A stretch of 64,000 nucleotides of DNA from Glaucostegus cemiculus. Its lineage: Eukaryota. Below are positions 1-64,000 of this stretch, piece after piece. Position 1 is the stretch's first letter. Every line of letters begins with the position of its first letter. The DNA is taken from assembly GCA_976551045.1 (NCBI GenBank), contig CDPCPM010000063.1, forward strand, positions 18,786,001 through 18,850,000. Reading direction: 5' to 3'. The notes below the pieces were generated by a model. The model worked only from the letters and a program-made list of their open reading frames with translations. It was not told the DNA's origin and ran no database searches. The translations under genes and the position numbers were made by a program.

Positions 1-1015
1 AGTTTTTCAAGGAGATGAAAAAATAAATTAATGAAAGTAGAGCATGCATGTGGTGTATGTGGACTTTATAGTTAGGCATTTGACAAGGTTCTCCATGGTA
101 GGCTAATCCAGAAAGTCATGTGGCATGGGATCCATGGTGACCTAGATTGAGTGGATTTGGAATTGGCTCGCCCACAGAAGGCAGAGGGTAGTAGTAGATG
201 GAGCGTATTCTCCCTGAAGTTTGATGACTGGTGGTGTTCCACAGGGACCTGTTCTGGGACCCCTGCTCTTTGTGATTTTTATAAATGACTTGGATGAGGA
301 AGTGCAAGGGTGGGTTAGTAAATTTGCAGATGATACGAAGGCTGGAGGTGTTGTGGATAGTGTAGAAGGTTGTCATAGGCCACAATAGGATATAGACAGG
401 ATGCAGAGTTGGGCAGAGAAATGGTAGATTTCTAGCTGGCCTTCACTAGTTGGGAGATTGAGTTCAAGTGCTGTGAGGTAATATTTCAGCTCCTTAAAAT
501 TCTGATTAGACCACACTTAGAGTATTGTGTTCATTTCTGGTTGCCTCATTACAGGAAGGATGTGGCAGCTTTAGAGAGGATACAGAGGAGATGTACCAGG
601 ATGCCACCTGGATTAGAGAACATGTCTTATGTGGAAAGGTTGAGCGAGCTGGGGCTTTTCTCTTTGGAGCAACACAGGAAGAGAGGCGACTTGACAAAGG
701 TGTATAAGATTATGAGGGGCATGGATAGAGTGGGCAGACAGCACCTTTTCCCCAGGGGGGCAATGGCCAATACCAGAGGACATCAGTTTAAGGTCAGTGG
801 AGGGAAGTTAGGGGAGATGTCAGAGGTAGATGTTTTGCCTGGAACTCACTGCCGGAGATTGTAGTAGAGGCTGATGCTATACGGAAATTTAAAAGACTCT
901 TAGATAGATAGACACATGGAGTTTTATGGGCTGGTAGGAGGGAAGGGTTTAATTGATCAAGGAATAGATGTATTCCAATGAAGGGCCCAATCTGTGCTGC
1001 ATGGTTCTATGTTCT
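1..1015 (+). mobile_element. CR1 LINE 3' part (RT domain and tail), with an internal deletion near 430
   Basis: Encodes AFDKV, GVPQG..LGPLLF, KFADDTK and PHYRKDVAALERIQRR..RM, and ends in a ttctatgttcta tail. Confidence 0.92.
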
Positions 1016-1019
1016 AATA

Positions 1020-2070
1020 TTCAGAAGTTAGAAAGGTCACCAGGAAAACAAAGTGCAGTTGTACAGGTAATATCCATGGGGATTGGCAGGTTGATTATGA
1101 CCAAGAAATAGGTGAGCCTAGTCAAAAATTATATCCTCCCCTATTGTATCCCTTCATGTTAAGTTGCCTGTTCTATGCTAGTACCACTAAAGAGAAAAGC
1201 CCATATGTCGAGTAAACTTCAGGTGACATGGATCACCCAAACATGGGAAATCCAGCTAGCATACTAATTAGGGATTGAGTTGTTTCCAATGCATTGGCTG
1301 CTGGAGTGTGAAGGGAAGCTGTAGACCTCCCATTACATGTAGCATCACTAGCTTCTCCCCCAGGATCTCTATAGTCAGGTGCATACATGTGATTCCAGCC
1401 CTTAGATTATTCTGAGCTCCAGGCTAATGCCCAACAGTTAGGGTCAATTATTCCACAAGTATACCACATAGAGTTGGGAGACTATCTGCAGCCATTATCT
1501 TTCAGAAGATAGTGATATAAAGCATGTTGTTTTGAAAACACTTTTCCCAGAATTACAAAGTAGCCTCTCCTTTATTATGTTTAATCAATGTACTGGCCTA
1601 CACAATATGATCATTGTTGTACAAACAACTTTGAGAATAGATACGGTAGACTTGGGAGAAAAATTAAATCAAACTAACCAAGGTCTCCATGAAGGTCCCA
1701 CGGTGTTTGGGAACCAGTTGTTTGAGTTATAAGATGTTGCAGGAACATCCTAGTGAGACTCTTCACAGGGAAAAAAATAAAATTGCTTATAAAAGCTTGT
1801 TTTATAAGAATATACAGCCTAGTTGCAGACTGCCCTACTTATAATACATCATGGACTGATCTACTACAAGATGCAATCAGTGTACAGATGGTTGCTGAAA
1901 GGAAATCTGTTACCCAGAGGAAGGCACCCAGCACCCTTTCATCTGTGCCACCCCTTAACAGGTAAGCAGTATGTTTTAATTATGGTAAGAGCAGACATAT
2001 TCACCAAGATTGGAGGACAAACAAATTTTATAATCCAAGTTCTGTTGTGGATCAGAGGTTATAAATTGTG
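1020..2070 (+). mobile_element. Highly degraded endogenous retrovirus pol remnants
   Basis: QGLHEGPTVF resembles RT PQGFxNSPTxF. RCNQC followed by KQYVLIMVRADIFTK resembles the integrase zinc finger and the core YxLVxVDxFS. Many stops and deletions. Confidence 0.5.
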
Positions 2071-2884
2071 AAATCTTGGAGACTGTTGGAGGTTTGGTTG
2101 ATGTGAGGGCGTTTGAATGTACGTGTTTGCATGGTCAGTAACTCCTAGAATTCCTTTGTTTAAAAGCCTTAAAGCTTAAAGTCCTTAAAGTTTATACAAT
2201 TGTGTCCTAAACTATTCAGTTTAACTCTTGAGGGTAAGTTATACTCTGTTTCAGACTAATTAAAATACATGAATGAATTTTTCAAATGATATGTAAGGTT
2301 TTTCAATGTTCAACTGGTTTTGATTTACACAAAGAGAGAGTGCTTGAGGGAGGGAGGAGGTGAAAAGGCTGTTAGGTGTTTGTTACATCTATGCTCAGAG
2401 AAAATTTGTATTGATCCAATGTTCTGTCTGAACTGATTAGGTACAAGGGAATAGGATGTGACTAAAGGCAAGGTTTTGTGTTACTTAATTAGAAATAAAG
2501 TTGCAGGGTCACATACTTTAAGAAGCTCTGTAAATGTGAGCACTGTGTGAGGCTTCTCTTTTTCCTCTGTTTCTTTGTTCTTTGGTAGAAGTGTTCAAGT
2601 GTTATTTCACCCTATAATTAACTATTTTTGAGTATTATAGTTATCATCAAAGGTTCATAAAGAAAGAATGCACAAACCTGCATTTTGTTTCTTTTTGCTC
2701 TGTTCTAAGTGCATGTTGTTTTGTATTGTTTTGTTTCTGTTTTCCTTGGTTTAAAGCTATTCTATTTTAATCAATAGCAATTGTTATCCGCATTAATATT
2801 GGAGGAGATAGAAACAAGTTCCTGGATTCTACAATGGTCATGGGGTACTGTTCCCGGAAATGGTTCATGTGGGTCTTGGGGGTA

Positions 2885-3568
2885 TTAAGAATTCTGGACA
2901 CAGTTTGATTTGCTAACGAAGAGAACTTTATTATAAGCTACAGACGCAGAACGCAGGGCAGGATGGACGGGAACAGGGGTACATTCACTCACACACACAC
3001 ACTTGGATACCCGCGAGACACGAGAGAGAGATCGCAACGGGGGTAAAATAAACACACACACACACTGATGCACACAGGTAATAAGTAACAGTATACTGCT
3101 TCAGGATATAACACTACAGTGCTGGGCCCACCCTAGCACTGGTTCTAACACTACCCGGAGTTTGTGTGGAACACTCCCTGACCATGCGGTGATGAAACCT
3201 TACCAAAGGTTTCTATACTGTTACCTCACTACTCCCAGATCGTAGAAAGAGAAAGCACTGGGGTCTCAGTTCTTTTTATAGTGCTGGAAGGCTGGCTGGA
3301 GCCTTACTGTTACCATCTGAAAGAGCCAATGGTGCAGAGGTCAAGGACAAAAGCCTCTGCCACAGCCAATGGTCAAGGGAGGTCAAAGCCAAAAGAACTG
3401 GTTAGACATGTTTAGGGTCAAGGGATACCTTCCCTTCTGAGGGGTGGGGGAGCTGCACCTTGATTGACAGGAGGATGACTTCCGATTAGAAGGAGCAATA
3501 CTGTCCTCTGGTCAGCGGGGGTCAGTGTCACTGCTGTCACGTGACAGTCATGTTGATTTCTCACAACA
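2885..3568 (-). mobile_element. Solo LTR
   Basis: The minus strand begins TGTTGTGAG, has TATAAAAA at about 3273-3280, AATAAA at 2927-2932 near the 3' end, and two agccaatgg CCAAT repeats. CpGs are retained. Candidate 4-bp TSD GGTA at 2881-2884 and 3569-3572. Confidence 0.65.
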
Positions 3569-4264
3569 GGTACTAAGTTCTTGTTGTGAGTTATATGAGC
3601 ATTTCCTTACATGGATGCATGTTTCCTACATATTAATATCAAACTAATATCTCCTGATGAATTAGACATAGATATTCAGGTAATTTAATCCCATTCAGAA
3701 GTACTTATGGAAAATTTCTCAATTGATGGATAACTTCCTGTCTGTGAATAAGAATGTCCGAAGAAGAATGCTGCTTACATGGTGCTATGTGCTTGTGATG
3801 CTGTTGTAGGTAAGATTTTCATTGCTCCTGTGCATACATGCACTTGTGCATGTGACAATAAACTTGATTTTGACTTTGAAATTGCTATTTTGTTTTATTC
3901 AGGAGGTCTGGAAAAAGGTACTGTTATATACAGCGTTTGCATAACACCAAGTTACTAACTCAGTCCTTGATTCTTTAAGTACCATAAATGTCTGGATATA
4001 TCCCTACGTATTTTGCCTTTGTTCATTTTTCCCTTCCTAATGTTGGACTGACAGATATATCAGTTTTGTTTCTGCATTTAAAGTTTTCTTTCCTGATATG
4101 CAGCAAAATACCAGAATGGGATTCTCTTATTTTAGTTGTACTCAAGATCTGACCACTCCACTAGACTTAAGATGGAGTCAAAAATTTTGTTCTCAAGCTT
4201 TTAACCATTTCAATATTATCAAACTTTAGAAATTCACACATTTTTAACATTTTCTCATGACATA

Positions 4265-4572
4265 AAAGGAGGCCATTCAGTCCAATGAGTGTATTCCGGC
4301 TCCCATCAATCCCCTTCCCCAATTTATTTACCCAAATCTTTTTTTACATTACCATCAACACCACCCAGATTTTTCTAAGACCCAGCTACCTACCAGGGGT
4401 GATTTACAGTAGTGAATCAACCAGCAGATTTTTGGAACGTGAAAGAAAAGCAGAGCACCCAGAGGAAGTCCATACAGTCACAGAGAAAACGTGCAAGCTC
4501 CATGCAGACAGCACAGAAGGTCAGGATCGAATCTGGGTCACTGGAGCCATGAGCAGCTGCACCACTGTGTTG
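4265..4572 (-). mobile_element. Degraded tRNA-derived V-SINE-like element
   Basis: Contains the gagcacccagaggaa...cacagagaaaacgtgcaagctcc core shared with other copies in the window. Confidence 0.7.
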
Positions 4573-4719
4573 CAAACTGGAAGAGTCTGTGGTCTGATGG
4601 AAGTATATAGAATGAAGGGAGGCAAAGATATGGTAGGCACAAGAAATTCTGCAGATGCAGGAATCTGGAGGAATACACTAAAAGTGATGGAGGAACTCAG
4701 CAGGTCAGGCAGCATCCAT

Positions 4720-5025
4720 GGTGGCCAAGGGTGGAAATATCAAATACTAGAGGGCATGGGGTTAAGGTGAGAAGGCGAAAGTTTAAAGGAGATGTACAAG
4801 GCAAGTTTTTCACAGAGTGGTGGGTGTCTGGAAAGCACTGCCTGGGGAATTGGGGGATGCAGATATGAAAGCAACATTTAAGAAGCATTTAGACCTAAAC
4901 AGACAGGGAATTAAGGAACACAGACTGTGTACGGGCAGATGGGATTAGTTAGACTGGCATCATGGTCGGTGCTGACTTTGTGGGCCAACGGACCTGTTCC
5001 AGTGTCTTACTGTTCTGTGTTCTAC
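4720..5025 (+). mobile_element. CR1 3' end, preceded by a Penelope-type terminal fragment (4638-4720)
   Basis: actagagggcatggg.ttaaggtgaga...tactgttctgtgttcta; upstream is cacaagaaattctgcagatgc...ggaggaactcagcaggtcaggcagcatc. Confidence 0.75.
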
Positions 5026-5029
5026 ATCG

Positions 5030-5420
5030 TCAAATTTGGCTACTTATGAAAATCTGGCTGCATCTTCTGCTTGCACTGTATTGACATGGAAGCTGTGAAA
5101 ATAGTCACTGGATCTCCAACAGAACCATTCTCAGTGAAGACTGGGGTCAAACAAAGCTGCCAGAACACTTTCACAATTTTTCTTGCCACAATGTTGCATG
5201 CCTCGTCCAACACACTTCCTGCAGGGGAAACTGTTCAACCTACACGACTGCACTCCAGAACCAAGGTCACCCGGCCTTAGTAGTCATATAGCAGTCTGCA
5301 GACGACTGCATATGCACACGCGCAGAAGTCAAGCTCCAAGCCATTGCTGACACTTTCCCCGATGCATATGAGGGATTGGGTCCTATACTTGACATCGGCA
5401 AGACAAAGATCTTATGCCAA
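5030..5420 (+). mobile_element. RTE-clade LINE RT fragment
   Basis: Encodes TEPFSVKTGVKQSC (RTE consensus FxVxTGVKQGC), followed by a degenerate ADD and GLxLxIxKTK. Confidence 0.75.
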
Positions 5421-6552
5421 TCTGGCCTTGTGTTTATAAGCAATACATAATTATGATCACCACAATCAATAAATACACAAGCACTCAAGGCAAAAACTGT
5501 ATCATGTGCCAAAGATTTTACCTGAAGATTTGACCACAACTACTTCTCTCAGCAAGAATTTCTTGGAAAAAATTTCTGAATTTTGGAATACCCATTCAAG
5601 CTCTTTGTTTATGTCCTGCATTTACTTTAGCTGTATTAGAAACTGCACTTTTCAAAGTATTGCCTCACTAAATTACATGAAATAACCAGTTTTAACAAGA
5701 ATAACACTCTACAACTTGATTAACTCCATTATTTTTTCAGCCCTCTGGCTGATCGCTTTTCTTGCTGGAGCTAGTAAAGACAGACTTGTTCCTCCTTCTT
5801 ATCAACTAAAACACTGACTGGAATCCATTTCATTGATTAATGTTGCTAACAGAAGCATATATAAGGGCTAAGATTAATAGTGGATTTAACCTTCTCCTTC
5901 ATTGGGAATTCACAATCTTGAAATGTGCTATTTTTAAGAATAATTTTGTTAGTAAGTCATCAATTACAGGACAAAAGCAAACATTCTGGTAATTTCCATT
6001 AAGCAAAATTTTATCCACACAAATGAAACTGAAAATCATTACAATATTGCTACAAATGTGTTAAAGATCAATGACATAAAAGTTGTTAACAAACTTACCA
6101 GAGATTTATGGTCCATTAAATTTGATTGCAAAATGAAAAAACTGTAAATAAAAACACAGCTTAGGTACATCATAGACTTTTATTCACTTTGTTTTATTTG
6201 TTACTACACGGTGAATGCTTTTGGGTGAGAAAGAAATTTTAACTTTCAAACCAGTCCATTCTGAGTTTATCAGAGGCAGAAATAGGATGGCCAAGCAATC
6301 TGTTTTTAGGTGATACTTTGGTCAGTGAAATCATTTAAAATGGCTGCCTGCCTCCATAGTCTATTTAAACCTATGGTTGTTTCCAGGATTTTGGGAATGC
6401 AGACAGGTTAATGGAAGCCAAAAGGGCTAAATCCACTCCACCACTACTTGTCAGCAAAGAAGAAAATAAGTACTTCCTCCAAGCCCATCAAATCTAACTC
6501 TGTAACATTCCATAATCACCAGGTCTTACCTCCAATCCCAGTGATTATATAT

Positions 6553-7020
6553 AGTCATACAACACAAAAATAGGCCCCTCAGTTCACCATGCCTATGCCA
6601 ACCATTGTGACCATCTATATTAATCTTGTTTACTAGCACTTGGTCTTCTCTGTCTTGCTGATTCAACTGCTCATCCAGTTACCTCTTAAATGTTATGAGG
6701 GAACCTGCCTCCACCCACCAATCAGGCAGTGCATTCCAGATCCCACCCCTCTCTGCGTGAAACAATATTCCTCAGATCCCTTCTAAATCTCTTAACCTTT
6801 ACCCTAAACCTCGAGTTATAAACATACGTGCTATGCAGAGAAGTTTCCTTCTATCTATACTACCTACGCCTCTCATAATTTTGAATATCTCTATCAGGTA
6901 TCCCCTCAGCCTTCTGTGCTCCAAGGAAAGTCAACCCAGCCTATATTCCTCTCAGCCCCACCCTTCCATGTACCTATCCAAGTGCTTCTTAAATGTTGCT
7001 ATTGTACCTGCCAATGTTGC
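6553..7020 (-). mobile_element. CR1 3' end
   Basis: Contains caggcagtgcattccagatccc...ccctcagccttctgtgctccaagga, the antisense of a CR1 3' end. Confidence 0.8.
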
Positions 7021-7146
7021 AATACCTCTTCACTTTTGTTACCCTACTCCTTTCCCAACCCTCCAAGTCAGTTTCATCTGAAAACCCCATAACTAAGAAT
7101 GTTCGATCCATCCTTAAGCCTTGTCACTTTCCATTCAGAACCTTTG

Positions 7147-8449
7147 TGTCATGATTCTGAGTACTGGCCCTTGATTTGGCTCCTTGGATGCCTCATTGTA
7201 CAGCACATGGATTCCATGCTGGACTGATTGCATAATGACACAACCCTCTCATCCCAGGGACTAACCTGCTGAACTTCCTCTGGACTGCATCCAATATTAC
7301 CATATCCTTTTCTTAAGGGGACCAAAACTGTACTCCGTTTTCCAGCATTCAATAGCCTGTCCAACTGTAACAAATCCTCCCTATCTTTAAACTCCAACCC
7401 CTTCAAATGCTCACTCGGGTACCAACCCCCTCTCTTCTCCATCCACGAAGAAGAGATTGCCGTGCCCTCAGTTCAAGACCATCTCCACCGTTGCCACAAG
7501 GTCTGGGAGGACACACGTGCAGTCCTGCTCCATACCGCTGATCGCAACTGGAGATTTGCTGATCATCGGTGGGTTCCCGCACCTGTGTACCAGCCTGGGC
7601 AGAAGGTTTGGCTCTCGGCTAAGGACATTCCCCTCAAGGATGAGCCCAAGAAACTAGCTCCTCGCTTCTTGGGACCTTTTGAAATTGAGCGGATCATTAA
7701 ACCCACCACAGTCCGGCTCAAATTGCCTAAGACCCTGAGGATACATCCCACTTTCCACGTGTCTCAGGTGAAGCCAGTGGCTAGCAGTCCATTGTGCCCT
7801 CCAGCCAAGCCCACTCCGCCCCCCCAGATTGTTGATGACTACTCAGCGTACACCGTCCGGTGTTTATTGGATGTACGCCGCCGGGGTAGGGGCCTGCAGT
7901 ACTTGGTCTATTGGGAGGGATACGGTCCAAAGGAACATTCCTGGGTTCCTCGCTCCTTTATTTTGGATCCCTCCCTACTTTGGGACTTCCATCAGAACCA
8001 TTCAGACAAGCCTGGCGGGTCGCCGAGAGGCTCCCATTGCGGGGAGGCTACTGTCATGATTCTGAGTACTGGCCCTTGATTTGGTTCCTTGGATGCCTCG
8101 TTGTACAGCACATGGATTCCATGCTGGACTGATTGCATAATGACACACACCTGAGCCCCCTCAGGGGCCTAGCATAAGTACCTGGGTTTCTCTAGCACTA
8201 GTTGCCAGAGGATTGGTCAACCTTTGGCTCCTTGCTGCTTAGAGTGGTCTACTCTAGAACAGTCCTGTGTTCTCTAGTCCTGCTTGAAGATTCAGTTTGT
8301 GTTGGGATTACTACTCAGATCTCCAAGGCAAGATTTCCTTCCAGTTGCTGCCTGTGTTTGGCCCTGAGGAAGTACCCTGACTCCAGTCTTGTACCAGTGT
8401 GCTGCATTTGGGTTCTCTGTGAGCTTGCTCTTCAATTGACATTGTGACA
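7147..8449 (+). mobile_element. Internally deleted Ty3/Gypsy chromovirus-type LTR retrotransposon
   Basis: 5-bp TSD CTTTG at 7142-7146 and 8450-8454. Complete 3' LTR 8052-8449 (TGTCA...TGACA) preceded by the PPT ggggaggctac. Truncated 5' LTR 7147-7242 has 2 mismatches in 96 bp against the 3' LTR. Confidence 0.95.
7406..8079 (+). pseudogene. Gypsy integrase C-terminus with GPY/F module and chromodomain (open frame, 5' truncated)
   Basis: Encodes [43 protein letters not shown] and the chromodomain [40 protein letters not shown]. Confidence 0.92.
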
Positions 8450-9159
8450 CTTTGTTCCTGGAACAAAGCATGAAATGATTTTAATGTGGTCAGGTTTGAC
8501 TCAAAGATGCATCCACACCTCACCACTTTAACCAGTGTGTAGGATAGAAAAGTCCAAACTGACTCTGAATTGATGAAGCTACAGAGTCACATATTTCATG
8601 TGTCAGCATTTGCCAGTTTCAAATCATGATTACCTGTAAACTGCAACACAGTGCAGAGATGAACAACTTCTCACCATTGATTGTTGTACTGTAATTGTGT
8701 GGCTAAAGTGACTTGTAATTGCTTGGAGAATGCATTTGTATCCAAACATATGGGTCCATTTTGCACTGGATTTTGTATGAATACTTTAAATGGGACTATT
8801 TAAGTGGGAATTATGTTTCACATAATTCAATTGCAACCATGGATTTGCCTAAGTAGCAAAACAACTAATGCCCTGGTTGGTGTTAGCTTTTTGATAAATG
8901 CTACAGCATTCAAAATTCTTATCAGGACATTGAATAGAACCCAAAGCTGAGACATGCAGAGACCTAATTTAAAACAGCATGATTTCATATTTGAATCATT
9001 CAGAGGTATTCATTTAAAATGTGAAAGTACAAATCTAACTTTTGGCCATCAGCCAGGTCTCTTTGCTCAGTCTATAAACTGAGCGCTAAATAAAGTTTGA
9101 AGTAACTGTTGGACCTATGTCTTCAGGGCCCTACCCTACAGCCTTAGCAACTGCTGTTC

Positions 9160-9450
9160 AGTCCTGACTTTTGGTGCGAACTGCATGGAGTTTGCATGTA
9201 CTTCCTGTAACCGTGCGGGTTTCTCCTGGGTGCTCTAGTTTCTTCCCTCATCCTAAAGACAAGAGGGTTGGTAGGTTAATTGGCCACCATCATTTGTCCC
9301 TGGTGTGTAGGTGAGTGGTTGAATCTGGGTGTAGTTAATGGGAATATCGGTTACAAGGAAAATTAGTGGGGAATGATGCTGCTCTGTGAGCTGGCACAGA
9401 GTCAATGGGCCAAAATGTCCTCCTTCCATAACATAAGGAAATATAGAAAT
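9160..9450 (+). mobile_element. V-SINE-like element
   Basis: ggagtttgcatg...gggtttctcctgggtgctctagtttctt core with a CR1-like tail (gggccaaaatgtcctcc). Confidence 0.75.
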
Positions 9451-9741
9451 TCTATTACTCTGGACACTTCTGAGCAACAATCTGCAAGAAGGATATTATA
9501 CCACTGGGAAGAGTGCAGACAAGAATACAGACTGTCTGTCTGTGCTGGGGTTATTTACTACAGAGCAAGAGAATGAAGGGAGATTTTGCTGAGTTGTATA
9601 AATGGTGATAAGGTTAAACAGAATAAACAAAAGGGATCAACTTCCTCCAGCAGAGAAGTCAGTAAATATGGAGCATAGAATTAATTTTGTTGGTAGAAGG
9701 AATAGAAGAGATTTGAGGAAAACATATTTCACTGAACAAGG

Positions 9742-10008
9742 AGACACAAGAAATTCTGCAGATGCTGGAAATAATCTGGAGCAATACACAAAAATTGCTG
9801 GAGGAACTCAGCAGGTCAGGCAGCATCTATGGAGGGAAATAAACAGTCGACGTTTCTGGCTGAGACCCTTCATCAGGACTGGAAAGGAAGGGGGCAGAAG
9901 CCAAATTAAGAAGGTGGGGGCAGGGCTTCTTCCCTCTTCCTTTCCAGTCCTGATGAAGGGTCCTGATGACCTGCTGAAATCCTCCAGCACATTTTGTGCA
10001 TTGTTTCA
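9742..10008. mobile_element. Fold-back element made of Penelope-type (MER6-like) termini
   Basis: acccttcatcaggactggaaaggaag (9865-9890) is inverted as cttcctttccagtcctgatgaagggt (9936-9961). The outer arms gctggaggaactcagcaggtca / tgacctgctgaaatcctccagc also pair. Confidence 0.75.
9844..9881 (-). ncRNA. Minimal type-I hammerhead ribozyme motif (Penelope-associated)
   Basis: The minus strand reads CAGUC CUGAUGA A GGGUCUCAGCCA GAAA CGUC GACUG: helix I CAGUC/GACUG, intact core, palindromic ACGU in place of helix III, GUC cleavage triplet, and one mismatch at the base of helix II. Confidence 0.7.
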
Positions 10009-11509
10009 CTGAATAAGTGATGAGGGTCTGAAACTCATAGCCAGAAATCCTCACTCCCATTCAAAAAGTATGTGAATAAGCAAGAAGAGCTGTCAAATTA
10101 AGAGCTGTGGATCAAGAACTTTGAAGAGGGATTAAACTAAAGTCCATTTTTGCCCTGCATGAAAACGGTATGGCTTCCTGCTGTGTTGAAGCTTTTTGTG
10201 ATTTTAACTCCAAGACTCAGTCATTAAACCTTTCAATCTCCCCATGTGCACCTTCTCCCTTAAAATGCTCATTAAAATCTACCAACTTGTAGTTTGCTGT
10301 TCTAATATTTCCTTCAGTAGCAATGTCAAATTTAATGCATTTTACTACATTAAATGCCAGTTAATGTTAATAGGTGTTTGAATGCCATTTCTAGTGATCT
10401 TGTAGCGAATTCCAGGCTCAGGCAGCACCAGGTACTCTCCAACAAGAGTAGATTTACACCCTAAATAGGAACAAAAACTAAGCCAAGTACAAAACCCCTT
10501 CAGCCAGTATCCCATTGCCTGTTTTCTGCCTTGTGGTAAAAGTAGGGTTAAAGCTGAAGAGATTGAACTCCTTAGGGGCATGGAATATTGTCCATATTTA
10601 ATATTGGTTCTATGCAAAATTCTCATAATAGTTGATAATAGCAAGGTTGTGCGTTATATTATCTTTAAGAGACAATTTATCATGCAGAAAGTGGTAATTA
10701 CACACGTTTGTCAGAGCAGTAAGAGACATTTAAGAAGAGGATAGTGGGGGTTCTGAACAAATATGTCCCCATTAAGGGTAAAAGGAGGAGCTTCCATTCC
10801 AGAGGAAAATGAACACTGCCTCTTTGTGCCTCCCTGGGCTCACACAACTAATTCTTAATTTTGGTGGGGATTACTTTTGGCAACTAAAGCAAATTGAAAG
10901 GGGAAAAAAAATGTCTTCACTATAAATACTTGTAAAGCAATAATCGTAGTAAAGACCCTGGGAGAAAGGGCCAGCGTGCTCTCTAACAAGGGAACAGTGT
11001 TTCAAACTAGCATGAGGTAAAAAAGAGGAATAAGCTTTGCCAAGGCAACACTGGCTGTTCATTAACTAAAACACAAAGATCTGTTGTTTGAGGGAAGTAG
11101 TATCTTATTCAATATTCAAATATCTAAGCATATGACTTATGTAAACACATGATTAATTAAAGACCATAGGGAAAATTGTTCCAATGCAATAGTGTTCTGC
11201 CTCATTGTGACTCGTAAATTAAATTGTACGTGTGATTATTTATTTATCATAATTATTTATTAAGTTTACTAATATCAATATCTTTGAATTTTTAGAGAAG
11301 TAGGTCATGTGTGTCCTACTCAACTAGCCGCACAAATTACAGCCACCTCATAAAGTACAACCTACTCTCAAACGTCAGCAAGTGTTTACAAAGTATTGCG
11401 GCTGTGCTATCAAACTGCATTTACTCACCAATAATCTGCTCACTGATACTTATTTTGGCTTTTGCCAGAACTGCTCAGCTCCAGACCACATCACAGCGTT
11501 GGTCCACAT

Positions 11510-12270
11510 ATGAACTAAAGAGCTGAATTGCAGAAGTGAATGAGAGTGACGGGCATCAAGGCAGTCTTCGACTAATGGTTGCATTTAACAGTCCTGATAA
11601 ATCTGAGGTCCATGGGTATCAAAGATGAAATGCTTCAGTAGTTGGTCGTATTTACACAAAGGAAAATTGTTACATGGTTATGATGTTGGAGGTCAATCAT
11701 CCCAGACCCAAGGGGATCACTGCAGGAGATCCTCAGGGCAGGTTCCTAGACCCAACCATCTCCAGCTGCTTCATCAACAACCTTCCTTCCATCATAAGAT
11801 CAGAAGTGGGGATGCTCAGTTCCATTCCCTCTCCTCAGCAAATTAAATAGTCCATGCCTGTATGCAGCAAGACCTGGACAACATTCAAATAAATACCGGG
11901 CAACAATCATCTCAGACAAAGTGTCTAAACAACTACTCTTGATGGCTAAGCACATTACCATTGCCAAGTCACCCATCCCCATACAGTTGTAGTCATTATG
12001 ACTATCAAAAGCCTAGAGGTTACTTTTGACCGGAATCACAACTGACCAGCCAGGCAAATACAGTGGCTACAAGAACATTTCAGAGACTGGGCTATCCTGT
12101 GGCAAGTGATTCATCTCTGATCCCCAAGGCCTTCTCACCATCCACAAAGTACAATCAGGAGCATGATGGAATACTCACCATGTGCCTGGATGAGTGCAGC
12201 ACCAATGACACTCAAGAAGCTCAGCGTTATCCAGGACAAAGCAGTCCATCGGACTGGTAGCCCTGCACCA
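11510..12270 (+). mobile_element. Old CR1/L2-type LINE fragment (second family)
   Basis: Degenerate PQG.VL.P.IFSCFIN.LPSIIRSEV and MEYSPCAWMSAAP.TLKKLSVIQDKA. Confidence 0.8.
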
Positions 12271-12519
12271 CAACTTACATATTTTCAGGTGGATGTAAAA
12301 GATTGCCTGGCAGAATCTGAAGTACAGTCAATATTTAGCCCTCTGATAATGGGACCAAAAACAGATAATCGGGTCATTAATCACACTCAATCAACCAGCC
12401 ACGATGTTTCCTAAGTCATAAGTAAGACTACACTTCACAGATTTTTAATTGATTGGAATTCTTTACACCATGAAGCTAGGTAAGTATTTGAACTATCTGT
12501 GGGTGTGCATTTTAGGGAG

Positions 12520-14410
12520 CATTGGGAAATTCTGCCTGATTAATTTGATTAAGCTTTTTAGAGAAGTAACAAAATATATTGATGAGGGCAGTGCAGTTGA
12601 TGTAATCTGCAACACCTGTCTATTCACCTTTTCCTTTCCTACCATCCAGGGACCCACACAGTCTTTCCAGGTGAAACAGTGATTCGCTTACACTTCTTCC
12701 ACTCTAGTGTACAGCATTTGGTGTTCACAATGTAGCTTCCTCTACACTGGAGAAACCAAATACAGACTGGGTGACCATTTTGCGGGGACCTGCACTCACT
12801 CTGCAGGTCCCTGCAAAATGCACTCATCCTGAGCTTCCAGTTGACTGGCATTTTAATGCATCATCCCAGTCCCACTCAGACCTCTCTGTCCATGACATTC
12901 TGCCCTGTTTCAATGAGACCCAACATAAACTTGAGGAACAACAACTTATTTTTCATCTGGGCACCTTGCAGCCTGCGGAATTCAATATTGATTTCTACAA
13001 CTTCAGATAATTTGCCCTTTCCTTCTGTTTGTATCGGGACTGGCAATTAGTGCTTGCTATTCCTCACTTCTTTTTTTCTTGAAATTATATATTCTGGTTT
13101 GCTTGGCATGTCCCAGTTGGCCAGACTCCACCCAGACTACAGAGCATTAGCAACGCATCACACCGACAATGAGCTTAACTGTTCATCGAATGGCTGTCCA
13201 TGATTTCACCTGATGACTGACAATGCCTTTGCTCCGCCCATTGTTCCCTCTACCTTCTCTGTTACTTAGACGAACTTGCTTTTTCTCCTCCTCAGTTCTG
13301 ATGAAGGATCTTTGACCTGAAACATTAACTGGTTTCTGTTTCCACAGATGCTTAACTGACTGAGTTTATCCAGCATTTCTGTTTTTGTTTTGGACTTCAG
13401 TAAGGCCTTTGACAAGGTCCTGAGTGGAAGACTGATCCAAAAGGTTAAAGCCTATGGGATCCAATGCGAGTTTGGAAATTGCATCCAAAGTTGGCTTGGT
13501 AATGGTAGACAATGTGTGACGGCGAAGGGTTGCTTTTTAATTGGAAACCTGTATACTGCAGGGATCATTTCTGGATCCCTTGCAGTTTCTCATACACATT
13601 AATGATGTGGATATGAATGTAGGAGGTATGGTTCATAAATTTGCAGAAGACACAAAAATCAGTGGTGGTGTTGACAGGGAAAAGATAGTAAGGCCATCAA
13701 ATGATATTGATCAGCTAGTAAGGTCATCCTGATAAGTGCAAGATGATGCATTTTGGGAGATCTAATAATGGTGGGACAAACGCCATGAAATGTGGAGCCC
13801 TAGTACAGAAGGATTTTGGTGTACAAGTCCATAGATGCCTAAAAATGGCAGCACAGGTAGATAAGGTAATGAAGAAGACATACAGAGCACTGGCCTTCAT
13901 TAGCTGGGTGCATAGAATACATGACCATGGAGCTCACCGTACAACTTTAGTAAAGTTTGATTAAGCCACAGATGGAGTATTATATGTATTTTTGATCACC
14001 ACATTATAGAAAGGACATGAATGCCCTGGGGAGAGTGCAGAGGAGATTTACCAAGATGTTGCCTGGGATGAATCATGAGAAGGGACTGGATAGGCTGGGT
14101 TTGTTTTCCTTGTAGTGGATGAGGCTGAGGGGCGAATCTGGTAGAGGTCTACAAAATTGTGAGGCATAGATAGGATGGATAGTGAGAAAACTTTCTCCAT
14201 AACAGAAGAGAAGTCTAAAACCAGAAGACATAGATTTAAGATGAGGAGGAAGAGGGTCAGAGGGAATATGAGAAAAAAATGCCCCCCCTATAAAAGGTTG
14301 AAAACTGAAATGCACTGCCTGAGAAGGTGGTGGAGGCAACAGGTACTCTCACACCTTTTATAGGTGTATCTTGATGATAAATTAAATCACCAAGGCATAG
14401 AAGTGTATGA
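12520..14410 (+). mobile_element. CR1 LINE interrupted by a Penelope-like insertion
   Basis: CLINLIKLFREVTKYIDEGSAVDVI stops at about 12608 and resumes at 13390 with DFSKAFDKV, KFAEDTK and MHFGRSN. Confidence 0.88.
12609..13389 (+). mobile_element. Penelope-like element 3' part (GIY-YIG region remnant and terminus)
   Basis: Encodes TIQGPTQSFQV, PELPV..HFN...H and HKLEEQQLIFHLGTLQP..FNIDF.NFR. The terminus is cagttctgatgaagg...cctgaaac...cagatgct. Confidence 0.8.
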
Positions 14411-14679
14411 GAAACAAAAAGTTACTATATCTGCAGAAGATCTCCCAATTTCTCAAAGTAATGCCACTGGAATTCCCAAAGAACAATTGTCCTTTCATAG
14501 TTTCCTTTGACCTTCCACTGAAGTGGGAGTAAATCTAAGCAAGCGAGTCTTAAAAGGAGACCAAGTTCCCGATCAGATAAAGAAATTTTGGGGAAATGTC
14601 TTTGCAAATTGATGAGTGAGTGGTGCTTGATGTCACACAGGGTGGTTAAATGCAAAATATTTATGCATTGTCAGTATCA

Positions 14680-14990
14680 ACTTTAGCTTAGTTGGGACCA
14701 CTCTACAGGAAAGAGGGATGCCAGACTGTCAGAAGAAACCAAGACGGTCTTTGTTCTGACACATGAATGTAAAAGATCTCATAGCATGGTTTTAAAAGCT
14801 GTAGAGGAGTTATTTCAATGCCTTAATTAATATTTATCTTTCACTTGATATTATAAAAAATTATTATCTTGATACTATCACATTGCGGCTCATGAAAGCT
14901 TAATGTGTGAAAACTATTTGCTATAGTTCCTATTCTAGACAGTGACCACATCCTTGGCCGTTGTAAAAGGTGTTATACAAATGCAAGCCT
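14680..14990 (+). mobile_element. Degraded DeuSINE (SacSINE1/AmnSINE-like)
   Basis: actgtcagaag...gtaaaagatc.catagca...cacattgc...tatacaaatgcaag, similar to the copy at 62150-62520. Confidence 0.55.
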
Positions 14991-16404
14991 GTTCAAGGAG
15001 AGGGCTTGATGCATACATAAAGAAGAAATGAATAACAGAAAACAGGAAAAGAGTGGAAAGATGTAATTATGTTACAAGAGCTTGTTATAGCTTGTATAGA
15101 CCAGCTACGATGGATGGCCTCTCGTCTGAAGTGGACTCTGTGCATTTCTGTAACTATAAATGAATCTCACAGAAATTTTACTCCAAAATATCCTTTCAAT
15201 GGGAATGAATGAAAATTCCTCCTCTATTCTCACTTTGAAATAATATATTGGCTGAGCAAAAAGCACCCTACAGTCACTCATCATCTTGCCTGTAAGGGGT
15301 CTTGGTGAAGTTGCTATTAAGGTGCATAACAATGGCTCCCAAAGTTAGTTATTGGATAAAAATACCAAGCCCGTGCACCATTAAACCATGCAGACCTAAA
15401 TCACACGCAGTCCTGCTGAGTTAGTTGATTTTGTCCAGTGAAAATTGTGTCAGAATTGGCCTCAATCCTGTGAACGAATTAAAAGAGGTTTCAATCCCAA
15501 TTAGTACCAAAATTAGAAAGAGTGTGTATTATATTAGAGGTTGGCATTTTATGTATTGGTGTGATATGCGCACACTTCAAACGGTGTCAACACTGCCAGC
15601 TTCAGTTCAAACATATACAATATCCTCTTTGGCAACGCTTCGGAAAGTTTTAACTGACTGAGGAACTTCATTCTTACAAGTTACTCTTACTAGTTAACAA
15701 GGAAGAAAGGATAGAAAATACTGCAAAAATAGTAAATGTAATCCAATCAAAGAACAACGTGTTTTAGAACAGCATATTTGTTTTGTTGATTATCAAGTCC
15801 TATCAGAAAAATGGATAGTCCAAATGGACTTAATTAAACTGAAAATTACATCAACAGTAATTGCTTTATTCGCAGTGGTTCTGGCTGAGCTCTTTCACTA
15901 ACTCTATGAGATCAGTTAGTGCCAAGTCTAACTGTATGGTTGATAGAAGAAAAAATCTTCTGCAGCAGGTTTAACAGAAATGCAGTCAACCGATAGAGGG
16001 ATTTGCTCTCAACTTCTGTTCTTGGACATACCAGTTAATGTAGACTGCTATAATTGTGGAAGTAATTGAGTAACATGTGGCCCCAGGATAATATTGAAGG
16101 AATGATGAATGATAAATGAGAAAAAGCAGAAAATAATATGCAGCCGGGTACGAGTGTATCTTTACAGAAATGTAAGCAAAGATCATAGTCTTTCAGTATG
16201 GAAACCAAGCTTTATTGCTTTTTCAGTGTTTTGTTTTCACTTGTGTTTTCATCAGCCCTCCTCATTAATCCTCTGAATTAAACATTATTGGTCCATAACA
16301 ATCAAAGACTCCAATTCTCAGAAAACGGATCAATTCTCACTGTGTAAAACTGTCATGAAAAATATGTCTATCATTAATTACAAAAGAAATTGCTACTGAT
16401 ATAA

Positions 16405-16730
16405 AAACAGAAAGTGTTGGAAACAGTCAGCGGGTCAGGCAGCATCTGTAGAAAGAGAAGCAGGGGTAATGTTTCAGGTTCATGACTCTTCATCAGAACA
16501 AGGGAGGAGAGGAACAAGTTAGTATAGGTGGAGGGAAGGTGGGGGAAGGGGATGGGTGGAAAAGGGGGGATTTCCCCAATAAATTGAGACAGGAATAATG
16601 TGGCAGTTAAAGGGCAGTTAAAATCAGATTAAGAGAGACACAGGAGACTGCATGTGTTGGAATCTGGAGCAAAAAAACAAACTGCTGGAGGAATGCAGCA
16701 GGTCAGGCAACATCTGTGGATGCAAAGCCT
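16405..16730 (-). mobile_element. Penelope-type terminal repeats
   Basis: Two copies of the ...ggtcaggcagcatctgt... motif and a degraded hammerhead-like core (tcttcatcagaac). Confidence 0.65.
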
Positions 16731-17019
16731 TCATCACAAAAAGTTCTAAAGCCAGGATATGTTACAATTACAATTATACGGGGCCTTGGTGCAAGCAAAT
16801 CTATTGTATTGTGTGCAAAAAAAAAATGTACTTGCCACAGAGGGAATGCAGCAAAGGTTCACCATGCTGATACCTGGGATGGTGGTATTGTTGGATGAGG
16901 AGAAAATGGGCTGAGTAAGTCTGTGGTCACTAGATTCAAAAAGGATGTGAGGGGAAAGGTACAAACAGGGTTTGACAGACTGGACGTGGGGAGGATGTTT
17001 CCCCTGGCCAGTGTACTTA

Positions 17020-17290
17020 GTATTGGGTTGAGGTCTTGACTTTCAAACACCTTTTTCCTCAGTTGACAGAAAGCTGTGCTGATGCACTGAAGATGATGGT
17101 ACATTTCATCATCACTGTCTACCACTGCTGACAGGTGACTCCCAAGATATTCAAAGCAGGCCACCTTTTCTCAAGTCTGGCCATGAGCTATAATTGTACC
17201 ACTGGAGCAGTTTGGTCGAGGATCCTTGTCTTGCAGAAGTTCAGGGTAAGGCCTATCCTCCGGTATGTTTTACTGAAAAAGTTGACTTCG
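17020..17290 (-). mobile_element. RTE LINE fragment abutting a CR1 fragment (16770-17015, + strand)
   Basis: Encodes FEYLGSHLS...DDEMYHHLQCISTAFCQLRKKVFESQDL. Confidence 0.75.
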
Positions 17291-18151
17291 TGCAATAGAG
17301 GCAAGAAATGAACATTGTAGCATAAGTTCCAGTGCTAAGAACATCACTGTGAGACCACAAAAAAATGTATATACTGTTTTTGAAATCACACGTTAGGGAC
17401 CTCCTTCTATCTCTGTCTTTACATGGGCCACTCTAAGGCTTGAAAATACAACTGTAAGTCTTTTATTCTGTGTTGTAGAAGATTTTTATTGATTTTTTTT
17501 TCTCAAAGCGTATTTTTACTGAAGCAGGTGTTCTTCTAACGCAGATAAAGCACCAGAGTACAAAACCATCACACTGCTACACTCTTCCTGCTTTAGTAGC
17601 CTGCATTCTTGCAGTCTTGGCAGGCCTCAGTGTTTTTTTGTATTTGTTTAAGTACTGCAAAGAAAACCCCTTATTATTAATCAGCTACATGATTCATTTG
17701 TTCCACCTCTGAGCAGTGCCGGATGAAGGTGCCATGTTCCCCTCACTGTAAAATGAAGCTTGGTGTGACTTACGCAGCTGGAGATATTTAGCCCCAGTTA
17801 CTCTTTAATAATCAGTGGCCACGCTTCTGAGCTTCCCCGTGCTTGGAGCAAAGAATATAAAATGCAACCAAAAGATGCAAATTGTTGGCGATACACAGCA
17901 GGTCAGTCAGCACTTGTAGAGGTCAACTTTTCAGGCGTAGACAAGTTCTCAGAGCAGAGCTCAGCATGCGAAGTCTGATCTTTACACCATTGTATAAAGG
18001 GAGGTACATGAAAGGAACTGAAATAATAAATGTACTTTAAACAGTCAGTGATTATTTCCTGATAAAAATAAAGTCCATTTGTTAATCCTGATTCCCTTTT
18101 CCAGGATGCAGCCTCCACAAGCACCAGGGTGAAAATACTTTTCCTTATTTA

Positions 18152-19255
18152 ATGATAGGCAGCAATGCCCCCGCCACAACTATCTTCAACACTGGTGCCC
18201 CACAAGGCTGCACTCTCAGCCCCCTACTCTACTCCCCATACACTCACGGCTGTGTAGCCAGATTCTGCTCTAACTCCATCCTCAAGTTCGCAAATGACAC
18301 CACTGTAGTGGGCTGCATCTCAAACAATGTCAAGATGGAGCACAGAAAGGAGATAGAGAGCCCAGTGGTATGGTGTCAGGACAACAACCTCAATGTCAGC
18401 AAAACAAAAGAGCTGGTCATTGACTTCAGGAAGTGGGGTGGAGTACACACCCCTGTATGTATCAATGGTGCTGAAGTAAAGTTGGTTGAGAGCTTCATGT
18501 TCTTAGGTATACATATCACCAATGCTTGTTCTGGTCCAGCCATGTAGTTGCTATGGCCAAGAAAGTGCACCAGCCTTCCTCAGAAGGCTAAGGAAATTCA
18601 GTATGTCCCCCATGATTCTCACCATTTTTTATAGATGCACCATGGAGACCATCCTATCTGGATTGATCATGGCTTGGAATGGTCACATTAAAATAAACAA
18701 TGAGAGATGCAAAGACATTAAAGACATTGGAACTGCAAAAATGTAAACAGAGACTGGAATAAACATTCTCAGAGTGAGCATACTGAGGCAGCAGTCATTG
18801 GACATTTAAAGTGATGGTGCGTTTTTGTACGCCTTGCATCCCTTGGTGTTGGTGGGAGGGATGGAGGGATGAGGGAGTTCATGGTTCTGATTGCTTGTGG
18901 GAAAAAGCTATTGCACAGTCTGGTAGTCCTTGCCTGGATGCACTAGAGCCTTCTTCCAGATGGCAAGACTTTTATCCCACTGTTATAAGACTCTTGAATG
19001 GACTTCTTGTACAATAAAGATGAACTTTTGATCTCTTAATCTGCCTCATAATGGCCTTTGCACTTTATCGTCTACCTGCACTGCACATTCTCTGTAAACT
19101 GTGACGCTATATTCTGCATTCTGTTATTGCTGTTTCTCCTTTGTACTAACCTCCAGGTACTTATGTTTGGAATGATCTGTATGGATGGCATGCAAAACAA
19201 AGCTTTTCATTGTATCTCATTACATGTGACAATAATAAACCAATTACCAATTACT
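18152..19255 (+). mobile_element. 5'-truncated Rex1/Babar-type LINE
   Basis: Encodes NTGAPQGCTLSPLLYS, KFANDTTVVG.I, NVSKTKELVIDFRK, FLRRLRKF, FYRCTMETIL and FYPTVIRLLN, with tail acatgtgacaataataaaccaattaccaatta. Confidence 0.88.
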
Positions 19256-19610
19256 GTCTTCTCACTAATCCCTCTACCAATCCATGTCCACAAGTTTTTG
19301 ATCCCTGATTAATAGAGGTAAGCCTTACCTATTTACTGTATCCTGGCCCTCATAACTTCATACACAAATAGACCGGTCATAACTTTATACCCGTTGTCAC
19401 CTTCCATCCTCCAAACTGGTTCTTACCCATAGAGACCCAGAATATGACTTCAGACACTAAGTGGTTTAAACATTGATTGGATCCTAAATTATTTCTGGAT
19501 TGCCTTTCATGGAAATGATACTGTACAGAAGAATTTGTCCCTGTAATTAGAATATAAAAACATAGGCTTGTGTGGAAGGAGTTGAACTTGGGACGATTTG
19601 GACAGATCTT

Positions 19611-20548
19611 TAGAACAATACAGCACAGAACAGGCCCTTCGGCCCATCAAGCTGTGCCATCCTACAAACATCTCCCAAACTAACTCTTTGCACCCTCATA
19701 TCCTACTATTCCACATTCTTCCATGTGCTTATCTAACAATCTCTTAAACCTGTCCAACGTATCTGCCTCCACTACCACCCCAGGCAGTGCATTCCATGCA
19801 CCAACCACTCTCTGGGTGGAAAACTTCCCTCTGACATCTCCCCTATACTTTCCACCAATTATCTTAAAGGCATGCCCTCTCGTCTTGAGCATCTGCGCTC
19901 TGGGAAAGAGGCGCTGACTATTAACTCTATCTATTCCTCTCAATATCTTAAACACCTCTATCAAGTCCCCTCTCATCCTCCTCCTCTCTAATGAGTAGAG
20001 CCCTAGCACCTTCAGCCTCTCTTTATATTCCATACCCTCCAATCCAGGCATCATCCTGGTAAATCGCCTCTGCACCCTCTCCAACGCCTCCACATCCTTC
20101 CTATAATGCGGCGACCAGAACTGAACACAATATTCCAAGTGCGGCCTAACTAGAGTTTTGTAAAGCAGCATCATCACCTTTCTGCTCTTGAACTCAATCC
20201 CACGATTTATAAAAGCCAACATCCCATAAGCCTTCTTAACAGCCCTATCCACCTGCGAGGCAACTTTGAGTGAACTGTGGATATGAACCCCCAGATCCCT
20301 CTGCTCCCCTACACTGCCAAGAACCTTGCCATTTACCTTATACTCTGTCCTGGAGTTTGTCCTCCCAAAGTGCACCACCTCACACTTCTCCGGATTAAAC
20401 TCCATCTGCCACCTGTCAGCCCAGTTCTGCATCCTATCAATATCCCCCTGTAAGCTCCTACAGTCCTCCACACTATCTACCACACCACCGATCTTGGTGT
20501 CATCTGCAAACTTACCAACCCATCCCTCCACTCCTTCATCTAAATCTT
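19611..20548 (-). mobile_element. Young 5'-truncated CR1 LINE with an intact ORF2 C-terminal frame
   Basis: About 290 aa without stops (DLDEGVEGWVGKFADDTK...RPHLEYCVQFWSPHY...WNALP). CpGs are retained. ATCTTT occurs at both junctions. Confidence 0.95.
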
Positions 20549-20902
20549 TCATAGAGTGGGTAGGAAGGGTGGGCCAAATGGCCTTCTGTGCTGTAGCTTT
20601 TGTTTTCAATGATTGTTTGGAGTATGACTTAGTACTTGACACACTAGTGAGGTTCAGGTGACAGTCATGGAATATGCCACTTGGAATTAGCAGTAAGTGC
20701 TAAAGTGCTAAAATGCTGCAAGCAGACAGCGTGTTAGTTAAAATTTGAACATTTGAAGGACAGGCAAATGTTTGGTGCGGGGATCCTCGGAGAACTGACA
20801 AAAGGCACCACAACACCTTTAAAGGCCCTAAGCAAGAGGACATTGGGAGGGAGCGGGAACTGAGGGTTATGGATGTGGAGAGAAGGAGCAGGGTGTGATG
20901 AA

Positions 20903-23900
20903 GAGTCATAGAGTCATAGAGCAATACAGCACGGATACAGGCCCTTCAGCCCAACCAGTCCCTGCTGACCACAGTGCCCACCCATCTTGTCCCAATTTCC
21001 TGCAATTGGCCCATATCCCTCTAAGCCCCACCCTCTATATAACCGATCCAAGCGCTCCTTAAATCATACTATTGTACCTTCCTCAATCACTTCATCTGAG
21101 CTCGTTCCATATATTCACCAACCTCTGTGTAGAAAAGTTGCCCCTCAGGACCCTTTCCTCTCTCACCCTAAATCTATGCCAGTGTCCCTCTTGACCACAC
21201 TTAAAGTAGACATCCCTGCAGGGTGGTGGCTTTCCACTAAAAATATTCAGGTGACCCTGAGTTCCCTGACCCCACCCCCACGACTTTCTCCTCCTTTGTC
21301 GATGGATCTTTGGAGGAGAATCTGTGTTGGTCCTCCCGGAGGACCACCACTGCTGGGATACGGCCAATCATCCCAATTATCATCTCCCATCAGTGCACGT
21401 GAGGGAAACTCATACTTCACACAGGGCTTGGGTGATGATCTAATTTCCTCTACATTGCTGGGCCAAAAAGCCAGCACTGCCCTGCGGGATTGTTCCCTTG
21501 TATTATCACAACAGTCCAGGTTGGTCTTCACTAACGTCGCTGTTTTCTCTGGGAGACACTGCATCAGAATGGCATTAAACTGGGCAGATGGTTGTCCATT
21601 ATTGTAAGCCTGATCTCCAGCATATGTCTGATATACTGTAGTAAACCGCTCCCAAAATTCTTGGGCTGTCTCTTTAGAAGCAGGTTTACATTCCAGAATC
21701 TTACTTATATCGATGGGTCTTTTCAAACTCTTTGAGAGGGCCGTCAACATAATATTAACTTGTTGATTCAGATCATTACTTTGCTGATATAAATCTTCAT
21801 ATATATCAATAGACCTCCTCCTCCTCCTCTTCCAGGTTCAGAATTCAATACGGCATGACAGAGGGAAAAGAGATCTTAAGGTTGTGTCCTGTACATGGTC
21901 TGAATAGATCATATATAATTTACGAATCCAACTGGATCTTTGTTTCTATCTGGGCCATGATGGGCTATTAGTAACATCTCTTGGGGTTCCCATAGTGTAT
22001 AAATCTGCACAGTATCTGGTTGGCCCTGAGCAGCTGCTTGGGGATTAGGGAGTACTCGAACGGGGTACATTGTTCTCTGGTGGGTGTCCACCTACTGCAC
22101 AGGTATACCCATATATGGGTATGCGTGACCAGCTCACGCTACCATTGGTCAAGACGAGGCTGCTGTGTGCAGCCAGACAGGTTAACACATCTTTCACAGT
22201 TGTCTTCTACACTTATACAGCTGCAACATAATGTCCCAACTCCTGTACTCATTGCCTTGATTGATGAAGGCCAGTGTGTTAAACGCTTTTTCACCACACT
22301 GTCAACCTGTGACACCACTTTCAACGAACTATGCACTTGTACTCCTAGATCCCTCTGTTCCATTACACTCCCTTGTGCCCTACCGTTTCACAGTATAAGT
22401 CCTACACTGATTTGACTTTCCAGAATGCATCACCTTATACTTATCCACATTGAAATCCCTTTGCCACTCCTCGGCCCACTTCTCTAATTGATTAAGATCC
22501 CCCTGTAATCTACGATAACCTTCTTCACTATCAACACCACCTCCTAATTTTGTGTCATCTGCAAACTTACTGATCAAGCCTTGTGTGTCTGCCTCCAAAT
22601 CATTTACATAAATAATGAATAACAAGAGCCCCAACACCGACTCCTGTGGCACACCACTAGTCATCGGCCTCCATTCCAAGAAACAGCCTTCAACCACCAC
22701 CCTCTGCTTCCTACCTCTTGAGCTAATTTTGAATCCACCCCTGGATCCCTGGATTCCATGGGACCTAAACTTCCAGACCAGCCTACCATTTAGGACCTTG
22801 TCGAAGGCCTGGCTAAAGTCCAAGTAGACAACATCCACTGCCCTACCGTCATCTACCTTTTTGGTTACCTCTTCAATAAAAGGTTCATTAAACATGACTT
22901 CCCACGCACAAAGCCATGCTGACTCCTCCTAATCAGACTCTGTCTATCCAAATACTGGTAGATCCTATCCCTCAGAATTCCCTCCAGTAGTTTCCCTACT
23001 ACTGACATCAGGCTGAAGGGCCTGTAGTTCACTAGCTTGTCCCTGATACCCTTCTTAAACAAAGGAACAACATTAGCCACCTTCCAGTCTTCGGGAACTT
23101 CACCAGTGGCTAATGATGAAGCAAATATCTCCGCAAGGGCCTCAACAATTTCTCCACAGGCATTCCACAAAGTCCTAGGATGCACTTGGTCAGGCCCTGG
23201 GGATTTATCCACCTTAGTGCACTGTAACGCTCAAATACCTCCTCCCTGGTCATGTAAATGTTCTCCTAACCATCTCCACTAATTTCTTTTATCTCTTGAC
23301 CAACCATGATTTTCTCCTCAGCAAACACTGAGGAGAAATATCTGCTAAAAATCCCACCCATCTCCTGTGGCTCAAGTCATAGGAGGCCCTGCTGACCTCT
23401 AAGGGGACCCACTTTCTCCTTAGCCACCCTTTTACTCTTAAAATAGCCATAGAGCTTCTTGTGATTTTCCTTAACCTTATCTGCCGGATTCATCTCATGC
23501 CTTCTCTTTGCCCTTCTGATTTTCCTCTTAAGAGTCTTCTTAATCTTTTTATAGTCATCAGGGGATTCACTCATCCCCGACCTCCTAAACCCAATGTGCT
23601 TCCTCCTTTTCCTTGAACGATAGCCTCAATACCTCTCATCAGCCAAAGTTCCCCAAATTTTCTAGGTTTACCCTTCACCCAAACAGGAATGTGAATGCTC
23701 CTGCACTCTTGATGTCACACTCTTAAAAGCCTCCCACTTGTTATTCATTCCTTTCCCCTCAAACAGGCTCACCCAATCGACCTCTGTTAGATCCTGCCTA
23801 ATTCCTCCAAAATTATCCCAGCTCCAGTTTAGGACCCTAACCTGTGGAGCTGTCCTATCCTTTTCCTTCACTATCTTAAAAACTGATAGAATTATGGTCA

Positions 23901-23960
23901 CCAGAGCCAAAGTACTCTCTGGCTGCCACTTCAGTTATCTGCCCCGCCTTGTTCCCTGAG
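20903..23960 (-). mobile_element. CR1 LINE (about 3 kb) carrying an ERV gag segment
   Basis: Tail (gagtcata)x2 at 20903. ORF2 pieces DKSPGPDQVHPRTL, PEDWKVANVVPLFKKG, QHGFVRGKSCL, DFSQAFDKV and KFADDTK lie in 22213-23960. Confidence 0.92.
21181..22212 (-). mobile_element. Endogenous retrovirus gag fragment (CA and NC)
   Basis: Encodes YTLWEPQEML...PDRNKDPVGF (CA N-terminal-like), KILECKPASKETAQEFWERFTTVYQTYAG (MHR-like), a Gly/Pro/Arg-rich linker, and the truncated zinc knuckle YFKCGQEGHW. Confidence 0.8.
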
Positions 23961-24902
23961 GTCCAGTGTTGCATCTTCCCCAGTAATGTCCTCTATATAT
24001 TGAGTCCATATATATTGCCAGAAGACGGATAGATGAGGGCAAGCAACCGCTACCAGCGTTACAGAGAGGGCCATTCCCCAGCCACATCATCGAAGGAAGA
24101 GGAAAGGAAGAGGAAGACTCCAAAGCTCACCTCAGTCAGGCTGTGAAAGGGCGGGAGAGTGAAGCATACAGCAGCTCGACCAGAGCGGAAAGAACAGCAA
24201 GAGGTGGGAACAGGGACGGTGTAAAGCCGGCCATAGTTTGCACCAGGGGATTGAGGAATGCGTCAGGAACGGAACAGAAAAAAAAAGTTTATGATTCCTG
24301 AGCCGCACTTGTTGGAACAGTGCGGGAGGACAGAGAGCAGTGGGTTAACCTGCGCCTGAATGCATGTAACGTGGCACCAATGCCCGCAAGTCGAATGCGC
24401 CGGGATCTTTCGCAGAGTGAAATCAGGTGAGCCATACATCCCTTTTCTTTCTCCGATACGGCTGACCTTCATTTCCTCCGATGTAGGCGTATTGCTGTTT
24501 CACCATTACACAGGATTCAGTTCTGCACACGCCCAATCATTTCCCCAAGCAACGTGTTACCCTGGCGCCGCGCTGCACTGGTGATTAATTGAGTTCATGC
24601 CCTCTTTCTTCGTCTTTTAACTGAGAAATCCAACGTGGGATGGCGAGCAGCACTGCCCAGGGGGACAGCCCAGGGTCACTTCAGTCAAAGTTCCCGCTCC
24701 ACGGCTGTGGCACTCAGCGGGCGATGCCCTGCACAAGGCGAGAAATGCGGAAGTACGTGGCTTAAATACTGAAGCAAACCGGGAACCTCGGTCAAGAGAA
24801 AGACTTCGGAATAAACCTGGTCCTTGTTCGGGGTTTATTTTGTGTCTGCGCATCTCCGGCCAGAAGTCTTGGCTGGGCGAAGGAGAGGTCGAGCTGTCAG
24901 AC

Positions 24903-24929
24903 GTGTGTGTGTGTGTGTGTGTGTGTGTG
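24903..24929 (+). repeat. (GT)n microsatellite about 220 bp upstream of the ATG
   Basis: Uninterrupted GT run of about 13 units. Confidence 0.95.
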
Positions 24930-25149
24930 CGGGGGTGTGGGTGGGTGGTTTCGCAGACCATGGGAATTTCTCCTCGCTTCATTTTGGTGCATCACAGACG
25001 AGACCTGGGCACGGCAGCGAGTCCCTGTGGAGGCTGAACCCGCTCCCAAGGACATGTCGGGTCCATTAGCAGAGCCAGCCAGACTCTCGGCTCCCATTCC
25101 CCCCGTTTGCTCGGTTCCGAGGACTGGAGGCTGAGAAGTGACCCAAGCG

Positions 25150-25335
25150 ATGCCAGGCTTCGGAAGTATTGCTTGTCGGCACTTGAGACCGAAGACGGCC
25201 AGGAAGTCTGTTCTGCTCTGCCTCCTCCTATGGATCGCCTGCTGGTTTCTTGTAAACATGTCAGTCTTCATCCAGAAGAATATCTTCGCCGAATATTGCA
25301 CCGACCAGAAAAGTAAAGGCATTCTCGGTCGACTG
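25150..25335 (+). CDS. DIPK1C: DIPK1C/FAM69C-like divergent protein kinase, coding exon 1 (basic N-tail and type II transmembrane anchor)
   Basis: ATG at 25150 gives MPGFGSIACRHLRPKTARKSVLLCLLLWIACWFLVNMSVFIQKNIFAEYCTDQKSKGILGRL, ending at donor CTG|gtaag (intron starts 25336). EYCTDQKSKGIL resembles DIPK1C ERCTDEKSRRIL as recalled. 62 codons, phase 0. Confidence 0.88.
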
Positions 25336-27189
25336 GTAAGACATTTTACGAGATAATAGAGTGCAAATGTTCAAAATACGACTGCTCAGTAACTAATGAC
25401 TGATGTGTTAGAAAATGCACTTCCATCGGGATTTATATTGACAGGACTTAGTCCTTAGACAAGCTTTATTTCAAGGTAGTTTTGTTTATAGTTTAAACAA
25501 TAGCAAGCTGTTTCTCCCACGAAAATAAATAATGCAGTAACCATTTAAAAATGTTTATAGTATTTCATCCTGAATCTATATTTTTGGGATTGTGAAGCGA
25601 ACATTGTAACGAGATGTTGATCGATTAATAGAGCGCTATTAAACTGGAAAAGTGTTACATCATTTCGAGTAAAAATGAATCCTCACCATTTCTCAGAGGA
25701 AGCAAATGATTCAAGCAGCAAATTATTCGAGTCATTTTTATAATCCGATCGAAAGTGGGAGGTTGGTATGTTTAACTGGCGTGAATAAATGTGACCAAGA
25801 CAATTCTAAACTGTAAGAAGTTGTTGCATTTTATCGAGTGCTGGTTTGCTTATAATAACTCATGGTGTGGACGATTTAAAAGTATTGTTCGGACGAAAGC
25901 AGACTTTAGACATGACTTTTCACGCACCCGGCGCTGTTATAAACAGCCTTCGTGCTCTGGCCACGCTTTAACCTGCTGCACCAGTGTGGATGATTAATCA
26001 TCAGAGCCGGAGGACAAAGATTAGCACCATCAGCCGACGATATCGTCCGTTCACAGTTCACCAGACTGCTAAAAATAGTGACGGGACAAACACATTTTAA
26101 ATCGTTTAATTGCTGAACGCCCGTCAATCTTATTCAAATTGAATGACGTTACAGAGCCTCTTCTTGTTTGCAACTTTAAAGAAGGGTCTTCAAAACTCAC
26201 TTGTGAACTAAAGGGACATTTTGCCCTTCATTTAATACTGTACTCCAGATTAGGTCGATCATTTAGCGAAAGCTAGCACAGTATCTGCAAAAGTACATAA
26301 TAGGCATTTACGACTTTTTTAACCACAGAAGTTTCGTAACCATAAATTCAGTTTTCTATTTGCTCTTAACTTTAACATTACTAAATTACATGGGCGAAGA
26401 TATGAAATATTAAATTAGAATTGCCCCATTATTTCCCGTATTGACCAGTAGTGAAACCACAATCTATATTAATGGACGGCACAAGAATATAAATATTTGA
26501 AATGCATACTTATTTAAAAATCTTTCGTCCCGCTTATCATACATGCAAGGGTCGGTCTCAGAAAACCGGCAAATGTTCAGGTCACGCTTGCAGTGGATTT
26601 TATATTTAATATGAAGTTGCAGTAAATCACAATGGAACAGGTATTGGGATACCATGAAAGGCAGGAATAAATTAAGGAGTATCGGGGATATATGAAAACT
26701 GCCATTCAACCATCATCAGTCAGCAAACACTTACCAATAAAACTGCCAATGAGGAAGAAAATAGAGACCAATTAAGTTGCTCAAAGTACTTTTTGAAAGT
26801 ATTTCCTAGCATCACTTTGTGTGCGGGGTGACTGGAGAGCAAAGTGACTTCCAACATAAGAAACGGATATTACAAATATATAATTTGGAAATAATTAAAT
26901 GACCTTTCTGTGTTTGTAAACTCTCCAGTATTTTTTTCTCCCTAGGAGACATACATGGCTTTTAAGTCTTTAGTACCTGCATTGATTGAATTTTCAACAG
27001 TTATTGGTCCCCTAACTGAATTAATAAACTCCACCAAATAACATGGTACACATTATAGGCTACAGTGCTGTCATTCTCTGTAAACTTCTGCAAACAGAAT
27101 TTCCAGCTAAGATTGCCTTCCTTTGGACTGAAGTGACCAATGTTACACTTTGCAATGGGAACACATTGCCTCTTTCATGATCTTCAGCA

Positions 27190-28240
27190 GGAGGGGCTTT
27201 CCATAAACATGCCTCTCCTTGGTGTCCATGACTCCAGTGATGGAAAAGGATAGCAGGGAGGGTTTGGTAGCTGGACTCTTGTGACCTTGCTACAGGAGTT
27301 GCTCAGGGCAATACCCCAGGCTGAACCTTCTACAATTGCTTCATTGTTAATCAACAACCTACTTCTGCCAGAGGTGGGACGTTCTTTTATGATTCTGTGT
27401 GTTCAGTACAATTGAGGCACCTCAGATAATAAACTAATGATTGACCACATGTTGCAAGACCTGATAAAATTCTATCATGGACTAGTAAAGGAAAAGTAAT
27501 GTTTGCACCACACAATTTCCAGGCAATGACCACCAAGAGGAGGTTTATTCACCTTCTTTTGACATACTACAGCACTGTTGTCAGTGAATCTTTCACTATC
27601 AACTGTCTAGGAGTGCACTGAGGGAATAGCCCCAGCCGCATAAATACTGTAGGTGTAAAACCTGATTAGAGTATTCTGCAATGACTGGCTCATCCTGTGA
27701 CTCCCCAAGCCTTTCCAACATCTACAAAACACAGTTTAGGTACATGGTGGAATTCCGTTTACTTCCCTGAATGGGTTCAGCAAGATGCTAGAAGCTCACT
27801 AATATTCATCACAAAGCAAGTTATTTGACTAGCTTTCCTTAAGCGTTTCCTTAAATGTCTCCTTCTTCCATCATCCCTCACTGGCTGCAATGTCCACTAT
27901 CTAAAAGAAGGACTTGCTATGGTTTATTCACCAGTGCTTCCTAAGTCTGTGGCTTGTGGCATCTTCAAGGACAAAGGAGCAGAGGGACACCACCTTTTCA
28001 ATTCTTTTCAATTCACATAGCCTTCTGATTTGAAAATACTTTGCTGATTCTTCATCATAATGGGATCTTGGTATTCCATTTTTAACAGAAATTTCACTGC
28101 ATAGGCTGAAACAGTTCAAGATGGCAATTTACCACTGCCTACTCAATAATGGCAATTAGGCAGATACAATAATATTTGGGCTCACCAGTAAGGCTCACAT
28201 TCATAAATGACAATACCATTTTTGAGGAAACTAATTTAAA
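27190..28240 (+). mobile_element. Very old CR1/L2-type LINE
   Basis: Degenerate match to the family at 11510 and 34130 (caggagttgctcagggca, ccaggcaatgacc, ggcaataaat-type tail). Confidence 0.65.
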
Positions 28241-29639
28241 GATTGCAGGTCTAGACCCAAGAATGTCTCCCCCTCTATGTGGGAGATGGTGACAGGCTGA
28301 GAAATTATAAGATCTTGATTTATTACTCTTGCGTTTCCCCAAGACTTTGAAATACTGAAGCTGTACCAGTTTGTTTCGGAAGTATCTCCATTGCTTTACA
28401 TAAAACACTAAGAAGTTCTATTAAGGATATTAACCATCATTCCCAGACTAGGGTTTCAACTGAAGACTACATATTAACTTGGCTTGCTTTGGTTTATGAT
28501 TCATCTAAATTCCTCATTTCATTGCTGTCCCTATAAATTACCCAGAGGAAATGTTAGTATCTATATAAATATATTGAGGGAGTTAGCCACCATCTGCATA
28601 GTTTATCACTTCTTCATAAGTGAAAAATTGTGTGACTGGCGACCTCTATATCTGCAGTAAGTGAGAGTATATGATGATGACACTTAAAAGTGTGAGGAAA
28701 TTGATAAAACAACATAATAAAATTGCATAGTACTATGGGTTCAAAGTTTTGTTGCCTCTTCAATTTCAGAGGCAATTTGGAATGGATAATGTGTGGTAGC
28801 ATTGCCAACAGCATCCACATTTTGGGAATTAATAAATAAGAAAAATGCTTCATATTTTATTGCACATTAGTCTTTGTCTAGAATTCCATCTAAAACTTGT
28901 TCCTTAAAAAAATGATTGCTAATGTTTGGAAAGTCACACTAGTCCAGTAGCCTTCTAATGATTCTCCTTCATAAAATTCTGTAGCATTCCAAAATACATA
29001 TTTTGTCATTTATGACAAATGACATATAACATTTATTGTCCACCCCTAAATATGTTCTACACACCTAAAATGGATGTAACATTCTGAGCCATTTGCATGA
29101 TTTAGCAGAAAAGTGAAGCTGTAAAAATAATAATCAAGTTGTTCATTCGCTGGGCCTGTAGAGTGTGGAATTAACAGACCTAACAAATAAGAAGTTGGAA
29201 AACTGCGGTTGTTTAGTGAGACAGAGCCACAGAGTCATCCTGTACCTTTTGAACATTATACTAGTAACAATCACTTGGATCTCACAGAAAACCAATCTTG
29301 CCACAGATTCTATTAAAGCTTGAATGTAATTGCTGATGTTGACTTGAAGGAAGTTCATGGCCGAGATCTGGGTGACAGATTAAACATCACTGTGGCTTTA
29401 AATTTCCATACCTCCACTGAGTCATTTCAACATTAGATTGGGGTGCATGGATTATTTTGATAGAAGCAAATAAAAACCTATGAATTTCAGGTATTTAGTT
29501 TTGGAATTGAAAGAGATGGTGGTATGAGATTGCAGAATATTGACTGATTATCATGGCAACAGATCAAAATTTTTAAAAATGTATTTCTTAAAATATAAGA
29601 AGTTCTTAGTCACTATGCAATAATGTACGGTACAATATT

Positions 29640-29872
29640 CCAGCTGTTTGTAAGGAGTTTGTACATTCTCCCCGTGTCTGTGTGAGTTTTCTCCAGGTGC
29701 TCTGGTTTCCTCCCACATTCTAAAGGCGTACGGGTTAGGAGGTTGTGGACATGCTATGGTGGCACCGGACACGTGGCAACACTTGCGGGCTGCCCCCAGA
29801 ACATTCTACACAAGGATGCATTTCACTTGTGCTTTGATGTACATGTGACTAATAAAGTAATCTTATACCTTA
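29640..29872 (+). mobile_element. V-SINE with a Rex1-type tail, 5' truncated
   Basis: ggagtttgtacattctcccc...ggtttcctcccacattc core and tail acatgtgactaataaag. Confidence 0.85.
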
Positions 29873-31911
29873 ATAGTGAGGCACAGTATTGCAATGGGAG
29901 AGACTGAGAAAACTGTTAGAGTGATACTGCAGCTTTTGCTAGACATCAGTCTATACTGGGTCTGCTGTAGACTTGTTGTTTAAGGCCATGGCTTGTATAA
30001 TTTTATTGTGGAGCCAGAGAATCACTCACACAATCCATTTTCAGGTCAGACAGATTTGATCAGTTTTTTACCTCAACAAAAGAGAGAAAGGTCAATTAAC
30101 CTACTGGTACAGTCCATCCACTCTCTCTCCACTTGTACAAAGCACAACATTTTTATACATGTTTAGAGATAAGTTAAAACATCTTCACCAATATCTGGAC
30201 TTTCAGCTATCTCTTCTTCACAGTGAGAAGGTACATGATCTGACATCACCATCACTGCATGATCTTTCTGTCCTTAAAGACCCCTACCTTTAGATCAGAT
30301 TCTGGTGGTCTCATGTTTAAACAATACACTCTTTCATTTAAGGCCTTGGTTACCAAGGTGATGGTAGTAAGAGCACAAGGGTCTTCTGGTATCTTTTATA
30401 GACTTATTTCATGGAGTAGAAATACCCTTGCCTTGCACCATTCTTTATAAAAGAATATGTAAATTAACCTTTCAGTCTATGCCACTGTGTCTGACCACTT
30501 TACTATCATATAGCAGATGTAAGATGAAGGTGGATTTCTGAGGGCAGCTATATTCAAGATGAATGCTCACAAAATGCCAGTAGTCGTAAGTGAAAAATTT
30601 AAAAATAGTGTTCTCTTTTAATGCCTCTGTAACTATTCACTATTATTAATTGATTCTTCCTTTTCATTTCAACATGCACTGTAACAGCAGAGATAGTCAC
30701 CCTGAGAGTAGACGCTCTCCATCCAATTTCTTTCCAGATGCATCAGCTGAAGCAGTATTAGCTTGTATTTATGCAGTACCAAAGTCACTGGGAACAGTGC
30801 ACTTTACCAATCAGAGAATAAAATACCATAGACCGCATTGTTTATGGAACATAGCACAAGAATTTTTTGTTTCAAGAGGAAAGATTATGCAATGCTGCTA
30901 TAAAAAAGTATTTTCTATGAGCACTATGACCTACTCTAGAGGGCTGTTTTACAAAATAATACCTTCCTTTTTGTCTAAATAGAAGTTTCCTCAGGACAAT
31001 TTGGTGCCTTTAACTACTGAAGGCAGGAGCAATACCAATTTGCTGATCAAATATCTCAGCAGATTTTATTATCCTCCACAGTATGGCTGTGATCCAAATG
31101 GCTGTTTGATTGAATGCTCCTCCCTATACACATTTCTGCAGAAAATGAGACAAAATCACATTGTATAAATTATAATCGTGCAGCTAAAACAAAACCATAC
31201 AGCTCAATCCAGAGAAAACAATACATTGTTAATGTACTTTTGCCATTTAATGGAGAGGCTCTAAACTGTGTGATCTATACTGGCTTCCTGATGCTGAGGG
31301 ACGGCAGGATTGTCTGAAATACCATACTTCAGAGAACCTAAAGGACTCTTCTAGGCCTGTTCACCAACTAAAAATGTGGCACTATTCAAAGAAGGGCAAT
31401 AAGTTTGGCCATTTTCTCTCTCTACAATACATTTCATTGCTTGTTCCAAGATTTTACTGCAGATATAACTACTGCTGCATTTTTTCCACACAAGTACTAC
31501 ACTTCAAAATTTTCATCATATAGGAGTGAGCCAATTTGTTTCATTTTGTTCCCTCTCCATTGGAGGGTAATTTTTGTAACCCAGATGGTTTAATTTAAAG
31601 ACAACTTCCAGGAATATTCATTTTATTATATTTCTGACAATATATCACATCTTTTAGTTCTTTACAAAAGCACACAACATAAGAGTAGAGCTGTGGTATA
31701 AGCTGTGAGCCTTAACTATAATTTCAAGTGCAATACATAGATATCTGAGAAATATTACTTGCTCTGTAACATCTCAAATTTAATGTTAAGTTATCATGCA
31801 TACGTTTTTATGTTTAATTTAACTTTAAGTAACCTGAACGTTCATATTTTGGTGTTCTTTGTTGCAATAGAATACAGTAGAACTGATTTTGAGTTTCTAT
31901 GTTTGTTGCAG

Positions 31912-32607
31912 TGTCATGACTATCAGCAGGGAGTGCTGACAGGAGATCTGTGCGAGGATTTGTGTGTCACACAGACAATGGTTTATAAACGATGCCTGTA
32001 CTATGATAAAGGGAAAAAAGTTATACAGGCTGATTGGAATGGGCGGCCAATAATTCTGAAATCCAAACTAGAAGACTTCTTAAGCTATGACAGCCTTTAT
32101 CTTCTGGATGAACAAGAAAGCAAATCCATTCCTGATATTGACATCCTGGTCTTTACTGCACTGGAAATCAAACACTCCTTGGGTCTGGAAGTGAAGAATG
32201 TTACAGTACCACAACTATGGACCAAGCACTTAAAAGACAGAAGGGGCTCTTTCTCAAGAGCAGAGCTAGCCAGTATGTGGTCCCTGTTGCAGCAGGAGGA
32301 ATATGTATTTTTCCAGCTACTGCAGGATCTCAGTAAACATGTTCTCAAAATGGTGGGCTCCTGCGGTCATTTCTATGCTGTTGAGTACCTCACAGCTGGT
32401 CATACTTGGCATCACAACCTTTTTTCCCTGGAGGAGCTGGGCACTCGCTCCTGGCGAGGCAGCAGCAGCAAGGAATTGTGGCAGTCAGCTAATGGGATTG
32501 CACTTAGCTTCCTTGATCTAGCTAGGCACTTTGAGAATGACTTTTCCCACCAGCTTCATCTCTGTGACATCAAGCCAGAGAACTTTGCCATCAGGGCTGA
32601 TCTAACG
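31912..32607 (+). CDS. DIPK1C: DIPK1C-like exon 2 (Cys-rich N-lobe and catalytic loop)
   Basis: Acceptor ttgttgcag|TGT and donor ACG|gtaaat. Encodes CHDYQQGVLTGDLCEDLC, GKKVIQADWNGRPIILKSK (ATP-site Lys), LLQQEEY, GSCGHFYAVEYL and HLCDIKPENFAIR, all FAM69 family signatures. 232 codons. Confidence 0.96.
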
Positions 32608-33498
32608 GTAAATCGTGCGCGTGGGATGAGAAAATAGCAGCATTGAAAGGACAGGTTCTTGGTTCCCCTGTTTATGTGCATTTAAAAATGTTACATATTT
32701 GAGGTGCATGGTTGTCTTTTTCAAGTGGTGTAAGGCACTCCAAATTAACCTTCCAAATTAACATGCAAAGGATTTCAATATATACTAGAAGTCTACACTA
32801 GCTTCAGTAGCTAAAATGGGAAAAGGGAAGCAAAATTACAGACACTGAGCCTTCAGAAAAAAATAATTGATTGCATCAGCTCTGAAATATCCTTTCTCTT
32901 TTCAGATGTTCAGATACTGGCTGAGTGCTTCCAATATACTCCCATCACACACCAGTGAGGAAAACAGCATAAGTAGAATATAAGCCTCATCAAATTTCTG
33001 AAAGTAGCTCCACATTGTTCAATAAGTTTTTATGAAGCCATGAGATAGATTTCTGCTAGGTAAGAATATTAAGAGATATGGGACTAAGGCAGGGAAATGG
33101 GAGTTGCAGATCAGTGAATATCCAAAAGAATGACAGAATCAACTCAATGGGTTGAATAACCCACTCTTTCCTTTGTTACTGGATTTCAAATGCACATGCG
33201 TGCACGCGCAAGCACACACACACAAAAAAAATAAGAGCAGGAGTAGGTCATGTGCCTCCTCAAGCCTGCCCTGTAATTCAATATAATCATGGCTGATCTA
33301 CTCCAGGTCTCATCTCCTTTTCTATGCTAAATACATTGCCTGAGAGATCAATGGGAACAGACTCAAAGTTAAATTTCAGAAGTAAATTAGATAGAGATTT
33401 CAGACCATGCCTGACTGTTGTCTCGGACTTGCTGCATGTGGGCATCAGCTGCTTCATTTGCTGAGGAGTTGCTTTACCCTTTTTATTAACAACTGTTA

Positions 33499-33752
33499 AA
33501 TTAAACTAAATTTATTTACAACGTGGTAACAGGCCCTTTCGGCCCAACGAGTCCACGCCGCCCATTTTAACCCCCCAAATTAACCTACCCGTACGTCTTT
33601 CAGAATGTGGGAGGAAACCGGAGCACCCGGAGGAAACCCACGCAGACACGGGAAAACATACAAACTCCTTACAGACAGCGACGGGAATCGAACCCCGATC
33701 GCTGGCGCTGTAACAGCGTTGCGCTAACCGTTACGCTATCGTGCCGCCCCTT
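33499..33752 (-). mobile_element. Young full-length tRNA-derived V-SINE with TSD
   Basis: The minus strand begins GGGGCGGCACG with A-box and B-box (GTTCGATTCC). CpG-rich. TSD AACTGTTA at 33491-33498 and 33753-33760. Confidence 0.92.
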
Positions 33753-34109
33753 AACTGTTACTGTAAGAAAGGGTAAAACATTGACCAGGAATAAAGGAGA
33801 TGAATATTTATTTTCAAACTCCATTTAACAGGAGTTAATTCTAATTAATTTCAGATTATGCTTGTGTTCAATGATTATTTTATTCTCTTTTAAGATTTTT
33901 TCTCTCCTCGTATCTTTTGATTTGTTCAACACATTGCTGTGTCTGAACTGAACAGGGGAAATGGAAGCAGGAGCAGTCTTTACACCTCCTTGAGGATGGT
34001 CTCACATAAGAAAAAGTACATTACCTTAATGCTTATTCAATATTAATTAACAGCAAAGTCACTATTATTTGAGCATTTAATCCAGGATTAGCCTCCACTT
34101 GGAGAAAGC

Positions 34110-35415
34110 TACATTTGCAACCATATTCAGCCAGAAGATCCATCTTGGATCCAGCTTCCTGATGAGATCCCCACCATCACAGAAGCCAGTTTCCAGCCAA
34201 TTCGATTCACTTCGCACAATATTAAGAAATGGCTGAGAGCACTGGATACAGCAAATGTTACAGGGCCAGACAACATCACCACTCCCTTACTGAAGAGCTG
34301 AGCTCCAGAACTAGCTGCACCTCTAGCCCGGCTATTGCAATACCGTTACAATACTGGCATCTACACAACAACTGGGAAAATGCCCAGATGTGTCCTATTC
34401 ACAAATAGGAGGATAAGTCCAAGATGGCTGATTACTACCCAATTTGTTCTATGTTCTATGTATGTAATTACTCAGCTCTCAATAACCAGCAAAGTGATGG
34501 AAGCCATTGTTGACAGTGCTATTAAATGGGACTTATCAATAACTTATCTGTAACTCCTCAGCAAATGAAGCAGCCCGCGTCTGCAAGCAGCAAGTCCTAG
34601 ACAACACTCTGACATGGACTGATAGGTGGCAGGTAACATTCGCGACACAAAAATGCTAGGTTATGACTTTCCCCAAAAAGAGAAAAATCAAAACACCTGA
34701 CCTTGACATTCAGTGGATTTGCCTTTGCCAAGTCCCACACCATCAATATACTGGGGGTCACTTTTGACTAGAAACTGAATTGACTAGCCATATAAATACT
34801 GTGGTAAGGAGAGCAGATCAGACCCTGTGTATGGAGTGTTGAATGACTCACCTCTTCTCACACAAAGCTTTTCCTACATCTATAAAGCAAATTCAAGAAT
34901 GTGATGAAATAGTTCACATGCCTGGATGACTGCAGTCCCAACAATTCTCAAAAAGCTCAATGCTGTTCAGAACAAAGCAGCCCATTTCGTTCACACCCCA
35001 TTAATCATTCTAAACATTCATTTCCTCCACTAGTAGCACACAATGGCTGCACTGTTTACCATCTACTTGCTCAGACTAATCCAACAGCACCTCACAAAGC
35101 TGCAGCATCTATCCCAAGAGGAACAAAGAGCAGAAGTGCAGGGGAACATCACTGCCTGCAAGTTCCCCAAGTGCAGGGGAACATCACTAGCTGCAAGTTC
35201 CCCTCCAAGTTACACACTATCCTGACTTAGAAGAAAATTTCCAGATCATCGCTGGATCTAAATCTTGGAACCCCCTCCCTACAGTACAGTGGGAGTACCT
35301 TATTCACAATCACTGCAGAGGGTAAAGAAGGTGACTCGTCATCACCTTCTCAAAGACATTTAGAGATGGGCAATAAATGCTGGTCTTGCTTGCAATGCCC
35401 AGATCCTGGAAGTGA
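34110..35415 (+). mobile_element. CR1/L2-type LINE (intron 2)
   Basis: GPDNI...LKS..PELA.PL and SITSKVME motifs, and tail gatgggcaataaatgctggtcttgc. Contains a 35-bp tandem duplication at 35134-35203. Confidence 0.8.
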
Positions 35416-36043
35416 TTATATAAAAAACATAAATTATATAATAAATGGGATAAAAAAACACAGACATGCACAAATTCAAAACAACAATCATACGTAAACA
35501 GCACAAGCGTATTGAACAACATAAGTTGGCTCCATGTGTACATGCAACCTAAACAATACACACACACAGACACATAAACTGTAACACACAAAAATATTCA
35601 ACACATTTATGGGCAAATAAACACAAAACTACAAAACCATGTACGTGCACACATAAATTTGTAACTATTCTCTTGAGAGAATTAAAATTACTTCTGAGCG
35701 CCACTGCAGATCTTGCTAAATTTTAATTGGGCTTTGGTGAGTGCAATGTAGCCAGGACAAGGGGTGCCTGTGAAATTTAAAGACAAACAGGAAAAAGAAT
35801 CCATGAAGGTGTAACCAGAGGGTGATGGTCACCCAACTAGGATTTTTGCTGGTAAAGCTGTGGCTCTCTGATAATGAGGGATCCAAAGGAGTAAGCAAAC
35901 TGTTCAATAACATTGAATGAAAAAGTATTTTAGCTCAGAATGAGGTCCTACAATTCACTAGGCCTGCACTTGCTCTAGTAAGAGTGATCCATTTAACTCC
36001 ATTCACCTACTCTTTCCCTACATCTCCACAATCTTTCACTTTA

Positions 36044-36205
36044 NNNNNNNNNNNNNNNNNNNNNNNNNNNNNNNNNNNNNNNNNNNNNNNNNNNNNNNNN
36101 NNNNNNNNNNNNNNNNNNNNNNNNNNNNNNNNNNNNNNNNNNNNNNNNNNNNNNNNNNNNNNNNNNNNNNNNNNNNNNNNNNNNNNNNNNNNNNNNNNNN
36201 NNNNN
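36044..36205. other. Assembly gap (162 N)
   Basis: Run of N in intron 2. Confidence 1.
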
Positions 36206-37384
36206 TTTTATATACAACTACCGAATCTATATCCACTACACCATCAGACATGGCACACAGTATGCTAACTATATCTATGTTTCGTGTGGCTTTTAGTTCT
36301 TTTGTCAATTACATAAATCTTTACCCTTATCATCCTTACAGCCAATGGAGGCAGGTTTTCAATGTTTAAGGGGTTTAAATGTTTTCTTTGCATGACAATT
36401 GACAAATCTCCTCTTTAGTTTCACTATTATGAGGAAAACAAACCAGTTCCTCCTTTCTGTCCACGAACTGTAATTCTCACTCCCAAAACTACTTTAGCAA
36501 ATCTTTTCTGTGACCTCTCCAAAGCCACTCTATCATTCCGATAGTGTTGTGCCCAGAACTGGACAACAGAATTCAACTACAGATAAATTAGTGTTCTATA
36601 ATGTGTTCTATAGTGTTTAAATAAAAAAGCATGAATTGAATTCGAATCCAAATACTGTTCTGGTATTTTATCCAAAAACAAAGTATACAAACAAAAAAAG
36701 AGGAAATAAGATAATAGTAACTATTAAGTAGTAGGTATTTTTTTATATATGTAAAACACTGATTGCCCTTATGTCTTGCATTTTCAGTTTTAAATATATT
36801 CGGATGCATAATGAGAATGTGCTTTTATATGAAACCAGTTTTGATTGATGTTCAGATACTGAAGCAAGATATGTAAGAAAATTAGGTTAATGGATTTTTG
36901 TGTCAGCAGCACATCTGCATGTTCAAATATTTTACATGTGAATAAGTCAAGGATGAATGACTGAAACATATAGAAAAATACATTTCTTTTAACTCCAATC
37001 ACTGACTTACCACTGGCTCAACACAGTCCAGTGTTGAGGGTGACAGTGGTTAATTTATGACTGCAACATCTATCCTGACTTTCTGCCCATGTAAAATTAT
37101 GGAAACTTCAAAATACAAAGGCCTGGGTCTTGCAGGGAAATATCAGCAGCCCCCCTGTGATCACTAACAATTTCCCCATGTAACCAACAGCCACTGTGGA
37201 TTATCTGCAGGAACACTGATGACCGAAAGTTACTGTAAACTGTTGATGGCATTTTACAAGAATGAGCTCCAGTGTTGCAGTCCTCATGAAGTCCAGTGGT
37301 GAAGTGTCAATGAATGATAATTCACCAGTATTTAAACTGGATAATCTCCCCAAACTTGTGCAAAGTTAGACCTGATGCAGGAAT

Positions 37385-37720
37385 AGGGTGACTTAGAGGC
37401 ACAGCAAGTGATACTGCTGCCTCACAACCCCAATGACCTGGGTTCAATCCTGCCCTCAGGTGCTGTCAGTGTAGAGTTTGCACATCCTCCCTGCAACTGT
37501 GAAGATTTTTCTTGGGTTTTCTTGCTTCCTCCCACACCTTAATCAAGTAGGTAGGTTGACTGGCAAGTTAATTGGCCACTTTAAATTGCCCCTAGTGTAG
37601 TGGGTAAGGAGTTGATGACCTTGTAAGATAGCGAAAATAAGAGAAGGAATGGGATTGTTTTGAGAGCAGCAAGCATTGACTTAATGTTTCAAATAACCTT
37701 GTTCTATGTCATCAGGCAAT
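37385..37720 (+). mobile_element. V-SINE-like element
   Basis: gacctgggttcaatcctg B-box, gagtttgcacat, cttcctcccaca and taaattgcccctagtgtag. Confidence 0.75.
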
Positions 37721-38415
37721 ATTAGAAAAAAGTGGGGTAACCACTCACTTGATTGGAGAGGAATGGATGGTTACAAAATGTAAAGATATGTTTGAGTTAA
37801 TTTACATAATCATTTTGCTTTATTAAATTTTCTTCAATAATATTAACATGCATTTTAAGCATTGATGTGATGGGTTGAATGGCCTTCTGTGTCATAAGGA
37901 AATATGTAAGTATGCTTGTGTTTTATCTTCATTTTTTTCCAATTTTGATAATTAAACAAAAGTCGTTAGCATTCAGAAAAAATTGTGACAGGTTTGACAG
38001 CTGTACCAGGTGGTACAGCTTAGCTGACTACCAAAATTTCTTTCTTTAGTTTTATGGATGAGGCCTTTGCTGTCTCGTCTGGGTGACCACTTTGGTATAC
38101 TTGGGCCCTGCTAGACCACAGGGCATTGCCATTGAGTAGCAGGTGAGAATGACACCTGGGGAATAAACCAAAGGTAAATCTGGAGCTGTTGTGTAGGTCA
38201 GAGACAAGCATGGGAGACTTGCCACTGACAGGTTGGGTTAATGTTCCCATTAAAGTTGCGAATGGGAGTGTCACTGAAGAGTTTTACATTTATGGTTCCT
38301 AATAGCATTGTCAGTCCTTTCAGGATTTGTTTAAGCTGACTGCAAAGAGAACCATTAGTGAGGTACTATTGACATGAATTTGGAAACATTACTGATCACC
38401 ATTTTTCTGTTTTAG

Positions 38416-38604
<189 letters not shown>

Positions 38605-39329
38605 TAACTGAATGTATTTTCATCAATCCTTTAAATTTAGTGTCCATACCTCTAATATAATGATGCATGGGGGAATTATTGGTTGTGGTCTGTGACTAGT
38701 GCTCACCATTAATAACTCAATGAACACATCAGGACCTAAATCCTGACTCCATCTGTAACTCTGCATCTCATTACCATCCAAACACTAACTCTGACTCCTG
38801 ACATTTGTTTCCTGTCTTGCCCCCATTTGTCCTCTTTATCGTTGGCTATGGTGCTCTGCTTCTACATTTCCATGTCTTATTCAAACATTCAACCTATAAT
38901 GTATATGCTGACCCTCAATTCAATCCCTGTCCCCCACTAATTTTTCCTGTAATCTTTTTATTCCCCTCACTGGTATGAATTCAACATCACGTTTGCCTAC
39001 TAACTACATCCTGAGGCTGCCATAGTACCCTCATAGAATCATAGAGATTTGCAACACTGAAGGAGGCCATTTGGCCCATCATATCCTTACAGTCAAAAAG
39101 AAAATTTTGTTTAATTCCACTTTGCAGCTGTTGGCCCATTGCCCTGCAGGTTGCAAGGCTCTTCGAGTGCTCACTTTTTAAATATGGTGAGGATTTCTGT
39201 TGGGTTGTTTTGTCAACTTCCTTTTAGTTCTTCTGCCAATTAGCTGAAGCAGTGAGCTGGATGAGAAGAGACTGCCAGATGATAGGCTGGCACAATTGGC
39301 AAACAGATAGCAAATCAAATTTAATAATC

Positions 39330-39890
39330 AAAAATGTTAAGTGATATATTTTGACAGAAAAAACAAGAAGAGACAAATTGGATTAAATTGCACAGTTCCA
39401 AAGGTTGTGCAAAAACGGAGAGATGTACAGTATGTGCATACATCTTCAAAAATGGCAGGAGATGTTGAGGCAGCACGGGATCCTGGAATTCATAAATAGA
39501 GACACAGAGTAAAAGGAACATATGTTGAATCTTAAAAGACTAGTTCAGCAACAACTGGAGTATTGTGTCCAATTTTGTGTTCTTCAAGAAGTATGTGAAA
39601 GGTTTAGATTCATAGAGTTTTATTGCATAGAAACAGGACCATTGCTCCAACTCATTTATGCTGACCAAGATGCCTTTTTATGCCAATCACATTTGCCCAC
39701 ATTTGGCCCATATCACTCCAAACCTTTCCTATCCATGTACCTGTCCAGTTGTCCCATAAACATTGTAATTGTACCTGTCTCTACCATCTCCCCTGGCAGC
39801 TTGTGCCATATACCCACCACCTTCTGTGTGAAAAACTTGCCCCTCAGATCCCCTTTAAATCCTTCCCCTCTCACCTTAACCCTTGCCCTC
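39330..39890. mobile_element. Two opposed CR1 fragments (+ 39330-39600; - 39605-39890)
   Basis: LV..QLEYCVQF on the + strand, and an antisense 3' tail with catttggcccatatc...cccctcagatcccctttaaat. Confidence 0.75.
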
Positions 39891-40212
39891 TATTTGGCGA
39901 CTCTCCTTCTTTGCGCACATACAGATACTTTGATATTACAATATTAATTCACTCCTCATATCAATATTTTGGCCACTTTAACAGAAAGTGCCCAGACTTT
40001 AAAACAAAATAAACAAGCCGTTTTCTCCATTAATTCCCCCAACTACTGCAACATATTTCTCTCCTTAAAATTGCTGTTTGTCTTACTGTTTACAGATTTT
40101 TTTTTGCTTTGTCTAACTTCCATTAGACATAGTATTACACCATATACCCACCACACCCTGTGTGTAAAACTTGACTCTCAGATCTCCTTTAAATATTTCC
40201 CCTTTTCCTTAA

Positions 40213-40510
40213 AGATAAGATGAGATATCTTTATTAGTCACATGTTCATCGAAACACACAGTGAAATACATCTTTCTGTGTAGTGTTTTGGGGCAGCTTG
40301 CAAGTGTCACCACGCTTCCATCGCCAACATAGCATGCCCACAACTTCCTAACCTGTACGTCTTTGGATTGTGGGAGGAAACTGGAGCACCCAGAGGAAAC
40401 CTACGCAGACACGGGGAGAATGTACAACTCATTACAGACAGTGGCTGGAATTGAACCTGGGTCGCTGGTGCTGCAAAGCGTTATGCTAACCTCTACACTA
40501 CTGTGCCTGC
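40213..40510 (-). mobile_element. Full-length V-SINE with a Rex1-type tail, inserted in a CR1
   Basis: agataagatgagatatctttattagtcacatg...gctaacctctacactactgtgcc. CR1 sequence flanks both sides (40140-40212 and from 40511). Confidence 0.88.
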
Positions 40511-42400
40511 TATGTTCTTTAGTTTGAAACTTTCCTAGCCTTGAAAAAAGACTGACTACCTACCCTGTTTATGCCCCTCTTAATTGTATAAACCTGTATA
40601 AGGTCACCCTTCATCCTCCTGTGCTCTAGTGAGAACAATCCCAGCCTATCCAATCTCTCCTTGTAACTAAAGTCCTCCAGTCCAGGCAACACCCTGGTGA
40701 ATCTCTTCTGCACTCTTTCTAGTGCTACCACATGCTTTCTATAGTGTGGCAACCAAAACTGCACACAATATTCCAAGTGTGGCCTAACTAATATCTTGTA
40801 CAGTTGCAATATGATGTCCCAGCTCTCATATTCAATACCCCTGCCTATGAAGGCAAGCAAGATGAACACCTTCTTCTCTACCCTATCCAACTGTGTCTCC
40901 ATTTTTATGAACTGGCTCCCTCTGTACATCAACATTCATAAGGTCACTGCCATTCACTGTGTAGATCCAGCCAGTAGTAGGCGACACAAAATACATTACC
41001 TATGAAATGCATTACCTGTATCTTTGAGCATTACCTCAAATTACCCTATGCTTTCTTTCACTGAGACTATTTTTCTTGCAACCTGCTACTTTCATTGGGA
41101 TCCCATACTTTCTTAATCAATCTGACACAAAAGACTTTGTAAAAAGCCTTGCAAAAATCAATGTATACTACATCAAATGCTCTACCCTCATCAACACTCC
41201 TTACTAACTCCCCAAAATGTTTAATGAAATCAACCGAACATATTATTCCCTTAACAAATCCATGCTAACTGTTCTTGTTTAACCAGTATCTCGCTAAATG
41301 CTAATTAATGATGTCCTTCAGATTTTTTTGCAATAACTTTCCCACTATTAATGTCAGACTGACCAGCCTTCAGTTATTCATTCTATTCCATTCTTCTCTT
41401 TTAAACAATGATAGCACATCAGTCCTTCCATTCCTCTGTCACTTAGCTAATGAGAATTGGAAAAATACATTTCAAAACTTGTGCAATTTTCTTCCCTGCC
41501 TCCTATAAGAGCCTGAGGTGCATTTTACCTGGGTGTGGAAATTCATCCCCTTTTGAAGTTGCAGAACCCTGAATACATCCTCTCTTCCCTGTAATTACAC
41601 TTTGAATACTGCATATTTTTCCTCCTTACAGTCAATGGCTATTTCATCCCCTTCTTTAATGAAGACAGACGCAAAATATCCATATGGAACTTTGCACATA
41701 TCTTCCATCTCCACATTCAAGTTGCCACTTTCCAATTCTCTTTCCCTTTACAAATTCATAGAAAATCATAAGGTTTTCCTTGATGTTATCTACCAATATT
41801 TTTTGTGTCGCCTCTTTCTTATTCTTACTCTTACTCTTATTGCCACCTTATTCTTCCCTGGATTTTCCTTGACATCAGCTGGTCTAGAATTGGAAGCTCT
41901 CCATTTTTCTTTTGTTGGGCACATATGCTTTCTGAACTTTTATTGCCTCCACCTTGGATGCCTCACATTGCTCTGGGACTGATTTATCTTTAATCAGTTG
42001 TTGCCGTCCAGTTTTGCCCTAAATTATACTTTCATGTGACTGGCTCTTTCTCATTCCTCAATTACACTAATTTCTGGATCTTATTAGTATATCACCCACC
42101 CTCAAAACTGAAATTATTTCCTAAAACAGTATTGTTACATGGAAGCTAATTTATGTCTCATCCATCTCACCTGAAAATCTGTCTCCAGGAATTTATTGCT
42201 GCCTCTGCTGACCATCAACAAGCCATGTTTCAGTGAAGATCACCATGTCATACTCCCACACCTCTATCGGTGCCCTCAGTCTATCACCTTTCTCCCCTAG
42301 ATTCCTTCAGTTAATATATATACAAATATGTAAAAAAGCTTCTTTTTCCCAGCCTTTTTCTCTTTGCTTTCTAAACTAATTTCTCTATCTAATAGACTCA
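40511..42400 (-). mobile_element. CR1 LINE fragments (a younger 3' part, then an older 5' part)
   Basis: Encodes LYKILVRPHLEYCVQFWLPHYRK..LERVQKRFTRVLPGL. Degenerate QHGF and DF.KAF.KV lie further 5'. Confidence 0.85.
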
Positions 42401-44719
42401 TTCACCAAACTCCTGCTTTCCACATCCAATTTGCTCTCTCCCTTTTAAAAGTGCTGTAAGGTTCCTTTCTCTCTGCCATACTCAATGTAAACCCACTGGA
42501 AGACCACCAGCAAACTACCTCTGATGTCACTGGTTTTGGCCCTGTTAAGGTGCATCCAGCCAACCTATATAGGTTCCAGCCTTCCCAGCACTGGTTCCAT
42601 AGCCCCAACCAACCAAAGCCCACCCTTCTGCACCCACATGTTCATTTGCACTTACTGCCTATCATAGATGCCAAATTAGAGCAAATATTTTCCATGACCC
42701 CTAAACTGATTTGACTATCTTGATCACAGCAAACTTGTGACATGGGCTTCTGAGGCAATACTTCTCTCTCTGGGCAACCATGGTGAGTAATGGGAAATTT
42801 TAATCCTTAGATTTTAATGCACACGGGGATTGAAACCACAAAGGCCTGGATCAATTCATCTACAGTGCCAGGTCAGATTCACAAATGCATTTGTACGTAT
42901 GTCTCAAGCTTTCTCGATCAATATTTCATGAAACTTTTGACGTAAAAGAATGAATCATTCTTCCCATGAAGAAATTTTCCATTTATTACCCCATCTTTAA
43001 TTTAAAAGGGAATAATTTTTCCTTTAAAAGTAAATTCTTTTCACATGCAGTACAAAGTAATATATTGGAATGGTGGAAAAAAATGGGAAATAAGTTGATC
43101 ATAAATGCTACACATTCCATTGTTTCTATGAATTTACTGCTCCAGCTCACACCCGTTAGTGGTTTACAAATTATTATAAATATAGAATAATCACAATGTT
43201 CAAAAGAACTGGAGTTAAAAGGTAATAAATCTTGAGAACTTTATATAACCTGTAAAATTGATATTAAACAGTATAGATTGCAGACAACTGAAGTGGAGAA
43301 TTTGTATGTATGCTTATGAAATTGCTTAAGGTGCTTTGTAATCAGCGTCATAAACTTTGTAATGTTGCAATTAATAATGAACTGTAAACTGAAATTGAAG
43401 CAGATGCTAATGTTACAAGCATAGAAACTATTACCATCTCTGTCAGAGTTTACTGCCAAGCAAGAAAATCATTGAACTAGGATCTAACTGCAGAAATAGG
43501 TACGCTAATAATGCACCCTGTTACTAATATAGAAATTGGTGTGCAAATTTCAATATTTAAGAAGTAGGCCATGAATTACAATCTCCAAAATTTGCTGGTA
43601 AATTTCTGCTACTCATTTTGCTTTGCACAATTTGCCTACACTCAATTACTATTAAGAACTTGTTGAACTTGTGCCTTGACTTTTAAGCTTGCCACAGAAA
43701 GTTAACTCAGGCAAATAAGAAGATGCATTCTTGATAAAAGGTGAATTAACTTGTCTAACTATAAGAAAAGAACACTTTAAGCTGTTGACTTTATTGTTAA
43801 ATCTTTTCTTTGGGTGGATATTGGGCCTTAGAAGTTTACATTATATTTTTCTTACTTTTACTGTATGTCTCATATATCTCTTCTCTCTTTCTCTCCAGTC
43901 ATTCTCCCTGTTTGTTATTTCTTTTCCTGCATCTGTTTTGACCATATTTCACAAGAATTTCCTCGCACTCACTTCCAGAATTAGCAAGGGCTGAAACCTG
44001 TGCTGATCAGTGGTTTACTAAAGAAACCTTCCCTTAAGAGGAGAAGGAACCCAGGATCCCTTTGGGGCATTTAGTAAGTTTAGTGAAAGAAGTTTGAAAG
44101 AAGTAAGGCAAGTTTCTGCACCAAACTTTGTAGTTTGATATATGAACCAGACAAGTCTACAGCACAAGTTAATCATTCCTTGAGATTGATCAGGCAACCT
44201 TGATTATTAAAAGGTGGAGTAATAGCCCTGATGTTGGTGGCTGGGATTTTTCGCTCAGGACAGTGAATTGCTTGGTGCGACTGGCTGTACACTTGAAATG
44301 GGCAAAGAGGGACTCAGGAGATGAATGGATAATTCTCTACAGCTTGATTATGGAATTCTTCAATCTCTGTGCCTGGTATGCATCTGGATTACACAAAAAT
44401 AAAAGCGTTGAATTTAGTGCTGACGATATGGAAAGAATAACAGAAATTCACTGATGAATAAAATGACCCAGGATATAGATCAATAATGCAATAGTATCTC
44501 CCCATAGTGCATGGATGTGTGCATCATACATTTCATACCAAGTCACATTTGTGTCAGAATATTTCAAATATCTATTAATATTCAAATATCATACTAATTT
44601 GCCTAATTATATAAAAAACACCAATTAAGTGCATACATGTGCTATTAACTGTCTGCCCAAGGATTTTCCGGCATCAAGCCGGGATTGAATAGCCTCCTTC
44701 TATGTCATAAGAAAAAAAC

Positions 44720-47580
44720 AAGAAATAGGTTATATTGATATTCAGAAGACATTTGACAAAGTCACAAGTCGACAGATGGTTAGTAGATTTGAGGCAAATG
44801 AAATAAAGGCGTCTGTGTCAGTATGGATAAAAAAATAGTCCAGACAGAGAACAGAGCGTCGTAGTAAGCATTCTTTATCACACTGGAGAATGGCAGTTGG
44901 TGATGGTATCCCAGGCTCAGTGCTGGGATCATTGATTTTCAGATATATAACTTGGATATATGTCTGTAGGATAGAATTTAATCCTATTTGTCAGCATTTG
45001 GACCATATCCCTCTAAAGATTTCCTATCCATGTACCTGCCCAAATGGCTTTTAAATAATGTAATTGTATCAGGTCTACCACTTCCCCTGGCAGCTCATTC
45101 CATATACTCACCACCCTCTGTGGGAGAAACCTGCTCCTCAGATCCCCTTTGACTATTTTCCCTCTCACCTTAAACCTATGTCCTCTAGTTTTGGACTCTC
45201 CTACTCTGGAAAAAAGACTGTGCCTATCTACCCTATCTACTGTATGTCCTCATAATTTTATAAACCTTTATGAGGTCACCCCTCAGCCTCCTCCACCCCA
45301 GGGAAAACAGTCCCAGCCCATCCAATCTCTCTTTATAACTCAAGCCCTCCAGTCCAGACAACCTTCCTGTGAATCTTCTCTGCACCTCTCTAGCTTAATC
45401 ACTTCCTTCATACAGTATGGTAACTAGACTGCCCTATGGCCTAAACAATGATTTGAACAACTGTAACATAACGTCTCAACTCCTATACTCAGTGCCTCAG
45501 CCGATAAGGGCAAATATACTATAAACTTCTTCACCACGCTGTTTACCCATGCCACCACTTTCAGGGAACTATATACTTGTACCCCAAGGTCTTGCTGTTT
45601 AAATAATGTTCCCAAGTGCCCGACTATTAATTGTGTGTGGTCTAGCCTAGTTTAACTTCCCAAAGTGCATCACTTCACACTTATCTGAGTTAAATTTCAT
45701 CTGCTATTCCCTTGCCTACTTTCCCAATTGACCTATGATCTTAGATAACCTATTTCATTGTCCACTATACCACTAATTTTGGTGTCAACTGCAAGCTTGC
45801 TATTTATGCCACCTACATTCTCTTCCAAATCAATAATAAGGGACCCAGCACTGGTCCCTGCAACACACCACTGGTTATGGGTCTCCAATCTGAAAAGCAA
45901 ACCTCTGCTACCACCCTCTGCCCCCACCACCAAGTCAATTTTGTATGTAGTTTGCTATCTCACCCTAGATCCCATGATTTCTAACCTTCTGGACCAGCCT
46001 ACCATGTGGGACCTTGTCAAGGACCTCGCTGAAGTTCATATAGATAATGTCTATTACCCTGTTCTTGTCAGTCCTCTTGGTCACCTCCTTAAATGGTTCA
46101 ATCAAACTTGTGAGACATGATCTCCCTCAAAGCCATGCTGATTATCTGTAATCAGCTCTGCTTTTCCAAATGCAAATAAACCCTGTCTCTCAGAATCCCT
46201 TCCAGTTACTTTCGCACTACTGAGGTTAGGCTCACCAGCCTTCAGTTTCCTAGCTTGTCATTATTGTCTTTCTTAAGTAAAGGCACAACATTACCCAGCT
46301 TCCAGTCTTTCAGTGCCTCACCCATTGCTAACGAAGATACAAGAATCTCTGCCATGCCCCCAGCAATCTCATCTCTTGCTTCTGACAACATCCTTGGTCC
46401 ACCTTTAAGTGTTTCAAGACCACCAAAGCTTCCTCCTTCATAATGTTCACATGCATCGGAATATCACTGTTTTCTTGAACTCACTAGCTTCCACAGTAAA
46501 TACAGATGAGAAGTATTTAAGACCTTGCCGTCTCCTATAGTTCCACACATAAATTATCACACTGTTCTTTAGCGGGGCCTACTCTCTCCCCAGTTACCCT
46601 TTCGTCCTTAATATACTTAAAGAATTGTTTAGGATTCTCCATTACCTTATCTGCTAGGGATAACTATTGCCCTCCTGGTTTCCTTCTTAAGTGTACTCCT
46701 ACACCCTTTCTACTCCTCAAGGGACTTGCTTGATCCCAACTGCCTATACCTGACAAATCCTTCTTTTTCCTGACCTGAGCCTCAATATTACTTGTCAACC
46801 AGGGTTCCCTAATCTTGCTCTTCACTCTAACAGGAAGATATTGGCCCTGAACTCTCCCCATCTCACTTTTAAAAGCCTCCCACTTGCCAGACATCTCCTT
46901 ACCTACTGACACCCTCTTCCAATCAACCTTTGCAAGTTCCTGTCTAATGCCATCAACATTAGCCGTATCTCAACTTACAACTTTAAGTTGAGGACAAGTC
47001 CTACCTTTTTCCATAACACGCTTGAAAGTAATAAAATTATTGTCACTGGTCCCAAAGTGTTCCCCTGAATGACACATCAGTCACACGCCCAGAGAGAATG
47101 TCTTAGGGAAAAGTAGAACCAATTTAGTAAAACAGGTTCAAGGATGAGGGATTTGTTTGGAGAAGTTGAAGTTTTTCTCCCTGGAGCAAAAAAAGGATGA
47201 GAAGGGATTTAAGAGAAGTGAACAAGATCATGAAGGGTTTTGATAGGATGGATAGAAAAAAACAATTGTTCTCATTTGCATATCATTGATAAATCAGGAG
47301 AAGCAGATGTAAAGTGATGGATAATAGAGAGAGACAAGTGAAGAAAAGTGTTTTTATGCAAAGAGCGGTTATCAACTGAAACTCACTGCCTGTAAGGATA
47401 ATGGAAATGGACTCAGTCAAGGCTTTCAGTAGGTACTAGCTACAGATCTAAGAGAAACTAATTTGCAGGGCTACAGGACAAGAATAGATGAATGGGACTG
47501 AGTCGATTGTTCGACAAGGAGCTGGCTAGGCTTAATGGGCTGCATGGACTCCAATCCCATAACAACTCTATAATTCTACT
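44720..47580. mobile_element. CR1 (- strand, about 44975-47090) between older + strand CR1 pieces (44720-44970 and 47130-47580)
   Basis: Antisense ORF2 motifs (WEAFKSEM.RVQ, PWLT, KLAVDTKISG). The + strand has DIQKTFDKV upstream and a 3' tail downstream. Confidence 0.85.
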
Positions 47581-47676
47581 GTAATGTCTTGGCTTTGCTT
47601 TTCTGTTCTAGCAGTGAGTGCATCATTATAAAACATTTGTTTAAACTTGACTAATATATTTATTTATTTCTTGCAG

Positions 47677-47880
47677 GTCATTTGTGATAAAATATTCCGT
47701 CCTTTATTCTCACCACAGCTGAGTGAACTCAGGGTGTACCATCCATTGCAATCCCAGCTGTATAAAGCAGTACAGAGGTGCGCTGAGCTTTCCAACCATG
47801 GGAGTGTAGATAAGAAGATGACAGAGGGCACATTCTCTGAACTGTACAATTTGTTTAAGGCTGGTCAGAGAGAACAATGA
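47677..47880 (+). CDS. DIPK1C: DIPK1C-like exon 4 (terminal coding exon)
   Basis: Acceptor tttcttgcag|GTC. Encodes VICDKIFRPLFS...LQSQLYKAVQRC..., with TGA at 47878-47880. Total protein is 62+232+55+67 = 416 aa. Confidence 0.93.
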   Translation, partial: VICDKIFRPLFSPQLSELRVYHPLQSQLYKAVQRCAELSNHGSVDKKMTEGTFSELYNLFKAGQREQ

Positions 47881-47886
47881 AATAAA
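47881..47886 (+). terminator. Candidate proximal polyadenylation signal immediately after the stop codon
   Basis: TGA is followed directly by AATAAA. Distal AATAAA candidates lie near 53132 and 53437 in AT-rich UTR-like sequence. Confidence 0.35.
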
Positions 47887-50839
47887 AGCAACTAACTGAC
47901 TACCCAAATAGTTAAAGAGTAGCCTCCGTCACATTGTTCATCTACATTGGTATCCAAGGGACCTCCACAACAAGCCACTGTGTTCACCTTAAGGGTGATC
48001 TTCAGATCTAACTATCGTGACTATTGTACAAATTTCACGTTTACAGCTGGAACAACAGGGACAGTTTTAACCAGCATGCGAGAATATGAAGGCTGAAAAA
48101 TAATTCATTTGTCACCTTAGCTGATCTTTGTCCATTTCTTTTCATCCATCAACAGTTTGACGGCATGAACATTGCAGGCAGCTGAGACACCTGAAGTGCC
48201 CTAATCCTGGATGGAGCAGCACTGCTATATTGGAAAAGATAATTGGCTTCTCTGTCTGACATTGACATGGGATGTCAGTGGAACTAGTAAAGAGGATGTG
48301 GGTTTGGGGCAGGGAATTCCCAGTCTAGCCTTAACCCCTAACCTGATGAAGCCATCGCACAGTTAGAAGTGCATGGTGACTGGAAGGAGCACTGTGGAGG
48401 GGGCTGTGAATAGAGCCCTGGGGTGAGATTCAACTCCCCCCTATAACCTATCATCCTCCCAATGCCAGGCTGTGTCTTTGGGGCTGACCCAATGCCAGCC
48501 TGGTTCCCCATGGCTGACCTGATGTGGATGTCAGGCTGGAAGGTCCTAGTGTGCAGTCTCAGGGAGTGATGGGACCTGGCAACATAGAGCAGACAGGACC
48601 TGGGTCACAGGCAAAGCAGTGCTCTGACCCAGGGAATGGGCTGTGCCCAGCACCAGAGAACTGTTAGGATCTAAGGTCAGGGATCAAGAGAGTCAGGGAC
48701 CATATCTGGCTAAATTCAAACTTCTAGCATCTAGATCCAGGACCATATCCCAGGATACCACACTAGTGGACACAGGTCAGTCACTATAAATGTCCACAAT
48801 ACTGGTGGAGAGAGGTTTCCCACTGTCACTAATTTCAATTCCAAGTAGCTCTTTTGAATAGCTGATATAGGCATGGTGGGTGAATGGTCCGTTGAATTAC
48901 CTTCCCTTCCCCTGTCTCTTGCTCTGTACTTCATCTTGTTAGAGACAGGCACATGTACCTGAACTTAAGGGAATCCATGATAGCTACTGAGAAAGAATCT
49001 GAAGGAATTATGTCCTGCTTTGGGGAACTCTGAGGGCTGCAGTGTTTTCAATAAATGGTCAGATTTCAGGAACAGGTGATGGTAGATCCTACTGTACAGT
49101 ACATTTTCTTTTTCCTCTTTCACTTAATATTTCACAGAGTGCTAACAGTTACATAAGACCATTTGGCCCATTGGATCTTCTGTTATGTCTTGAAGTACAT
49201 TTCCACCTTGCCCATAAACCCCACCCATAACAACCCTCATCCACAAACTCCCCCTCATTAATGGAATACAGTGCTGGCAACTCTGTCACTGAGGCTGGCA
49301 GAAGCCTAGAGAATGGAATGTAAAGTAGTCTTATGTTGACATTGAGATTCAACATAGAACTGAAGTCAGAAATCTGAAAACCTAATTTTCACGTAACCTA
49401 CTTGCTGAAAACTATTGGGAATGATTTCACATACTGCAGGATTCAGTAGTACGGTCTGAAAACACTGTGCACTGGTGAACTGTTTGGAATTGAAGGAATT
49501 TTTAATTTTGGATTTGTTTTTAATCTATATTTGGGATGTGGGAGACTCCAGCATTCAACCTGTACCTCTGGTTATCAAGGCTTTCAGATATTTTCCCTGT
49601 CCAATCCATTCATAAGTTTAAACACCCCTATCAACCATAATGGCAGTCATTGATGCTTTAAGGAGAACAACCCAATTTCAATTCACATAACTATAATCCT
49701 TCAGACCTGGAGCTGTTTATCCTGTATACCCTTCATAACTTTTCTGAACAGTGATGCCTGGATTTGAATAAAATATCTAACTGGGATCAAACAAGGTGTT
49801 TCTTCAAGTTTAGCTTAACTTCCTAGCTTTTGTAGTTTATGCATCTAATTATCTATGCTAAATATTTATGTTTTTTATATCCTGTTACCTTCAAAGATTT
49901 GTGCATATGCACCACCAGTTCTTGTTATTTTTATGGTCCTCTTGAAATAGAACCATCTAGAACTTTGTCCTGTTTTTATGGCAACTTTCCACATTGTTGG
50001 GTTAATGCTTTGTTAAAACTGGACCACAACAGCTTAGCTAAAGTAAAGCTACTTACTTTATTTGGAATGAAGTCCCTGCAGAACTTTCACTTTCCCCTCA
50101 ACCCTGCTTCTTTCCCACTCAGGGTACACTCAGTGCCATTGCTACTGTCTGTCCTTCCATGCAAGTGGTCTTCAACATAGAGATGTACCAGTTCATGTGT
50201 TGAGGGAATGCAGCAGGTGATAACCAAGAGCTAGCTGGCCTGTCAAAAGATTGTGCTGCTATTCTTCAGCTTCATAAAGAAGACTTATTCCTTGCTGCAC
50301 TAGAATATTATGCATGTATTTATTTACCTTGCAGACTATTAGAGGGCATCTCAGGCATCTTACATCTTATAGCTAATGGTCCATTACAGTGTCAATGGGT
50401 ATCCACTGCCATATTTCCCAGCTTGAACCTATGTGTCATTCTTCAAAGGCAAGGGTGAAGAGGAAAGCAAAACAGTCACAAGGCTTGTAACTAGAGATGG
50501 AAGGGGATAAATTAATAGGCCATAGCTGCAAGTCAACTTCTCAATTCCACTTCCTGAAACCAACCCCTGCTGTACAAATCCTTGCTCACTGCTTACTTAA
50601 TCTGCATTGAAACCATTAAGCTGATTTGTACAACAATGATTTACTGACTCAGAAAGTACTCTACACAACATACTGCATATCAACATGCAGAAGTAGTAAG
50701 GTTTTTAATGAACACCCAAACTGAGTTTCATTAAATCATTAAACAGCAAACGTTAATCCCCCATCTCCTTGAAAAAAAATTACTAATTCATCTGATTCTA
50801 TGCAGTGGCTTCCCTCAAGTCAAGTGGTAGCATGCTGTG

Positions 50840-51240
50840 GACATTTTGCAGAAAGCATAAAAGACCTCTCAGATGTCATGATCCCACCAAAGGCTTTGCA
50901 TCCAGTGAAACATTTCTGAAATCTAATCTCTAAGTTGTGGCAAACGTTAATGAGAAATGATCAGATCATCTGGTTCACTTATTTTAGTTAATGATAAATA
51001 ATGGACAGGCCATGGGAGAAAGCCTCATGTCATCACTTCTCCTTCCTACACATCATCTCTACTAGCCTCTCCCGACTTAGAAGTTGATTGTGCCCAGAAT
51101 CCAAGCAATATTCATATCTAGCACCATGAAACCTGCAAAGATAGGTAACTCAAATTTTTGTTGAGGCCCCAGCTGCAGTGTAGATTTAATAGTAACTCCG
51201 AAAAGCTAGAAGCATACTTCCCATTTGCTCAGAGACCATG
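50840..51240 (-). mobile_element. Degraded DeuSINE-like element
   Basis: cccaccaaaggctttgcatccagtgaaacatttctgaa and aatgagaaatgatcagatcatct are antisense to the 62150 family. Confidence 0.5.
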
Positions 51241-53619
51241 CTCCAAGTCATTGGTCTTTCAATGCTTTATACTTTACTACGTAATGCTGAATGGGTCAGA
51301 GTTGAAGACTCTGACCCATTCAGCAGAGCTGGGATAGCACATCCACCTCCAGTAAATGGGTGCCATTGGCATCAGTGTTTTGCCCTGGTCACATGAGCTG
51401 TGATTTTCACAGGATATCTAATCCCTGGGTGCCAGTCTCTGCACTGGTGTTTAGAAGGGATGAAACACCTCACAGTGCCTCCTGTGGAGAATATGCTCTC
51501 CCTAAGGGTCTTCTTTGGCAGTTTCTGGAGAAGATTCTTGTTGTTATATAGAGGTGAGAAAAGAGGCAGGATGATAGTGATAATCTGCACAGTCCCCCAT
51601 GATCTTTTTGACTATACAGGTTGAAAATTAATTTAAAGCAATTATCTTCCCCAGAAAATCTACCAATTTTACCATCTCCAAATCACTAGCTCTTGATGTC
51701 CCACTATGCCTCATAATCCATGTGAGTCAGGAAGCTTGATCTTGGGTGATCTCCTTAGTCTCTTCCCATGGTGTTGGCTCTTACATTGTCCTGTAGAATA
51801 AGGACAGTGTTTTGTCAGGCCACTGGCAAAGCAATTCTGTGCATAGCATTTCTGCAGCTGTGGAAAAGGTGCAGGAGCAAAGTACTGAAAGAACAAGGCG
51901 GTGTTGAATAGGTGGTATTTGACCTGATCATGAATTGAGGAGGAATCATGTAGGAATTGCAGGATTTTTGTTCTGTACAGGGTGAGAATGGGCCCAACAG
52001 CGGGTGTGGTGTAGTGAGCACCCAGCACATGCCTATTGTTTAGAAGAGAGACTCCAAAAAGGTACAGTGTACTGAGGAATATAATAACACTGAATGGTGA
52101 AGGGGGAAGGAGATCAGATGCATGGAAAAAATGCATTATGAAGGATGGGACTTACCTTAGCTGATCCTCGGAAGACATTGAACCTCTTCCTGCCCCATAA
52201 TCCAATCCATGGGTGATGTTCCTGCAAGTCCTTTCAATTCTCACCTCTCTCCAGACTACCTGTAAAACCATTGAGCATTTTCTCGTTCCTGACTCTGACC
52301 TCTGGTAACATCAGCACCAGGGTGATGAAGGGGAATGTGGGTTAACCTTTCCCCAGCCTTCTAGCTATCAGAAATATCCAACAACTTCATAGTGGGCATA
52401 ACAGAGTGTTTTAATTCAGTAAATACAATCTTCATTCAAGAAGTGAATTTGCATGTACATATGCTGCCCTAGTAGTGAAAAAGTGGTGATCCATTGCTGA
52501 TAGGATATACTAGCCATGCCAATCATATGAGCAGGAAGCCTGGCAGATAAAATCATCTGGTCCTATGCTAATGACAGCACCCAGCAGCATTCACAAGCGT
52601 CATTCTGAAGTTCCTTTTCATGTGATCAGATTCTGAGCTTGAGTTGTGAGCACTACAATGTAAAATAACAGTTTCTCTATTGCCCTCACTGAGGCTAGAG
52701 AATAAAAACACATTGCGGGTAATTAATTTTATCTTTGGGCAATTAAAATTGAAGACATTGGATCATTTGTCCATCATACATTTCTCCTGTTTCTCATTTC
52801 CATTCAAGCCAAAGGCAAAATTAGCCCATTGTGCTTTCTCCACAGCTTTCCCTAAGGGATCCCTGACACTATTCAGTTGGTGAAATATTTTCTAGGTAAA
52901 TATTGTGCCTTTATATTTGAATTCAAAAAAAGGAGAATTGAAACACAATTGTACTCAAGCCTGTTATATTTTTTTCTGTATTGATTATTTTTCCTTGTAG
53001 TATCCAAACCAGAAATTGATGAGATGTATATATACAAGCCTCAGCTTCTACTGAATATATTCCAGGTATAGTTTAGAAACACAACCTGTATAGTAAATGG
53101 AAAGCAATGAATAATGTTAAAATGATTATACAATAAAACAAAATATGAAATTATCTTTATTATAACTATTTACTAGAGCTTGTTTTGTGCCAAACCTGAT
53201 TGTACTTATACCATAAATATCAGACAAGTAGATTTAAATTAAATTATTATTTTCTTCTTTTATAAATTAAATTTCAGATGATGAAGGTTTCCTAAGTATG
53301 CAGATTATCAATAATGAATTGTATCTTTACCGCTTTTCTGATTGTTACAATTTATTATTAATGATGCATCGGTCTATTACTTCACTAATTTGCTTCACAC
53401 AACAAAATCACAATTTATAGTTTGATATGCCAGTGTAATAAAATCGTGCTGATCAGTATTAATACAAATGCTTTAATAGAATTATAACTTTGCTCTCCCC
53501 ATTCTTTTAATGGTAGTTTTAATCTGCTTATTGTAGCTTTTCCTTTGTTAAATGATAGATAAATTTTGTAAAAATGCATCAGCCAATTACTGATTTCCTA
53601 AAAAAAAGGATGCCATGTA

Positions 53620-54712
53620 AAAGGTAAGCACACATGGGGTTGGGGGTAATGTACTGATGTGTACAAGTGATTGGCTAACTAACTAAAAGCAGAGAGTTAG
53701 GATAAATGGGTTATTTTCAAATTCACAATCTGTAAATTGTGGGTTGCCACAAGGATCAGTGCTACAGCCTCAGCTATTTACAACCTATGTGAATGAAAAG
53801 CTTGAGGGAACTGACCTTATTACAGCCAAATTTGTTGTAGGATGGCAAGATGTGAGGAGGATACAAAAAGCCTGCAAAGGGATGTAGATAAGTTAAGTGA
53901 ATGGGCAACAACTTAGCATAAAGGAATATAATGTGGTAAAATTTGAGATTATCCACTTTGGAAGGAACAATGAAAAAAATTATCTAAGTAAAGTAAGGCT
54001 ATAAAATGTGGTAAAAAGCATTTGTGAACCTTGGTGCATGAAACACAAAAGGTTGGTGTGCAGAAACAACTGGTAATTAGAAGGCTAATAGATTATTGAC
54101 TTCATTACAGAGGAAATGAAGTATAAAGTAGGAAAGTTTGGATGCAATCTTACCGTGTACTGGTGAGCTCACACTTGGAATCTTGCACAGAGTTTTGCTC
54201 TCCATATTTACAGATACATTTATATTTGAGGCAGTGCAAATAAAGTTCAATAGGTTGAATTCTGGAATGAAGGATTGACAGTTGAAGGAAGGTTGACCAA
54301 GCTGGGCCTTTGTTCACCGTAGTTTAGAAGAATGAGGGCCAATCTTATTGAAACATATAAGATTTGAAGGGTTATTGACAGAGTGGATGCCGAGATGTTT
54401 CCCCTAGTATGGGGAACAGTTTCAGAATAAGGGCTCAGCCAGTTATGATGGAGATGAAGAGAAATTTCTTCTCTCAGATGGTCTTGAATTTTTAACATTT
54501 TCTACCCCAGCGAGCTATGGCGGTAAAGGCATTGCATATATATTTCAAGCTGAAGAGTGACAGACATTGGAACAATAAAGAAGTCATGGGGAATGGGGAG
54601 AGAATGGGAAAGTGATTATGAAGCCAAGGTTGGAGGAGCCATGATTTTACTGAATGTTGGAAAAATCTCCAGGGGCAGATGGGACTGTGCTTGATTCTGT
54701 TTCTTATGCTCT
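53620..54712 (+). mobile_element. Old CR1 3' part
   Basis: GLPQGSVL.PQLF, IHFGRNN and tail tctgtttcttatgctctt. Confidence 0.85.
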
Positions 54713-56786
54713 TATTTTGAAATGTTCCTGTTCCATATCACAGTAGCAAACTAAAATACACTTGTTTGCTTTTATGTTGGCCTGCTTCATCTTAGAACTT
54801 CATTTTCTTTTTATAATAGCATTGGCAGTGAGTTCTGGTTACCAGTTTTTATCATGTCAAGGTAAAAAGTAGAATGGAGAAGACAACAATCTTTGTTCTT
54901 GTTCAGAATTGTTTTGTTATTATAGCTTTGAAAGATCTAAATGGTTAAAACTATGAATTCAAGGGTTGTACCAACCATATGGTGGAATACATAACAGTAA
55001 GACAGTGATGGTTACACACTACAGAACAAAGAACCTTTATTGATGTATTTGTTATTTGGGAATTGCACTGTGTCTTTGTTTAGATCTGCCATTATACACC
55101 AGTAACTGTGTTTTACTATACTGCAATAGAATACTTCCATATGAGCTTGTTACCTCCACTGAATTTATGCAATAAAAAGTGTATGATCTGACATTTAACA
55201 CATTCCAATGTTGTTGAAATAAAGTTAAAGTAAAAAGCAGATTCTGTTTAATACACTGGGTGGCTTTCTCATTAATAATTTCCCTTTGGAGTTTGATTTA
55301 GTAAACATTTATCCAACCATCTCAGTGGTTAAAAAGGTATGCTTTCCTGAGGGTGAAATTACATGCAATGAATATAACACATGCACTCAATAATGCAAGG
55401 TACAGAGGAAGGCCAAAAATGTCCAAGACTGATCTGAATCATGGGGATCATTCTCTTTAGGAGATAAAGTAAGCAAATTCCACATCTTCAATATACAGTT
55501 TTCAATAAATATACCATAATTTTGGAGAAAGTTAAATCGCTACTATTGAATGAAGTATACCAAACCAAATGTTTAAACTATGCTACATAAAGTTGAAATA
55601 AAACCAGTATTCTGGTTATATTGGTGCAGAAGTTGATATTACCCACTAGTCTGATCCAAATAAGTTTTGATTAAGTGTGTGGTTTCTTATTGAAGCAGAA
55701 CCACACACAGTAAAATCAAACTTTATTAAGAAACATGCTAGTATCACTGAGGACTGCTTCACTAACTTGTTTAGATTACACCATCCATGGCCACTATGTG
55801 GCTTTCTCAATGCAATTGTCTTTTGGAATCTAATTTAATAAATAACTATCCAACCATCTCACTTAGTTATAAGGATGTTCTCCTGAAAATGAAACCATAT
55901 TCAGTGAATGTAAAGCATGCATCTAATAGGCACAGAGGAAAACCAAATCTGCCCTACTAATATGAGTCATTTCCCCTGCAATTTCCTTCCGTTATCCCCA
56001 CAGCTTCAAACTCCATGATCCATTTTATTTATTGATTGTTAACTCTGCTTTGATATGAATGAAATATCTTAATAATTTTCATGGTGTTTCATGGTGGCAA
56101 TTAATTTAAAACATACTTATATCTCGACACAGCTCTCTGTATACCCCCTCTCATTAGCGGCAATTTTAACCCCAGGGGAAGAGGAAAGGTTCAGATACCA
56201 CTTGGGAGTTACAGGAAGTCATTGGAAGTATTTAAGGAGGCCACATACCTTTGCTTTAACAGTTTTAAATTACTGTTGTCCTAGGTGTTTTAGGGAAACA
56301 GAGTAGAATCCAAAATGTAAGTGCCTTTGCTGTGCTAATGTCAGCCAAGTGAGGCTGCAGGCCCAGTAAGCTTACTTCTGTGTCATTCAATGCAATCAGA
56401 TAACCCCCCCAAAAATCTATCCAGCAGCCGTTCCTAGTAAACAAATCTTCACTCTCTTTTGCAACCTTATATTGCTGGCTGTCAGCTGGGAAACTTACAG
56501 AAAAAAATAGTAAAACCTGTTTAAACACAGCAGAATGACAGGGACACCCATATTCATAGGTTTTCTGTCCATAACTCTATAGCAAACTGAACTGAGAGAT
56601 TAGATTAGGTGAGGTTACAAAGCTGAAACTGCCCTCTCTGCACTTGTCTTGTCCATTTTAACATATTTTGTTACAGGAAAAGCAGAAGGCAAAGAAAAAG
56701 GTAAAACCATCGCTATAATTGATTGTATTGTACACTTTAAATTTTCTAATGAGAACTATTTATTATCATTGATTATCTCTCTTAAG

Positions 56787-57150
56787 TGTGGCACTGTTGT
56801 TTGGCAGATAGAGTTTCTGCATCACAGATCAAGGGACTCAGTTCAATCCTGAACTTTGATGCTGTCTGTATGGAGTCTACACATTCTCTCTTTGACAGCA
56901 GGTGTTTCCCCGGCTCCTCTGGTTTCTTTGAATATGCCAAAGAGACATGCTTGTGGATTAATTGTGTACTGTAACTTACCCCCAGTGTAGGTGAATGGAA
57001 GGAGAATCAGGATGTTGATGGGAATGTGAGACAGTACAAGTTGCAGGGAAATAAATGAGGAATGGGCCCAATGGGAACGTTGTGAGAGCAAGCACAAACT
57101 CAAAGGGCCAAATGACCTTGTACTCTGATGTGAAATAAATGAAATAAATT
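56787..57150 (+). mobile_element. V-SINE-like element
   Basis: gttcaatcctga B-box, ggagtctacacattctc, ctggtttct and a CR1-like tail. Confidence 0.7.
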
Positions 57151-58199
57151 ATGCCTCAGTGCACCTGCCCGTGAGCAAACAAACCAGAGTCAATAACATA
57201 AAAACTGAGAAACATTTAAACAGGGCCATGTTGAGATACAATGTATCTCATGTATTGAGATACAATACATTTTAAACTTACAATAACTAAGAAATATTAC
57301 AAGAATTATTTAGATTTGCTATTAACATTAATTCAGAATAAAGAAGAAGAAATAAAATACAAAGAGATAGGAATAACAGAATGAAAGGGCGAAGCAATCT
57401 ACAGAACTGTTTAAAAATACAACAAAAATACTTTGTGATAGATTTAAAAGAATTCAATGACATGCTATTAAAAGGAAGATCTGAGTACAGTGATCAATTA
57501 CGTGATGAAAGAATGGAAGGAACTAATTAATGGGTATGCAAGTGTGCAGTTCCAGTGCTGGAGGGAACACTTTGTCACTAATCCATTTGTAAAGGTTGCT
57601 ATACCGTCTGCTGTGTACCAGTGGATTCCCATCACTACATATTCACTTCAAAGTGCTTTTTTTGCTCAACATGAGCTGCATTTTGGCTGACATTAAATTG
57701 TCAAATTGCAGAATTGCTGTAAATATCTTTGTCTTTGTGCTGAAACAAATATGATTAAAATTAACTAAGTAAGTGAATCAAGGGTCATGTTTATGGATAA
57801 TATTTGTTTTGATTTTATGATAACAGGTATCTATCTGCTGAGTGCTTTATCTAAGACAATTCATTTAATACAGCATTTATATCTCAGCTTCATTTACTGA
57901 ACCAGTTTTCAGCAGGAATGAAAAAGAGCAAAGTTGCTACATTTAAAATTAGTGATCTATGCCGATGATAAATCCTGCAACAGAAGAAGGAAGTCACAAA
58001 GTTGGCTTGAAAGCTGGGAATCAACAGAAGCAAGAAAAAGGTCAAGATATCAAGATTATAGGATTATTTTGGCAAAATAGTGAAAATGGTCACCAACTGG
58101 TTACAGTGCTCCAGTTTGAAAATCTGGGTAACGCACAATTTTTATTACTGATTAATGCCATTGGGATTTTGCCAGTGGAGATGGATGGATGGATGTTAC

Positions 58200-58730
58200 A
58201 GAGCAGTGATTTTGGGTGAAAGGTGAAGGGAAACCAAAAGGTTTAGAGGAATATCATGCAAGTTGGTAGGAGATTGTGCAGTTTTGTGACTGATTGTGGG
58301 ACTCAGATGAAGGTGGGAGATCATAGGGCCATGAAGGGAGGGTTATGATGGTGCTTAATAGGATATTGGAGTCTAATGAGAGATCACTGGTAGGGGTGAG
58401 GAGATTCGGTCAGGGGAAAAGGGACTTTTTGAAGCTTAAGTGGATGATGGGATATAGTAAAGATTAGAAGAATTGGAGATTATCCAGTAATTGTCGAGGT
58501 TAGGAGAGATTATTGAGGTAATGGGTGGATTGTTGAGGCTGGAAAAAAACATATCAATTTATGGGACTTCACAAAGGTCAGGGGGATATCATGTGGAATA
58601 GAAGAGATTGGAGGTTGAGAGAGAGTGTGGAATATCTTAGGGAGAAGGTCAGTGGGAGATTACAAAGGTTGTGAGGAGATTGTGATGGTGGGGGAAGTCA
58701 GAGTTTGGATTGGGAAAAAGTCAGTAATCT
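58200..58730 (+). repeat. Purine-rich degenerate tandem array
   Basis: Recurrent (g)gagat(t/c) core with G/A-rich spacers. Confidence 0.55.
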
Positions 58731-58933
58731 CAAGATTTGTAAAGAACTTTATTGGCCCCGAAGGAAACTCTTGTGCTTCTTCTAGCCTGAAAACAGTCCT
58801 GTAAATATATGTTTAACATAGCTTCCAACCTTCCCACCTCCTGTTGTTACAAAGGTCACCATAATAGCAGCAAATGAATCCTAAACTCTTTAATCATTTC
58901 AGATCACCTGAACCAGACTCTTATACTAATTTT

Positions 58934-59167
58934 GATAAGATAAGATCTTTATTAGTCACATGTACATCAAAATACTCAGTGAAGTACATCTTTTGCGTAG
59001 TGATTTGGGGGGCAGCCCACAAGTGTCGCCATGTTTCCGGTGCTAACATAACATGCCCATAACTTCCTAACCTATACGTCTTTGGAATGTGGGAGGAAAC
59101 CGGAGCACCTGGAGGAAACCCATACAGACACGGGGAGAACGTACAAACTCCTTACAGACGGTGGCCA
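58934..59167 (-). mobile_element. V-SINE with a Rex1-type tail, 5' truncated
   Basis: gataagataagatcttttattagtcacatgtacatc...gggaggaaaccggagcacc. Confidence 0.88.
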
Positions 59168-59351
59168 CTTTACTGAATGCAGTATACCTAAAATTAATAC
59201 AAACCCAATTTTTTAAATGTGATGAAGGAAGATCAAAAATATCATGTAGTTATTGAGCTTTGACAACAAACCTATACAGATATACAGAAAGATAATGGGG
59301 GTGGTTTTAATTCCCCTACTTGTCAGAAACCAGTTGAGAGGGTGCGAAATG

Positions 59352-59500
59352 GTGACACAAGTTACTGCAGATGCTAGTAATCTGGAGCAACACACCAAAA
59401 GCTGTAGGAACTCAGTAGGAACTCTTGACCCGAAACGTTGACTGTCCATTTCCCTCTATAGATGCTGCCTGACCCATTGAGTTCTTAAAGTTTTTTGTGA
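59352..59500. mobile_element. Short palindromic Penelope-terminus (MER6-like) element
   Basis: acacaagttactgcagatgct...ggaactcag joined to gacccgaaacgttgactg...gatgctgcctgacc. Confidence 0.7.
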
Positions 59501-62149
59501 GAGGCGGTGGAATTGGACTCCCTGGTCCAAGGTGACTCAGTCCTTTTACATAACATATTGATGATGCCATTGAGATTTTCAATTTTAACCTGAATTCTGT
59601 AATGGACCATCAGTGATGGCTTCCCACCTCAAAACCTGCCAGGATCAGGAGCTGGGGCATGAGTTACCTCAAGGTTTTTTTATAAGGTTCCTTGTGGAAC
59701 AGATGATACAAGATTGCCTCTCTATTCCTTGTACGAAACATTGGGCCTTCCCCATTCCTTGACCAACCAGGATTTGTTTCACAGGGTAACCTCTTGCCAT
59801 CTAATGTTTATGGCTGGAAGCCCTTTTCTGCTACTTAGCTATCCCTTTTGAAGTTATCAATAGGCACAGGCTAAAATTTATCCAATATACTTGTCCGCTG
59901 CTACTGCTGGACATTAAACTGGGGAACTCTATAGAATAAGAATAGAATAACTCTTTAGATGCATAGAATCTCAATAATTTCAGAAGAGGGGAAGAGGGAG
60001 AATGGTAAGATGAGAAAAGAAAGGAAGGAAAAGTTAACACACAGTAGTTCCCCTCTCCAAAATCCCACATTTGGGAAAATCCTGATTGTTGAGTAATCCT
60101 ATCTTAGTGTAATATTTCCAATCAAAATGATATAATATATCTTAGTTTTGACTTGTAAAAGTATAAATATTCTAGTCACCATCTGCAGCAAACTTCAAAA
60201 TAGTCTTTAAGAATCCATCACAATAGCAGCTGTGTTCAATGAAATCATTAAACTAAAATGCACTTCATCACATCGACTGCCTGAAGGCTGATATTTGAAT
60301 AACTTTTCCACTGTCTTTGATTAAATGTATAAGCCGTTTTAGTTTCCAATTGGGTGACTTTTGTATGGTGGATCAGTACTCCAATATTTTAAAGAACAGC
60401 TTTCAGTTCCTTGGTTTAAAATACCTAGGAGACAATATACGGTATTATAGACTAAAAATCACTTCAGCAGGCATATAAATAGTTCCCAAAGAGTAGACAA
60501 GCATTTTAAACTTTTCCTGTTGATGTAAAATTGTTACCAGAATATTGAAAACTTGCTTCTGCCAGTATTATGTGCAGAAAAATATTGTGGACAATCAATT
60601 GAATCTAAAAGTAGGGGAACTTGATCCTGAGTTATTGTAGAGGAATGCTGCTCTTGAAGGTAGACCAGAGTAGATTGTTCAGGATGAAAATTTAATTATT
60701 CATCAGAAAGGCAAAACATTGTTCAAGTAACAGTGCCAATGGCTGAAGAAAACATTAAATCTTGTGTACATCTTCATTTCCATATTCATGGGCAGAGTCC
60801 AGAGGGACGAAGGTTTCAGGCACATGGGGCACCAACGTCTGCATATACCCTTCCAAGTTCCATAGCATCCTGATTTGGAACTGTCCTCCCGATCCTTGTG
60901 GAACTCTATCCAACAGCACTGCAGGAGCACGTTCACCAGGAGGAAGGTGACAGTTCAAGAAGGTCACTCACCACCACCTTTTTCAGCAAATAGGGATGGG
61001 CAATAAATTCCGGTCTTGTCAGCAAAGCCCAAATACTGAACAAAATGAAAAGAAGGTATTTTCTTCCTCCTTTTCTATCAATAATTCTTTTTAACTATTC
61101 AACAACAGCTGTCTTGGTTTAAATGCAGTTCAATTAAAATCCAAAGCCCTTTATTAGAAGCTCTATTTGTAATTAGTGACCCAATTAGCAAAAACTACAT
61201 TACACAGAGAGAAATAAAAAAAACCTTTCTTCTGAAGCCTGGATCTGGAGTCGCAGCTTGATCGAGATATCATGGTTGTTCAGGAATTTCGAATTCCGTC
61301 AGAAAAACAAGCTACTCTGCTATCTTAGACATTTTGGAACTGCTTTATAACCAATACTGAATATAAAATCAAAGCCAAACAGTTGGATACAAGTCCCATG
61401 TTTGCCATTTACAACCATCTTAACTGAACTCAGCTTGGAAATATTTCACCCAGCTGCTGGTGGTTGTGATTTCTCACTCTCAAATTTTCAGTGTTTGTGT
61501 ACACATCAGTGCTCATTTTTATCTAAAGAAATGGTGTAATATGGGTGCTACTGATTAAGCCACATGTTACCTCTGAATACTTCTCTCCCAGTTTTCATTT
61601 TCATTGCTGTGAAAGTTAAATGGCCCCATTCGCTATTGAGATGAATGGTGTTAGAAATAGGTGTCACATTGAATCAATATTCCTTCAAACTGGTTTATGA
61701 GGAAATTATAGGATGGAATAGTGTAGTGTCTACATAGTGCTACTTATATAAACATTCACACAAATAACTGGAAAAGTCTGTCACTCCCTCCCCTTGACAA
61801 GTAACATTTGGATAAATTTTCCAAATGAATTCAGTAACAAGTAAACCAAGAATGTGATTTTACAATGTGATTACTTGGCATTATTTCCACATAGCGCAGA
61901 GCCCCTGCTTACAATTTCCTGCCATTACTACATAATTGAACACACAATGAACACATCTGCAATACAAAATATAAGTTGTAGCTCCTCCATCATACTGCCC
62001 TTTCTTTTGCGAAACTCGTATACAATGCAAAGTGTCATCTTGGGAAGCTGTAGAATAGACCAAATATAGTATTTCAACTTCAATTCAGCAAGTTCACAGA
62101 TTTAAAAACAGGGGAGTATTCAAGTATTAAACCAAACAACAGCCTAGCT

Positions 62150-62520
62150 AATCAGTTTCAGGTTTCTGTTTCAAGTCCCAATCCAGAGATGCAAAACAAT
62201 CTATCCTGACAGCCCACAACAGTACTGAGGGAGACCTACACTGTCAGAGTTGTTGTATTTTCGAGAAATGTCAACTCAAAAGCCCTGTTTGCTCTCTCAG
62301 GTGGAAGAAATCATTTTAGGGAGTGGAACATTTATTCCTGGTCATTATGTTATCTGGTCAGTATTATATTGTCACATGCGGGACTTGTTGTATAAAACTG
62401 GTAGCCTATTTTCTGACATTACAACATGGACTACACTTCAAAATCACCTTGTCAGCTGTAAAATATTGGGACACCCTGAAAGGGATGTGAAAAGCATTAT
62501 ATTGATGTAAGCATTATTTT
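62150..62520 (+). mobile_element. DeuSINE (SacSINE1/AmnSINE-like)
   Basis: ttcaagtccca head, cagtactgagggag...cactgtcagag...ctctctcaggtgga core, and tail ctacacttcaaaa...gtgaaaagcattatattgatgtaagc. Confidence 0.7.
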
Positions 62521-64000
62521 TTTTGTATATTCCACTGAAGTCAATATGACACCACAACAAACTCAATAGCTTCAGTATCTCTGAATACTTCATCAATCTC
62601 AGAAACTGAAGTGAATCAGCCAAATAAATACCATACTAGCTCCAGTCAGATAGAAGGAGTTCTGCAATAAATGGCTCACCTCCTGACTCGCTCCTCTGCC
62701 TCCACTGTACAACAGTTTAATGGAATATTCTATATTGTTTGGACATGAGCACTCAAAGGAGTTGAAATTTTGGTTATTGTCACTGAAAAGGCCTTTGGAT
62801 ATTGATTTCTAGGCATATATTCAAGAAAGCAATTATTCAGATGTACAAATCTCAGTGTAGGGAATGCTCGGGAAAATAAAAGCGAATGATCATTCCACAA
62901 AGTTCAACACTACACAGGACGGTGCAGTCAGTGTTTAGCATTCCATCCACCAATGTAGCATCAGGAGGACTGAGGACACTCAAGACAGGAATCAATATAT
63001 TTTTGAACATTAAAGGGATCAAGGGATATAGAGTTAGTAATGGAAAAGAAAGTGGTGTTGAGATAAAAGATAGACCATCATTTTATTGCATGGCAGGGCA
63101 GGCAAAAGTGGCCAAATGGCCTATTTCTGCTTCTATTTCTTCTGTTCTAAAGGAAATTAAACACATCACTTACGTGTACATAGTTTTAATTTGGTTATTG
63201 GATGTAAAGTGGAGGTCAGATGCACTGCCTTCAGGCCTGCAGCTCAGCCCTGATATCTGAACTTCAATGTTCAGGCATGGAAGTCAGGGACAAGCTGACC
63301 AATAACCCTCAGTTAGCTTGGAATTCTTTACAGAGATTCCAGCCACAGATCATTATGTTCTGGTTCATCAAAACCTGCTTTGATTACATGTTTGCCAACA
63401 TTTCTGTCATTGATCAGTTCAGACTTTAATACCTTTAAGATTTAAATTTGGACTATCACAGTCCAATCAATTGGAAAGGAATATTTCTGAGCCTTCAGGT
63501 TATAAACAATTGTGTAAATTTAACAATAAAGACCAGAGAAGTAACTAGCTCTCTAATGTATGATTTAAACTAAAACTTGTGCTGACATAATTTTCCTCTT
63601 AACTCATGACAATATAGTGTTTTGTATAACAGAACTGCATATTGAGAATTCAGTCACACACCCAAATGACAAGCACCATAAATTTCCATACATTAAAGTT
63701 AATGAATGTAACCATCATGCAAGGAGTCATAAAGTTCTTATTATCAAACTGGCTTGAACCAGGCCTTATGCAGGACAAGCAGGGAACAAACACTGGAACA
63801 AATAGGAACAGAGGAAGATAGGGACAGAAGTTAACTTCTCAAGCCTTCTACCATTCATGCAGAGCATGGCTGGTCCACGTTGTAATTCTGTGTAGTAATT
63901 TTTATCCAATATCCTTTAATAACTTCATTTTACTAAAAGTCTTGAAATCTCAGATGTAAAACTAACTACTAACTAAGCACTTATTGCTATTTACAGAAAT

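Follow-up and report, generated by a model that had tools for sequence, protein, structure and literature searches.

The 38-nt motif at positions 9844-9881 of the window (the whole 64,000-nucleotide stretch of Glaucostegus cemiculus DNA that was analysed) is very probably a mutated minimal hammerhead ribozyme from the pLTR, or end repeat, of a Penelope-like element with an endonuclease (EN+ PLE), inserted once as a 263-bp head-to-head stub and likely inert. Its kind, the minimal hammerhead of PLE end repeats, is already known, and the motif, though real, is an unremarkable remnant. As a single copy among some half a million decayed ends it is of little importance; taken together, the family amounts to a large fossil record of PLE insertion. 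The stub would have arisen when a PLE reverse transcriptase (RT) was primed at a nicked target site, started copying inside the RNA, at the tail, and halted after ~180 nt, with the second arm made by fold-back or twin priming, and the hammerhead of the parent element would need to form a dimer or be assisted by a protein to cut after GUC, as in other PLEs.

The hammerhead motif and its insertion

The minus strand over 9844-9881 reads exactly as the sequence-only reading had laid it out, with helix I, the catalytic core, a palindromic ACGU and a GUC cleavage site (Table 1). Several features of minimal PLE hammerheads were present, namely CUGANGA, GAAA, U16.1-H17, the extra nucleotide between 9 and 10.1, a palindromic 15.2-16.2 (the CG of the ACGU) and a helix I of 5 bp, where at least 3 bp are required, and the motif agrees with the consensus given for PLE minimal hammerheads in the supplement of PMC4209133. 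In 1.26 Mb of real sequence the strict minimal motif was found at 6 sites, whereas none of the 5 Markov controls contained it, so the motif is not a product of chance. A search with Rfam covariance models, which the sequence-only reading had proposed as a check, matched the motif to no hammerhead family at E <= 10; it returned only generic miRNA-hairpin matches below the gathering score, which arise because of the fold-back.

The G10.1-C11.1 pair that closes helix II strongly affects the rate of hammerhead cleavage. The mismatch claimed there (CCA for CCC) is real, since 9857 carries A where the subfamily carries C, and the resulting G-A mismatch at 9868/9857 deprives the 9844-9881 copy of this closing pair, so that it ranks as a decayed copy rather than a working ribozyme. 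The subfamily consensus closes helix II with G10.1-C11.1, and position 11.1 was C in 26, T in 7, A in 4 and G in 1 of 38 subfamily copies, most of them chosen by similarity to the 9844-9881 copy. Across the genome, the full hammerhead pattern with C11.1 was found in 506 copies, all more intact than the 9844-9881 copy. Another 368 otherwise intact copies lacked C11.1, with A in 2 among the first 100 listed, and A11.1 as a subfamily trait was ruled out on that count. The closing pair is highly conserved in PLE hammerheads (PMC4209133) and is kept in miniribozymes, and the account of minizymes without helix II in PMC544870 allows them some, generally lower, activity (PMC544870).

The whole unit is a PLE stub of 263 bp (9741-10003) between 14-bp target duplications, and an equally good duplication match was found in 0 of 2000 random scans. 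Over 177 aligned bases its left arm shows 8 substitutions relative to the subfamily consensus, as well as a 4-nt insertion, and it is 89% identical to an endonuclease-bearing copy, L112; a genome search with the repeat gave 40 scored matches, the full-length non-self ones being 91-94% identical. In the right arm ~40-45 nt are missing after 9962, and with them GAAA, the cleavage site and the second (3') half of helix II. The existence of an inverted arm had thus been seen correctly in the sequence-only reading; its extent (9936-9961) had not, as the arm spans about 9922-10003 and 9936-9962 is its perfectly matching stretch. The central inversion junction occurs once in the 2.85-Gb genome (allowing <=2 mismatches), and so does the right-arm deletion junction (allowing <=1 mismatch).

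Table 1. Coordinates of the hammerhead, its insertion and neighbouring features in the window
Feature	Position	Strand	Basis or remark
Minimal type I hammerhead motif	9844..9881	-	Sequence; fits published PLE minimal hammerhead consensus
Helix I, 5 bp	9881-9877 paired with 9848-9844	-	Sequence
A2.4 of helix I, where many other copies begin; candidate parent transcription start	9880	-	Copy 5' ends
Core CUGAUGA	9876-9870	-	Sequence
Extra A between 9 and 10.1	9869	-	Sequence
Helix II region, 12 nt	9868-9857	-	Sequence
C-to-A change at position 11.1, CpG site	9857	-	Breaks G10.1-C11.1 closing pair
GAAA	9856-9853	-	Sequence
C17	9849	-	Predicted cut between 9849 and 9848
Left arm, 5'-truncated PLE 3' end (pLTR) with ~35-nt tail, 180 nt	9741..9920	-	Subfamily alignment
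Right arm, pLTR copy in inverted orientation, more truncated, no tail, 82 nt	9922..10003	+	Alignment
Target-site duplication, left, 14 bp	9727..9740	+	1 mismatch to right copy
Target-site duplication, right, 14 bp	10004..10017	+	1 mismatch to left copy
Decayed Penelope GIY-YIG fragment, then old-subfamily pLTR	12608-13007 and 13241-13399	+	
Further pLTR fragments	4634-4724, 16377-16550, 16635-16727, 17880-17955, 59352-59505		
DIPK1C (FAM69C), four coding exons, apparently intact	25150-25335, 31912-32610, 38416-38583, 47671-47877	+	Protein comparison

Judged from its surroundings, the stub copy looks intergenic, lying ~15 kb upstream of the start codon of DIPK1C, whose large exon is 88-92% identical to ray and shark proteins, as befits a cartilaginous fish. 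Among the 147 frames of 62 aa or more that were scanned in the first 32 kb, DIPK1C supplied the only host coding domain; short or non-coding exons could escape such a search. In the same neighbourhood, 7273-8076 (plus strand) holds a chromodomain LTR retrotransposon remnant with SH3_Tf2-1 and Chromo matches, around which stand direct repeats of 101 nt (7147-7247 and 8052-8152) with 96% identity.

The parent element and its copies

Genomic copies of the repeat share a common 3' end and have variable 5' ends, and a GIY-YIG motif lies ~700 nt upstream of the pLTR in two of them (L010 and L030). L112, a longer copy from the subfamily of 9741-9920, has RT-thumb and GIY-YIG frames directly upstream of its pLTR that are 54% identical over 397 aa to the 525-aa RT and GIY-YIG frame of L113; the latter matches 80 proteins, including shark and ray ones, many of which carry PF00078, PF26215 or PF01541. 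An endonuclease query returned 56,834 first-look candidates in the genome, and most of the 52 endonuclease loci examined had a pLTR a few hundred bases downstream. RVT_1 matched decayed PLE frames at E = 0.011 and 0.056, below the cut-off, and the RT evidence leaves out the strong RVT_1 match of L121, whose PLE membership is not established. The marks of an EN+ PLE were found, namely RT followed by GIY-YIG upstream of the pLTR, an inverted 5'-truncated copy and a one-sided tail; no full-length intact element was seen among the copies examined. The sequence-only reading was right that the repeat is abundant and that its minimal type I hammerhead derives from Penelope. In L053 and its relatives, a Cys-rich C-x-C-xx-C-xx-C stretch between RT and endonuclease, the mark of the Neptune clade, points from sequence to Neptune or Nematis, the linker being common to both.

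Two side observations concern coding sequence. An open frame at L056:3322-3633 (minus strand), which adjoins a PLE endonuclease fragment, presumably resembles an exon of a CHD-type chromatin remodeler. In addition, a protein named DIPK1C isoform X2 of Hypanus sabinus (P0005) consists almost wholly of Penelope RT-endonuclease sequence and is probably a mis-annotation or an exonized element.

We sampled 121 regions totalling 1,263,838 bp, comprising the window, the flank on either side of it and 118 further stretches, which were taken at round coordinates from contigs known from earlier match lists. These regions held 259 pLTR fragments (~205 per Mb), from which ~580,000 fragments are estimated genome-wide by extrapolation. 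Of the 158 sampled copies that span the motif, 21 have retained the core pattern and only 2 are intact throughout; by this measure the 9844-9881 copy is better kept than most. Within subfamilies, substitutions were equally frequent in core (60/563, 10.7%) and flank (190/1722, 11.0%; p = 0.88), and the same held for the old group (126/751 vs 318/2053; p = 0.41). Copies decay neutrally, and selection on genomic hammerhead copies was ruled out by these comparisons.

Of the two signs of conservation expected by the sequence-only reading, helix pairing is present in the consensus; a core more conserved than its flanks was not found among genomic copies. The majority core is kept across four profile groups, except position 9 in one mixed group, which has C in 25 and A in 17 copies. 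Most copies of one subfamily that still spread, including L044:1331-1368 and L059:2153-2290, carry such a C9 core (CUGAUGC-A). The 2.1-1.1 pair is C-G in 44 of 65 copies of the three younger groups and U-A in 54 of 67 copies of the oldest one, a swap that represents a single compensatory event at the level of subfamilies; the two outermost pairs of helix I are not maintained from one subfamily to the next. A hammerhead with the U-A version also stands in the window, at 13293-13331 within the old-subfamily pLTR. Over the 69 gap-free copies of the 158, 75.8% of cells were paired, vs 14.8-43.6% in slid controls, and the covariation score, which rests on the single C-G to U-A change, was equalled in 82 of 500 shuffles. 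Separately, a 30-nt block at 9801-9830 (minus strand) and its equivalents, 46-75 nt downstream of C3, is conserved between subfamilies like the ribozyme (25-28 of 30 positions) and may be a candidate protein-binding signal or ORF start.

The 5' ends of copies show a pile-up at the leading edge of the ribozyme. With profiles reaching 120 nt upstream, starts were tallied for the younger copies that have their 5' end between -100 and +39 (n = 73); in 30 of the 73 the start fell in the 10 nt just upstream of C3 (p ~ 5e-16 vs uniform) and in 4 near the cut site, while the 9741-9920 copy runs 40 nt further upstream than A2.4. A TATA-like box lies ~30 nt above the initiator-like A of helix I in two subfamily consensuses, and is weak in the subfamily of the 9741-9920 copy. 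Of the genomic occurrences of the 18-mer that starts at this A, 7,178 have C in front, 434 G, 401 T and 270 A, and the upstream pLTR sequence was missing at 29/30 G, 14/15 A, 3/15 T and 3/30 C loci examined. By estimate, G precedes 56% (49-62%) of non-C starts vs a background of 26%, and at a single locus the G sits between the target duplication and the element.

The pile-up, the TATA-like box and the excess of G suggest, as far as sequence can tell, that the templates were uncut and capped. They can be joined into one reading, tentative and somewhat short of probable, in which the hammerhead marks the RNA 5' end, the stubs are cDNAs of capped uncut RNA and the ribozyme is a decapping switch. 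Under it, transcription would begin at the helix I A, 30 nt below the pLTR TATA-like box; RT would initiate internally at the tail and copy the cap G into the stub cDNA; and a 32-nt decapping would take RNA out of the template pool, rather than a cut releasing monomers. If true, this start-site reading bears on what PLE hammerheads do in vivo, and we found no paper on a PLE hammerhead as a transcription start with a TATA box, subscription journals and repeat databases lying outside the search. Besides cap copying, these observations could stem from microhomology with the inverted arm or the target, from RT stalling at the pyrimidine tract or from splicing. We ranked lower a splice-acceptor explanation of the pile-up, in which the pyrimidine tract and the CAG inside helix I serve as acceptor. 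It has a parallel in a D. virilis intron; however, the upstream sequences share no common exon, the inverted arm precedes 11 of 30 G-start copies, and 7 of 40 short copies have a target duplication no more than 6 nt from the start, the only range scanned.

Activity of the copy and origin of the fold-back

The 9844-9881 copy is likely unable to cut. The isolated 38-mer folded no better than its shuffles (z = -0.6), while 9840-9970 formed a strong hairpin whichever strand was folded (z = -9.3). When the complete insertion was folded as a minus-strand transcript (-134.5 kcal/mol), helices I and II had pair probabilities of 0.0, and in the left arm alone the hammerhead helices reached a pairing probability of ~2% (0.02). 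Transcribed from either strand, the insertion would by these models form a long hairpin. No tandem partner on the same strand is at hand either, as the right arm lies on the other strand and lacks GAAA, and the other copies in the window are distant and broken. According to PMC4209133, a monomeric minimal PLE hammerhead does not cleave and dimers cleave weakly.

The copy might nevertheless have weak real activity with a second copy in trans or with an element protein, which we consider unlikely. It keeps every core nucleotide, the full 5-bp helix I, the GUC triplet and the palindromic ACGU; a strand-swapped dimer can be drawn at -13.3 kcal/mol, and the PLE hammerhead of the anole cleaves only with protein, in a system where insertion does not require cleavage (PMC11167929). 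Against this, the dimer model lies 7.7 kcal/mol above the best co-fold, and the closest copy on the same strand that retains part of the core is itself decayed and lies at a distance of 6.6 kb. By analogy with the active minizymes of PMC544870, and given the intact core and helix I, residual cleavage in an engineered dimer is conceivable.

As for the origin of the fold-back, 68 of the 259 sampled copies stood in head-to-head pairs, 4 were tail-to-tail and 4 in tandem. For the 34 head-to-head pairs, a tail was present on one arm only in 29, a target duplication was seen at 5, and the junctions were different in all 34. The same inverted layout has been described for PLE insertions, with self-priming proposed, in PMC8557442 and PMC3846280, and the paired layout, the differing junctions and this published layout together identify the fold-back as an insertion by-product. 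A second head-to-head pair in the window stands at 59352-59505.

The sequence-only reading had regarded the fold-back as a ribozyme-bearing non-autonomous element. An abundant, ribozyme-bearing repeat was confirmed; a separate fold-back element was not, since the unit is the truncated end of an RT/endonuclease PLE with a unique junction. That the unit is mobile in the manner of a MITE or a retrozyme is very improbable. Such an element would agree with the single target duplication that bounds the whole unit, with the abundance of very short stubs and with the non-autonomous PLE-derived retrozymes, one chondrichthyan included, that bioRxiv 10.64898/2026.07.22.740005 describes. However, the central junction and the deletion junction are each single in 2.85 Gb, no junction is shared among the 34 sampled pairs, as it would be in a MITE-like family, and close tandem copies, which as units define retrozymes, number 4 of 259. 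The unique junction of 9741-10003 and the 34 differing junctions thus show that this is not a mobile non-autonomous fold-back family, and the mobile reading is largely refuted.

Least credible of all is the idea that the inverted arm acts as a functional antisense off-switch on an otherwise active ribozyme. The arm would, as had been claimed, pair with the core, by prediction with its 5' half, and helix probabilities fall to 0.0 in the whole-insertion fold. But the helices are only ~2% probable even without the arm, and the copy stands as a monomer whose closing pair is broken. Arms of this sort occur in a quarter of all copies, and their junctions vary. No gene was found on the insertion, the nearest coding exon found starting ~15 kb away on the other strand. 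An arm like this is what PLE insertion ordinarily leaves behind.

Comparison with known systems

Minimal type I hammerheads were described in the pLTRs of metazoan PLEs by Cervera and De la Peña 2014 (PMC4209133), whose systems include Xena, Poseidon and Neptune of fishes, coelacanth and Xenopus. We found no relevant paper on Penelope hammerheads in sharks, in a search outside of which lay subscription journals and repeat databases. Our motif resembles these ribozymes in its type I topology, CUGANGA with an extra nucleotide, GAAA, palindromic 15.2-16.2 and short helix I, and its family consensus shares their G-C-closed helix II. The genomic setting is also alike: the motif sits downstream of an RT-EN ORF, most copies are truncated and solitary, and second copies occur in the opposite orientation. 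In contrast, the host here is a cartilaginous fish, absent from the one supplement file of PMC4209133 that was searched, helix II has only 4 bp, the copy number is far higher, and the 9844-9881 copy has G10.1-A11.1.

The extra A between A9 and G10.1 is also seen in the CChMVd plus-strand hammerhead (PMC3705267). The latter, however, is a viroid ribozyme with full helices, and the likeness implies no relationship; the viroid analogy drawn earlier is unneeded, as an extra nucleotide at 9/10.1 is a general trait of PLE hammerheads (PMC4209133).

The stub shares several traits with the inverted-pLTR insertions of EN+ PLEs described in PMC8557442 and PMC3846280: its 5' end abuts a 5'-truncated copy in reverse orientation, a tail of 30-40 bp is found on one side only, and the target is duplicated. 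It differs from the insertions reported there in having no ORF, arms of less than 200 bp and an internally deleted right arm. The Poseidon element PAc of Anolis carolinensis (PMC11167929) offers a further parallel, in that internal RT start sites account for the tail and unprocessed RNA is the main template, which fits the few starts at the cut site here. Unlike our element, which is known from sequence and has a Neptune/Nematis-type linker, PAc belongs to the Penelope/Poseidon clade and was tested in vitro. Finally, non-LTR retrozymes (bioRxiv 10.64898/2026.07.22.740005) are likewise PLE-derived non-coding units with type I hammerheads; as characterized in that preprint, they form tandem arrays with a complete ribozyme per unit, whereas the insertion analysed here is a single head-to-head stub and does not pass for a retrozyme.
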